Below are positions 1-64,000 of a stretch of DNA of 64,000 nt, in pieces. The stretch spans positions 24,738,001 to 24,802,000 of the forward strand of contig OX597821.1 in NCBI GenBank assembly GCA_951406725.2. The letters run 5' to 3'. Source of the DNA: Octopus vulgaris (lineage: Eukaryota). The translations under genes and the position numbers were made by a program. How positions within the stretch are numbered: position 1 is the stretch's first letter; each line of letters begins with the position of its first letter. Under the pieces are notes generated by a model, which was not told the DNA's origin, did no database searches, and was given only the letters and a program-made list of their open reading frames with translations.

Positions 1-1810
1 TTTCAAACACCAGAGTAACTCGGGACTTATTACACACAACGTATGAAACAATGGATAAAACAAACACGGACGTTTAAAACAAACTTATGAAAATGCTCTG
101 GAGAAGCTAAAAGTTACATTTTGTACTGTTTTAACTTAATCTTTTTATTTGATTATTTTTGTTGAGAATTTGCTTGTTATTAAGTTACCTTAGTCTACCA
201 ATTAGCTTTCTGTCTCTCAAGTGTGGAGGGTGATTTCTCCAAATATTTCAATGTTTTACGAATTCTTATAATAACATGGTTTATGGCATAAAGAAGTCTT
301 TCATCTAAAATCTCACAAAGACTGAAATGTTTCTGATGTAAGGTGCTGAAATGTTCACGTGTTTCTCTAATAACATTTACCGCATAAATGAAATGAAATA
401 GCTCCAGCTAGAAATTAAAACCGCCTTTTTGAGGATTTGTTTAGCTCAGAAATGATTTCTTCCTTGAATATTATTTTTCACAAAATTGACAAAGCAGAAG
501 ACCTGGTTTTTTAAGAAAAGTAAATCAATCAATTGCAGTGATACTCGTGTCTTCCTCACGTACATTGCTGGCGTAAGTAAAAGAAACATAGTTTCGAAAG
601 AGTATCTAAATTGTATCATAAACTCACCAGACAGCAACAGACCGTAGGAAGTGACTGTTAGCACCTAATTAATTTATTTAAAATAACTTGCTTCACTTAA
701 GAATATGATATCACGCTTGAATAAGACGCAGATAATCAATATAAAACTATGAAAATATAGTAATTTTATAGTTGGTATTTCTGTGTGTGTGTGTGTGTGT
801 ATGTGTGTGTGTGATAGATCCGAGTTTCATACAAATTTATAATACAAACAGACGCATGTTTTATATTTTACAACTGTATATCTATATGGTGGAATAATAC
901 TAGGGAAAAACTTAAAAGTCAAAGTTTTATGATGTACCTAAATATAATTGATGCAATCGGATTCCACGTGATATAGTATTTTAAAATTATGCAGTTAGTT
1001 ATAGAAAATGAAACAATTATATTGCATATTAAGATGATAAAATCCTCATTTATACTATATTACAATTGTGTTTTCTATAATATTAAATATCATACAATAA
1101 TTATCATTATATTTATAAATTACACAATTATTTTTATAATACATGCAATCGTACATTATTGAAACGATGAATTATGCTATATGCAATAACTATATATATG
1201 GATTTTACATGTACAAAATATTATATACTTATATTTATAAATTGTGTAATTGCTTTAATAATATGATCCAATTATTTTAGTCCTTTTTACCAGCCCGTTT
1301 GAGATTGCCCTTGATTCTATGGTACACACTTTATTTTTAAGTCATCTAAATAAAACCTTCGGTCAAAACTTCATAATTTATGTTACTAACATCAGCTTAA
1401 TAATGGCAAAATTATTTTACTAAATTATTCATTATTTTGAAAATTAATTGACATAGCAGGTGTGTACTTCGGCAGAAGTAGATTAACAAAAGGATTTAGA
1501 ATATAAGAAACTCACCAATTTAGTTTTCAAACGTTAATCCCAAATCCTCTGAATATGTTTCCAGTGTTCTTTAAGTTCCTCTTTGTAATAATATTATCCT
1601 GACTAACCTTCCGCTTAGTTAAGAAGACCTTTGTCTTCTGACAGCAAACACTAAAATTGAGACAGTTATAAACAGCAATTCCGTTTACAAGAGAAACTCT
1701 TGAAGTTGTATTTGTCATTTGGGACTCTTTTCCGTCACTCACCTTAAATTAACAATTTTCCAATTTTCATTGGCGGCTGGAGTATGTATATATATATATA
1801 TATATATATA

Positions 1811-1854
<44 letters not shown>

Positions 1855-2043
1855 CAAACAAATACCGGAGTACTCAGTGCATGTTGTAGAGTATACGGTT
1901 TATTTAAACTGAATATATATATCTCGGGACGTCAGTTTCACGCTACTGTAAACTTATGTGTGTATGTGTTTATATATATATATATATATATATATAGTGT
2001 GTGTGTGTGTGTATGTGTGCGTGTATGCGCGTATGTATGAATA

Positions 2044-2079
<36 letters not shown>

Positions 2080-2653
2080 TGTATGTATGTATGTATGTAT
2101 GTATGATTGTAAAAGAATATATGAATATATCTATATCTATATAGATTTGATGGTCCGAGACAGAGAAATCTGCTGTAGATTAAGGGATTTAAAGTAAAAT
2201 AATCACAGACACAACCGCAAAATGATGGACCGCGCAGGCGCACAGAAGCAATCGGCAATGACGAATGTTAAATCGCTCAAACCCTTATTGCATACTAGCC
2301 ACAGTGTTTCTCTGGGTTTGTGATTAATCTGTCTTTCCAACAACAACAACAACTACTACTACAACAATAACAGCAACAACAACACTATACAATTGTGTTA
2401 TCCGTGTTTTCTTTTCAACAACCTCGTCTTCAGCATACCCCACTCTATTGCACGTTTTTCGACATCCGGGCAAGTGTCATGGCACCAGTGACCATCATCG
2501 AAGCAGTTTGTATTCTTTAAACTTTTAATTTAGTCTTCATTTGATGTTCTACTACTACTACTACTTCTTGAAAATGTTGCTGTTGTCGTTGTTACTATCG
2601 TTCACTTTCCTCTTTCTCATCATGCTGCCGCTGCTTTTCTGCTATTGATACCG

Positions 2654-2687
<34 letters not shown>

Positions 2688-2958
2688 CCTCGTCATCTAC
2701 AATTACCGTTACTACTATTGTTAGCAACTTTTGTTCTCTTTTCTGTTGCTCTTGTTATTGTTGATAGGGGCTATTTTTTCAAATTTTAATCATCATCACC
2801 ATTATCATTGTTGTTGTTGTTCTTCTTCTTCTTCTTCTTCTTCATTATTATTATTATTATTATAGAGCACGTGTACAAAAATATAATAGAAAAAGAAAAC
2901 TACTAACTTATATATGTGTTTATTCATAAACATACATATAAAATGCAAATAAAACACG

Positions 2959-2990
<32 letters not shown>

Positions 2991-3319
2991 CACACACTCA
3001 CACACACATGCGCACACCAGAGTGCACAAATATACACACGCTTATAAGCATATACACTTCTTTATAAACACATATACACACCCACATGGTTTAATATATG
3101 TGTGCGTTTCTGTTTTGAAAAGACCGCCTCGGATGGGAGTGCTATAGGTGCGGGTTCTCCACCCCGGGTAGGTAGAGAGAGAGATTATGCTGGTAAAGAT
3201 ATACTTTCTCACTGTGTCGGTGTGTCGCAAACAACGCTATCTACAACTGTCAGCTGATCGACCACACGTCTCCGAGGAATGCGGGCTGCCTCTATTGCTT
3301 CTGATGTTCGTATTTACTC

Positions 3320-4930
<1,611 letters not shown>

Positions 4931-5170
4931 ACATGAAACTACAAAAACAATCACTACTAAAGACATACACTCTCTGGCACACCAATATATAGGTATAAAT
5001 ATTCACGCAAGACACAAAAGTAGCATTCTCTCTCTCTCTCTCTCTCTCTCTCACTCACACACGCACACACACACGCACAAATACAAATGATCAACAGACG
5101 ATCGCTCGACCTGCTAAAATTAGTAGCCATAGTTCTTTCAACTCTCACCGTCTCCCGTCTATATATATAT

Positions 5171-5914
5171 ATACAAGATGAGTGAAAAGTAAGTAGGCAT
5201 TAAAAATTGACACTAAACTCCATATTCCGTTTACAAATGCATTGAAACAAATGAGACATGCTCTTAATTACATGAGAAAATGAAAGTAAATCTTCATATT
5301 CCAACGTAAGCACCGGTGGCACCAACCAGTTTCCTCCAACGGTCAGGGATAGAATGAACAACCTCCTGGAGGACGCCGTCTTGGATATCTTTGAGAACCT
5401 CCTGAATCCGTGTCTCCAGGTCCTACAGTGTGCGAAGTTTTGTCTTGTACACCTATTTTGTGTAACCCCACAGGTAAAAATCACATAGAGTGAGATCTGG
5501 ACTTCTCGACTTCTGCGGTCACAGTTTTCAGATTTTAGCTCTTACACGTAATGGGGTTTCCACGGACGAAAATTCAATTCCTTTTGCAATATCGCACGTA
5601 TTGTATGTCTTGTTAGTCTACTTTCACGAGCTGCTCCACGGTGTTGATTTTCGCGGGCTGCGATTAAACATTTATCGGGATGGGGGTTGAACGGCCCCTT
5701 CTTCTTGCATCGTTCACAGAGCCAGTTGGTCATCAGCTTTGCATGACACTTTTTTATTGTCTCCGGACGTAGTGTTGCATGCTTACCTTTCCATGCACGC
5801 CACCATCTCTGAACCAAAACAATGAAATTCCACACAAAATGTTTTCGTCATGACTTCAGTGATACTAAAATTTTCATAATTTCTAATGCTTAGTTACTTT
5901 CCACCTACCCTTTA
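5171..5914 (-). mobile_element. Internally deleted Tc1/mariner-superfamily element (rosa/DD41D-like transposase remnant)
   Basis: Minus strand reads SRSPDLTLCDFYLWGYTK* (~5455-5510), matching the SPDLTPxDFFLWG motif; N-terminal IVLVQRWWR... and WKPHYV (ORF 5542-5835). Degenerate inverted ends (tacaagatgagtgaaaagtaagtaggcatt / aatgcttagttactttccacctacccttta) abut TA tracts. Confidence 0.8.
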
Positions 5915-6276
5915 TATATATATATATGTTGGGGTATGTATGTATATATATATGTATGTATACATGTATGTATGTATATGTATGTATGTATTTATGTATG
6001 TATGTATGTATGTATGTATGTATGTATGTATGTATGCAAGCATGTATGTATGTATGTATATGTATGTATGCATGTACGTATGCATGTATGTATGTATGTA
6101 TGTATGTATGTATGTATGTATGTATGTATGTATGTATGTATATATGTATGTATTTATGTATATGTATGTATGTATGTATGCATGTATGTATGTATATGTA
6201 TGTATGCATGTATGTACGTATGTATATGTATGTATGTATGTATGCATGTATGTATGTATGTATGTATGCATGTATG

Positions 6277-6308
<32 letters not shown>

Positions 6309-6442
6309 TGTATGTATGTATGCATGCATGTATGTATATGTATGTATGCATGTATGTATATGTATGCATGCATGTATGTATGCATGTATGTATGTATGTA
6401 TGTATGTATGTGTATGTATGTATGTATGTATGTATGTATATA
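5912..6442. repeat. (TATG)n/(TATGCA)n microsatellite, ~530 bp
   Basis: Direct reading. Confidence 0.97.
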
Positions 6443-7566
6443 ATCATCTAACGTTTAAAGCGGTAAGCAGGATGACTTTAATGAATCGAGAATATGCTCA
6501 TATCAAGGAAAGACAAACATTGTTGAACAATAACAATGTTGGGGAGAATACGTACTTAATATCGCTAATACCTCCAAAAAGCTGTTAATCAATAAAAAAA
6601 TACATCAGTAAAGAAATAATGAAAAGAAAAATAATAACGTTAATAATAATTTCTGTCAATAATGAAAAGGTAGGCAACTCTGATATCCAGATTACATAAA
6701 GTTCGGCTGAAGTTGGGAGTGAGCTTAATCTTTGGTAACTATGGTAATAAAACCAGACATATTTCTACCTAATTAGACTTTATCAGCGAAGCATAACCAT
6801 GCGTATAAGTACAAGAGCCTAGAATGACTGAAAAACTATATATAGATTTGGGGTTAAAAGTAAAAGTAACTGATTAAGTAATTAAAACTAATAACACTGA
6901 AAATTTTTCCCAGGGTTGTTTTCTGCATGAAGAATCTATAGTTAAATAGGGGCTACTAAACTTAATATAGTGGACCACAAACAAATCTTTTTAGTAATTT
7001 ATAATTACACTTCTAATGAAAAGAAAATATCATTAGCGTGGTGCATCTGGTGAGTTGTGTATATAACAGTTAATTAAATGAATTACTGAAATGTACTTAA
7101 GACTAACCAATGAACTGATTAACATGTCAATGGTGTGTGTATGTGTGTGTGCGTAAGAGTCAGGTAATGGGTATACTTCCGAAATCCAAAATTGATTAAA
7201 TATGAAATGGTGACGTGTAGTAGGGAGTGGTTTGCTAAGTATTTTAAATGCCACTTCAGTAGCAATAATCAGTGTTTATTTCTTACACAATAGTACTGGT
7301 CGTTAGCGCTTATTTCACTATTTATCAGTTACCTCTTCATATAAAAGACGTCCCTTGGGAAATGTTTCATTATTGTTAAACAAATGTGTATCAAGAAAAA
7401 AAAAATGGTTAGCCTGCTTCACAATATAAAACGGAACGAAAATAAACGAAATTTTCAAAAACATCATACTTCATACTTAATTTGGCACTCGTTTTAACAT
7501 CATATCAGCGGGCTCCTGGATGTCTTTAGCAGGATTCAGTCTGTTGCAAGCATCTGAGGGCCAGGT

Positions 7567-7666
7567 CTCCGATCACTTGAGCACTGCCTCACTCCGATCA
7601 CTTGAGCACTGCCTTACTCCGATCACTTGAGCATTGCCTTACTCCGATCACTTGAGCACTGCCTTA
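7567..7666. repeat. 25-bp minisatellite, 4 copies (ctccgatcacttgagcactgcctta)
   Basis: Four contiguous near-identical units, no spacers. Confidence 0.95.
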
Positions 7667-8034
7667 AAATATATGCATAAAATATATGCAAATGTTGTAA
7701 AACATATTGAAGGATTTAAAAGAAATGAAACTCATCACAGCTTTTGACAAAATAATTGAAAAGGAAATTTAACTAACTAGTGATATTTTAAAACATAATT
7801 TACAATAAGTAAAAATAATCCACTGTCAGATATGGAAGTGAAATTCTAAATTAAGAGCAAAATCAGTTAAAGGAATTTCTTGCATTCCAGTTTTCTGCGA
7901 CACTCATTGCAGAGCATGCAAGGGGAATCACGAAGGAATGGCATTTTCAGAAATATCATCAAAAAACAAATCGGAAATATGTATTATTATTAAAGAAACT
8001 TCATTAATTTTAATTAAAACTATATCTGTAAATT

Positions 8035-8448
8035 TTTTCGGTTTGAACGGAAGTTTTTAACATAATTTCTAGGTAACTAAAAAATTTTAAACTTCGTATA
8101 CTGGTAGAATGTGTTTATAAAACATCTTTTTCTCTTGGCTTTATTGAGAAAATTCTATAGTTTGTAAGATATTTGTTGTGTTTTTTCTTCAATTTCTACA
8201 ATTTCAACCAATCAATGACGTCCATTGAGGTAAAAAAAAACATTCTGTGCCGTATGAATATGTCCCTCGTTTAAAAAACAGATTGGGTTTATTTACATTT
8301 GTGAAGAAAAAATGATACCCTTCCCCCACCCCTAACCCTAACCCTAAAACAGATGGAAATGCAATAGATCGATACTAGGGTCATAATTATGGGTGACAAT
8401 TTCATATGACACCGCTAGAAAAAACTGCCGTTCAAACCGAAAAGATCC
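8035..8448. mobile_element. MITE of the GGATC-ended family with internal telomere-like (CCCTAA)n
   Basis: Inverted ends ttttcggtttgaacggaagttttt / aaaaactgccgttcaaaccgaaaa(gatcc). The arm sequence (aacttcgtatactggtagaatgtg...tttcaaccaatcaatg) is shared with 26478-27465 and 36547-36817. cctaaccctaaccctaaa at ~8331-8348. Confidence 0.8.
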
Positions 8449-9259
8449 ACAATATTTCTTGATTTGGTTGAACAAATAATATTTTGCACATGCTAAATAA
8501 AACGTTTGATGATGCGGAATTTGATACAGAATTATTTTTATCAAATTTCACGGCATTTTATTCTGTTAGATATAGAAAGGTTATAAGCTAGCAATACCCT
8601 AAATAATTATTCAATTATTAGATACTTTGGACCCATCTTCAGAAACATTGAAATCAGAGACCAATAGAAAGAGAAGAAAGGTTGCGCGAATTAACTTAGA
8701 ATATTAAACTTCGAAAATGATTTAAATGATTTTCGTGAGTGAAGAAAACAGGACTCAGTTCAAAGATTTTGTTGCTGCGGAAACATTAAGGAAAGCAAAA
8801 TATTGTAGCTAACAAATTCTGAACAGAATTGCCATATGATTTGCCGATACAGAAAAAGGAATTTCGCAGCTTAATAAGTGATGAGATAGCCAGTGTATAT
8901 AACAACTAAACTCAAATAATACTTTACAACCCTCATTTGTTTCTTACAATATTCTTCACTTTTGATAATAAAGTTCATGTAGCACAGACGAGAGTTTACA
9001 AAGATATTCAAGAAGTCATTCGAAATGTATTACCGGATACGGAATATTAAATTGTTTAAATGCTACAAAGAAATTTTATTTCAAAAGTATAAAAGTATTG
9101 ATATTCATATTTTTCAGATAATTCATTACTTTTGCAATTGAATTTTGATAAATTTCAGAAAAGTTGTCGATATTTTACTGATGATCTCGAAACTTTTTAT
9201 ATCGAACCTTTGGTTGAAATTTTTGTATCTCAGCGATATTTAAGAGATGAGGAATTATG

Positions 9260-9614
9260 CACATTATTTACATTCGACGGATATTTGTCCTCTTCTTGTT
9301 TGTTGTTAACTCAACGTTTCGGCTGATATACCCTCCAGCCTTCTCTAGGTGTCTTGGGGAAATTTCGAACTTGTGTTCTCATTCCTAAGGTATTTTTCGA
9401 TGTTGTTAGTATTATTATTATTATTGTTGTTGTTGTTGTTGTTCAGGTCACTGCTAGGAATCGAACTCGGAATCTTGGGGTATGTAGCCCGCGCTCTTAA
9501 ACACTACACTATATGCCCCAAGACACCTGAAGAAGGCTGGAGGGTATATCAGCCGAACTTTGTGTTAACAACAAACAAGATGAGGACAAATATCCGTCGA
9601 ATGTAAATAATGTG
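9260..9614 (-). mobile_element. tRNA-headed non-autonomous retroelement ending in a Penelope-type hammerhead, with an inverted copy of its 3' module
   Basis: ~100-bp inverted arms at 9260-9359 and 9516-9614. Minus strand 9518-9444 reads gggcatatagtgtagtg...gagttcgattcc (A/B-box-like), then (AAC)n(AAT)n, then the HHR module. Confidence 0.75.
9522..9566 (+). ncRNA. Minimal type I hammerhead ribozyme motif (GAAAC mutated to GAACT)
   Basis: gacac-CTGAAGA-A-GGCTG(gagggtatat)CAGCC-GAACTTT-GTGTT. The opposite-strand copy at 9308-9353 keeps GAAACGTT but has CTAGAGA in the core. Confidence 0.7.
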
Positions 9615-9678
9615 ATCAGCGAACATGTTTTTCGAAAAAAGGGAAGGGATGTCCAAATGTGTGTGTATGTGTTATATA

Positions 9679-9733
<55 letters not shown>

Positions 9734-9798
9734 TAGAGGGTTTGGAGGTGATGTACAGGTATTATATATTAGAGGAAATAAGATACTCAGAATACATG

Positions 9799-9852
<54 letters not shown>

Positions 9853-9955
9853 AATGTATTCATATACAAACGCCGAGTTTCACACACTTGAGCGTGTACA
9901 CACAGCTACACTCACACCAACACGCTTATATACATATATATATATATATATATAT

Positions 9956-9986
<31 letters not shown>

Positions 9987-12900
9987 TATGTATATGAGTT
10001 AGTGAGTGTATGCATGTATGTTTATGTATATATTTATGTATTTATTTATTCATTTATATATTATAATGTAGAGTCACTTGTTACATGAGTCTTTACTTAG
10101 AGCTTCTAAGAATATCATTTTCTACTCCAAACCGAAACACTGTGTTACTGTGTGAACTTTTTGCCCAATATCTGTTCATTTACATACATACATACATATA
10201 TCCAAACATACATATATACATGCATGCATACGCACGCACAGACACATGCACGCACGCACACACACACACACACTCTTACATACATGCATACATACATACA
10301 TGCATACATACATACATACATACATAAATACATACATACATACATACATACATACATACATACATACATACATACATACATACATACATACATACATACT
10401 TGTGTGTTATTTACATTTACGCTTTATTATTTGCAGTTTCAGTATGACAGTGAATTAACATAAGATGCCATTGTCAAGTGATCCGAAATTTATATTCAGT
10501 AATGCTTATATCAAATAAACGAATACACGACAGAAAAAGAAAAAAAAAAGACACTGTTTTAAATTGAGTTATTACTTATAAAATGGAAAATACCATTTCA
10601 CTTGTTTTGTTTCTATTGTGAAGCTCAACAGAATCCTGAAAAACTAGTGCTCTGAGCTCCTACTGAAGTTGACCTTTGAAAAGTTACCTTAATGGCTTTC
10701 CATAGAAATATTTTCATCAGCGCGGCAATTTCAACATGGTTTCTTTGTGTAGCAGACGACAGTTATAGCTGTCGATATAAATTTAGAAAGTTTCAGCGCT
10801 GCGCGCAAAATCTTTTATTATTTTATATATATTTTTTCTCTATTTTAGGCATACATATCTTTTATTTAAAATAATAACATTCTACAAATTTTAAATTAAT
10901 ATTTCACAGACTTTAAATCAGTAGAGGAATTTATTTCTAACGTCAGTTCTTCTGAACCTGAATCCGAAACGACAGTCCTTTTCATTTCAAAGTTACTTTA
11001 ACTTGTCAGTATTCAAAATAACCCTATTCTAATATTTTTGTTTGTTTTATGTTGATCTAAGAATACATTTTGTAGAGTAAATACTATATTCTGACATTAA
11101 AAAAGAAAGAAATGGAAAGAAAAAATGGTACAGAAAATTTCATTAAAACACTGGAAAAGTTAGACAGAAGAGCAAGAAAGTATGTGAAATTTAGCTGTCC
11201 ACCTTTGATTGTGTGCTGAGAACATTAACGCTGTACTGTTGATGAAATTGTAAAGATAAATTGCATTTAATAGCCTCCATTCGGCGTTTAATAGTTTAAT
11301 GTTCAATGTTGGATGCAGGATGTTTGTGTTCGGTGTCAGATACAAGTTTATGTTCTGGTGGTCCAATGAACTGAATAAAGCGTGGAATCACAGCCCATTA
11401 AACAATGCTAAACGCTTGATTAACTAATAAAACAAGCCTTTCAAATGTTAGTTCGTTGCACCGTATCCGGGCTCTTGGAAGCGAATATCTTGGCTGGTTT
11501 CTTGCTTTCTTTACAACATTATGTACCATGTGGATGTGGGGATTTTCCATTCTTATTCAAGGATTTATTCTTTGTCCTTCACAAAACTATTACGATAGAC
11601 AAAGAAAATAAACCTGAAAGAATTGTTCTGGAAATCAAATAGTAATAAAAACCAGATTGCATAATCTTACTTCCTGATAAAATCAACCTCTGGAGCAAAA
11701 AGTATATATAAAAAAATGAACATAACATATTCCGGTCATTCATAGTCACAACAGAGATATCAGAGATCATGCTAAATGAATAACACCAAAGGTGTTTGTG
11801 TCATTTTGATAACTGAAACCCTTAAACAGTTTGCAACTTTCTTTTGTAAGTTAACGGAAAGGAATTAAAAAGAAGTGTTGTGGAAAACTTGTCTTAGAAT
11901 TCTCTCTCTCGAAACCTCCTCCCAGTGATGAGGGCAGTCTCAACTGTGACGACAATTGCAATTAACTCCACAAAATAGCGAAAATAATAAAAGGCAGGGA
12001 CGACAAGATATTTTCCATTAACAGCAACTGATGCAAAGTGAAGAAAAACCACATTAATTTTACAACAACCACATCAAGCAAGAAACAACAACCACAGTTA
12101 CAGCCACAAAAACAACCACACTCATAATCAACCAACAAAACGACCACAATTTCAACTGAAAAAAAAAACTTGATAACCAACAAAACAGCATGTAAATAGA
12201 CAACAAAAGTTATTAGAGATGAACCTGCGGTTTTTTTTATAACTCTATAAAAAAAAAAGAAAAATGCTAGGAAAATATTTTGAAAATAACACCCTGTACA
12301 ACCGTAGAAAATCTAACAAACTATCACTAAACACTGGTGTTGGACATCGAAAGAGAGGAAAACAATATTCATTATTTAATTCTAAAAAACCTGGTGCATG
12401 ATAGAATCAATAGAGCGGCACACTAAATGCGTTGCAGTATTTAGACGTGTCTTTTTACGTTCTGAGTTCGAATCATGCTACGGTCATCTTCAGTTTTTAA
12501 CTCTTCCGGTGTCGATAAAAATGAAGTGCAGTTAAATACTGAGGTCATTATAATTAGTTAAACATTTTTATGAAATTTACCTGAAAATATTTAATCTAGT
12601 GTTGAGAGTGACATAAAGCAAATATGGCGACAAACAAAATATTTTGTTATATTTACTTACAGTCCTTTATGCTCTAAGCTCAAATAGCGTTAAAAATAAG
12701 ACTGATAAAAAACATCAGTCCTAAAAATTATAAGGGGTCGATTCAATTTACCTCTTACCTAGAAATATGTCGATTTAACTCTAAAACAAAATATTATTTT
12801 GTAAAAGTTATGTTACCTTCTCTTTCAGATAAACCTGTTTTTATAAAGCTCTGACGGTGTTCCTCGGCAAGTTTAAATGTGTTTAGCGCATGAAATAGCT

Positions 12901-13083
12901 ATATATATTATTGGCTACAAAACTTTATCTTTGCATATTAACTTCTCCATGCCATAATTGTTTCAGGGTCGATGTATAGAATACCAGTCCTGTATTGGCG
13001 TCAGTTCTCTCTCTTTATCTACCTACCTATCTACCAATCTATCTACCTATCAATCTATCTATCTATCTATCTACCTATCTACA

Positions 13084-13115
<32 letters not shown>

Positions 13116-14612
13116 GAGAAGAAATTGGCTCTGTTCAGACGTGGAGAGGATAGGCTCCGTTAGGTTTAAAATGCCCAAGGCACGCTATGTGACACGACTC
13201 CAACTGAAGGCCCAAAGAAAACTACATCACATTTTCTTTAGTATAACTGTCTATTACATCTAACTGTTTAGTTCAACAGTGTTGCCACTACTTATAGAGA
13301 TAAAGTGTACCACGTTGTGGTACCTGCTTGAATTTAAGAGGACTGATCAGTTAAGTGTTTTAACGATAGAAACAGTGCAATGAAGCCACATGGAATTGTC
13401 TAGAAACTAGGTAGGCTATTTAGAGTTCAGGACTCTAAACAGTTGACTGCATTGGTCATGGATACAGCACAATAAACTAAACTGCGGTGTCTACTTATAA
13501 TTAAGTGGACCCGGCTATTGAAGTTAAAATGGCTTCACCATAGACACAATACAAAACACTATGCTACTTTGATAGATTGATTGATTGATTGATTGATTGA
13601 TTGACTGGTTAGTTGATTGAATGGTGGGTAGATGGATGGGTGGGTTGGTGGATGTTTGTAAGCACCTTAATTTGGGGGGATTTATTTGAGTTCTTTTCTT
13701 TTCTTTCCATTGCAGGATTCAAACCGATCAATAAAAAGTGGCAAAATTCGTTTGTTTAAATCAAGACAGCTTTTGGATTGTTGGATCTGTGAATTAGTGT
13801 GTGCATATATATGTATGTGTAGATAAACTCGAACTCATTTAGTGCACATATCACTTTAGTATACAAGTGTGTTGGTTTCATTACTGTTGTGTGTGTGTGT
13901 GAAGAGGTATTCCATATGTATATATGAATGTGTGCATGTATTCAGTCTAGACATCTCAAATGGAGAATCCCTGGAATGGTTTACAAATATTTTTCTGTAT
14001 TTCTAATTGTTTGTATTTGAAGAATGTAAATCGATTCGCTCTGCTTTAATGGAGAATCCCAGCATTTCTATGTTTTTATGTAAATCTATTGTTGCATAAC
14101 CCACTGTGCCTATGATAATGGAGACTAATGGAAATCTATTACCTGGATATAAGAGTTGTAGGCTTCTCATTAGTTCTCCATTGATGTTCTCTTTCCCTCA
14201 GTTTATGTATATGTGTATCTATGTATTAGCAATCTGTGTATCATAGTTAATGCAAATGTATCACGAAATATCACACTGACTGCGCTAGTCGTCCGAAGTT
14301 GATATCTCTTATAGACGTATTGAATTAGCATGTAAGTAGCATGTACTTACTGGCAACTGTAGGCCAAAACAAAATCCGTCGTCACTGATATAGAAAAACA
14401 ATGATTGAAAAATCACTGAAGGTGCAGTTAGGCGGCCGGTTGGTTAAAACTTCGTCACTTGCATCAGAAGTAGTATTAGATTAAATTAGCAATCAATATA
14501 TCATACTTAAAGCAAATACATCAAGGAAAGTCAAAATGACTGTAGTATTCGTTCGCAGATAATATCTCTTATGGGCGCACTGTGTTAAATATGCATTTAT
14601 GGATGAATGCAT

Positions 14613-14829
14613 ACTCTCTTTTACTCTTTTACTTGTTTCAATGATTTGACTGTGGCCATACTGGAGCATCGCCTTTAGTCGAGCAAATCGACCCGAAGAC
14701 TTATTCTCTGTAAGCCTAGTACTTATTCTATCGGTCTCTTTTGCCGAACAGCTAGGTTACGGGGACGTAAACACACCAGCATCAGTTGCCAAGCGATGGT
14801 GGGGCGACAAACACAGACACACAAACACG

Positions 14830-14908
<79 letters not shown>

Positions 14909-15047
14909 CTATATACATATATACGACAGGCTTCTTTCAGCTTCCGTCTACCAAATCCACTCACAAGGCTTTGGTCACCCGAGGCTATAGTAGAAAACAC
15001 TTGCCCAAGGTGCCACGCAGTGGGGCTGAACCCGGAACCATGTGGTT
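14613..15047 (-). mobile_element. tRNA-derived SINE, family A (5'-truncated; internal (CA)n/(TA)n)
   Basis: Homologous to 16600-17004; B-box-like ggttcagcccc; tail (AAAAGAGT)n. Confidence 0.9.
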
Positions 15048-15419
15048 CGTATGTGTGTTTCTGATTTAATTTTTTTTTAAGAGCTGGTTTCTAGCCTAGA
15101 AAAAGGCTCTTTCACTGGAATATTAGACGACGTCAACAGGGTAATCGTGATAGTACGTGTGTATGTATGTATGTATGTATGTATGTATGTATGTACGTAT
15201 GTATGTATGTATGTATGTATGTATGTATGTATGTATGTATGTGTGTGTGCATGTATGCGTACACACATGGGCGCAGGCATAGATATAATTGCATGGGTGT
15301 ATCGTATTATATGCTAAATCCTTTGAATTGCTTTATATACTTGAATACTGGCTGTGATAATCTGTAACCGTAACTTTCTGATTGAGCATGTCCTTATTGG
15401 ATTCTGAAACCCAGCTTCT

Positions 15420-15950
15420 TCCGATAAGTTTTGAGACAGTAAGTCACGTGATCAAATGCTGTAATAATTATAGATAGAAACCTAAAGGTTTCGTCTCAAA
15501 GGAATGTATTCCTCTTCAGTTTGGCGAAGATGTTTTCTTTTGCACTAATCCTTAACATTATATTAACATCTGCCGGGTAACTAACTGGCTTCAAATTCTG
15601 TTCATAGTTACTTTTCTCCATCCCAGATCTTTATATCTAGTCTCTTGTGCTTGCACTGAACTCTTGACAAAAACATTCCACCAGAATTCTTTCATATTAT
15701 GCATGATGAATACCACCACACTACTGTAGCTTATTATATATGTATCCACAGGATTATCCTTTCTACGGATGTAGTTATATAATGTTCTAGCAAAGACATC
15801 ATGTTTCATAAATATGTAATGTCTTGATGGCATTTTCGGCCAATTACTTGATGTGGGTAACCTTCTTAGCGTTATCCAACTTAGTCTGCGCCGGTTATCG
15901 CTTCTAGGGAGTTTACCAGCGTCCTTATCTGTTTTGTTCATCAGGTATTG
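15420..15950 (-). mobile_element. RLE-type non-LTR retrotransposon C-terminal remnant (R4/Dong-like)
   Basis: ORF 15591-15941 PKMPSRHYIFMKHDVFARTLY...KEFWWN resembles the CCHC/RHD region; downstream VSYPADVN resembles the endonuclease EVSCP.D motif. Confidence 0.6.
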
Positions 15951-16599
15951 TTACAGTTTCCTGCTCTTGTATTGCAAACGCTTATCGTTCAAAGTGAGAG
16001 CTAATATTCCAGTTTTAATCCAGAATATATTACTCTGGTTATGTATGTTGCTAGCATTTCAAAGCTTTTTGGAAATATTGTAAAGCATATTGCTAATATG
16101 TACACATATTTTCTTCTGATGACCTGTTACGGTAGAGTTTTATCCGTTAAACACACAGTCATACAACCCTTTCTCGCCGTTTAATGGTTATCAAAAGCAA
16201 AAAATGATACGAAACGAGCATTTCATTCATAGCTATTGAGAGAATCTTGAGAAAATTGATTCTTCACTCATTTAATTTTTCAACAGGGATATGTAAACAA
16301 ATAAGTATTTAATATCAGTTAGATTTTATGTAACTTTGAGTCTTAACTCATAAAATGCTGGCTATTGTCATAACATAGTTACAAGCTGGTATCGCGTTAT
16401 GGTATAAGTTTTTAACCAACTCTTCCCGAGCAGGAAACATTGTGGCCCAACAAGAATCCGAAATTGTATTTTGTTTTAAAAATATATAGTAGTACTATAA
16501 TGCTGGTGACAAATATTTTTTGCTACATCTTGCTTAATAAAACATTATTTGTGTTTATTTTCATTATTGCCCCTGTATGACGTTTTTTTTTAGATATAT

Positions 16600-17004
16600 T
16601 ACTCTTTTACTCTTTTATTTGTTTCAGTCATTTGACTGCGGCCATGCTGGAGCACCGCCTTTAGTCGAGCAACTCAACCCCGGGAATTATTCTTTTTGTA
16701 ATCCCAGTACTTATTCTATCGGTCTCTTTTTGCCGAACCGCTAAGTGACGGGGACGTAAACACACCAGCATCGGTTGTCAAGCAATGCTAGGGGAACAAA
16801 CACAGACACACACATACATACACATATATATACATATATACGACAGGTTTCTTTCAGTTTCCGTCTACCAAATCCACTCACAAGGCATTGGTCGGCCCGG
16901 GGCTATAGCAGAAGACACTTGCCCAAGATGTCACGCAGTGGGACTGAACCCGGAACCATGTGGTTGGTTAGCAAGCTACTTACCACACAGCCACTCCTGC
17001 ACCT
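16600..17004 (-). mobile_element. tRNA-derived SINE, family A, full length
   Basis: Minus strand aggtgcaggagTGGCTGTGTGGtaag...GGTTCAGTCCC (A and B boxes), cttgggcaagtg core, internal microsatellite, tail (AAAAGAGT)n. Confidence 0.92.
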
Positions 17005-17099
17005 ATTGTAAGATATATTATACTCTAGACTATGATGTTATCGAATGTGCTCTCCCTTAAGGGGATTTGGCTAGTAATTCTAGTAGGTTAACCATGTCA

Positions 17100-18015
17100 C
17101 TGTTCTGGTCGTTCCAGCTGGATTGCATCGTTGAGGCGGTGCAATTACCAAACGTAAAGCTCTGCATTAATCGTGTTGTTTTCAAACATTTCGTAGTGGA
17201 TTAGTCCTTCCTAATTTCACTAAACGTAGGTCATTGTCTTGCATAGATGCACCTCTAGTTTGGTTGGTGATGTCGCTTGCTTGTTGAAACTCATCCTTTC
17301 TTTTCTCTGCTTCATATCAACGTGAAAATACCATTTTTCATCAACGAAGAAATCTTTGTTTGTGTCCACCAATAGATTGGTATCGAGCGAGCAAACTGGC
17401 GATGATAGAGGAACGCTGTAGCTTGTCTCAATTGTTCAACGCGTATAGCATTCATGGCACCGAGTTTTGGGATATTACTCCATTGAGTGAAGGTAACAAT
17501 TAACGGTACCAGGAGAACATCCTATCTTCTGGGCCAATCCCTAAGTGAATTGGCACGGATCTTCGTGGATAAGCTCGTTGAATCGAGCCTCATCGAACTG
17601 AACAGGTCATCTGGAGCGCAGAGAATCTATGAGGTCGAATTTACCCTTCTTGAAGCCTGAAAACCATTTCTTGCAGTTCTCTCAGTAACAGCGCCTTCTC
17701 TGTACACTGCACAAATGTTTCAGGCGGCTTTGAAAGGTTTTTTTTAACCTCGATTGAAAGTGAAGAGAAACAAGTGTTGAACATGTTCGTTCTTTTTATT
17801 TTTTTTTTTCTACTTTACTCTCTATCGTCATGTCTGAAAAGAGGTCAAAATTGTATAAATTTCAGAAACGGTTCAACAGAAGTTGTAGAGAAAGAATAGA
17901 ACAACAAAAAACATCAAAAAACGACAACATAAAATACTACGATAAAAATATTTTACGTATTAGTTCTAGTAACATTGCAAAGAACCGCATGAATTTATTT
18001 ATCTAAAAACCCAAT
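17100..18015 (-). mobile_element. Degenerate mariner (Mos1/SETMAR-like) transposase remnant
   Basis: Minus strand fragments NEHVQHLFLFTFNRG, ICAVYREGAVTERT, GLIHYEMFENNTINAELY, RLNDAIQLERP; homologous to ORF 46030-46572; multiple stops and frameshifts. Confidence 0.85.
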
Positions 18016-18491
18016 TTTTCACAAACTTTTGTGCAATTTGTTCTCGTGTCACAGTAATACAAGTCAGAGGTTACTGAAGCAACAAGATTGTTGTACGATT
18101 TATACTGCGATATATCGATAGTATAATCTCTCAGTAAGGTCATGTATTTTGAAAAAGATTTCTATGAGAAAATAGTGTAAATGAAACATTCTATGAACAT
18201 GTGGATATCAGTGATGCGCATAGACTTTCAGAAATTCAGATGCGTGAAAATAAAAAGAGCATTCCACTAAATCTTTTTTAATGAATTCTATATCATATTG
18301 GCAACAGACACACACGCACACACACACACATACACACACACACACACACACACGCACACACACACACACGCACACACACACACGCACACACATACACACA
18401 CAAATAAAAAAGAAACAATGAAAAAGTCAATTTCAAAATTGTATGTACAAGACATTCTTGAATTCCATTAAACGCATCATCTTTAGATGTT

Positions 18492-18874
18492 ATTCTTTTA
18501 TTCTTTTATTAGTTTGAGTCATTTGACTGTGGCCATGCTGGAGTACCGCCTTTAATCGAGCAAATCGACTTTGTAAGCCTAGTACTCATTCTATCGGTCT
18601 CTCTTGCCGAACCGCTAAGTGACGAGGACATAAACACCCCAGCATCGGTTGTCAAGCGATGTTGGGGGGACAAACACCGACACACAAACATATACCTATA
18701 TATATAATATACGACGGGCTTCTTTCAGTTTCCGTCTACCAGATCCACTCACAAGGCTTTGGTCGTCCCGAGGCTTTAGTAGAATACACTTGCCAAAAAT
18801 GCCACGCTGTGGGACTGAACCCGGAACCATGTGGCTGGTAAACAAGCTTCTTACCAAACAGCCACTCCTGCGCC
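18492..18874 (-). mobile_element. tRNA-derived SINE, family A
   Basis: Homologous to 16600-17004. Confidence 0.9.
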
Positions 18875-18984
18875 TGTTATGTTGAAGTTATTATTTTAAA
18901 GCAAGTAACAATAGAACATTTACTGTGAGGGGAATTCAATACTGAAAGTAGAATCTATTTTATTCTAAAATTAGTTTTGACTGG

Positions 18985-19020
18985 GACTGTACGTTTCGCC
19001 TAATGGCTTATTCAACAAGA
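18985..19020 (-). ncRNA. Degenerate minimal hammerhead (Penelope-type) remnant
   Basis: ttg-TTGAATA-A-GCC(atta)GGC-GAAAC-GTA-cag: stem II, palindromic ACGT stem III and GUA site intact; core has two changes from CTGAAGA. Confidence 0.5.
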
Positions 19021-19401
19021 CCGGTCGAGTAAGCTGTCAAGCGAAACTTAAAGTCATACATACAGTCAAAACCATTATTGTCATATACGTTATTTTTATA
19101 TATCAAGCTGATTAAAGAAAATATATGAAAATTTGTAGTAAATATCAGGCATGCTTTTATTGCAAAATTTTCAAGAAATATGGTTATATTAAAATATTCG
19201 ATTTAGTATAGAACCATTATTCAATTTTACTTACTCGTCAAAGAAATTAGTCTATTCTGCTGGACATGAATTTATACATGCAATAACTGGAAGTTCTAAA
19301 TTAGATTTATAGAAATAAGCATGTACAACACTTAAGCAGCAATAGAAAACTTTTGACCATTATCAGGAAAATACAAAAGAAAAAACTATATTTTTGATCA
19401 T

Positions 19402-20012
19402 AGAAATATTAAAATTACTAAGTCTCTCTAAAGGAGATTACGGCAGCGTTACTGGAAATTAATAGTTATCGCCATACTTATATGACAGTCTTATAAATAT
19501 AAGACTAAAGCTGTCGCTGATTAGCTCCAAGAGGCCACCGCCTCAAGCTAGCTATTTGACACACAACCTGCGTCCATTATAAACCTTCAAACAGGGGAGG
19601 TCAGCCGACTTATAAGACTGCCATATAAGTATGGCGATAACTATTAATTTCCAGTAACGCTGCCGTAATCTCCTTTAGAGAGACTTAATAATTTTAATAT
19701 TTCTATTATTGAAAACAAGTGGATGTATTCCACTGAAACTAGGTAAATAGATTCTTCGAACAGGGACAGTCAGTAGCGACACCTGCTGGGTCTGACTACG
19801 CTGCATTGATAAAGGGCAAATACCCTGAAACATGTCTGCAGCTGTCTGACTGGCATGATGAAGCGGCTGACCTCCCCTGTTCAAAGGTTTATAATGGACG
19901 CAGGTTGTGTGTCAAATAGCTAGCTTGAGGCGGTGGCCTCTTGGAGCTAATCAGCGACAGCTTTAGTCTTATATTTATAAGACTGCCATATAAGTATGGC
20001 GATAACTATTAA
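19402..20012 (+). mobile_element. Retrozyme/Penelope-like non-coding element: 365-nt unit, terminal direct repeat, 5' inversion, 15-bp TSD
   Basis: ttataagactgccatataagtatggcgataactattaat at 19610 and 19975 (period 365). 19402-19607 is the reverse complement of the unit end plus unit start. tatatttttgatcat flanks both sides (19387-19401, 20013-20027). HHR at 19800-19842. Confidence 0.82.
19800..19842 (+). ncRNA. Type I hammerhead ribozyme motif with two core transitions
   Basis: GCTGCA-TTGATAA-AGGG(caaata)CCCT-GAAAC-AT-GTC-TGCAGC: perfect 6-bp stem I, 4-bp stem II, palindromic ACATGT stem III, GUC site; core TTGATAA versus CTGATGA. Confidence 0.8.
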
Positions 20013-20039
20013 TATATTTTTGATCATCTACCATAAAAT

Positions 20040-21780
20040 GCAAACTGAAGAACAGAACCAAAATACTTTAATAGATCATAATAGCTTTCGCCAATTAACT
20101 AAGTGCTGGAAATGTTTATTACTTCACTACCAACAGGAGTGTCTTTCTCAATCGTGAGCAACGTGAAGTGAGAAAGCCTTTCTTCTACACCACAGAGGCT
20201 CCGTAGTTTTTACTGATTTAATTTGAGCTACGTAAAGAGATGCTTCACAGTGACTATTGTATTGGAAAGCGCTGCATAAGTTTTACATAACACATACACA
20301 CACAGCTGGGAAGACGAAACCAGCATCGTTTTCTTTGATACAATAATTGAGGTGGATCTCAGGTAATGTTTTAACATGAATGAAATACGCTCAATTCTGT
20401 CAAAACTTTTGTTCTCCTCTTCAAAACCATACAACTTACAAACAATATAAATATATTGAGCTTTAGAAGGGAGCCTCTATGATTTTCCTGTGTTTTTTTT
20501 CATCATTTCCTTTGAATTTCTTCCTTACTTCTTGAGCAAATGTGTAACATATATTTTTACCTGACAGATCTATCATGGCCCTAACCCCTCATATTTTCTC
20601 TGTAAGCCACTCTCTGTGACAGTTGATCTGTTGTTGCAGGCATACTCGAATTGAACGTCGCTGTTTTGACCAGAAATTTCCTTTGGAATGTCAATACTTG
20701 CATCTTGTGCTAGTTGCGTTACATTTTTATATAATACCTTTAGTAAATATATTACCTTCAATCCCAAAACCATGAAGTCACTTCAGCACTCTATCAGTCA
20801 TTTGTACAAGAAGCTAGTAAATCAAGGTGCTATTGCGGGAAGACATCTGATGCAGTAGCTGTCTCCATAAATTCTCGTGCTGCAATTTCAAAGCGAAGAA
20901 TTAACTAAAAAAATTGATGCTATGTAACACTTGATGGAATTCCAGCTAAATTTTCCAGCAAGTGAAGGGTCTAGTTTCATCTTCAGCAGCAGTGTCTCGT
21001 GGACTACTTTCACACGTCTTGACTAGAAACTATTCCAGAGCCGAAAATATCTTCCTTAAGTTTTCCATAGATACTTCTCTGCGAGGCTGCCTCTTGTTAC
21101 AGAGCTTTTTCGGTTCTTGAACATACGATCCAGTGTAGAATGAACAGTTAAGTTCTGATGTATGAAGCTTACCGCTTGAAATGAAACTTTATAACTTTTC
21201 TACTTCATTGAAGAATGTGACAAAATAACAACTTGATTTTATGCAATACGCACAAAGTTCAAGCAGTGAACATATAAAGCTGTTTCTCATTGTGAAGAAG
21301 AATCCTCAGGTGAAGATCCTTGTACGATCAAACAATGTTGACAGATCTATCACGGCCCTAACCCCTCATATTTTCTCTCTGTAAGTCACTTCTTTCAAAA
21401 GAAAAGGAGATGAAGACAAGATTATCTCCTCCAGCTTTTCAGCAGTTGTAAACTTTATATCACACCTCAATGAAACTTTCACATACATACCGTATGCACA
21501 GACAAGCCTGCTCAGTGAAGGGAGACATCTGTACGTTCATGCAGAAGAAATGCTCCGTTGATTTTATTTGTTATCGATTTTTTCAAATAAGTAACCCAAA
21601 ACTTGGGTATATCCTTCTGAATACAATCTGAGAGCATTGACATCTGCGATTTCTTTTAATATGCAACACACTTGATGGTTCTCAGCAATACGGTTATATT
21701 TGGCAAAGAGGTGGACCAAATCAAAGAAGTTTCCAGTGTTTAATCGCGTTTGATATTCCTGTAGTTGTGAAGAAAATAAG
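20040..21780 (-). mobile_element. Degenerate hAT transposase remnant (Tip100/ZMYM1-like)
   Basis: Minus strand fragments ETALYVHCLNFV (hAT CxxH region), FFNEVEKL*SF, ISGQNSDVQ, ERISFMLKHYLRST (dimerisation domain); ~50-bp internal duplication at 20563-20611 / 21340-21390. Confidence 0.7.
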
Positions 21781-21961
21781 AAAAAAATATCAAAATAGCA
21801 AAAATAATAAATTGTTCTCTAGCAAACTTACATAAACATCAGTCACAAATATAACCATTTGTAACGATTTTTTTCTGAATTTCGTAAATTTTTATATATC
21901 TATGATGATAATGTCGGAAAAAGTTTAACGTTTCTTTTATTGTTTTATGTACATTTATGCG

Positions 21962-22047
<86 letters not shown>

Positions 22048-22428
22048 AAGTTGAAAATGTACTGGGAGTTTTTTAGATAGTTTATTTTTAAAGACTTAAC
22101 CGGTTTTGGTGTGTTTATGTCACGTAACTTAACGGTTCGACATAAGTGACCGATGGAATAAAATAACTTTCTTTCCTATATATATATATATCAAAATAAA
22201 CACAAACTCAAAGGCTTATATTTTGAATGCATTTAACGCACATGCTTCTAGTTGCATAACAACTAGGGACACGTGTATTAAATGCATTTGGCTTTGTATT
22301 TATTGTGATATCAAGTAACTCTTCCCCATATCAATCTAATCTGTCTTTGCTTAGATAAATCAGTTTAACACAGCAAAGATTCCGTAGTAATAGATTACTT
22401 AACTGGGCCGAAAAAGCATACTATTCAC

Positions 22429-22489
<61 letters not shown>

Positions 22490-23744
22490 CATGCATGTAT
22501 ATATTGTTTGTAGGTGATGCACCTATCTTATTATAAAATGATAAATTCATACTCTATTAAACATATTTCAAGGATTGGTTTGCTTTGTCGTTACAAAAGG
22601 CTTAGAAACAAATTTTTTTATCTTTACCGCTCCTATGTTTTAATATTGATTTGTAATATAGATATAAAGCCAGATACATTAAAGGGAATGAGCGGTGAAA
22701 GGGTTTATCGTGGGAAAGACCTACCTTCGTACTTTAAGAAAACTTATATCGTTTTGTAAAAACTTATCCTGGTATTTTTATTCCCTTTTAATGAAAATGA
22801 TATCTTTATGAATCAATTTCATATTAAAAGTGTATGCGTTTTGCATTATTTCTTTAGTTTTAATATTCGCGTATTGGTAACTGTACTAAGTCAACTCCTT
22901 TGACATGTTGATTTAGTAATAGTGGAACCAGTAGCTAAAAGCCAAACACGTTACTAACGTGTATTTTCTTCAAATTAAAAACTTGACAAATTAAAAACTT
23001 GACAAGAAGAGCAATTTTTATATAAAGAAAAGAGCAGGAACTCAGGCACACCGGGACCTACCCTCTCCTTGTGTACATATATGGCTTCTATAAGCATATA
23101 GTGTAATGTATAGTGTTTCCATAACGTTTGTATATATGACTATCTAGTTAGCTATCTAGCTAGCTGTTCGTGTGCGTGTGTATTTTAACCCAGATCTAGC
23201 CGAAACTTCAGCCACTCTTAGTGATGTCGAGAACTATGGAGAAAATTCAAAAGACAAGTGATTAAAATAAAGAATTACCATATGACCTTATTAGTTTGAG
23301 TAGTATTTTATTTTTCTTCACACAACTTCGGCTTCCTCTAACGAGAAATTAATTTTCCGCTTCGCTGTTTCTAGTGTTGTAATGTGAGCTCAAGTCGGTT
23401 TCGAACCGTAAGGCAATCTTCTGTATTGAAGTAAGCAGTTTGATGTGTCGGTGACAAATGCTCCTGCTGCTTTGTTGAATGAAAAGTGTGTAAAAGTGAC
23501 AAGATATACAAACAGTAAACGTGTTTGGTGTTTTTCTTACTGTTTCGTCTCTTAACTTCTTAATTCACAAGGGTATGAAAGTTTGCCAAAAACCAATTTT
23601 TTGTCCACATAATAACGACCGTGGAAACATATACAAACATCAACACGTTTCTATCCCGGAGTTTAAATTGAGAAATTATATACTTGTAAAGACAATATAC
23701 TGAAAACAACAGGCAACAATAATAAAGGATCTAGACGTTACAGA

Positions 23745-23812
<68 letters not shown>

Positions 23813-24244
23813 GATATGGATGTTGGTGGGATGTCATATGACGTGAAAGGTGGATATGAAGTTAATGCTTCGTCAGCCGTGTCTTGTAACTGGTGCCTTG
23901 CCAGCTGAATGGAGACCTCCTACCGAGAAATGGCTCTCGAGTTCACAGGTATAAAACGCGAGTTGCAATCAGCCGGTGGAAGTTTGTGTGGGGAGCACCG
24001 TCATTTAGATGTCATTACCCACGTGACATCTAATGGGTGGGGGGACATGAAAGAAATAAGCCCCTACAACCAGCAACTGGATAACTGGACACGTGAATCA
24101 TTACACTCTCTGTAATTTGGCCAACGCTTCTATTTATTTATTCATTCATTCCTTTATTAATGTTGGAAAGACTTTCACCACGGTTCTTCGTAATTTGAAA
24201 TGCAAGAAAACGATATACGTCGGCATATCACCTCTTTCTCTCTT

Positions 24245-24314
<70 letters not shown>

Positions 24315-24656
24315 GCTGTATGTGTATGCATGTGTGAATGGTGTCTGTATAGTATTTAGCTACGCATGTATTATGAATGCATGAATGTATTATGCATGTA
24401 TACGTTATGCATGAATTTTTTACACGCAAGTATCTAATTATACGCATGTATTTGCGCAACATGTTTAAAATTTGATATATCTATCAGTAAAATGGGTGAA
24501 AAAAGTATGAGAAAAATAAGCAGCTCAGAAATGCCCACCACCGTCTACCTCACCTCACCAACACCTTCGTGAAAGAAACGAGTAGTGATAAGGGTGTATA
24601 TAAGATATGTGACCTTCAGCTTTATTTATCACTATTGGTGGGACTTTATATATATA

Positions 24657-25117
<461 letters not shown>

Positions 25118-26162
25118 TTGATGGTGGTGACAACGCCTTGTTTGTTTTTCGTTATGACTTATCCGTCTTTTAATTATACCTTCCTCTACTCACATTTAAA
25201 AGAAAAAACTTTTTTATATTTTTCCTACCACCACCACCATCACCATCATCATCATCATCATCCTCTTCACCTCACCTCTTTCTTCTTTGTTTTTCGTAAT
25301 GACTTGTAACCCTTCTTTTACTTTATCTTCCTCTACTCACATTTAAATAAAAAAAACTTCTTTGTTTTCCTTCTCCTACCACCACCACCACCACCATCAC
25401 CATTATCATCATCACCCTCTTCACCTCCCTTCCTCCTTCTTCTCCTCCTTCTCCTCTTCCATCTCTGTCTTCGCCTCTTCTTCTTCACCTCACTTCCTCC
25501 TCCTTCTTCTCCTTCTCCTCCTCTTCCTCTGTCTTCGCCTCTTCTTCTTCACCTCCCTTCCTCCTTCTTCTTCACCTCCTTCTCCTCCTCTTCCTCTGTC
25601 TTCGCCTCTTCTTCTTCACCTCCCTTCCTCCTCTTCCTCTGTCTTCGCCTCATCTTCTTCACCTCCTCCTCCTCCTCCTTTTTCTTCTTCTGTCGCCAGC
25701 TTACCGTCACTCTCCACGTCTTCACACCCCTTCCCCACCACCAGTCACCAAAATGATGACCTATTCACCAATAATGACATACTGACAAAGTCACGTGCTT
25801 CTTTCTCTCCCTCCGTCTCTCTCCCCTCTCTCTCTCTCTTTCTCTCTCACTCTCCACCTCATATCAACATATTTTCTTCCACTTCAACGTGGCACGTGTT
25901 ATTGTTATGATTATGGTTGCTGTTGCTGTAATCTTTGTTATTATTGCTGCCGCTGTTGCTGTTAACGCTGTTCTTACGACTGCTGCTGTTGCTGCTGTTA
26001 TTAATGATTTTGTTAGTAAGGGACGTTGGTACTGTTGTTGCTGTCACTGTGGTTGTTGTTGTTGTTATTATGGCTGTGAGCCTGGCAAGCCTCGCTTGAC
26101 CTCGTTCCGTGGATTTTACAAGAAAAAATACATAATAGTGTATCTGCACCCTTCAAATTTAT

Positions 26163-26376
26163 ACCTATTTCTTTACTACCCACAAGGGGCCAAACACAGA
26201 GAGTTCAAACAAGGACAGACAAACGGATTAATCTATTATATCGACCCCAGTGTGTAACTGGTACTTATTTAATCGACCCCAAAAGGATGAAAGGCAAAGT
26301 CGACCTCGGCGGAATTTGAACTCAGAACGTAGTGGCAGACGAAATACTGCTAAGCATTTCGCCCGGCGTGCAAACG
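26163..26376 (-). mobile_element. tRNA-derived SINE, family B (central gtcgactttgcctttcatcc...ggggtcgat domain)
   Basis: B-box gagttcaaattcc; central domain resembles the Meta/MESC-type SINE domain as I recall it; tail aaagaaatagg. Confidence 0.85.
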
Positions 26377-26477
26377 ATATCGTGGACAACAGGTTAATTG
26401 CCGTCGGGTGGTGAGTTTAATTTCCTGTTTTGTCAGGTCAATTGATTTTGTTTTTAATCATAGGTGTTTGAGTTTTC

Positions 26478-27465
26478 GGGTCTGTTCAGTTTCGATCACA
26501 GATTCTTTTAATTTTTTTTTTTTTTTCAACTAAACAGTCTGAGACTTCGTATACTGGTGTAATTTCTCACACTGAACACGGCTTACTTTCAATATTTTTG
26601 ACAAAGTTTCGTATTTTAGAAGTTATTTCGTGTTAAAGTTGTCATATTTGGGTAATTTTAACCAATCAACGACGTGTATTCAGCTGAAGAAAGTTACTGC
26701 TTTTTGCGATAGTAATCGAAAAGGAACAACTTCCGGGTCATCTCTACTAAATGTCACCATTCTGTTTTATTTTATGTTTGTTTACTGCCTGTGTTACATA
26801 TTACACGCTTTGTTTTGCTTTGTTTTTTGTTTTTGGTTTTGGTTTTGTTTTTGGTTCTAGCGTCGGAATAACCAGTAAACATCGGAGAATCAACACCAAG
26901 AAGGAAGAAATATTTTTTACATATATTCATTCGTTTGCCTGACATGATACAGCAGTAATTGTAGTGGCAGTGACAAATTGGCTCTCTGGCTGGCTGTAAT
27001 TAGTGTAGAAGTAGCTACCTGCCAGTAGAGAGGGAAAGAGTAAGGAATGCATGGAGTTGACTAGAAAGGAAGAAAGATAAAGGTGGCATCGTGCTTCTTG
27101 CGACCGAAAGCTTCTCTTTTGCGTCAGCTATGACCAAGGAGAAATACTTTCCCTTCGCCCTTCGTTTGACGTACGAATAGAACAGAGTGGCGACATTTGG
27201 TAGAGATGGCCGGAAGTTGTTTCTCTTCGATTACTATCGCAAACAGCAGTAGCTTTCTTCAATTGACCACACGTCATTTATTGATTAAAATTACCTAGAT
27301 ATGACAACTTTAACACTAAATAACTTCTAAAATACGAAATTTTGTCAAAAATGTTGAAAGTGGACCATGTTCAGCATGAGAAATTACACCAGTATACCAA
27401 GTTTCAAACTGTTTAGTTAAAAAAGCAAATAATTAAAAAGTCCGTGAGCGAAACTGAACAGATCC
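26478..27465. mobile_element. MITE with ~250-bp inverted arms, GG termini and 8-bp TSD (Merlin-like)
   Basis: Ends gggtctgttcagtttcgatcac / gtgagcgaaactgaacagatcc; flanks gagttttc (26470-26477) and gcgttttc (27466-27473). Confidence 0.8.
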
Positions 27466-27637
27466 GCGTTTTCCCCACCAACATTGAGAAAATACAACAA
27501 AACACGGTGATGCTCATTTGTAGGAGAGGGGGAGAGAGTGAGCAGCATTACCAAACGTCAATGAGAGGGTGTGCAAGTGTGGCAAACAAATTAGCACAGA
27601 AAACGAATTAGCGCTAAGAAAAAAAGGGGTAAATTCA

Positions 27638-28393
27638 TACTTTCACACCAGACTCGATTAGGGTTGTAAATAATTTTTTCTGACAGTTTTTGGGGGTGCA
27701 ATCGTCTTAGTTGACCTTGTAAGTTGTCGGAAACGCATTCTCTCCTCGGAAAACGGAGGGGGTGGGGAGGGACGAAACCTCGAAAACTCCCCTTTCCGGC
27801 TCCGATTTCACTTGGAAATAATTTTTGTTTTATTTTATGTTATCATCGTAGTTGCCCTCCTGATATACTGCAAATGCATTTTTCGAAGTAAAACGGTGGG
27901 GGTTGGGTGGGATGCACTCTCGAAAATCCTCCGGCCCCGATTTCACCGGAAAATTTTTTTTCATCTTTTTTTTTTGTTATCATCTTACTTGACCTCCTAA
28001 TATACCGCAAATGCATTTTTTTCTGTGTATATATTTTATACGTCATAAAAATACTGTCAAGTAATTGTAAACAGGGTTTGTGCTGGAATCAATCCTTCAC
28101 CAAAGTATTGACCATTCACTAAAATTGTAAACGTCTTTCGAACTTTCTGTCTAAGAACCCCTGCAGTGCTATAGTTCGTGCTGAAGAAAGTCAAAAGCAG
28201 ATGGGATCGGAAAGGGGAATTTCCGAGGTTCCTTCCTCCCCTCCGTTTTCCGCAGAAAAAATGCATTTTCGACAGCTTGCAAGGGTAACTAAGACTATTG
28301 CAGCAAGACCCCACCCCACCCCACACACGCACACACACACAAAAAACGCGGAAAAGATTATCTACTACCGAAATTGAGTCTGGTGTGAAACTA
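27638..28393. mobile_element. MITE with ~170-bp imperfect TIRs and 8-bp TSD (hAT-like)
   Basis: Ends tactttcacaccagactc / gagtctggtgtgaaacta; flanks taaattca (27630-27637) and taaattta (28394-28401); internal direct repeat at ~27835 / ~27975. Confidence 0.75.
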
Positions 28394-28399
28394 TAAATT

Positions 28400-30040
28400 T
28401 ACCAAAAAGAAACAAACGACGACTGTATTTTTGTTGAAAGAAAGAACAAAAAATGAAGGGCCAATCTTTTCGAGAAAGATCTCATAAGTAGATCTTCGGA
28501 AAAACAACGGCTCCGTTTTCAATAACATTGTTCGAAACAAAAACACCAATTTTGAAAATGTAAACAATGAGACCCCTTTCGTGAGTGAAGCAACAGGCGA
28601 GTTGAGTACAAGTAACAACAGCAACAACAATATCAGCAGCACCATCAACAACCACAAGAACAACAATAACAACAACAATAATGGCAGCAGCAAAAGCAAC
28701 AACAACAATGATAAAATCAATGAAGGAGCTGAGACACAAACCGACGCAACGGCTCGAAATAGCTCTTCTAAACTTTCTTTCACTGGAGCAGCCAAGTCAT
28801 CTCTTCAGAGAATACAATTATCTAAAGAGGAACTTCAAAATGCTAGACAGCGAGTCGAGAGAGACGGAATAGCTGTAAAGTTACTTGCCCCTCTGAGACA
28901 ATCCAGGATACGATACACCGCACAGTGACGTACCATACAATCGGTTTAAAATCAAGAAGGGTGGAAAGAGCCACAGATGTTCCGTCTGGAATCTAAAAAA
29001 ATGTATACAGAGGGGAAGGGCCTATAGAATGGTGGACGTTCGTTTCTGTACCGAGGAAGACGCCAAACATCACTCGCTGAATCCCCTAAAAAGTGAGGAG
29101 CAGTTGTTAGCTAATTTCTACCGCGGCCAGAGACTGGCCATACTCGTCATTCAACAGGTACTCCAGAAAAAGCCATTCCTTGGCTAATTGCTGCACTGAC
29201 GATAGACATCGAGGAAAACTCAAAAATCCTCGAACCCTATCAGACCCAAAAGAACTGGTCCGGGATGATCATAGAACTTCTTATACAAACGACAAAAAAG
29301 AATGTAGATCTCATTGCCCTTATTCTAAATATATGCTGGAGGCAGCATAATTCCAGTCAGCGTAGATGGAAGGAAAGCAAAGTGCCACATTTGCTTTTCA
29401 AGTAACCATTTAAAAGCTTTCTGTCCTAGATTGAAGGGAAAAGAGAGGCGGGCACCTCTCCTCCCTACACCAACAACGGCCACCAGAACTCCAGCGACAA
29501 CAACAGCAGATTCAGCCGTGGCACCACCACCACCAACAACCACACTGACACCGTGTTTCCCCAAACCCTAAAATATTCCACTTCTCGGTACAGAGCGAGT
29601 AGACACCATAGGTGGAGAGTCGGACTGCGACGAGGAGTGGAAGTCGAAAACTAAAAAAAAAAAGGGAAAAAAAGACAGAAAGAAAAACAAACATATGGAC
29701 AAACAACAACAATCCTCATGTATAAGTAGAAAGAAAAAATCAAAACAACAAAAACAAATACACCCAAAACAAACACTGCATCGACACCAACTCCAACATC
29801 TGAAACAAGCCATTCCACACACATAATAACACACCCAAACGTTACACCAAAAGATTTTGTCACACCCACAAACTCCCTACCTCCACACACAAATCATTCA
29901 AACAACAGAAAACACATACACACATTTAAAAACCCAATTCCCACAGGAAGAATTCTTGGTGATTTACTGTTGGAAACACTCCAAGCCAACAGGTGGGACA
30001 GGCAATCCACCCCTCCAAAAAAAAAACAAGTAAGTTTCCC
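28400..30040 (+). mobile_element. Tx1/L1-clade LINE ORF1 remnant (gag-like zinc knuckle)
   Basis: 29348-29430 reads IIPVSVDGRKAKCHICFSSNHLKAFCP (C-x2-C-x4-H-x4-C); upstream MVDVRFCTEEDAK resembles the ORF1 at 55300-55800; frameshifted. Confidence 0.78.
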
Positions 30041-30057
30041 TTTTCGTTTCTTTTCTT

Positions 30058-30661
30058 ATTTCTTTATTGCCCAAAAGGGGCTAAACGTAGAGGGGACAAA
30101 CAATGTCAGATATAGGGATTAAGTCGATTACATCGACCCCAGTGCGTAACTGGTACTTAATTTATCGACCCCGAAAGCATGAAAGGCAAAATCGACCTCG
30201 GTGGAATTTGAACTCAGAACGTAATAGCAGACGAAATACCTATTTCTTTACTACCCACAAGGGGCTAAACACAGGGGGAACAAACAAGGACAGACAAACG
30301 GATTAAGTCGATTATATCGACTCCAGTGCGTAACTGGTACTTATTTAATCGACCCCGAAAGGATGAAAGGCAAAGTCGACCTCGACGGAATTTGAACTCA
30401 GAACGTAATGGCAGACGAAATACCTATTTCTATTTCTTTACTACCAACAAGGAGCTAAACACAGAGGAGACAAACAAGGACAGACAAAAGGATTAAGTCG
30501 ATTATATCGACCCCAGTGCGTAACTGGTACTTAATTTATCGACCCCGAAAGGATGAAAGGCAAAGTCGACCTCGGCGGAATTTGAACTCAGAACGTAACG
30601 GCAGACGAAATACCGCTAAGCATTTCACTCGGCACGTTAACGTTTCTGCCAGTTCGCCGCC
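30058..30661 (-). mobile_element. Family B SINE with one head and three tandem bodies, single TSD
   Basis: Three ~180-bp bodies joined at gaaatacc|tatttc; head only at ~30615-30661; flanks ttttcgtttcttttctt (30041-30057) and ttttcgtgtcttttctt (30662-30678). Confidence 0.88.
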
Positions 30662-30679
30662 TTTTCGTGTCTTTTCTTT

Positions 30680-31735
30680 TTCCTACAACGTGGTCGTATA
30701 CAGAATAGGCAGCGTGAATGTACGATGCCTGTGGTCGCCTTGGAAGCGGTGTCACTTGCTCAACAACCTCAGGGAACTGGATATCGACGTGGTGGCCATT
30801 AGTGAGACCAGAATTTCCGACTCATGGGATTTGTGATCTATTTTCGGTGACTATGAGGTGTGGTGTACGTATCTCCAAGTCGTTCGGGAGCGGGAGGCGA
30901 AGTCTGCGTGATGGTCTACAGATGATCTTCCTCCGTGATGGATCTTACAATACGGACGATCTTCTTCGGTCCGGAAGGTAAGTCGATGGTCCTGGACGTA
31001 GCGGATAGCGAAAGACATACTTTCAGGCTAGTTACCGTCTATGCCTCGACAGGGGTAGGATGACCAGATTTCTTCAGACGTGTGGAAACTTTCCTGGGAA
31101 CTGATCTGTACTGTCGACTTAGACAGACTTCATAGATAGGGACCCAGTTACTGGAAGCTGAACACTTCGTTGCCTACGCGTAAAGCTTTCAGAGACCGGA
31201 TTAGTGAACTAAGTAAGAGGGCGTTGACGGGGGCAATAACCAACAATAAATGGTGGTTCATCTTGAAAAGGGCAATTTGAAAAGAATCGATAAGATTTAG
31301 CAAATGACTAGCAGTAGGAAGTAACAGAGTAGAAGCATAGCTCGTCAAGAAGTTAGAAGAGGCTTTTAGAAAAGACATGGCGACCGACGTGCTCGCAGTG
31401 ATGTTGGCACTCGACCAATTCTTCAACGTGAAACATGCAGGTTGAGTTGTCAGAGCTAAGGCACGAACACTTAGACAAGAAGGGACGAGAGCCATTCAAT
31501 TGGACCGAGTGGCAGAGGCACGGTGTGGAAATAAATCCACGATCTCCAAATGATAACTGATCCGAGACAGATGTGTGTAGCCTTTCAGCGGCGCTTCGCT
31601 CAACTGTTCAGGAGCAGCGGTCAGCCGGGTCGCAGGATGGATTTCACGTCCTACCTCGACGGGTTGCCGTGGCTCTCGGCGACGGAGGAAGAGCGCTGCG
31701 AAAAGTCGATAACAGCCTTTGAAATACGGTAAGCA
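30680..31735 (+). mobile_element. Tx1/L1-clade ORF2 remnant (APE endonuclease and linker)
   Basis: YRIGSVNVRCL...LNNLRELDIDVVAISETRI (APE N-terminus), FRLVTVYAS, MCVAFQRRFAQLF; stops and deletions. Confidence 0.85.
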
Positions 31736-32686
31736 ATTGCTTGAGAAAATACTTTTCTTAATTGTACACTATCTTACAAAAACTATATCAGCTGAGCAAA
31801 TAACCTCTTTATGCATTAAAAACACTATAGCATATTCAGGAAACTATTTCAGAAAATTGTTTCCGCTTTTTTTCTGTTTTTTTTTTTCTTTTCTTTTTTT
31901 TTTTTTGAGAACAAAACACAAATTTAGATGGGCAAAATGAGTAAAACAAAGTAAGGTAAATTTGCCTCTTCACTTTTACAGAATTACATTTGTAAAAAAG
32001 ACTCATACACACCAGTACCCATCCTTGGACATTAGAAAGATCATAAATGCAACAAAAAATTTTAATATCTAGGTCAAATGAAAGAGGATCTTGGAAAAAC
32101 GGCACATGATATGAACTGACGAAACTTCACTAAATCTAAAAGCTCAACATAAGATATTCTCTATAGCTTCTTCACAATCTGCTGGTGTAACTCTCTGACT
32201 GACACGTTTACGTACCATACTGTTAAAGAGAAATTATTGACATCAGTCATTACTTATTTTACCTCACTTTAGACGCTGTTGAAAATTGAAAATTATCAAA
32301 TTAGACATTACTGTGGGTGGGGAAATTGACTTGGAATCCAACAGAGAAAAGAACTTTGATTGTTAGACACCAAACATTATCCAGATATTTCATTATCAAC
32401 CTCAATTAAAATCGGGTCAAATTTTAGAAAATATTTCCTGAAAAGATAAAATGTATCTGTCAGCTGACTATGGTTCAAATTCTCTCAACCTCAACAACTA
32501 TGTAGACCAATTTTTACTCCTAAAGATGGTGTACCAGTACAAAATGATGATGCAATACTTGCAATGTTATTGTTCCAAACTGACAAAAAAAAAAAAGAAA
32601 AAAATACCCATTTTGCTCCATTATTAAAATGTCAACAAAATGTTTCTCAACTATTCTCTTTTTCTTTCATTTCTCTCTCTAATAAA

Positions 32687-32740
<54 letters not shown>

Positions 32741-33099
32741 CCGTTCATTTTGTTTTTTAATACTTATCATCTGTCATTATATCAAGTTCATCTCACGCTT
32801 ATATTAATCTATACCTATTTTAAATCTAAACCTATGATAACTGAGATAATAAAATTCTGCAAAGCGGTCTTCGAATTTTAATAGTGAAAAGATCGCGAAC
32901 GGAAAAAAATAAGTAGTTTCATGCCTATATCTTATTCTTATCTTATCGAAAACGAGATCTTTCTGTTCACTTACGGCACATTGTTGGCGATTAAGTCTCA
33001 TTAACTCTCCCTAAAAAATACTCTACACAAACTTCGGATTAATCTGTTCACTAAAGGTAAACGCTCTATCCTAATTCTTGCCGCAAGTCTATGGCCCGT

Positions 33100-34400
33100 T
33101 TCATCACGTCACTTTCTCCCCTTTTTTGCACACCTAATAAAATTTACTGAAAAGTGGCACTCTCATCTCCATCCTCACCTATTTTCACATGGTTCTTTGA
33201 AGAATTTGATGAAGATTTAGTCTGAGAGTAGAATACTTGGTTTAAATTTCATAACTTTTTTCGCTATAACCAAGTAGACAGTATACATCTTCTATTGTGG
33301 AAGTTCCTTGGCAACAGCTTTCAGACAGGAAAATTTCCTGCTCGTCCTTACGAAAGGAAGACGATAGATTGTTATACGCGATAAATTCATTTGATAACCT
33401 GATCCAACTCACACATAACAGCAGTAATACATGGACACTGACTGAAAGAGAGAGTGCCAAACGGCTACGGTACTTTCTACCATCTCGAACAGTTTCAATT
33501 GCTCTCAGGTCCTGTACAGTCCATCCGGTGACTAAGCACGATTCTCTTGTAACCATACTTCTTAAGACATTTTTAGAAATTGTCCATAATCATAATTCTT
33601 TACAAGAAAGTCCTCCAGGTGAAACTATTCAGACTGTTCCCGTCAATGTCCAGGATTGCTCCCAGTTATCATTACCTATATCCATAAGTAACCCTTTTAT
33701 AGAATACAATATTTGTGGTTCTACGGACCATATTTTTTAGCTGATAAAGTGCAGTGAGAATCTAACAACATTCCATATGCAATACGCCCCATCAGTCTAT
33801 TCTTAACCCAGAACTGCAGCTCGATCAACAAGACAAGCCGTTAGAAGACGTGCCGCTCAAAGAGCGACCACACCTTTTCTTTGTTCTCGTTGTCGAGGAA
33901 TCCCTATAGATGTGTCAACCATAGCAAGTATTTGTATTTCATCATCATCCCTGTCATACCGGAACACTTCGTAGGGGATGTTGATAACAGTTAGGCGTTT
34001 GGCTAGCGGAACCTGTCCCTTTTCACAGGAAGCAAAAGAAAATATCCCCCAGTTTAGTTAGATACCACTTGGGACAAGGTGCAACCGTCAGACGATAGTA
34101 CACCACCGAAGCAATGCAGGCTTCAGCCATTTATGCTTGATATTTCAAGAACAGATTTTTTTTTCCCCACTTCTGAGTAAGATTGGCCAGGATGCTCATG
34201 ACTTCTTTCAAGTTTTTCTTCTCCTGGAGGTTTGGTCTTAAGTAGACCCCGAGTACATAACGGTATCTTCGGAACAAAAACAGAAGCCGTCACCTCGCAT
34301 GGACTAGCTTCTCCAAGTAGAAAGTCGCAAACCCTTCAACTTTGTTCTAGTTAATGCTTAGACCAGTCATTTCCTTGTTCTCTAGAAAGGTCCACGTATG
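33100..34400 (-). mobile_element. Degenerate Tx1/L1 RT C-terminal remnant
   Basis: Minus strand KEMTGLSIN*NKVEG and YVLGVY (RT domains 6-7 pattern). Confidence 0.6.
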
Positions 34401-35114
34401 CAGAAAAAGAAACATTGAAACAATGAATAACACTATTATTGTTGGTTCTACTTTAATAAGGGTATCCAGACGACGTCGTTTGGGCGTGAAGTGTGCGGCA
34501 TATTCTTGTCTTTTTAGTCTACCGTAAATGATTGGTGATGAATGAGCTAGAAGCTGAAGCGTATCACGTGGGCAGCGTCGTTATAACTGGTGTCACATGG
34601 ATGGTGGCGGTGAAAAAGGAAGGGTTGTTGAAAGTTAAAGATAAATAAATAGAGGCAAACTAAATTGAGAGAGGAAAGCGTTGATGGAAATAGTAACAAA
34701 TATATAGAAAGAATAGGTTGAAGTAGAATGTGTAATAAGAGAAAAAGGCTAAAAGAAACGTTTGTGGAAAAGGGAAGACGAGGAAAAGGTAGAGTAAAAG
34801 TAGCGAGAAAGGGAAGGGTTACAGAAACGAGAGACAGAGACAGAGAAAGAGAGAGAGTGGTGAATTTAAGAGTAGTGATCAGAGAAAAAATGACAGTAGT
34901 GAAGAAAATATAGAGGCAGTTTGGTGAAGGTGTGTCTGAGGAGGAAAGAGAATGAGATAAAACAAGGGAGACATAACTGAATGAGAAGCAGTAGGAAAAA
35001 AGACACAATAAAACCTGCACCGAGGAATCGAAAGATAAAGACAAGGGAGATAAGAATGTGGGTAAGAAGCGGCAGAAACGATGATACATGTTTGTAATAT
35101 AAAGAGTAAGATCA

Positions 35115-35670
35115 GAAATTTGTGGGGAGAGGTTAATCGATTTCATTAATTCAGTACATGACTGGTATTTTATTTTATCGACCCCGAAGGATGAAAGACA
35201 AAGTTGACCTCGGTGGGATTTGAACTCAGAATGAAAATAATCGGGACAATACAGCAAAGTATCATTCCGATGTTTTAAATATTCTACCAGCTCACCGGCT
35301 TAATAATAATAATAATAATCCTTTCTAGAAGAGGTAAGAGTCCTGAATTTTTGGAGGAGGAGGTTGGTCGATTATATCGCCACCAGTAACTGATGGTACT
35401 TAATTTATCAATTCCAAAAGGATGAAAGGCAAGGTTGATCTCGGTGGAATTTGAACTCGGAACGTAATGAGCTGGAAGAAATGCCGCTAAACATTTTGTC
35501 CGATGTGCTAACGATTTTGCTACTCCGCTGCTCTTCACCACCTTAATAATTCTATCAAATTTTAGCACAAGGCCAACAGTTTTTGTGGGAAGGGTTTAGT
35601 TGATTATATCGACCCCAGTGCTCAACTGGTACTTATTTCATCGACTCCAAAGAGATGAAAGACAAAGTTA
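35115..35670 (-). mobile_element. Cluster of three degenerate family B SINE copies
   Basis: Repeated tcgacccc..ggatgaaag..aagttgacctcggtgg..tttgaactc blocks. Confidence 0.8.
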
Positions 35671-35859
35671 GGGACATCAAGGATTATAAGAAAAGTCCGC
35701 GATATCTAAAGAAACTGCTTGTGGCCTAGTATCAAGGGCATTGATTCTGAATGTAAAACATTCGCGCACACCATGAATAATAATAATAATGATAATGCCT
35801 CTTTTATTTCTTCACAGATGTATACTCAGAATTGGTTATTTCACACTGACCATTCTTCC

Positions 35860-36282
35860 AACATTCACCCACCTTTCACCAAACTTGCTACAAGGCAACA
35901 CTTCCCTCTCTACTCTCACTTTCCTCTTCAAGTGGAACTTCAAGAAGTTGGTGAGGGCTTGGCCAAAGAGGAAAATGTCTGACTTTAGCCCTTTCAAACG
36001 AATTCACCATACTACCTCTTTCGCTACAGCCACCAGACAAATAAAATTGGCCTGCCCCTCCCGGCCAAAGGAGGGCGGCGGGGCAATCTTCACTGTGAAT
36101 TTAGCTGATAGCCGGATCCGTCTTTATATCCGTGTTCGATATAAACCCACAGGTCAGCAATGCTTGGGCAGTGGACGAGGGCGTGGAGAACAGTTTCGTC
36201 GATCTGCGCGCACGTCGGGCAGGCCCGGCTGACGGCACTTCCGTGCTTGTAAAGTTTATCCCGAACGGGCAGTACCACTCTG
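35860..36282 (-). mobile_element. Tx1-clade ORF2 3' end (zf-RVT domain)
   Basis: LPVRDKLYKHG...CPTCAQIDETVLHALVHCP (ORF 36090-36278), then LVAVAKEVVW..FLKFHLKRKVRVER; same family as 41556-41985. Confidence 0.88.
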
Positions 36283-36289
36283 TAGCACT

Positions 36290-36546
36290 ACCTAACCCTA
36301 ACCCTAAAACCCTAACCCTAACACCCTAACCCTAAAACCCTAACCCTAAAACCTTAACCCTAACCCTAAAACCCTAACCCTAAAACCCTAACCCTAAAAC
36401 CCTAACCCTAAAACCCTAACCCTAACCCGAAAATCCTAACCCTAAAACCCTAACCCTAAAACCCTAACCCTAAAACCCTAACCCTAACCCGAAAACCCTA
36501 ACCCTAACCCTAACCCGAAAATTCTAACCCCAACCCTAAAACCTTA
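36290..36546. repeat. Interstitial telomere-like array (CCCTAA / CCCTAAA, ~13-bp period)
   Basis: Direct reading: accctaaaaccctaaccctaaaaccctaa... Confidence 0.95.
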
Positions 36547-36817
36547 AAGTTAAAACCAGTACAAACGCACGAACGCTGTCATAAATAACAGTGACAAACG
36601 AAAAATACACCGGCGATAGTTGTTGTTGACATTGATTGGTTGAAATTACCGAAATACGACTACTTTAACGTGAAATAACTTCGTAAATATAAGCTTTTCT
36701 CAAAAATACTGAGAGTAAAAGATGTTTATATGACACATTCTACCAGTGTCCGAAGTTTGAAACTGTTTAGTTACAAAAAATTATTTTTTAAATCTGTAGG
36801 TCAAAAAGTAAAGATCT
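36547..36817. mobile_element. One arm of the GGATC-ended MITE family, continuous with the telomere-like array
   Basis: attgattggttgaaattacc...cacattctaccagtgtccgaagtttgaaactgtttagtt matches 27280-27420 and the reverse complement of 8090-8220; ends aaagatct. Confidence 0.78.
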
Positions 36818-36867
36818 GCCCTTCTTTTATACTAAGATAAAACATGTACATGATAACACTTCAGACG

Positions 36868-36925
<58 letters not shown>

Positions 36926-37194
36926 AAGGCGGCGAGCTGGCAGAATCGTTAGCATTTCGCCTGTCGTAACGCTGTGAGTTCAAATTCTGCCGAGGTCGAC
37001 TTTGCCTTTCATTCTTTCGGGGTCGATAAATTAAGTACCAGTCAAACACTGGGGTCGATGTAATCAATTATCCCCCTCCCCCAAATTGATAACCTGATCC
37101 AACTCACACATAACAGCAGTAATACATGGACACTGACTGAAAGAGAGAGTGCCAAACGGCTACGGTACTTTCTACCATCTCGAAAGTAGAAAGG

Positions 37195-37230
<36 letters not shown>
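36926..37230 (+). mobile_element. Family B SINE interrupted near its tail by a 99-bp insert
   Basis: aaggcggcgagctggcagaatcgttagc head, gagttcaaattc B-box; (ATT)n on both sides. Confidence 0.85.
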
Positions 37231-37288
<58 letters not shown>

Positions 37289-38311
37289 ATATAGCCGTCG
37301 TCATCGCAAACATCGTTAATTGCCATCATCAACAATCAAACGCATCGTTTTGCAACATTGGATTAATGGGAACACATATATTTACTTTCCTTGACATCTA
37401 TTAAACCAATTTGACCAAACTTAGCTCTCGCTTTAAAATGAAATGAATAATTCAGGCGAATTGTCCCAAAGATTCAGTCTCGACCTAAGTGTTAATTCTA
37501 GCCTACACCTCACTTGGAACAATCAATTAGGATTATTTACATAAAATATAATATTTAAAATACAATATTTAAGACAAAAACAACAGAACGACGGCGTGGT
37601 ATGATACAGTAGGTGGACCGCGCGTGGTTTTATTAGTGGTAGGTTGTTTAAACACATGTCTGCGGTAAATTATTACACTTAAGTCCATCCATAGAACTCC
37701 AACCGTGTAATATAGCAATATACCAGTAAATTATAAGATAAATGTCTCCTGAACGCTGCTTCGTAGTTAAGACTGTGACCAGTGACCCATGCCCGTCACA
37801 ATAATGGATCGCGACAGGATTTGTATTTAGTAAGACTAATGAGGGGATTGACGCACGGTTGCTGTCAACATTGAGATGATTTGTCGTAGTTGGCTGATTG
37901 TCTCGCTGACTGGTTTGTTCGTTGGTTGGTTGGTTGGCTGGTTGGTCGGCCATCGCTAGTTACTCGTTTTACTTTTCTGCCGGCGGGGGGAAAAACGCAT
38001 TGATATGATGATTTGTTTAGTGAGGTCTTTAGTAAAATGTACATTGGTAAGGCCAAGTAGGGAGGACGTTTTTAGGGTCAGAGTAAAGAACTGCCGTTAA
38101 AAATGCCTGTGTGTGATATGATTTCATTCAAGATGAAAAAAAAATGTGAAAGTGGAAGAGAGGAACGATGTTATAGAAGCCATTTTGTAAGCAACTCATA
38201 AGTCTTTACTAAGATGACAGTCGACAGATCGGACAATGTTCAATGAATTCTTTTATCATTATTTTTAAATATCTGCCCGTACATATTTATGTGCGACAAG
38301 TTACAGACACG

Positions 38312-38359
<48 letters not shown>

Positions 38360-38759
38360 GTTAATGCATGTATACATACATACATACATACATACATACA
38401 TACATACATACATACATAACAGAGACTTATATGCTATTATAGACATACACCCCAAAACGCACATACAGCATACACAAACCCAATTAGGCAAGTTAACGCA
38501 AATGTATGAGTGCACAAAATGATGGTTTAAACATTTACATACGCACACGCGCATGCAAACACAGACACACACACGCACATACACACACGCACATACACAC
38601 ACGCACATGCACACATATGCACGCGCACAAACGAATACGCGTTCACACGTACACACACGCACGGACACACGCACACACACGCGCACGCGCACGTAAAGTA
38701 AAATAAATCAGTAGACAGAAAATGTATTACATACATTTCTTCTTATTGTTATTACTTGG

Positions 38760-40054
38760 TGGTGGTCCTCAAGGCAGCTGGTTTCGAGACTGTATTCAGA
38801 TGCTGGATCGCTACAATGCACAGTGACATGTTCAGCGGTCAGAGTTAACGGTTACCTCTCAGAGCCGTTCAACATCATGCACTCGGTCCGGCAAGGTTGT
38901 CCCCTCTCGTCTCTCTTGTACGTACCTGGTTAAGGTCAAACAACTGACAAGCAAATCTGTGGTATTGAGCAGAATATTTGCTGTAGCCCATCTTTTATAC
39001 CAAGACAAAACAAAGTACATGATAACACTTCCAATCAGTTAAGATCAGAAGCCATGAGAGCTACTGTCTGGTACTGCATCAGGGCATTTGAGTGAGAGAG
39101 CAGTGCAAGCCATCAACACAAAATGAAGGCGTTGAGAGGCATCCCACGTGACCTTGGATGTGGGAGATGCGTGTCGGCATATGCCGACAATGTCACAGTA
39201 GTGGTGTCCGATCATAAACACGTAGAAATGATCAGCACCCCACTCAAAGACTACAAAGCGGTTTCGGGAGCGACAGTTAACCAGCAAAAATCAGTGGGCT
39301 TGCGGTTCGGCACCTGAAGAAGCAAGTCCATGCCATCCAACTGAGTCGTTAGTCGCTGGACGGACGGACCAGTTAAATTGCTCGGGGTCTGGTTCGGTCC
39401 GGACCTCCCGATGGACAAAAAGTGGGACGAGGTAACAAGCAGGGTGCCTACTCTCACCTAGAAATGGGCCGAGAGAAAGCTATCCCCGAAAGGTCGGGCG
39501 AAGGTGGCTAATGTGTATATCGCATCGGTCATCTACTATCGCTTGACCGTCGTGCCTTGTCCTGGCCATCGTCTGATTACGCTGGAGCGTACACTCTTCC
39601 GCTTTTTGTGGAAGGGACGCGTCCCGATGGTCAGGCGGTGTATCTACTGTTAATACTCGCTGCGTGGTGACCTGAGCATCCCGTGGTTTATCATGTACAG
39701 ACATGCACTGATACTACGACATCTCCAGGGCTTCTTTGACGGTAAACAGGTGTGGTCGCCGTTCGCCAGACGCGTATTTCCGCAGCAAGTTTCTTTAGCA
39801 GAGCTGCAGTCCTGGGAGAGCATTTGGAAAACAGTATGTCTTTGAGCGCTCACACCGCATAGCCAATCGGACAGTGCGGTAGGTGGAATATCCACTTTAG
39901 CTTTTTATAGAAGATTAGTGGAGGACAAATGCGACAACGTTCTTGGGGAGATCTTCGGTGTCGAAGGTCGACTAGTCGCTCTTTTCCGGAGAACTTTCAG
40001 GCCGGGGGCGATGGGTAATTTTCAAAAATCTCTGGCCTGGCAGTGCTACCGGGG

Positions 40055-40055
<1 letters not shown>
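38760..40055 (+). mobile_element. Tx1-clade reverse transcriptase remnant
   Basis: VNGYLSEPF...[52 protein letters not shown]; interrupted at ~38926-39090 by a non-coding insert. Confidence 0.9.
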
Positions 40056-41390
<1,335 letters not shown>

Positions 41391-41555
41391 ATGCAATCCT
41401 CAGTTTCTTTTTGCTCCGACAATTCTCTACAATCATTTTATTTATTTATTGTTGTTGTTGTTCCAATGGTCAGGCAGTCAGTCTGTTGCCAGCATACTCC
41501 GAGTGGCAGATTAGGTATGCCGTGACTCCTAATGCGCAGACACGCTTTTAGGTTT

Positions 41556-41985
41556 CGTCACCTGCAACGATTTCTAGATGGTGAGAGTGCGTGGGTTCCA
41601 TTTATGAAGCCCGTCTTTCCGCAGTCGTTACCTTGACGAAGCTGCAGTCCTGGGTGAAGAAAAGACCGAAACTGGTGGCAATGGGATCTGTAGTGATGAT
41701 CGCAAGGCCACCCTCTTTCAATCGAGCTGGCAAGGCAGTTTTCATTTGCCTGGTGGCTGTGATGAAAGAGATTGTTTGGTGGATAAGGATGAAAGGCATG
41801 AAGACAGATACATCCCTCATTGGTAAAGACCTCATTGACTTTTTCAAGTTTCACTTAGAAAGGAAATTGAGAGTGGAGAAGGGGGTGCTGTCCTTGAGTG
41901 AGTTTATTGAAAGGTGAGCGAAAGTTTTGAAAATGGCAAGAGTGGATAGTACCTTTCTAAGTGTAGACCTGCTCCACCCTCATTG
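41556..41985 (+). mobile_element. Tx1-clade ORF2 3' end (probable continuation of 38760-40055)
   Basis: ORF 41591-41917 LVAVMKEIVWW...FFKFHLERKLRVEK. Confidence 0.8.
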
Positions 41986-41989
41986 CAAA

Positions 41990-44650
41990 CCCTATTGTTC
42001 CATCTACTTCTCTTAACTTCCCAAGCTAACCTGTCATATCTATCGACTTTTCTTTCGTCCTTATCCGATACTTTGTTGTCTGCTGGGCATGCTTTTTCTA
42101 TTATCCAGCATAGTTTGTTTTCTTTCTCAATTAAGACTATGTCTGGCTTCCCATTCCCTATCTCATGGTCACACTGAATCATAAAATGCCATAGGATCTT
42201 TGCATTTTTATTTTCGATTATGCCTTCGGGTTTCTGGTTGCACCAATCTTTTGCTCTCTCAAGTCCATACTTGTTGTAGAGTGTCCAATGGACAAGCCTG
42301 GCTATATTGTCGTGGCGTCTGTTATATTCCTTCTGGGCTAGCGGCGTACATTGGCTGGTAATATGCCATACGGTTTCACCATTTTGTCCTCAGATTCAGC
42401 ACTTATTACTTTCTGATGTGATGTTTATTCTGTATTTTATGTAGTTTCTTCTTAGTACTTGCTCTTGGACAGCACAGATTAGAACCTCCTTTTTCCAGTT
42501 TTAAATCACTTTTAGTCATCGACAGCCATCTTTTTTTCTCTGTCTGTCTTATCTTCAGCATCCCTATGAAATTTTCCATGAATTCTTTTCTTTACCCACT
42601 TATTTTCAGTTTCATTCGTTTTCAATTGCTTGTACAGTGCTTTATCTTTTCAATCTTTCATCCTACACAAGCCTGACCTTCTTACTTCTAATAATAGCGG
42701 TTTTGTGGCATTTTTTACATACCATGCTGTGTTGTTTTCTTCTACTCTAATGCTGTGTTCGCATCCAACAAGTCTTCTTCCCACTCTTTTTCTTGGTACA
42801 TACAGTCTGTCTGTGTCACTTTTTGGTTGGAGTGTCCCATGTCTAGTTAGCAACTTCCTTGTCTTTCTGTCTAAGCTGTTTAGTTCGTCTACTGTCCATG
42901 CGATTACCCCTGCTCCATATCAAAGTAGTAAAACCGTCCAGATGTTGATAGCTTCAATCTTATTCTGTCCGTTTAATTTCGACTTAAGGATGAGTCTGTC
43001 TGCGCAAATACTCCACCTTAAATTTTTCCGTCGTTTCATTCTCTATCAATTTATCCATTTCCAAAATCCCCAAGTACTTATAGCCCGTCTCTTCTATCTG
43101 TTTCATAACCTCACCCGACGGTATCGTTAACCCGTCCATACATTTGATTTTTCCTCTCTTCAAGACTAACACACCACAATTTCTCAGTTTGAACACCATT
43201 CTGATATCAGCACAGAAAGTATACACCATATCAACGAGGGAACTGACTTGGGCTTCATCATTACCATAAAGTTTGAGGTCATCCATGAATAACAAATAGT
43301 CGGCTTTTTGTTGGCGGCTTTTGAATGCATACCCAGCTTTTGCTTTCCTCAGAATCAGTGTTAGTAGTATCAAGCACAGTAGAAAGAAGTGGGAACAGGT
43401 AGTCCCCTTGGAAGGTGCCCCTCCTGATTTCTAATGTACCTAAACTTCTTCCGTATGCTATCAGGTCTGTCCTCCAATTCGCCATACTTTTCCCAAGCAA
43501 TCGCTCAACATTCGATGCAATACTAAATAGGTTCATACATTCCATTATCCAAGAGTGTGGGATCATATCGTACGCCTTACTATTGTCGATCCATGACATG
43601 GATAAGTTACTTTTCCTTCTCTTGCAATCTCTAATTACGATTTTATCTATCAGGAGTTGATCCTTTGTATTTCTGCACTTATGCTTGCAACCCTTCTGTT
43701 CATGTGACAGGATTCCATTTTTTTCCAGATGTTCGTACATTGACTGCGAATATTCCAGTCAATAGCTTCCACATAAGTGGCAGATAGGTTATCGGCCTGT
43801 AATTGTCTACCGTGTTGCCTTTTTCGATATTTTTCAAGCACAGCACTGTCCTACCCAATGTCAACCACTCTGGTGATACTTGGGCGGCATTTAACAAGGT
43901 GTTGAGTTGCGCAGCTATTCGTACATGACATTCACCAAATCTTTTGATCCATCTGGTTCCGGGCCCTTCCAGTTGCTCATATATTTTGCTGATTTCCTTC
44001 ACTTCCCTAACTGGAATGACTAGTTCTGCCTGTTTTGGACAGACTACTGTTTGTTTCAGTTCTTGCAACCATTCAGCATCCTTCTTGTGCTCCTTGTATT
44101 TGCTCCAGATGTCAATCCAAAAACCTCTGACTTTCATTGTTATCTGATATCAACTTTTCATTTGTACACTCTCCATTTATTTCTTTATAGAATCTCTTCT
44201 GATCTACTCTGAATAACCGATTCTGTTGGTAACCTTTCATTCTTTGGTCGTATCTTACCACCTTTGCTTTCTTTGCAGCGAGGCGCCGTTTCAGTTCTTC
44301 CATTACCACTTCCAGGCCCTTTCTTTCAATATTATACTTCCTTTTCAGCGCCCTGTATTTTTGTTCGCTTCCTCTTTTCGGTCTAACACAGAAGTTTCCT
44401 TCGAGGGCATATCTAACCCTGCCTGTATTCTTCTTTTCCACCATATATCTTTTCTTTTATCACTCCCCATTATGTTCCTTTTTCTTGACATAAACACCCA
44501 CGTTTTCTGCTACAACAATACTTGCTGCCTTGACCAAATTATTTGTTTCAGTGATGTTTTTTGTTCTGATATATTTCAGAATTTCATTGACATTTTTCGT
44601 TTCTTGGTTCAGTTTACATCGATCAACCTTTTTACTACTACCAACGAGCA
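41990..44650 (-). mobile_element. R4/Dong-like RLE non-LTR retrotransposon, 2.7-kb disrupted ORF
   Basis: NYRPITYL, EQKGC...[49 protein letters not shown] (PD-type endonuclease). Confidence 0.93.
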
Positions 44651-44789
44651 CTGTGAGCGCTGCCCTTGGCCTTGAAAAGAAGTAATTCAGCTTGTTCTAT
44701 CTGTAATTACTGATAGAAAAAAATAACAATAATATATATATATACTAATATTCACTTCGTTGGATTATTGAATTTCTGAATTCAATTGT

Positions 44790-45935
44790 GTTGTTGCAAT
44801 AAAAGGTATGATTACATATTTGGGTAGTCAGGGGTAAGTTTCATACAAAATTTAGTATATAAAAGTTTTAAAGTTTTCTTGAGATGTTCGTTTGTCTGTC
44901 CAGTTGGAGACTACAGTAGTGTGTTTGCAATGAAAAGGATGTTTACATTTACGAATACTCAGGGAGAGATAAAAAGAAAATAAGAAGACGAGGGTAATAT
45001 TTTCACAGAAAGTTTTAGATAGTAAAGTTTTAAGATTTACTAATATGGTCTTTTGTATGACAGCACAGAGAGAAATTGCAGTGTTCTTAGAATAAAAAGG
45101 AGGATACTTACATTTTCGAATACTCAGGGAGAAAGGAAAGGATAGGTATTCACAGGAGTTCTAGATATATTAAAGCCTTTTATTTTTTTTTAAAGCTGAT
45201 CTTTTGTGTGTTCGAAAGCTGTAGGGAGATTTAGAATATTCACAGGAAAGTGTAGATATTCCAGTCTTTGGGAATAGTAGGAGGAAGAGATGTCCACCTT
45301 ATTGAATTTTTTAATTTCTGAATTTCTTTTTCTTTTGGAATTTTTCTTTTCTTTTTAAAAGTTTTCCTGTGGTTTACAGTTTTTGTAGTTGTGCAGTATG
45401 TATATATTGGCAGGTGCTTACCTCAACTTTTTTCGTGCATTTAATTGTTACAATAAAAGGCATGCTTACATGTTCGGGTAGTCAGGGAAAAGGGAAAGAT
45501 AAAATGTTCACACGAAGTTGGAGCTATTAAAGTTTCTAAATTTTTTTGAGATGTTCATTTGTATGTCCCTTCGGAGAAGACTGCAGTGCTTTTGCAATAA
45601 AACAGATGATTACATTTTCGAATACTCAGGGAGAAAGAAAGGAAAGAAAAGGAAGGTAAAAGTTAAAATTTTCACAGAAAATTGTAGATATTAAGGTTTT
45701 AAAATTTACTGGAGATGATCTTTTGTCTGTCCGAACAGAGACATCTATAGTGTTCTTGGAATAAAGAGGATGCTTACATTTTCGAAAACTCAGGGAGAAA
45801 GGAAAGGATAAGTATTCACAGAAGTTGTAGATATTAAAGGTTTTTAAGCTGATCGTTTATGTGTTCGAAAATTGTAGATATGTAAGTTTCTTAACTTATT
45901 TTGAGGAAAATTCAAAATACTCACAGGAAATTGTA
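44790..45935. repeat. Diverged ~130-165-bp tandem repeat with higher-order (3-unit) duplication
   Basis: Motif (g/c)aataaaa..gatg.ttacattttcgaatactcagggag at ~44797, 44927, 45090, 45451, 45594, 45759. Confidence 0.75.
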
Positions 45936-46535
45936 TTGGGTTGGCAACTAAGTTCCCGCCGTTCTTTTAAATTTTGGAATTTATTGCGTTTTTAAATTTT
46001 CGAATCTATTTTTTTCGAGAATTCTATTTTTGAATCATTTTGGAATCTATCTTGTTTCTATTTTTTCTATTCAATTTTTGTTAATTTTTATTTATTTTCA
46101 GATCATTAAATTGGAATGTCAAGTTAAGAAAAATGAGCATCTTCGACACCTCCTTCTTTTTGCTTTTAATCAAGGTTCTAAGGCTGCAAAAGCTGCTCGC
46201 GATATTTCTGCTGTCTATGTAGAGGGTGCCATAGCTGAAAGAACCGCTTGTGGTTGGTATGCCAAGTTCAAAAATTTTGACCTCATAGATCCACCTCGTT
46301 CAGGCTGTCCAGTTGATTTCAATGAGAAGCAATTAAACCAACTTTTGCACGAAAATTCTCGTCAAAAGACAAGGGAACTGGCAGAGAAAATAGAATGCTC
46401 CCACACTACTATAGAGAAGCATCTTCACTCGATAGGAAAGGTTCAGAAGTATGGAGCATGGGTTCCGCATGCTTTAAGTGACAACAAGAAAAATCAACAA
46501 GCCACAATCTCCACTGGTTTGCTTGCTCGTCACCC
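45935..46535 (+). mobile_element. Mariner element 5' half (TIR plus HTH domain to WVPH motif), truncated
   Basis: TA-ttgggttggcaactaagtt TIR; KNEHLRHLLLFAFNQG..AARDISAVY..W..KFK..PRSGCP..GAWVPHAL. Confidence 0.92.
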
Positions 46536-46879
46536 TTTGTTTTGCCACACCATTTTCATAACTTTGTCCTAAACGTTCATGTTTGTTTTCAGACTTTTAG
46601 TCATCCTTTGTTTCATAGGTTCTGAGTAATATAAAGCCGGTCTTTCATTGGTCCCCAGTAACTCATGTCGTTGAAAAAATTTGCTAAAGTGTATCACGTA
46701 TGACGCATGGCCGGCATGGAAATATGTCTTCTGTATCACATGTTATACACAGGACAAACAAAAATATAAAAAGAGTTTGAGGAAGAGAAAATTTATGGTA
46801 ATTTTGAACCTGGATACGTCGTGAGTAAAGAATGAAAGAAACGACGTATTTAAAGGATTTACATAACATTGATTTCAAA

Positions 46880-47085
46880 TTTTGACACGAGGCAAGTAGC
46901 TTTGGGATATAGGGTAAGTCGATTACATCGACCCCAGCGTCCAGCTGGATCTTATTTTATTGATCTCGAAAGCATGTAAAGCAAATCCAATCTCAGAGGA
47001 ATTTGAACTCAGAACATGAAGACGGACGAAATGTCGTTAAACATCTTGCCCGGCGTGCTAACGATTCTGCCAGCTCACCACCTTA
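46880..47085 (-). mobile_element. Family B SINE
   Basis: Homology to 30058-30661. Confidence 0.8.
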
Positions 47086-47158
47086 ATGATTTACAAAATA
47101 TTTTCAAAATAGTTAATTAAGTAATACTGAAGTGGATAAATCATAACGTCTATTGAGA

Positions 47159-47400
47159 AGGCGCGTGGCCTAGTGGTTGGGAATTCTGCATTCACAAAAA
47201 TATGGTTTCGTTTCCAGGACCGAGCGGCCTTTGTGCTCTTGAGCAAAACGCTTCATTTCACATTGCTGCAGTCCCCGTAGCTGTAACTGAGTAACCCTGC
47301 CATGGACCGGCATTCTGTCAGGAGGAACAGTATGATGTCGGTTAGTTATACACCATGGAAACCATGCAGCGGGCCCTATGAACCCTAGGACTCGAGACAG
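47159..47400 (+). mobile_element. tRNA-derived SINE, family C
   Basis: aggcgcgtggcctagtggtt A-box, ggtttcgtttcc B-box-like, cttgagcaaaac core; related minus-strand copy at ~62800-62935. Confidence 0.65.
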
Positions 47401-47714
47401 CATTTCAATAGCTATTACTGAATTTTGAAGAAACAAAATCAAAGCGTTAGACTTTTATATCACCTCACAGTTCACCAATATATTACACTTTTAGAGTTAT
47501 CTAATACGTTCTGAGTTCAAATGCCGAGATCAACTAAGTATTTGACCCTCGCAAGGTCAATAAAATAAAACTCAAGTACTAGAGCCTATATATTCGAAAT
47601 TCTCCTGCTTAAATTTTCAGACCTTGCACCTAAGCTAGTAGGACCGTTAGAGTAACAGGAAAAACATGTTTTCAAGTATGTGATCTGGTTGGCTCTTTTA
47701 CATTTTGGGTTCTG

Positions 47715-48205
47715 CGAGCCGGCAGAATCGATACCGTGCTTTGCGGAATTTCATTTGGCTTTATGTCCTGAATTTAAATACCTATTTCTTTATTACCCAC
47801 AAGGGGCTAAACATAGACTGGACAAACAAGGACAGACATGGGTATTAAGTCGATTACATCGACCCCAATACGTAACGTGCTAACGATTCTGCCAGTTCGC
47901 CGCCTTAAATTTAAATACCGCCGGGGTCGACTTTGCCGGGGTCTACTTTGCCTTTCCTCTATTTGAGTTTGATAAAATAATGTGCCAAAGTTTAAAACTT
48001 ATATTTATATTGTCTCAAGCAGCGAGCTGGCAGAATCGTTAACATGCCAGGCCTTACATTCTGTTCGAATTCCGCCGAGATCGACTTTGCCTTTCATTCT
48101 TACGGAGTCGATAAAATAAGTACCAGTCGAGCACTGGGGTCGATGGCATTGACTTACCTCACCTCGCCCCTACCCATGAGATTGCTGGCGTTGTGCCAAA
48201 ATTTG
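47715..48205. mobile_element. Nested or opposed family B SINE fragments
   Basis: Plus-strand heads at ~47715 and ~48017 with a minus-strand collapsed copy at ~47777-47907. Confidence 0.7.
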
Positions 48206-48326
48206 AAACTAATATTTATGTTCTATCTCCTTCACTGTCTCCTTCTTTATTTCTATCTCTCTCTCTCAGTGAGTGTGTGCGCGCGCACGAGTAGTAGTAG
48301 CTGCAGCAGCAGCATTAGTAGTAGTG

Positions 48327-48381
<55 letters not shown>

Positions 48382-48764
48382 GAGGAGGAGGAGGAGGAGG
48401 AGGAGGAGGAGGAGGAGGAGGAGGAGGAGTTGCCTGAGTGTTATGCATCTCATCTCATCTCAAATCATGTATTTCTAACATATGTTTTAAATGTTTCTCA
48501 GAATAAGGGTTCAGAACCCTAAATGATTCTTCCGCTACTTCATCTACAATAACTGGATGCTGGCCTTAACCACACAGAATTACTGGTTCCCAGGCAGTAA
48601 AGGTCCTTCAAGAATCCCTGAAGAATGCAGAAATGATTGCAATACACTCCACAAAACTTTCTTATTATACACTCGTGAAATTATTAGATGTGACACTTGG
48701 TTTTCAATTATTTACCTTCTCAATCAATTGATCTACACACACACACACACACACACACTTATAC

Positions 48765-48795
<31 letters not shown>

Positions 48796-48926
48796 CACAC
48801 ACACACACACACACGCACGCACACGCGCATGAATACATTTGTGTATGCGTATATACATATGCACGCAGTTATATGCCTACGAGTGTGAATGCATGTGTGC
48901 ATATATGTGTATGCATGTTTGTGTGT

Positions 48927-48966
<40 letters not shown>

Positions 48967-49627
48967 TGTGTGTGTCCATACTAATAAGAGCAACACGCCT
49001 GGGGAAAAAAACACTTCCAGTGTGATTGTGAGCTCGAATGAAAGTGTGAATGGATGGTTATGTTTTGTATCTGTATATATGTATAGATGTGTCTGTGCAC
49101 ACACATGCACACACATGCACACACGCACACACGCGCATACACACACACACACACAAATACTGTACGCGTACACATGCATGCGTGTACATATATTTTCAGT
49201 ATCTCTCTATATATTTGTATCAATTAGCTGTAAGCGCCCTCTAGGTCAATGAAAGGGAGCTCACGTGGCTGAAGTAGACTAAACAGTGGTCCAGCATTAC
49301 AGTTAGATAAGGGCCCCTAGTTCTGAGTGTGTGGCCCTGAATGGCTGTTATGATGACGTATTCATTGCCCAGGTACACACACCACACCCTTGAGTGACTC
49401 AAGGCGTTTGTGTGAGCCATGTGCCGCTGTCCTCATTGCGTTACAATCACTGTTTATTGCTGTTTTTAAGACATGAGGGAGAAAGACGGAGAATGAGAGT
49501 GAAGGGGGGAGTTGTGTGTGCGAGTGTGAATGATGACGGAAAATATACTTACACTTATATATATAAATAGTAAAATGATACGTATTTATGTATGCATGTA
49601 TCTATGTATAGATGTATGTGTACATGC

Positions 49628-49662
<35 letters not shown>

Positions 49663-49704
49663 TGTATGTATGTATACATATATATATAAATATATATATA
49701 TATT

Positions 49705-49739
<35 letters not shown>

Positions 49740-49768
49740 TATATATATATTCACATATATATATATAT

Positions 49769-49847
<79 letters not shown>

Positions 49848-50177
49848 AGCATGTATATATGATTATATTCATATATATACGTATTTATGATTACACACAC
49901 ACGCACGCGCACACATACACACACACACACACACTTACGCGCGCGCACACATATATATATATATTATGTATGTATGTATGCAGTGCAGAAAATATGTGTG
50001 TCTTTGTGTGTGTGTGTGTATAAACAGAGGCATGGAAAAACGAAGAAAAAGAAAATTTGGGGGATTAAAGAAAAAACAGAGTACGAGATAAAATGATAAG
50101 TAGACTGAAATGCGTATATATATACACACACGTATATACATCATATGTAGGTATATACGTATATGTGTGTATATATG

Positions 50178-50489
<312 letters not shown>

Positions 50490-51260
50490 TATGAGCGAAT
50501 CGATGTGTATGTATGGTTGTATGATAGATACAACACATGAAGGTATATTCTCAATGTGACGTCATTGACAATGGGGAAATAAGGAAATACCAACAGTATT
50601 TGACCTTATTGACCTCTCGTCTAGTCTCTTCAATCTCATTTCCTGAGTGATCATGACGAAAACATGGTGGTAGTAGTGGCGGTAGTGGTAGTGACGGTGA
50701 CGGTGGTGGTGGTGGTGATGGTGGTAGTTTTCATGTCTTCACTTTCTTCTAACTTTCCCCTGGTTATTGTGGTTTCTTCTTCTTCTTCTTCTTCTTCTTC
50801 TTCTTCTTCTTCTTCTTCTTCTTCTTCTTCTTCCTCTATTTTATTCTCTGTCGTGTTATGTTCCGTGTTCATATCCCACCAAGGTCGACCCTTTTATAAA
50901 ACATGTAGCCATTAATCATTGCTCAATTATAAAACATGTAGCTATTAAATCGCTAAATTCTTCCTCCTCCAACACTCTTGTCCTTCTGTCTCTGGTGTCT
51001 CAGTTAGAAATCAACATTTAGAATTATCACTCAGTTTTGAGTTCAAATCACTCCCAGGCTCACTTTATCTTTGATCCACCGAGGTCAGTAATGTAAAAAT
51101 TACTTATATTTACTGAATGTTGTATTCCAACATGGGCTTAAAGCGTTAAGGATAAAACAAAATAATTTGCATTAAATACACGTTATTTGTGTGTGCGTGG
51201 GAAAAAGTGAGAGAGAGAGGCAAAGAAAGAAAGAGAAAGAGAGAGAGGGCGAGAGATAGA

Positions 51261-51312
<52 letters not shown>

Positions 51313-51785
51313 AACTTTGCTTATAACACCTTCCTTCCCTGTCTCGGTCTGTCTCTCCCTCTCTCTCTCTCTCACTCTTTCTCTCTTTCTCTGTCTTTCT
51401 CTTCCACTCTCTATCTCTCTTCTACTCTCCCTACCTCTCTCCCTCTTTCGATCTTTCTGATTAGCTTTGTTTACTTCTCTCTTTCCCCTCTTTCTATCTT
51501 TCACTCTCTTCCTCTCAATTTATTTCTCTGAAGTAGAAGCGTGATTAGTCAAAAGAAAAACTTTTCTATAATATGAAATTATATTTTTTTCTCTCTCTTC
51601 AATTCACAAAATCACAAAATCACAGAACTCAAAAAGAACAAAAACGAGAATGTGAACAGCATGATATAACGCTTGAAGTATTATTTTTCTTTTTCCTCCT
51701 AACTGTTTCTCTTTCTTTCTCTCTCTTTCTTTTTCTCTCTCGTTTTTCTCTCTCTTTATCTATCTACCAATAAATCTATCTATAC

Positions 51786-51859
<74 letters not shown>

Positions 51860-52669
51860 GCAGATAAATGTTCTTAAAATAGGAAGATGCGGGTCACATG
51901 ACAATCGTCTGCCTCTTGTGTGTGTCGTCTGCCATTCGTTTCACTACGATGTCAGCTGGATTAGCACACATACATACACACTTTTTCTCTCACACATACG
52001 CACACCACGTGTACACACAAGCAGCATCAACATCATCATCGTCATTGACATTATCATCATAATAGCCGTTCTCACCCCTGGCCTCAAACTAAGACCAGCT
52101 GACCTTCCCGGTTCGATAAAATGTTATGATGGTATTACCACTGGATGACGTGGTTGGTAAAGAGGTGGGCGTAATGTTTTAGTGTTTTGACGTTGTTTTG
52201 AGTTCAAATCCCGTTATGAATAATCTCAACATTCACCGTTCCAGGAATTGTTAGAATAATGTCTATTAACGTACGAGGATAAAGTACAGGGAGTGCATAA
52301 CTACTATTAAACAGTAATTGTTTATTTTATCGAAAGTTGAAAGGCAAAGATGACCTCGGTCTGATTTGAACTCGGGACGTAAAGAACCGAAAAAATAAAG
52401 CCTTATAGCGTGTCTCCCGATGCTCTAACAATTCTGCCAATTCACTACCGTAAATAATTGTTTTTAATCTAAGCACGAGGCCTGCAATTTCGAGAGTAGG
52501 AATATTAGCCGATTACATTAACCTTAGTATTCGCTTGGTTTGTACTTTAACTTAATTGATCCCTTTAGCATAAAATATAAAGAGCCGGAACAAGGCATTT
52601 TTCCAACACTCTAAAGGTTTGGGTCATCTACCAACCATTTTAATTATTTAAGAATAATAACTTCTTTTC

Positions 52670-53720
52670 TTTATTACAAAGGTAATAGCTCAGGGGACCT
52701 TACAAGGTTAGGTTACAACAAATGGGTGGGATATACATTGAAATCGAATCAGAAATTAATACAATATACAAGATTTTTTCTAATATTCTTAGCATAGGAC
52801 TACTAGATAGGACAATCAAAGAATCCCACGGACCTAAGATTATCCTAACTACCTCTCTCAGTGATCATTCTTCAGGTTACAAGTGCACACTGGCAGTAGG
52901 CTCATTCACTTGGGCAACGTTCACAACTTTCACTCGCCTTTCAACAAATTTACGGGTTAAGTACCTCTGCCCTCACTTTCTTCTTCGTAGTTCTGCATGC
53001 ATCTCAAACTGGCCCGGCTGGTTCGACTTAGTTTTTGCTCCTGTAATCTGTCCATATTCCTTTAGAACAGTTCTGACCATCTGGACTTCCGTAGTAACCG
53101 ATATCATTACAAGAACTTTCTCTGCAGTTATCGATACGACTTTTCTGTGTGACAGTTCGAACGGGATGTCGCGCTACTTTTCCAGTTTCCCTAGTTGAGT
53201 TTGAAGAAGCATTATATACAGGAAGGGTAACAGAAACTACCCTTGATGACAAAGCACATGATTCCAAATAGTTCTGATTGGTATTCATTTAGTTTGGCCA
53301 CCAAGTAGGAGCCGCAAATACATTGAAGCAGCGTAGCCTCTGAAGATAGGATTGAAACCAGCTGCTTTGCAGATAGCTCTCAAGTAAAGAATACCGACCC
53401 TATCGGAAATTTCTGATTGATAGGATTGATCAGAACCGCACCAAAATCAAGTTTGTTTCCCACTTTCCTTATGATGTATTGTATGAGGTAGGAATATCAT
53501 GGATAGTTCTGCCCGGCATTGCATAGGTTTGTACTTTTCCAATCAAACAACTGACTAGCGCCATTGCCTTTGCAATTATTTAAATCCAAAATCTTAAAAT
53601 CTGCATTCAGCTAAGTTATAGGTCGAAAAATACTAATGACAATTCTTTGTTCAAGTCATTCCTCAACAGCGCAACCAATATTCAGCTTAATGAAATTAGA
53701 ATTCTCCTGTTATGTTGCAG
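52670..53720 (-). mobile_element. Degenerate Tx1/L1 ORF2 remnant
   Basis: Minus strand FRPIT*LNADFKI (~53590-53630; RT domain 1) and CNAGQNYP-like remnant; heavily deleted. Confidence 0.65.
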
Positions 53721-54974
53721 TTTCAGTAGACAGGAGTGACATATATATGTAAAGTTCATAAGGCAGACTATCGAAACCAAGTAATTAGGGTTCTCACACG
53801 CCTTTTTACTACCATTTGTATCTCAGTTGCTGTCATTCTGAGCTCAAATCTCAGTTGCCATAATATCATCTGCAGAGCTCATTTCGGTATGTTGGTTATT
53901 TTATTTTTTTCTATTTGTCTTATTACTAAGTTACAATTATAAAGGGACATAACAACGTTGAAAAACTCTCCAAGTTTGAAATAGAAATATCGGAAACGTA
54001 ATATATACACAGAAAAATAACCTCTGTCATTATAGGAGCAGTGTTGAGAGTAGTGAAGTTTCATACAGAGAAAATGAAAAAATTACATCAACAAATATAA
54101 AAAGATGGAACTTCAAAGTACTGATCACGTAACAAAAACTTTTGACAAGTCTATTTAACATTAAAGTCACAGAACAGCTTTGGAGAAGTGCGCGTACCAC
54201 AAACTGTGTATGAGGGTAATAGTAATAATTCCTACTCATTTTAACAATAATAACTTCTTTTTATAGGGTTATAAATAATAATGATAAATTTTAACATAGG
54301 CACATGGCCAGAAATTCGGTGAGAGGAGTTATAGTTTGAACTGATTTCACTAGGTGACTGATAATTTATTTTGTTTATTTTTGAGGGATGTAAGAAGTTG
54401 ATTCCAGTAGGATTTGAACTCAGAACGTAAAGAACCAGATCATGTTTGTCATGGCGTTTTCCCGATGCCCTATCGATTCTGATAAATAATAATTTTTTTT
54501 TTTTCCTTTACTTTTTTCTTTTTTGTGTGTCTTAAGGGCGACCTATGAATTACATTATAAAAATCAAACCAAAAAAACTGTAAGGGTTTCCGTGAATTCG
54601 ATTAGGGAAAAACAAAAAGGTATGAAAAACAAGGTTCCTGACATCGGCACAAGGCCATAAATTATAAGCGACCTTATTACATGACTGGAAGGATGAGAAA
54701 CAACGTTAGCCAGAGCAGGATTTGATTGCAGAACAGAAAATAAGAATTAAGTACCAGAAGACAAGGTTCCTGACATCGGCACAAGGCCACAAATTATTGA
54801 TGGAGTTGTTGCTATAAACGACCTTATTATATGACTAGTACTTATATCGACCCCTGGAAGGATGAAAAACAAAGTCAGCCAGGGCATGATTTGATCAAAG
54901 AACAGAAAGTGAGAATTAAGTACCAGAAGATACTAACAGCTTCTGCGGCTCCACCAACTTTCTGATGTATGAAC

Positions 54975-55158
54975 AAGGTCAGCACTTTTGAGGGGAGGAG
55001 TTAGTTGATACCATAGATTTCAGTACTTAATTGGTACTTTATTTTATCGACCCCTTAAGGGTGAAAGGCGAAGTTGACCTCGGCGAGATTTGAACTCAGC
55101 AGTTAAGTGGAAAGCAATTTTTCCGGTACTTCAGCGATTCTGCCAGTCTACCGCCTTA
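54975..55158 (-). mobile_element. Family B SINE
   Basis: Central domain and head aaggcggtagactggcagaatcg. Confidence 0.8.
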
Positions 55159-55309
55159 CTTTATCCTTCTAAATAGAAGTTTCAAAGTTTTACAGAAGAT
55201 CGATAATTTTTAAGAGGAAGAATAAGTTGCTTTCATCGACCCCAGTGCTTAACTGTTACTTATTCTATCGGGCAAGACATGGGAACAATAATGGCTAATG
55301 ATAGCATCT

Positions 55310-56160
55310 AGGGATTCAGCCCTCCACTTTAACCCTCAGCACTACATCTTCCACCGCGATGGTTTCTATGATCTTTTCAATGTCTTCTGGGGTGGCTTGA
55401 CTTAATAACTCGAGCTCATGTTCTTATGGGCCGTGCACGTGGCTTGGAGGACCACTACTTTCTCCTCCAAGCCTAACAGGATCGCGTCTACTAACCAGGC
55501 TACATTTATCTCTGGGGGTATGTCCTCCACCTTCGCTTTGGAAGTACACCTTCCTAGGTAGATGGGTAGGAGCACTATATCCTCCGTTATCTGCAGGGTT
55601 ACAGATGGCAGCCTGCGGTTACTGTATCCCTGAACCGCACCCCCACTGTCTCGTACTTCATGCCTCTTTTAATGTGCATTATTTCGCCCCATATGGGCTT
55701 AAGTGCTTTTTCAATTTGACTTGGAGCGATTACTTCAATTTTTTTACCCTCTGCCGAAAGCGTTCGAAATATAATTAATTTCTCCTTTTGACTTAACATG
55801 ACATTTTGGGCAGGGACACATTTACATTACTTCCATCCTTTTTCAATAGTTCATTTAAACCTTCCAATCTGGTTTAAATTAATATTTTTCTGGTGACTTT
55901 TAGCTGCCTTTGCAAAATTCATCTTGTCTACGTTTTCAGTTGCTCTGAGGAGTTCCTCTTCTGAAGAAAAAATATTCAGAAGAGCTCACGCTATAGAACA
56001 TCATTGAAGCTACGCAGCCCCCTACAAAAAGAGAACAGTGCAAAACAATTGAGCCGTAAAACAGCAATACAAGTGTTCAATAATGCGAGTCATTAACAAG
56101 ATAAAACACAATTTTTCCCATTTTTCACAATTTTCACTGACCTTTCGTAATAAAGACGAC
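55310..56160 (-). mobile_element. LINE ORF1-like remnant (Tx1-type)
   Basis: KLIIFRTLS..IKRGMKYETVGVRF, LLPIYLGRCTSKAKVEDIPPEINVAWLV, resembling 28900-29200. Confidence 0.6.
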
Positions 56161-57029
56161 ATACACCAACAGGCGTGCTGACGATTCTGTCAGTTCGCCA
56201 TCTTAAGTTCCTTCTAAATAATGATGCATTAACGAACGTTTCTGTAGCTGGCAGTTCTGAATTGAAATCATAGATAAGATAATAAAAACACGATATTAAT
56301 CATAAATTTTCACGTTCTGAGCTAAAATCTTACTGAGGTTAACTTGCCTTATTGGCATTTACGGGTCGGTAAGATAAAAACGAAATACTAGTATCATTTG
56401 AATGTGGTCATGTGATTATGTTAGAAAACACAGTAGAGCAATGAATGTTTTAAGTTCAAATCCCGCGAGAGTCGTTTTCGTCTTTTATTTTCCAGACTGA
56501 AAAACATAAGTACATTTAGTAAAGGTTGAAAGAGTCTGTTGTCTCTCCTTTAAAATATATGGCATTGCACCTACGTTAAAAATAAGAATTTAGACGGGCA
56601 AAACTAAATATTGTTAGGTATTTAGTTCGGCACTTTTTCCTCTCCTTCGGTGTCTATAAAACATAATAAATGAACAGTTAAATATATTCAATTTATTAAA
56701 TTAGCCAATGTAATGGCCATAGCTGGCTAAGTTGATTAGGTGAAGAGATACTAGAGATCAGTGGTTTATAATTCTGATGCGGGTATTGTATTATGTTCAC
56801 GGACATTATTAGCTGTATGTAAGTAATATGGGTGAGAAAATTCACCTCTGAAAGTATTAATGGAATATTAATGGAATATCCCAATACTGAGTTTAAATCC
56901 TCCGGTGGAAACAGCATCTTGTCTAGGGTGAGAATTATTTTTCATCGGTTTAACTCTGCAGAAAAGATGTGTGGATCCTTGTGAAGAGATAAATATTATT
57001 TATGCTTAATTATTTGTATTTCTCTATTT

Positions 57030-57230
57030 GAGACAAGGCCAACAATTTTGAGGGAGCGAGGTTGGTCGATAACATCGACCCCAGTGCTCAACTGATACTA
57101 ATTTTATCAGCCCCAAAAGGTCACAATCGACCTCAATAGAATTTGAACTCAGAACCTAAAGCAGTAAAAAATGCCGCTAAGCACTTTTCTTTTTACGGCG
57201 TGCTAACGAATTCTACCAGCTCGCCGTCTT
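57030..57230 (-). mobile_element. Family B SINE
   Basis: Homology to other copies. Confidence 0.75.
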
Positions 57231-57844
57231 ATGTTTAATCATTCGAGCAGCAATGACAGCAGCTAGCCCAAGTGTGTTGATTCTTCAACAACATTACTAT
57301 GTTTATAACTACGTTCTGTGCATGATTTTAAAGTGCATCAACTAGTGTGGTTCTAGTTTGAGAATTACAGAGTTTTCAGGAGTGTGGAACCACCTCTTAG
57401 CCATTATTGTTCCCAAGTCTTGCCCGACCCGAAGTAGCAATACCTGTGAGGGTTCCAACTATGGGTTAATTAGCATGTAAAAAAAAGGTTAATGGTAAAT
57501 ATGGGAATAAACAGCTCTGAAGCAAATTATGGGTGGCCCCTTCGCAAGGTCTAGCACCAAGTAGCCACTTAAAACCATCCCAGCCAACCTAGCCAACAGA
57601 AATCTTGGGATACAGCAATGTAAACTATTTCGGCAGCTGAACTTACTGAGTCAGTGGCAGATATCGCTTGATGCTGAGCGGACGAACAGGCAACAAAATG
57701 TTAGCAGCCAGGTTCAACCAGTTCAGTGAGCGAACTACTTCTATCATCTGTAGTTGAGACATGCGCAAGTGAAACATTCAGCTATCGAAACACCAATATG
57801 ACATGTTGATCCGGAGAAGTCACTCAACTGGTTGATGATGATGG

Positions 57845-57893
<49 letters not shown>

Positions 57894-57908
57894 GATGATG
57901 ATGATGAT

Positions 57909-57942
<34 letters not shown>

Positions 57943-58069
57943 GCGACGACGACGACGACGACGATGATGATGATGATAACTATGTTTCTCTATTCAAGAA
58001 CGTTTTCATCGTCGTCTTCGAACGCTTTCAGACGTTAGAACACATACCGTTGATTACAGGATTTGTATT

Positions 58070-58272
58070 TTTTTTATTTGTTTCGGTCATTTGACTGCGA
58101 CCATGCGGGAGCTCGCTTTGAAGAGCTTTAGTCGAACAAAATTACCGCAGGACGTTTTTTTTAAAACCTAGTACTTATTCTATCAGACTCTTTTTGCCGA
58201 AAAAGTTACGGGGACGTAAGTATACTAACACCGGTTTTCAAGTGGTGATGGTGGAAGAAATACAGACACAAG

Positions 58273-58309
<37 letters not shown>

Positions 58310-58478
58310 GTATACGACGGGCTTCTTTCATTTTCCGTCTGCCAAATCCACTCACAAGGTTTTGGTCGGCCCGAGGATATAGTAGAAGACATTTGCTCAT
58401 GGTGCCACGCAGTAGGAATGAACCCGGAACCATGTGTTTGGGAAGCAAGCTTCTTACCACACAGCCACGCATGCGCCT
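58070..58478 (-). mobile_element. tRNA-derived SINE, family A (older, diverged)
   Basis: Homology to 16600-17004. Confidence 0.88.
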
Positions 58479-59047
58479 ATACGTTACTGTTTCGTCATTG
58501 TCACTCAAAGCTAAAAATATTAGAGATGGGATGACATACCCTTTATAAAAATACCGTGACCATTAGTTTTTGCACCTCTGTCCACCAGTAAGTCTCGTAA
58601 GTTTAATGTTATAAAACCCAGTGGGAACGATATGTCACAAAATGTCATTATAGCAGTTCAAGTTCAGATTTTGCAAGCTTATCATTTATTCACGAGTTGC
58701 AACAACGAAAGGAGCTGGAAGTTGTTGCCCTATATTTGTACGAGGTGAGACGTCTTACAATTTTATTTAGAAATTACTTTGTTGATTTCTTTCATGCAAC
58801 TAAGCTCAGTGGTCTTATTTTGTAACTTTATTTGGATGATGAATTAGTAGATGCACTAGAGCGTCGGACGAAATGCCTGGGGGAATTTGCACCGGCTTCT
58901 TACGTTCTGAGATCAAATCTCACAGAAGTAAACTTTGTATTTCATCCCTAAGGGAAGGAATAAATCAAGTACGAGTTTCGCTGTAATCGACCAGTTACCT
59001 TCTCTTAAAACTGCTGTATTGTATTCAATACAATTACTTTATTACAC

Positions 59048-59085
<38 letters not shown>

Positions 59086-59701
59086 ACATACATATATAAT
59101 ATATATATTCATATATATATTTGTTAACGTCGAGTTCAACTGCTTTAAAGAAAGAATTATGCATACATACATACACACACATATGTATATATATATATAT
59201 ATATTCGCTTAGGCAAAGTGATATTTAGATTCTTGTGTTAGGGCTCAATATATATATGCTTCAGAATAAAGCATTAGTCAAGTACAGAGCGTAATATGAA
59301 AATAATTAATGACAAAGGAACAGGAAATTATGCAAGGAAATTCATTAGCTTACAGCTGTTTCTGCGATAATATGCAGTGCACGCAGAGATGAGTGCATGT
59401 GCATAATCTTATAGCTTCAAAAGTGAAATGCACTGCATCTTGTTGTAGAAACAGTACTAAGCTAATACAGTTCAATGCATAATTTCCTGTCTCTGTATAT
59501 ATATATATATAAACAAGTACAAAAAATGGGACAAGAACATCCAGACACAAAAAAATGATACAAAAAAGGACAACAAAACATCAAGATAGATTATACAAAA
59601 GAGGGTCAAGAAAAAACACGGACGGGTCATTCGAAATTTTCTTTCCTCAGTCGAGTTCCTGATTATCTTTGCAACTTCGGCTGGTTATACTCGAGATTAT
59701 A

Positions 59702-60886
59702 CAGGGTGCGTAAGATATTTGAGGACATATTTATGTTTATAAAAAAAAACAGATATATAATAACAGATAATAACTTTAGTTATCAAAAATTGCTATGAGG
59801 ATAAAAATGAACCTTCTTTTCTATAATGTTATTCAATAAAGCCACCTTCGGCTTCAACAATTGCTTCTATATGAGATCTAAAACATCTACATGCTTGAAT
59901 CAAGTGGTCCTGGTCACATTTTGGACATTAATCTGACTATGGCAGCTTTCATAGAATCTTTAGTGTTGTGGGCGTGTTCCCTGACCTCTCTCTCAACAAC
60001 GCTCCTCATTTAATAGTCCAATGGATAGAGATCTGGGGAATTAGGAGGCCAAATGTTAGGGGTTATGTGATCAAGAAAACTTTCAGCTATCCATTCCTGT
60101 GTTACTTGAACCATGTGTGATAGTGTAATCTTACTGAAACTCAAGGTGGCAGGGTTAACTCTAAGACTTTGTAGAAAGAAGTAAGGAGGCATCACATACC
60201 CTTCATTGCTGACAACCACTAAAACCATAGCAGTTGCAGGAAATTTTGTATGCATAACGCTTGGAACTGCAGAAGGGTCTGCAGATAATCGTCTGTCATT
60301 TCTTATGTTAACTTTTTGATCTTGGTCAAGTTTTTCTCGTTTAAGACAAACCAAATCAAATCTTCTCCTGTTGGATTTTTCAGTTTGTTTAAGAGCCTTA
60401 TAGATCTGATATAGTGATTTTTTTTGCTTTCTCGGACAAATTGACCTTTCCTTATATAAGACTTATATCCGATGTATTCGTGGACAACATTTCTAACTGC
60501 TCCTTCTCACACATAGAGATCTTTTGCAATTGACCTCATGGACTTTCTGGGATTGAAATCAATGGTCTATTGAACTTGTTGGTGTTTTGATGATTTCAGA
60601 GCTTTTAGAATTCTTTTTATGTTTTGATACTAGTGATACGTTTCCATCTTCAGTCTCTAGCTCCTTACAAACTTTGTAGGCGAAAGATCTGGCAACTTCT
60701 AAAACTCGAGATATTTCTAAATCACTATGCTCAGCCTCTATAATCACAATAACAGCATGCCTCTTCCTTTCTTGAGTAAGCTGAGCGTCTGCCTTGTTAC
60801 TTTTTGAAAAAAATATTATACAAGGTTAATAAAAAATGTAGCAATGATCTAAAAAAGGTATGTCCTCAAATACCTTATGCACCCTG
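59702..60886 (-). mobile_element. maT/DD37D-like Tc1/mariner element with both TIRs, disrupted transposase
   Basis: TA-cagggtgcgtaagatatttgaggacata ... tatgtcctcaaataccttatgcaccctg-TA; HTKFPATAMVL..WPPNSPDLYPLDY; HTH fragment at 60559-60747. Confidence 0.92.
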
Positions 60887-60945
60887 TATGTATATATATA
60901 TATCGCTAGCACGACTATTTTCTCTCCTTGTTTCTTTCTGTGTTC

Positions 60946-60981
60946 CTTTCTGTGGAAGAGCGTAGGCTCGAAACGTTAAAG
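60946..60981 (+). ncRNA. Minimal hammerhead-like motif (core variant CTGTGGA)
   Basis: CTTT-CTGTGGA-A-GAGC(gtag)GCTC-GAAAC-GTT-AAAG: stems I and II and palindromic ACGT stem III present. Confidence 0.6.
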
Positions 60982-61069
60982 ACTTTTCACTTCCCGAGCG
61001 TTATACTAATACATCTGTTTCTTGTCTACACCACCTGTCTTCGTCTTTTGAATTTTTTGTGAATTCTCC

Positions 61070-61122
<53 letters not shown>

Positions 61123-61123
<1 letters not shown>

Positions 61124-61183
61124 TCTAGCAAAAACTGTCTGATGAACGGCAACGAGAAACTCAGAGTAACAGATTTTGTTGAA
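61123..61183 (+). ncRNA. Type I hammerhead ribozyme, intact core
   Basis: caaaaactgt-CTGATGA-a-CG(GCAA)CG-a-GAAACT(cag)AGTA-acagattttg; predicted cleavage after GUA at 61168. Confidence 0.75.
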
Positions 61184-61203
61184 TTTTCTGCGCTTAAAAT
61201 AAA

Positions 61204-61268
<65 letters not shown>

Positions 61269-61370
61269 GTATGTATGTATGTATGTATGTATCTATGTAT
61301 TATGTATGTATGTATGTATGTATGTATGTATGTATGTATAAATATATGGATCGATCAAAACAGTTTGATT

Positions 61371-61431
61371 CAAATTCGTTGGTACTCTTGAGTTTCAAGC
61401 GTGATGCTAGTCATCAGCCATTTTGAATTTG
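61371..61431 (-). ncRNA. Type I hammerhead ribozyme, intact core
   Basis: Minus strand caaattc-aaaa-tgg-CTGATGA-ct-AGC(atcac)GCT-t-GAAACTC(aa)GAGTA-cca-ac-gaatttg; predicted cleavage between 61383 and 61382. Confidence 0.8.
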
Positions 61432-61727
61432 CATGACAGAAGTTGATTGTTAAGACCAGAAGGTGCGCTGCAGTTGGTAGAGGAAGGTCGTCCCTTGTTT
61501 TAACCGTGTATACTCGCGTACGTGCGCGTGCGAATGCACATGTGCACGCACACACTGGTATGCATGCGTACATGCATGCGATTATACATATGTACATATA
61601 AATGAATATGCGTGTATGTGTGTGCATGTGTGCGTATATGTGTGTATGTGTGTGCATACGCGCGCGCATGTTCGTCCAAGCGTGTGTGTGTTTGTGAGTT
61701 TGTGTGTATGTGTGTGTGTGTGTGTGT

Positions 61728-61805
<78 letters not shown>

Positions 61806-62093
61806 GTGTATGTGTGCAGACGTGCGCGTGCTCACCCATGTACAGATGCGCACACTCGCATCAATATACACGTGCACGCAAAACTATATATTTAGGATAA
61901 CAACAAATACAGATGTATTTTATATAGAAGTAGATTTGAGGGTGTAAATCAAACCAAGAGTTTTACGTTTAGAAAATTTCATGACTTTAAACCTGAAAGG
62001 GTAATTGAGTTCAGATAGTAATAAAGTTTGTTCGGATTTCTCAACCGTAGTTTCATTGCTTAAATAAACCTCGGAGACTCCAGTTTCAGTCGA

Positions 62094-63870
62094 TTAAATC
62101 AACTCCAGTACTTGACTAGTACATTATTTTACCAAGGACGCCCACTGTTAAGCCTCCTTATTTGTCTGTCATTTTTCTGTCCAATATAAATAACTAGCGG
62201 GACCCGTGAATATTTCACGGAATTAATGGTAAACCTATTGGGTAGTTTCTGAAAACTTTATCTGAAAACTGAAAGCGTAGCCTGTGTTGTGTCTGTATGG
62301 AAAGATAGTCGATCATCTGCTGCTCATTGAAGAGTGAAAGAAATTGGAATACGATGATTACTTAATACACTTTATATATACAATTTATATATTGTATGCA
62401 CAATTTTTATAGACTTAATACACAGCATACAAAAAATAAATATTCACTCTTATTTTCTCATTTCCTCATAAGCAAAAAATATATCCTGTACATGTGATAT
62501 CTGGTACGTAAATGAGCGTGAATATTTCACAAAATTGCACTTATGCTCATGTGTTAAGTGATAGGCGATATATAAAAACAACTTTGTTGCTCGACCTGTT
62601 AGGTATATCAATTAAATCTCTCTCAAATCACGCTCAACTGTCTCTGAATAATGTAGTGTAGTTATACATGAATTCTCCTGTCGTAGACGACAGATAAGCG
62701 TTCTGTAATTTCTTGCTGAACAAATTCACAGATGATTTGTTTGTAGTGATTCAATGTTTGTGCTGTACATTGGCTCACCCACTTCATTAAATTGACATTG
62801 CCTGTACACAGTGTGTCGCATGTCAGATGTTGAAACGATCACAGAACAACGTGAAATGTAGTGTTTTGCTCAAGAACACAACACACCGCCCGGTCCGGGA
62901 ATCGAAACACCTTAACCACTATGCTACACGCCCTCACATTATTATAGATGCTACCAAAGAGACAGGTCATTGCTGGAATGTCTTTGATCATAAATCTGAT
63001 CGATCTGGGTTGACGTGAAGCTAAACAACTACTATAACATCTAGTTGAGCTGACTGACAAGGATCTGTGTGGTCGCATAGAGGCACAGACTGCTAGAAAT
63101 AACAGCCAATTTACCCTTAAAGTACATTCTAAAGCAGTGGTTTTCAACCAGGGTTCCGCGGAACCTTAGGGTTCCGCCAGTACAGTCCAGGGGTTCCGCA
63201 AGAAGTTACAAAACTGCTAAAATCGGAGGTAATTTTTAATTCTCCTGTGCAGGTATGTGTGCATAAGACTATTAAATTATTGCACAGGGGTTCCTCGAGC
63301 CAGTGGAATGTTTCCTTGGGGTTCCACTCCAGCAAAAAGGTTGAAAAGCACTGTTCTACCGTCTTAATAAAAAAAAAACACATTATATAACGTGGTTCTA
63401 GATATACCATGTCTGAAAAATGACCGAACTGTCACGGCAGGAGTGGGGCTTATCTGGGGTTCAACTACAACAGTAATTGGTAAAGCTGCCGGTAGGCAGT
63501 TGTGAGGGGCACAGTTTGTTGCTGCAGCCAGTTCAAACCATTGTAGTTCTGATCGGCGTTCTGCCTTGATCAAATCACATTTTTGTTTTTGCTAGCAGAT
63601 CAGACTGTGAATAAAGCTATTTATTAAGACGACAGGAGAATTCATCATGAATAACTATACTACATTTTTCAGAGACAGCTGAGCACGATTTTAGAGAGAT
63701 TTGAATGCTAGACCGACTAGGTCGAACAACCACGTAGAGGCTCCCTCGTTGAAATGTAGACCAGTTGTTATTATACATACTGGACAGACAAATGACGGAC
63801 AAATAAGGGCGTTTAACAGTGGGAGTCCTTGATAAAATAATGTACCAGTCAAGTACTGGAGTCGATTTAA
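62094..63870. mobile_element. Fold-back/composite element bounded by ~90-bp inverted repeats
   Basis: 62094-62183 is the reverse complement of 63781-63870 (caaggac.cccactgttaa...ttatttgtc.gtcattt.tctgtcca plus a SINE-like outer part). Confidence 0.7.
63135..63353. mobile_element. hAT (Charlie/Buster-type) MITE
   Basis: cagtggttttcaacc ... ggttgaaaagcactg; 8-bp flanks ttctaaag / ttctaccg; internal ggttccgc/ggaacc subterminal motifs. Confidence 0.88.
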
Positions 63871-64000
63871 AATTTGAGGGCGATTTAGCTGATATTTACT
63901 GTAGATCGAACCCGAGAAGGGAGACTTTCATGAAAATCAGGATAAACAGATCTGTGTAAAGCACCAACCAAATTTTACTGAAACTAAACACTATTGGGAT

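Follow-up and report, generated by a model that had tools for sequence, protein, structure and literature searches.

The window analysed here, a stretch of 64,000 nucleotides of Octopus vulgaris DNA, is animal DNA full of microsatellites and mobile elements, and the three hammerhead ribozyme motifs (H1, H2 and H3) that cluster near its end are, with high probability, the 3' ends of three families of Penelope-like elements (PLEs), which reached the site by separate insertions, probably all into a single TA microsatellite; H2 and H3 are of the published Hydra design. We regard the cluster as likely to be ordinary transposon debris, not a built RNA-cutting device, and the locus itself as most likely neutral.

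Results

Hammerhead motifs and the repeats that carry them

The three motifs (Table 1) lie where an earlier note on this DNA had put them, at 60946 and 61123 on the plus strand and at 61371 on the minus strand. All have the ordinary type I strand order, and the non-circular order of Naiad and Hero, with a split or permuted core, was found in none of them. The intact cores claimed for the two convergent motifs are present in both H2 and H3 (CUGAUGA...GAAA...GUA), and the cuts are predicted between the same residues as before, 61168/61169 in H2 and 61383/61382 in H3. The description of the spacer between these motifs as (TA)n holds for the (TA)30 that follows H2, but this tract gives way to (TATG)n, and H3 adjoins TATG/TACA, not pure TA.

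Table 1. Features of the hammerhead cluster, in window coordinates
Feature	Positions	Strand	Basis
Short (TA)n preceding E1 and adjoining the right inverted repeat of a DNA element flanked by TA	60887..60902		sequence
E1, ~170-bp very high-copy dispersed repeat carrying H1, TA on both sides	60903..61072	+	contig depth
H1, minimal type I hammerhead, A6U core variant	60946..60981	+	sequence, descriptor
(TA)25 between E1 and E2	61073..61122		repeat scan
E2, ~80-bp high-copy repeat, Hydra-type hammerhead end, TA on both sides	61123..61204	+	contigs
H2, type I hammerhead, intact core	61123..61183	+	sequence, descriptor
(TA)30 then (TATG)n, bounded by the 3' end of E2 and the 3' end of E3	61205..61340		sequence
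E3, less abundant dispersed repeat, Hydra-type hammerhead end facing the microsatellite, 5' edge uncertain	61341..61489	-	contig depth
H3, type I hammerhead, intact core	61371..61431	-	sequence, descriptor

In H2, stem I pairs 61135-61138 with 61169-61172 and can be extended to the limits of the motif; the core CUGAUGA (61139-61145) is followed by A61146, a CG-GCAA-CG hairpin (61147-61154), A61155 and GAAA (61156-61159), and then by the palindromic stem III arm ACUCAGAGU and a GUA site. Stem II is a 2-bp GNRA hairpin, and A10.1 stands opposite A11.1. The core of H3 (61417-61411) has an extra C after A9, U61409 opposite U61397 (U10.1/U11.1), a 3-bp stem II (AGC/GCU) and the palindromic arm ACUCAAGAGU. 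H1 has the core CUGUGGA (60950-60956), in which A6 is replaced by U, and we therefore file it as a core variant, not as a canonical hammerhead. It has an extra A after A9, a 4-bp stem II with G10.1-C11.1, a 4-nt palindromic arm (ACGU) and a GUU cleavage site at 60977, which is GUA in most copies of its family.

An exact-core loose descriptor matched 3 positions in the window; 60 block shuffles averaged 0.37 such positions, with a maximum of 4. Allowing one core mismatch raised the count to 14 positions, against a shuffled mean of 6.9 and a maximum of 14, so that this test alone does not single out H1. A strict descriptor, which was written after the motifs were seen and is hence tuned to them, gave four matches, namely H1, H2, H3 and 55945, where 100 Markov shuffles averaged 0.15 per 64 kb. 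The match at 55945 (+) has weak stems and no TA beside it, and is probably due to chance. The Rfam hammerhead families had no match in the window at the gathering score or at E<=10; sub-threshold Rfam matches were to miRNA models, driven by microsatellites, and were rejected.

Repeat families were delineated by aligning Logan contigs of four DNA runs to 60700-61560, the middle of the stretch being masked as repeat. These contigs break at repeats and none spans the cluster. In run X1, 18,219 contigs were placed on this interval, with a single-contig depth of 22-60. The summed depths, which are not equivalent to copy numbers, reached 3.9 × 10⁶ for E1 and 2.0 × 10⁶ for E2 in this run, where E2, aligned on its own, drew 1,648 contigs (184 in run X11); E3 reached 6.8 × 10⁴, with a drop beyond 61454 and several contigs spanning 61357-61489. 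Loose ends of the family place the 5' edge of E1 near 60900. The 3' end of E2 lies 36 nt past the cut site, at (TA)30, and loose ends of its family at 61191 lead into TA-rich sequence, whereas E3 ends about 40 nt past its cut site, at a short TA followed by (TACA)n. These depths show dispersed high-copy families in runs from several organisms. At E<0.1, E1, E2 and E3 show no similarity to one another or to any other part of the window, in which no tandem unit was found, nor the retrozyme arrangement of such a unit with at least two consecutive hammerheads. The three motifs belong to three different dispersed high-copy repeat families that are unrelated in sequence.

The core varies within these families at N7 (60954 G/A/T) and H17 (60977 T>A, 82% of the depth in X1) in E1, at N7 (61413) in E3, and at 11.1 in E2; these best-supported variable sites are all positions that hammerheads tolerate. 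Position 11.1 (61155) is the only variable site in E2, in a variant table that is complete at 4%; G accounts for 37% and T for 21% in X1, and X11 has T in 99.8% of the depth. Because 10.1 stays A while only 11.1 varies, the lack of G10.1-C11.1 in H2 is a trait of the family, to which H2 is identical at all but one site. The U-U of H3 would similarly be fixed in E3, as no change at it is found among the variants listed. E2-family sequence also occurs in runs X15 and X20, which are guessed to be RNA (105 and 55 contigs, respectively), a presence at the level of the family and not of the locus. From the E2 loose ends at 61123-61156, contigs lead upstream into an inverted, E2-like hammerhead in head-to-head orientation (8 contigs in X1; both DNA and guessed-RNA runs); assembly or library fold-back may account for such pairs, and the same head-to-head pair is found at metagenome locus L023.

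No change at core position 6 appears among the E1 variants listed, and U6 is apparently present in most of the family. The abundant E1 family thus seems to have been amplified with U at this position (60953) while N7 and H17 vary. Our literature search yielded no case of a natural A6U hammerhead, and A6C hammerheads are reported to have low activity (PMC3088659, PMC7151607). A search of GTDB genomes with the H1 pattern gave 120 matches, 4 of them with CTG in front and none with hammerhead context, and these were set aside as chance.

A shared module with covarying stems and Hydra-clade proteins

H2 and H3 share the module GAAACUC-A(A)-GAGUA. Metagenomes searched with the pattern CTGANGA-N8-16-GAAACTCA(N)GAGTA yielded 121 matches at 119 loci, 42 with stems I and II and 79 without these. 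The pattern leaves 10.1 and 11.1 free, and in the 42 structured matches this pair was U-U in 36 cases, G-C in 4, and G-U and A-U in one each. Hammerheads of 25 Hydra families are given in File S2 of Craig et al. 2021 (PMC8557442), among which, by our own count, 14 have U-U and 5 have actc-N-gagt. The earlier note was right that G10.1-C11.1 is missing from H2 and H3, for which it expected that activity may be low, but this absence as the sign of a poor copy is not supported, given the prevalence of U-U among both sets of relatives. Judged from these sequences, the missing pair is a trait of the clade and not a product of decay, and the module is a signature of the clade and not a local feature. 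Because U-U is the usual state of the module, strict descriptors and Rfam miss such motifs.

In 12 of the 119 loci, a same-strand remnant of a Penelope-like open reading frame (ORF) with Hydra-clade motifs ends 40-443 nt upstream of the module. The ORF profile was built from five loci and found those five and seven more, with opposite-strand matches in three others. The protein family, comprising P0001 and 81 homologues, has [YF]RDD in all 82 members, DK[TS] in 73, RW[KR] in 63, CxCX5C in 56 and CxxC..E..LN..CxH in 65, with DKG in only 3. The prevalent motifs, DK[TS], RW[KR], CxCX5C and CxxC/CxH among them, are those described as traits of the Hydra clade (Craig et al. 2021, PMC8557442), and by these motifs the family is of Hydra type.

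The earlier note had proposed that H2 and H3 are conserved in structure without being identical in sequence, and had asked for covariation of the stems among homologous copies. Such covariation is present in stems I and II: when H2 and H3 are aligned with the 12 ORF-linked motifs, which gives 12 distinct rows, 92.9% of the cells are paired, compared to 73.8% after shuffling (0/500). Both partners vary in six of the seven stem I/II pairs, and sliding the register lowers the score. This set is partly circular, given that five loci were first picked as structured, the sequences are related and most loci come from few assemblies. A separate count over nine distinct ORF-linked motifs gave 35/36 paired cells in stem I and 27/27 in stem II. 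Stem III, which the search pattern itself dictates, lies outside this score; the covariation holds across the module families, the variation within E2 being too small. Viral contigs gave six matches to the module pattern, each with at most one stem I pair, and these were rejected. An animal-derived metagenome contig (L113:260-620) contains a tandem array of ~135-nt units, each with a Hydra-type hammerhead, that resembles a retrozyme.

Searches with the Hydra profiles found no PLE ORF remnant in the window, nor the RT and C-terminal GIY-YIG ORF of an autonomous Hydra-clade element. We accordingly class E2 and E3 as Hydra-type ends and not as autonomous members; what links them to Hydra is the anatomy of the hammerheads, not an ORF joined to them in this genome. 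A suspected GIY-YIG C-terminus upstream of H3 (PSGLN or a Hydra-type LNKR..CxH end) was rejected, with a score below 0 bits and a rank of 937 or worse of 5,736 in the Hydra C-terminal profile search.

TA tracts as insertion targets

The view that (TA)n tracts are preferred landing sites of these elements, put forward in the earlier note, finds support both in published families and in the relatives detected here. By our own count, 26 of the 27 Hydra families in File S1 of Craig et al. 2021 prefer to insert into (TA)n (PMC8557442). Among the structured relatives, 9/35 have (TA)>=4 within 130 nt downstream, compared to 7/533 background windows (Fisher p 4 × 10⁻⁸), and 4/39 have it upstream, again compared to 7/533 (Fisher p 0.004), although these loci mostly come from few assemblies and are not independent. 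In both E2 and E3, the hammerhead lies near the 3' end, next to (TA)n, as in a Hydra-type end. The arrangement of TA on both sides of E1 and E2 suggests that one ancestral tract was split twice, with E3 pointing into its TATG-rich end.

The window has 24 merged groups of (TA)>=6 tracts, and a hammerhead core lies within 150 nt of none but those in this cluster, so that uniform targeting of TA does not explain three insertions at one spot. The pile-up requires a hot spot, insertion beside earlier copies, or the after-the-fact choice of a striking window. Insertion of PLEs next to earlier copies is stated in a review (PMC6765202), and in Schistosoma, where copies are mostly solitary genome-wide, pairs of hammerheads lie 100-700 bp apart on opposite strands (PMC4209133). 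Among the metagenome loci, L069 has two unlike hammerheads that are convergent, at a distance of about 500 bp, with no (TA)n between them. Another candidate, L053, also has no (TA)n between its convergent motifs and was discarded because its motif on the plus strand is too weak to be accepted as another hammerhead.

Predicted folding and cleavage

In folding models, the stem III pairs of the monomers have a probability of 0.00-0.08, so that no stable stem III is predicted in a monomer, and the active folds lie 8.2 and 6.2 kcal/mol above the minimum free energy (MFE) folds, which pair the core; these nearest-neighbour energies ignore core contacts and protein help. Between copies, the arms of H2 and H3 form 8-bp duplexes, with predicted energies of -7.4 kcal/mol for H2/H2, -7.1 for H3/H3 and -6.0 for H2/H3, compared to +1.0 for the incompatible arms of H1 and H2. 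The models thus predict that stem III needs two copies in order to form, the palindromic arms favouring dimers as in PLE hammerheads, and the locus offers no compatible same-strand partner; H2 and H3, being on opposite strands, are never part of one transcript. The solitary copies at this locus would, under these models, show little cleavage or none.

Single minimal PLE hammerheads are reported to show no detectable cleavage, and their dimers low cleavage (PMC4209133). The hammerhead of the PLE PAc is assisted by protein in vitro, and no RNA-seq reads were reported to end at its site (PMC11167929). Given that stem III is predicted to need a second copy and that the locus has no compatible same-strand partner, the suggestion in the earlier note that the cluster might truncate host RNA is unsupported. 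The motifs come from unrelated mobile families, and when 80 ORFs between 47,900 and 64,000 were compared with Pfam, there were two weak sub-cut-off matches and no host exon was recognised, although short exons are missed by such a test. From the folding models and the published assays, we consider locus-level truncation of host RNA unlikely. In plus-strand RNA from 61073 to 61264, the two (UA)n tracts are predicted to form a ~50-bp helix around H2 (-66.6 kcal/mol); stem III still fails to form, and the helix disappears once E1 joins the fold.

Mobile elements and repeats around the cluster

The cluster begins at the right-hand TA of an element at 59702-60886, which has 28-nt terminal inverted repeats (93% identical, starting with CAGGGTG), TA on both sides and a high copy number in the runs. 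This element resembles a Tc1/mariner remnant; the pieces of ORFs in it had no Pfam match. Beyond the cluster, two nested pairs of inverted repeats of 90-100 nt (62094-62193/63771-63870 and 62581-62671/63645-63735) are likely to be nested DNA elements or MITEs. The window further contains an interstitial CCCTAA telomere-like array with variant units (36291-36547), a broken non-LTR retrotransposon reverse transcriptase with a weak RVT_1 match (40966-44700, minus strand) and a mariner Mos1-type HTH domain (45952-46569, plus strand; PF17906, E 4 × 10⁻¹⁶).

Discussion

The results suggest a simple model for the origin of the cluster. Under this model, the GIY-YIG endonuclease of a parent element would nick AT-rich DNA, much as PAc, an element of the anole, has been shown to cut at AT-rich sequence (PMC11167929), its reverse transcriptase would copy RNA from the 3' region of the element, and early termination would leave the hammerhead-bearing end alone, in either orientation. 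The copies at this locus would be 5'-truncated or non-autonomous derivatives, and the ribozyme would have served the parent, its palindromic stem III arm pairing with that of a second copy as in tandem elements. With insertion in either orientation, convergent pairs would arise without any selection for them.

The motifs could also be parts of a composite unit or retrozyme-like cassette, in which either H1 and H2, whose cut sites lie on the same strand 191 nt apart, excise a circularising RNA of that length, or one insertion has E2 and E3 as its two arms. Inverted truncated copies are frequent in PLE insertions (PMC8557442), and an inverted E2-like piece indeed lies upstream in E2-family contigs (8 in X1), but the inverted arms that have been described are copies of one element, whereas E1, E2 and E3 are unrelated and differ in depth (~10⁶ for E1 and E2, ~7 × 10⁴ for E3). 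The tandem array in L113 demonstrates that hammerhead units of ~135 nt can be repeated; at the octopus locus, however, there is no such unit, the arms of H1 and H2 are incompatible, and H1 carries A6U. We hold this composite origin to be very unlikely.

A broader scenario, which we rate as very unlikely, is that TA microsatellites already containing a PLE end become landing pads for multiple families. Since unrelated Hydra-type families have the palindromic stem III arm in common, as the predicted H2/H3 duplex illustrates, their many thousands of genomic copies could supply the missing part of one another's active sites in trans, or act with the PLE protein, and would then cut host pre-mRNA across families and throughout the transcriptome.

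It is highly improbable that the cluster itself is functional, such that transcripts from either strand would be cut at H2 or H3, perhaps with PLE protein or a copy acting in trans, and intronic or intergenic RNA would be truncated. The intact cores of H2 and H3 face each other, as this reading would have it, but intact cores are also expected of young copies, and H2 barely departs from its family. E2-family sequence is found in two guessed-RNA runs, yet these contigs speak only for the family, and no host gene is recognised nearby. Protein assistance has been seen in vitro (PMC11167929), but the same source reports no RNA-seq ends at the PAc site, stem III is not predicted in monomers, whose MFE folds pair the core, and published monomers are inactive and dimers weakly active (PMC4209133). 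The local pile-up above the TA-density expectation also favours a function.

Finally, chance matches in AT-rich, microsatellite-rich DNA, which the 6.9 loose one-mismatch positions per shuffled window, the lack of Rfam matches and the 79 unstructured of 121 metagenome matches might suggest, are a barely credible explanation, and one largely refuted for H2 and H3, in view of high-copy families that vary at tolerated positions, covariation and likeness to published Hydra motifs.

On the preferred reading, that of three independently inserted PLE ends, a known class gains two Hydra-type hammerhead families that had not been listed and one abundant family of minimal hammerheads with A6U; the class, its design and its target are known, and E1-E3 are the additions. 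We found no description of these families in the literature on hammerheads in octopus, on the Hydra clade since 2021, or on G10.1/C11.1/U10.1 and A6U, and the words hammerhead and ribozyme are absent from a 2026 repeat annotation of Octopus vulgaris (PMC13282606). U-U or A6 variants may already have been described in Lunse et al. 2017, reportedly the original paper on dimeric hammerheads of PLEs, or in the figures of PMC4209133. If solitary ends were to cut host transcripts in trans or with the PLE protein, the finding would matter more, given the very large number of genomic copies.

H2 and H3 resemble the published hammerheads of Hydra-clade PLEs in being of type I, within ~100-200 nt of the 3' end, with a 4-bp palindromic stem III and a centre of 1-3 nt (PMC8557442). 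Specifically, H3 is like Penelope-3_HM, with its actc-a-gagt, U-U and ATGG stem I, and H2 shares the CTGT/ACAG stem I of Hydra-2_aMil, but none of the 25 motifs listed in that source is identical to either. H2 differs from these families in its 2-bp GNRA stem II, with A opposite A/G/U, and H3 in its combination of an extra C after A9, U-U and a 2-nt centre; furthermore, unlike the published elements, the octopus locus has no ORF. The hammerhead of Hydra-1_Obim, a (TA)n-preferring element of Octopus bimaculoides, is different from H1-H3, with other stems II and III (PMC8557442). The minimal hammerheads described in metazoan PLEs (Cervera and De la Pena 2014, PMC4209133) have, like H1, one additional nucleotide between 9 and 10.1, G10.1-C11.1 and the palindromic 15.2-16.2; H1 differs from them by A6U. 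Like the metazoan non-LTR retrozymes (Li et al. bioRxiv 10.64898/2026.07.22.740005; PMC7229834), the octopus elements are non-coding, carry a type I hammerhead and are linked to PLEs; however, those retrozymes are described as tandem repeats of one unit with a hammerhead each, whereas the octopus cluster consists of three unrelated solitary units split by microsatellites.
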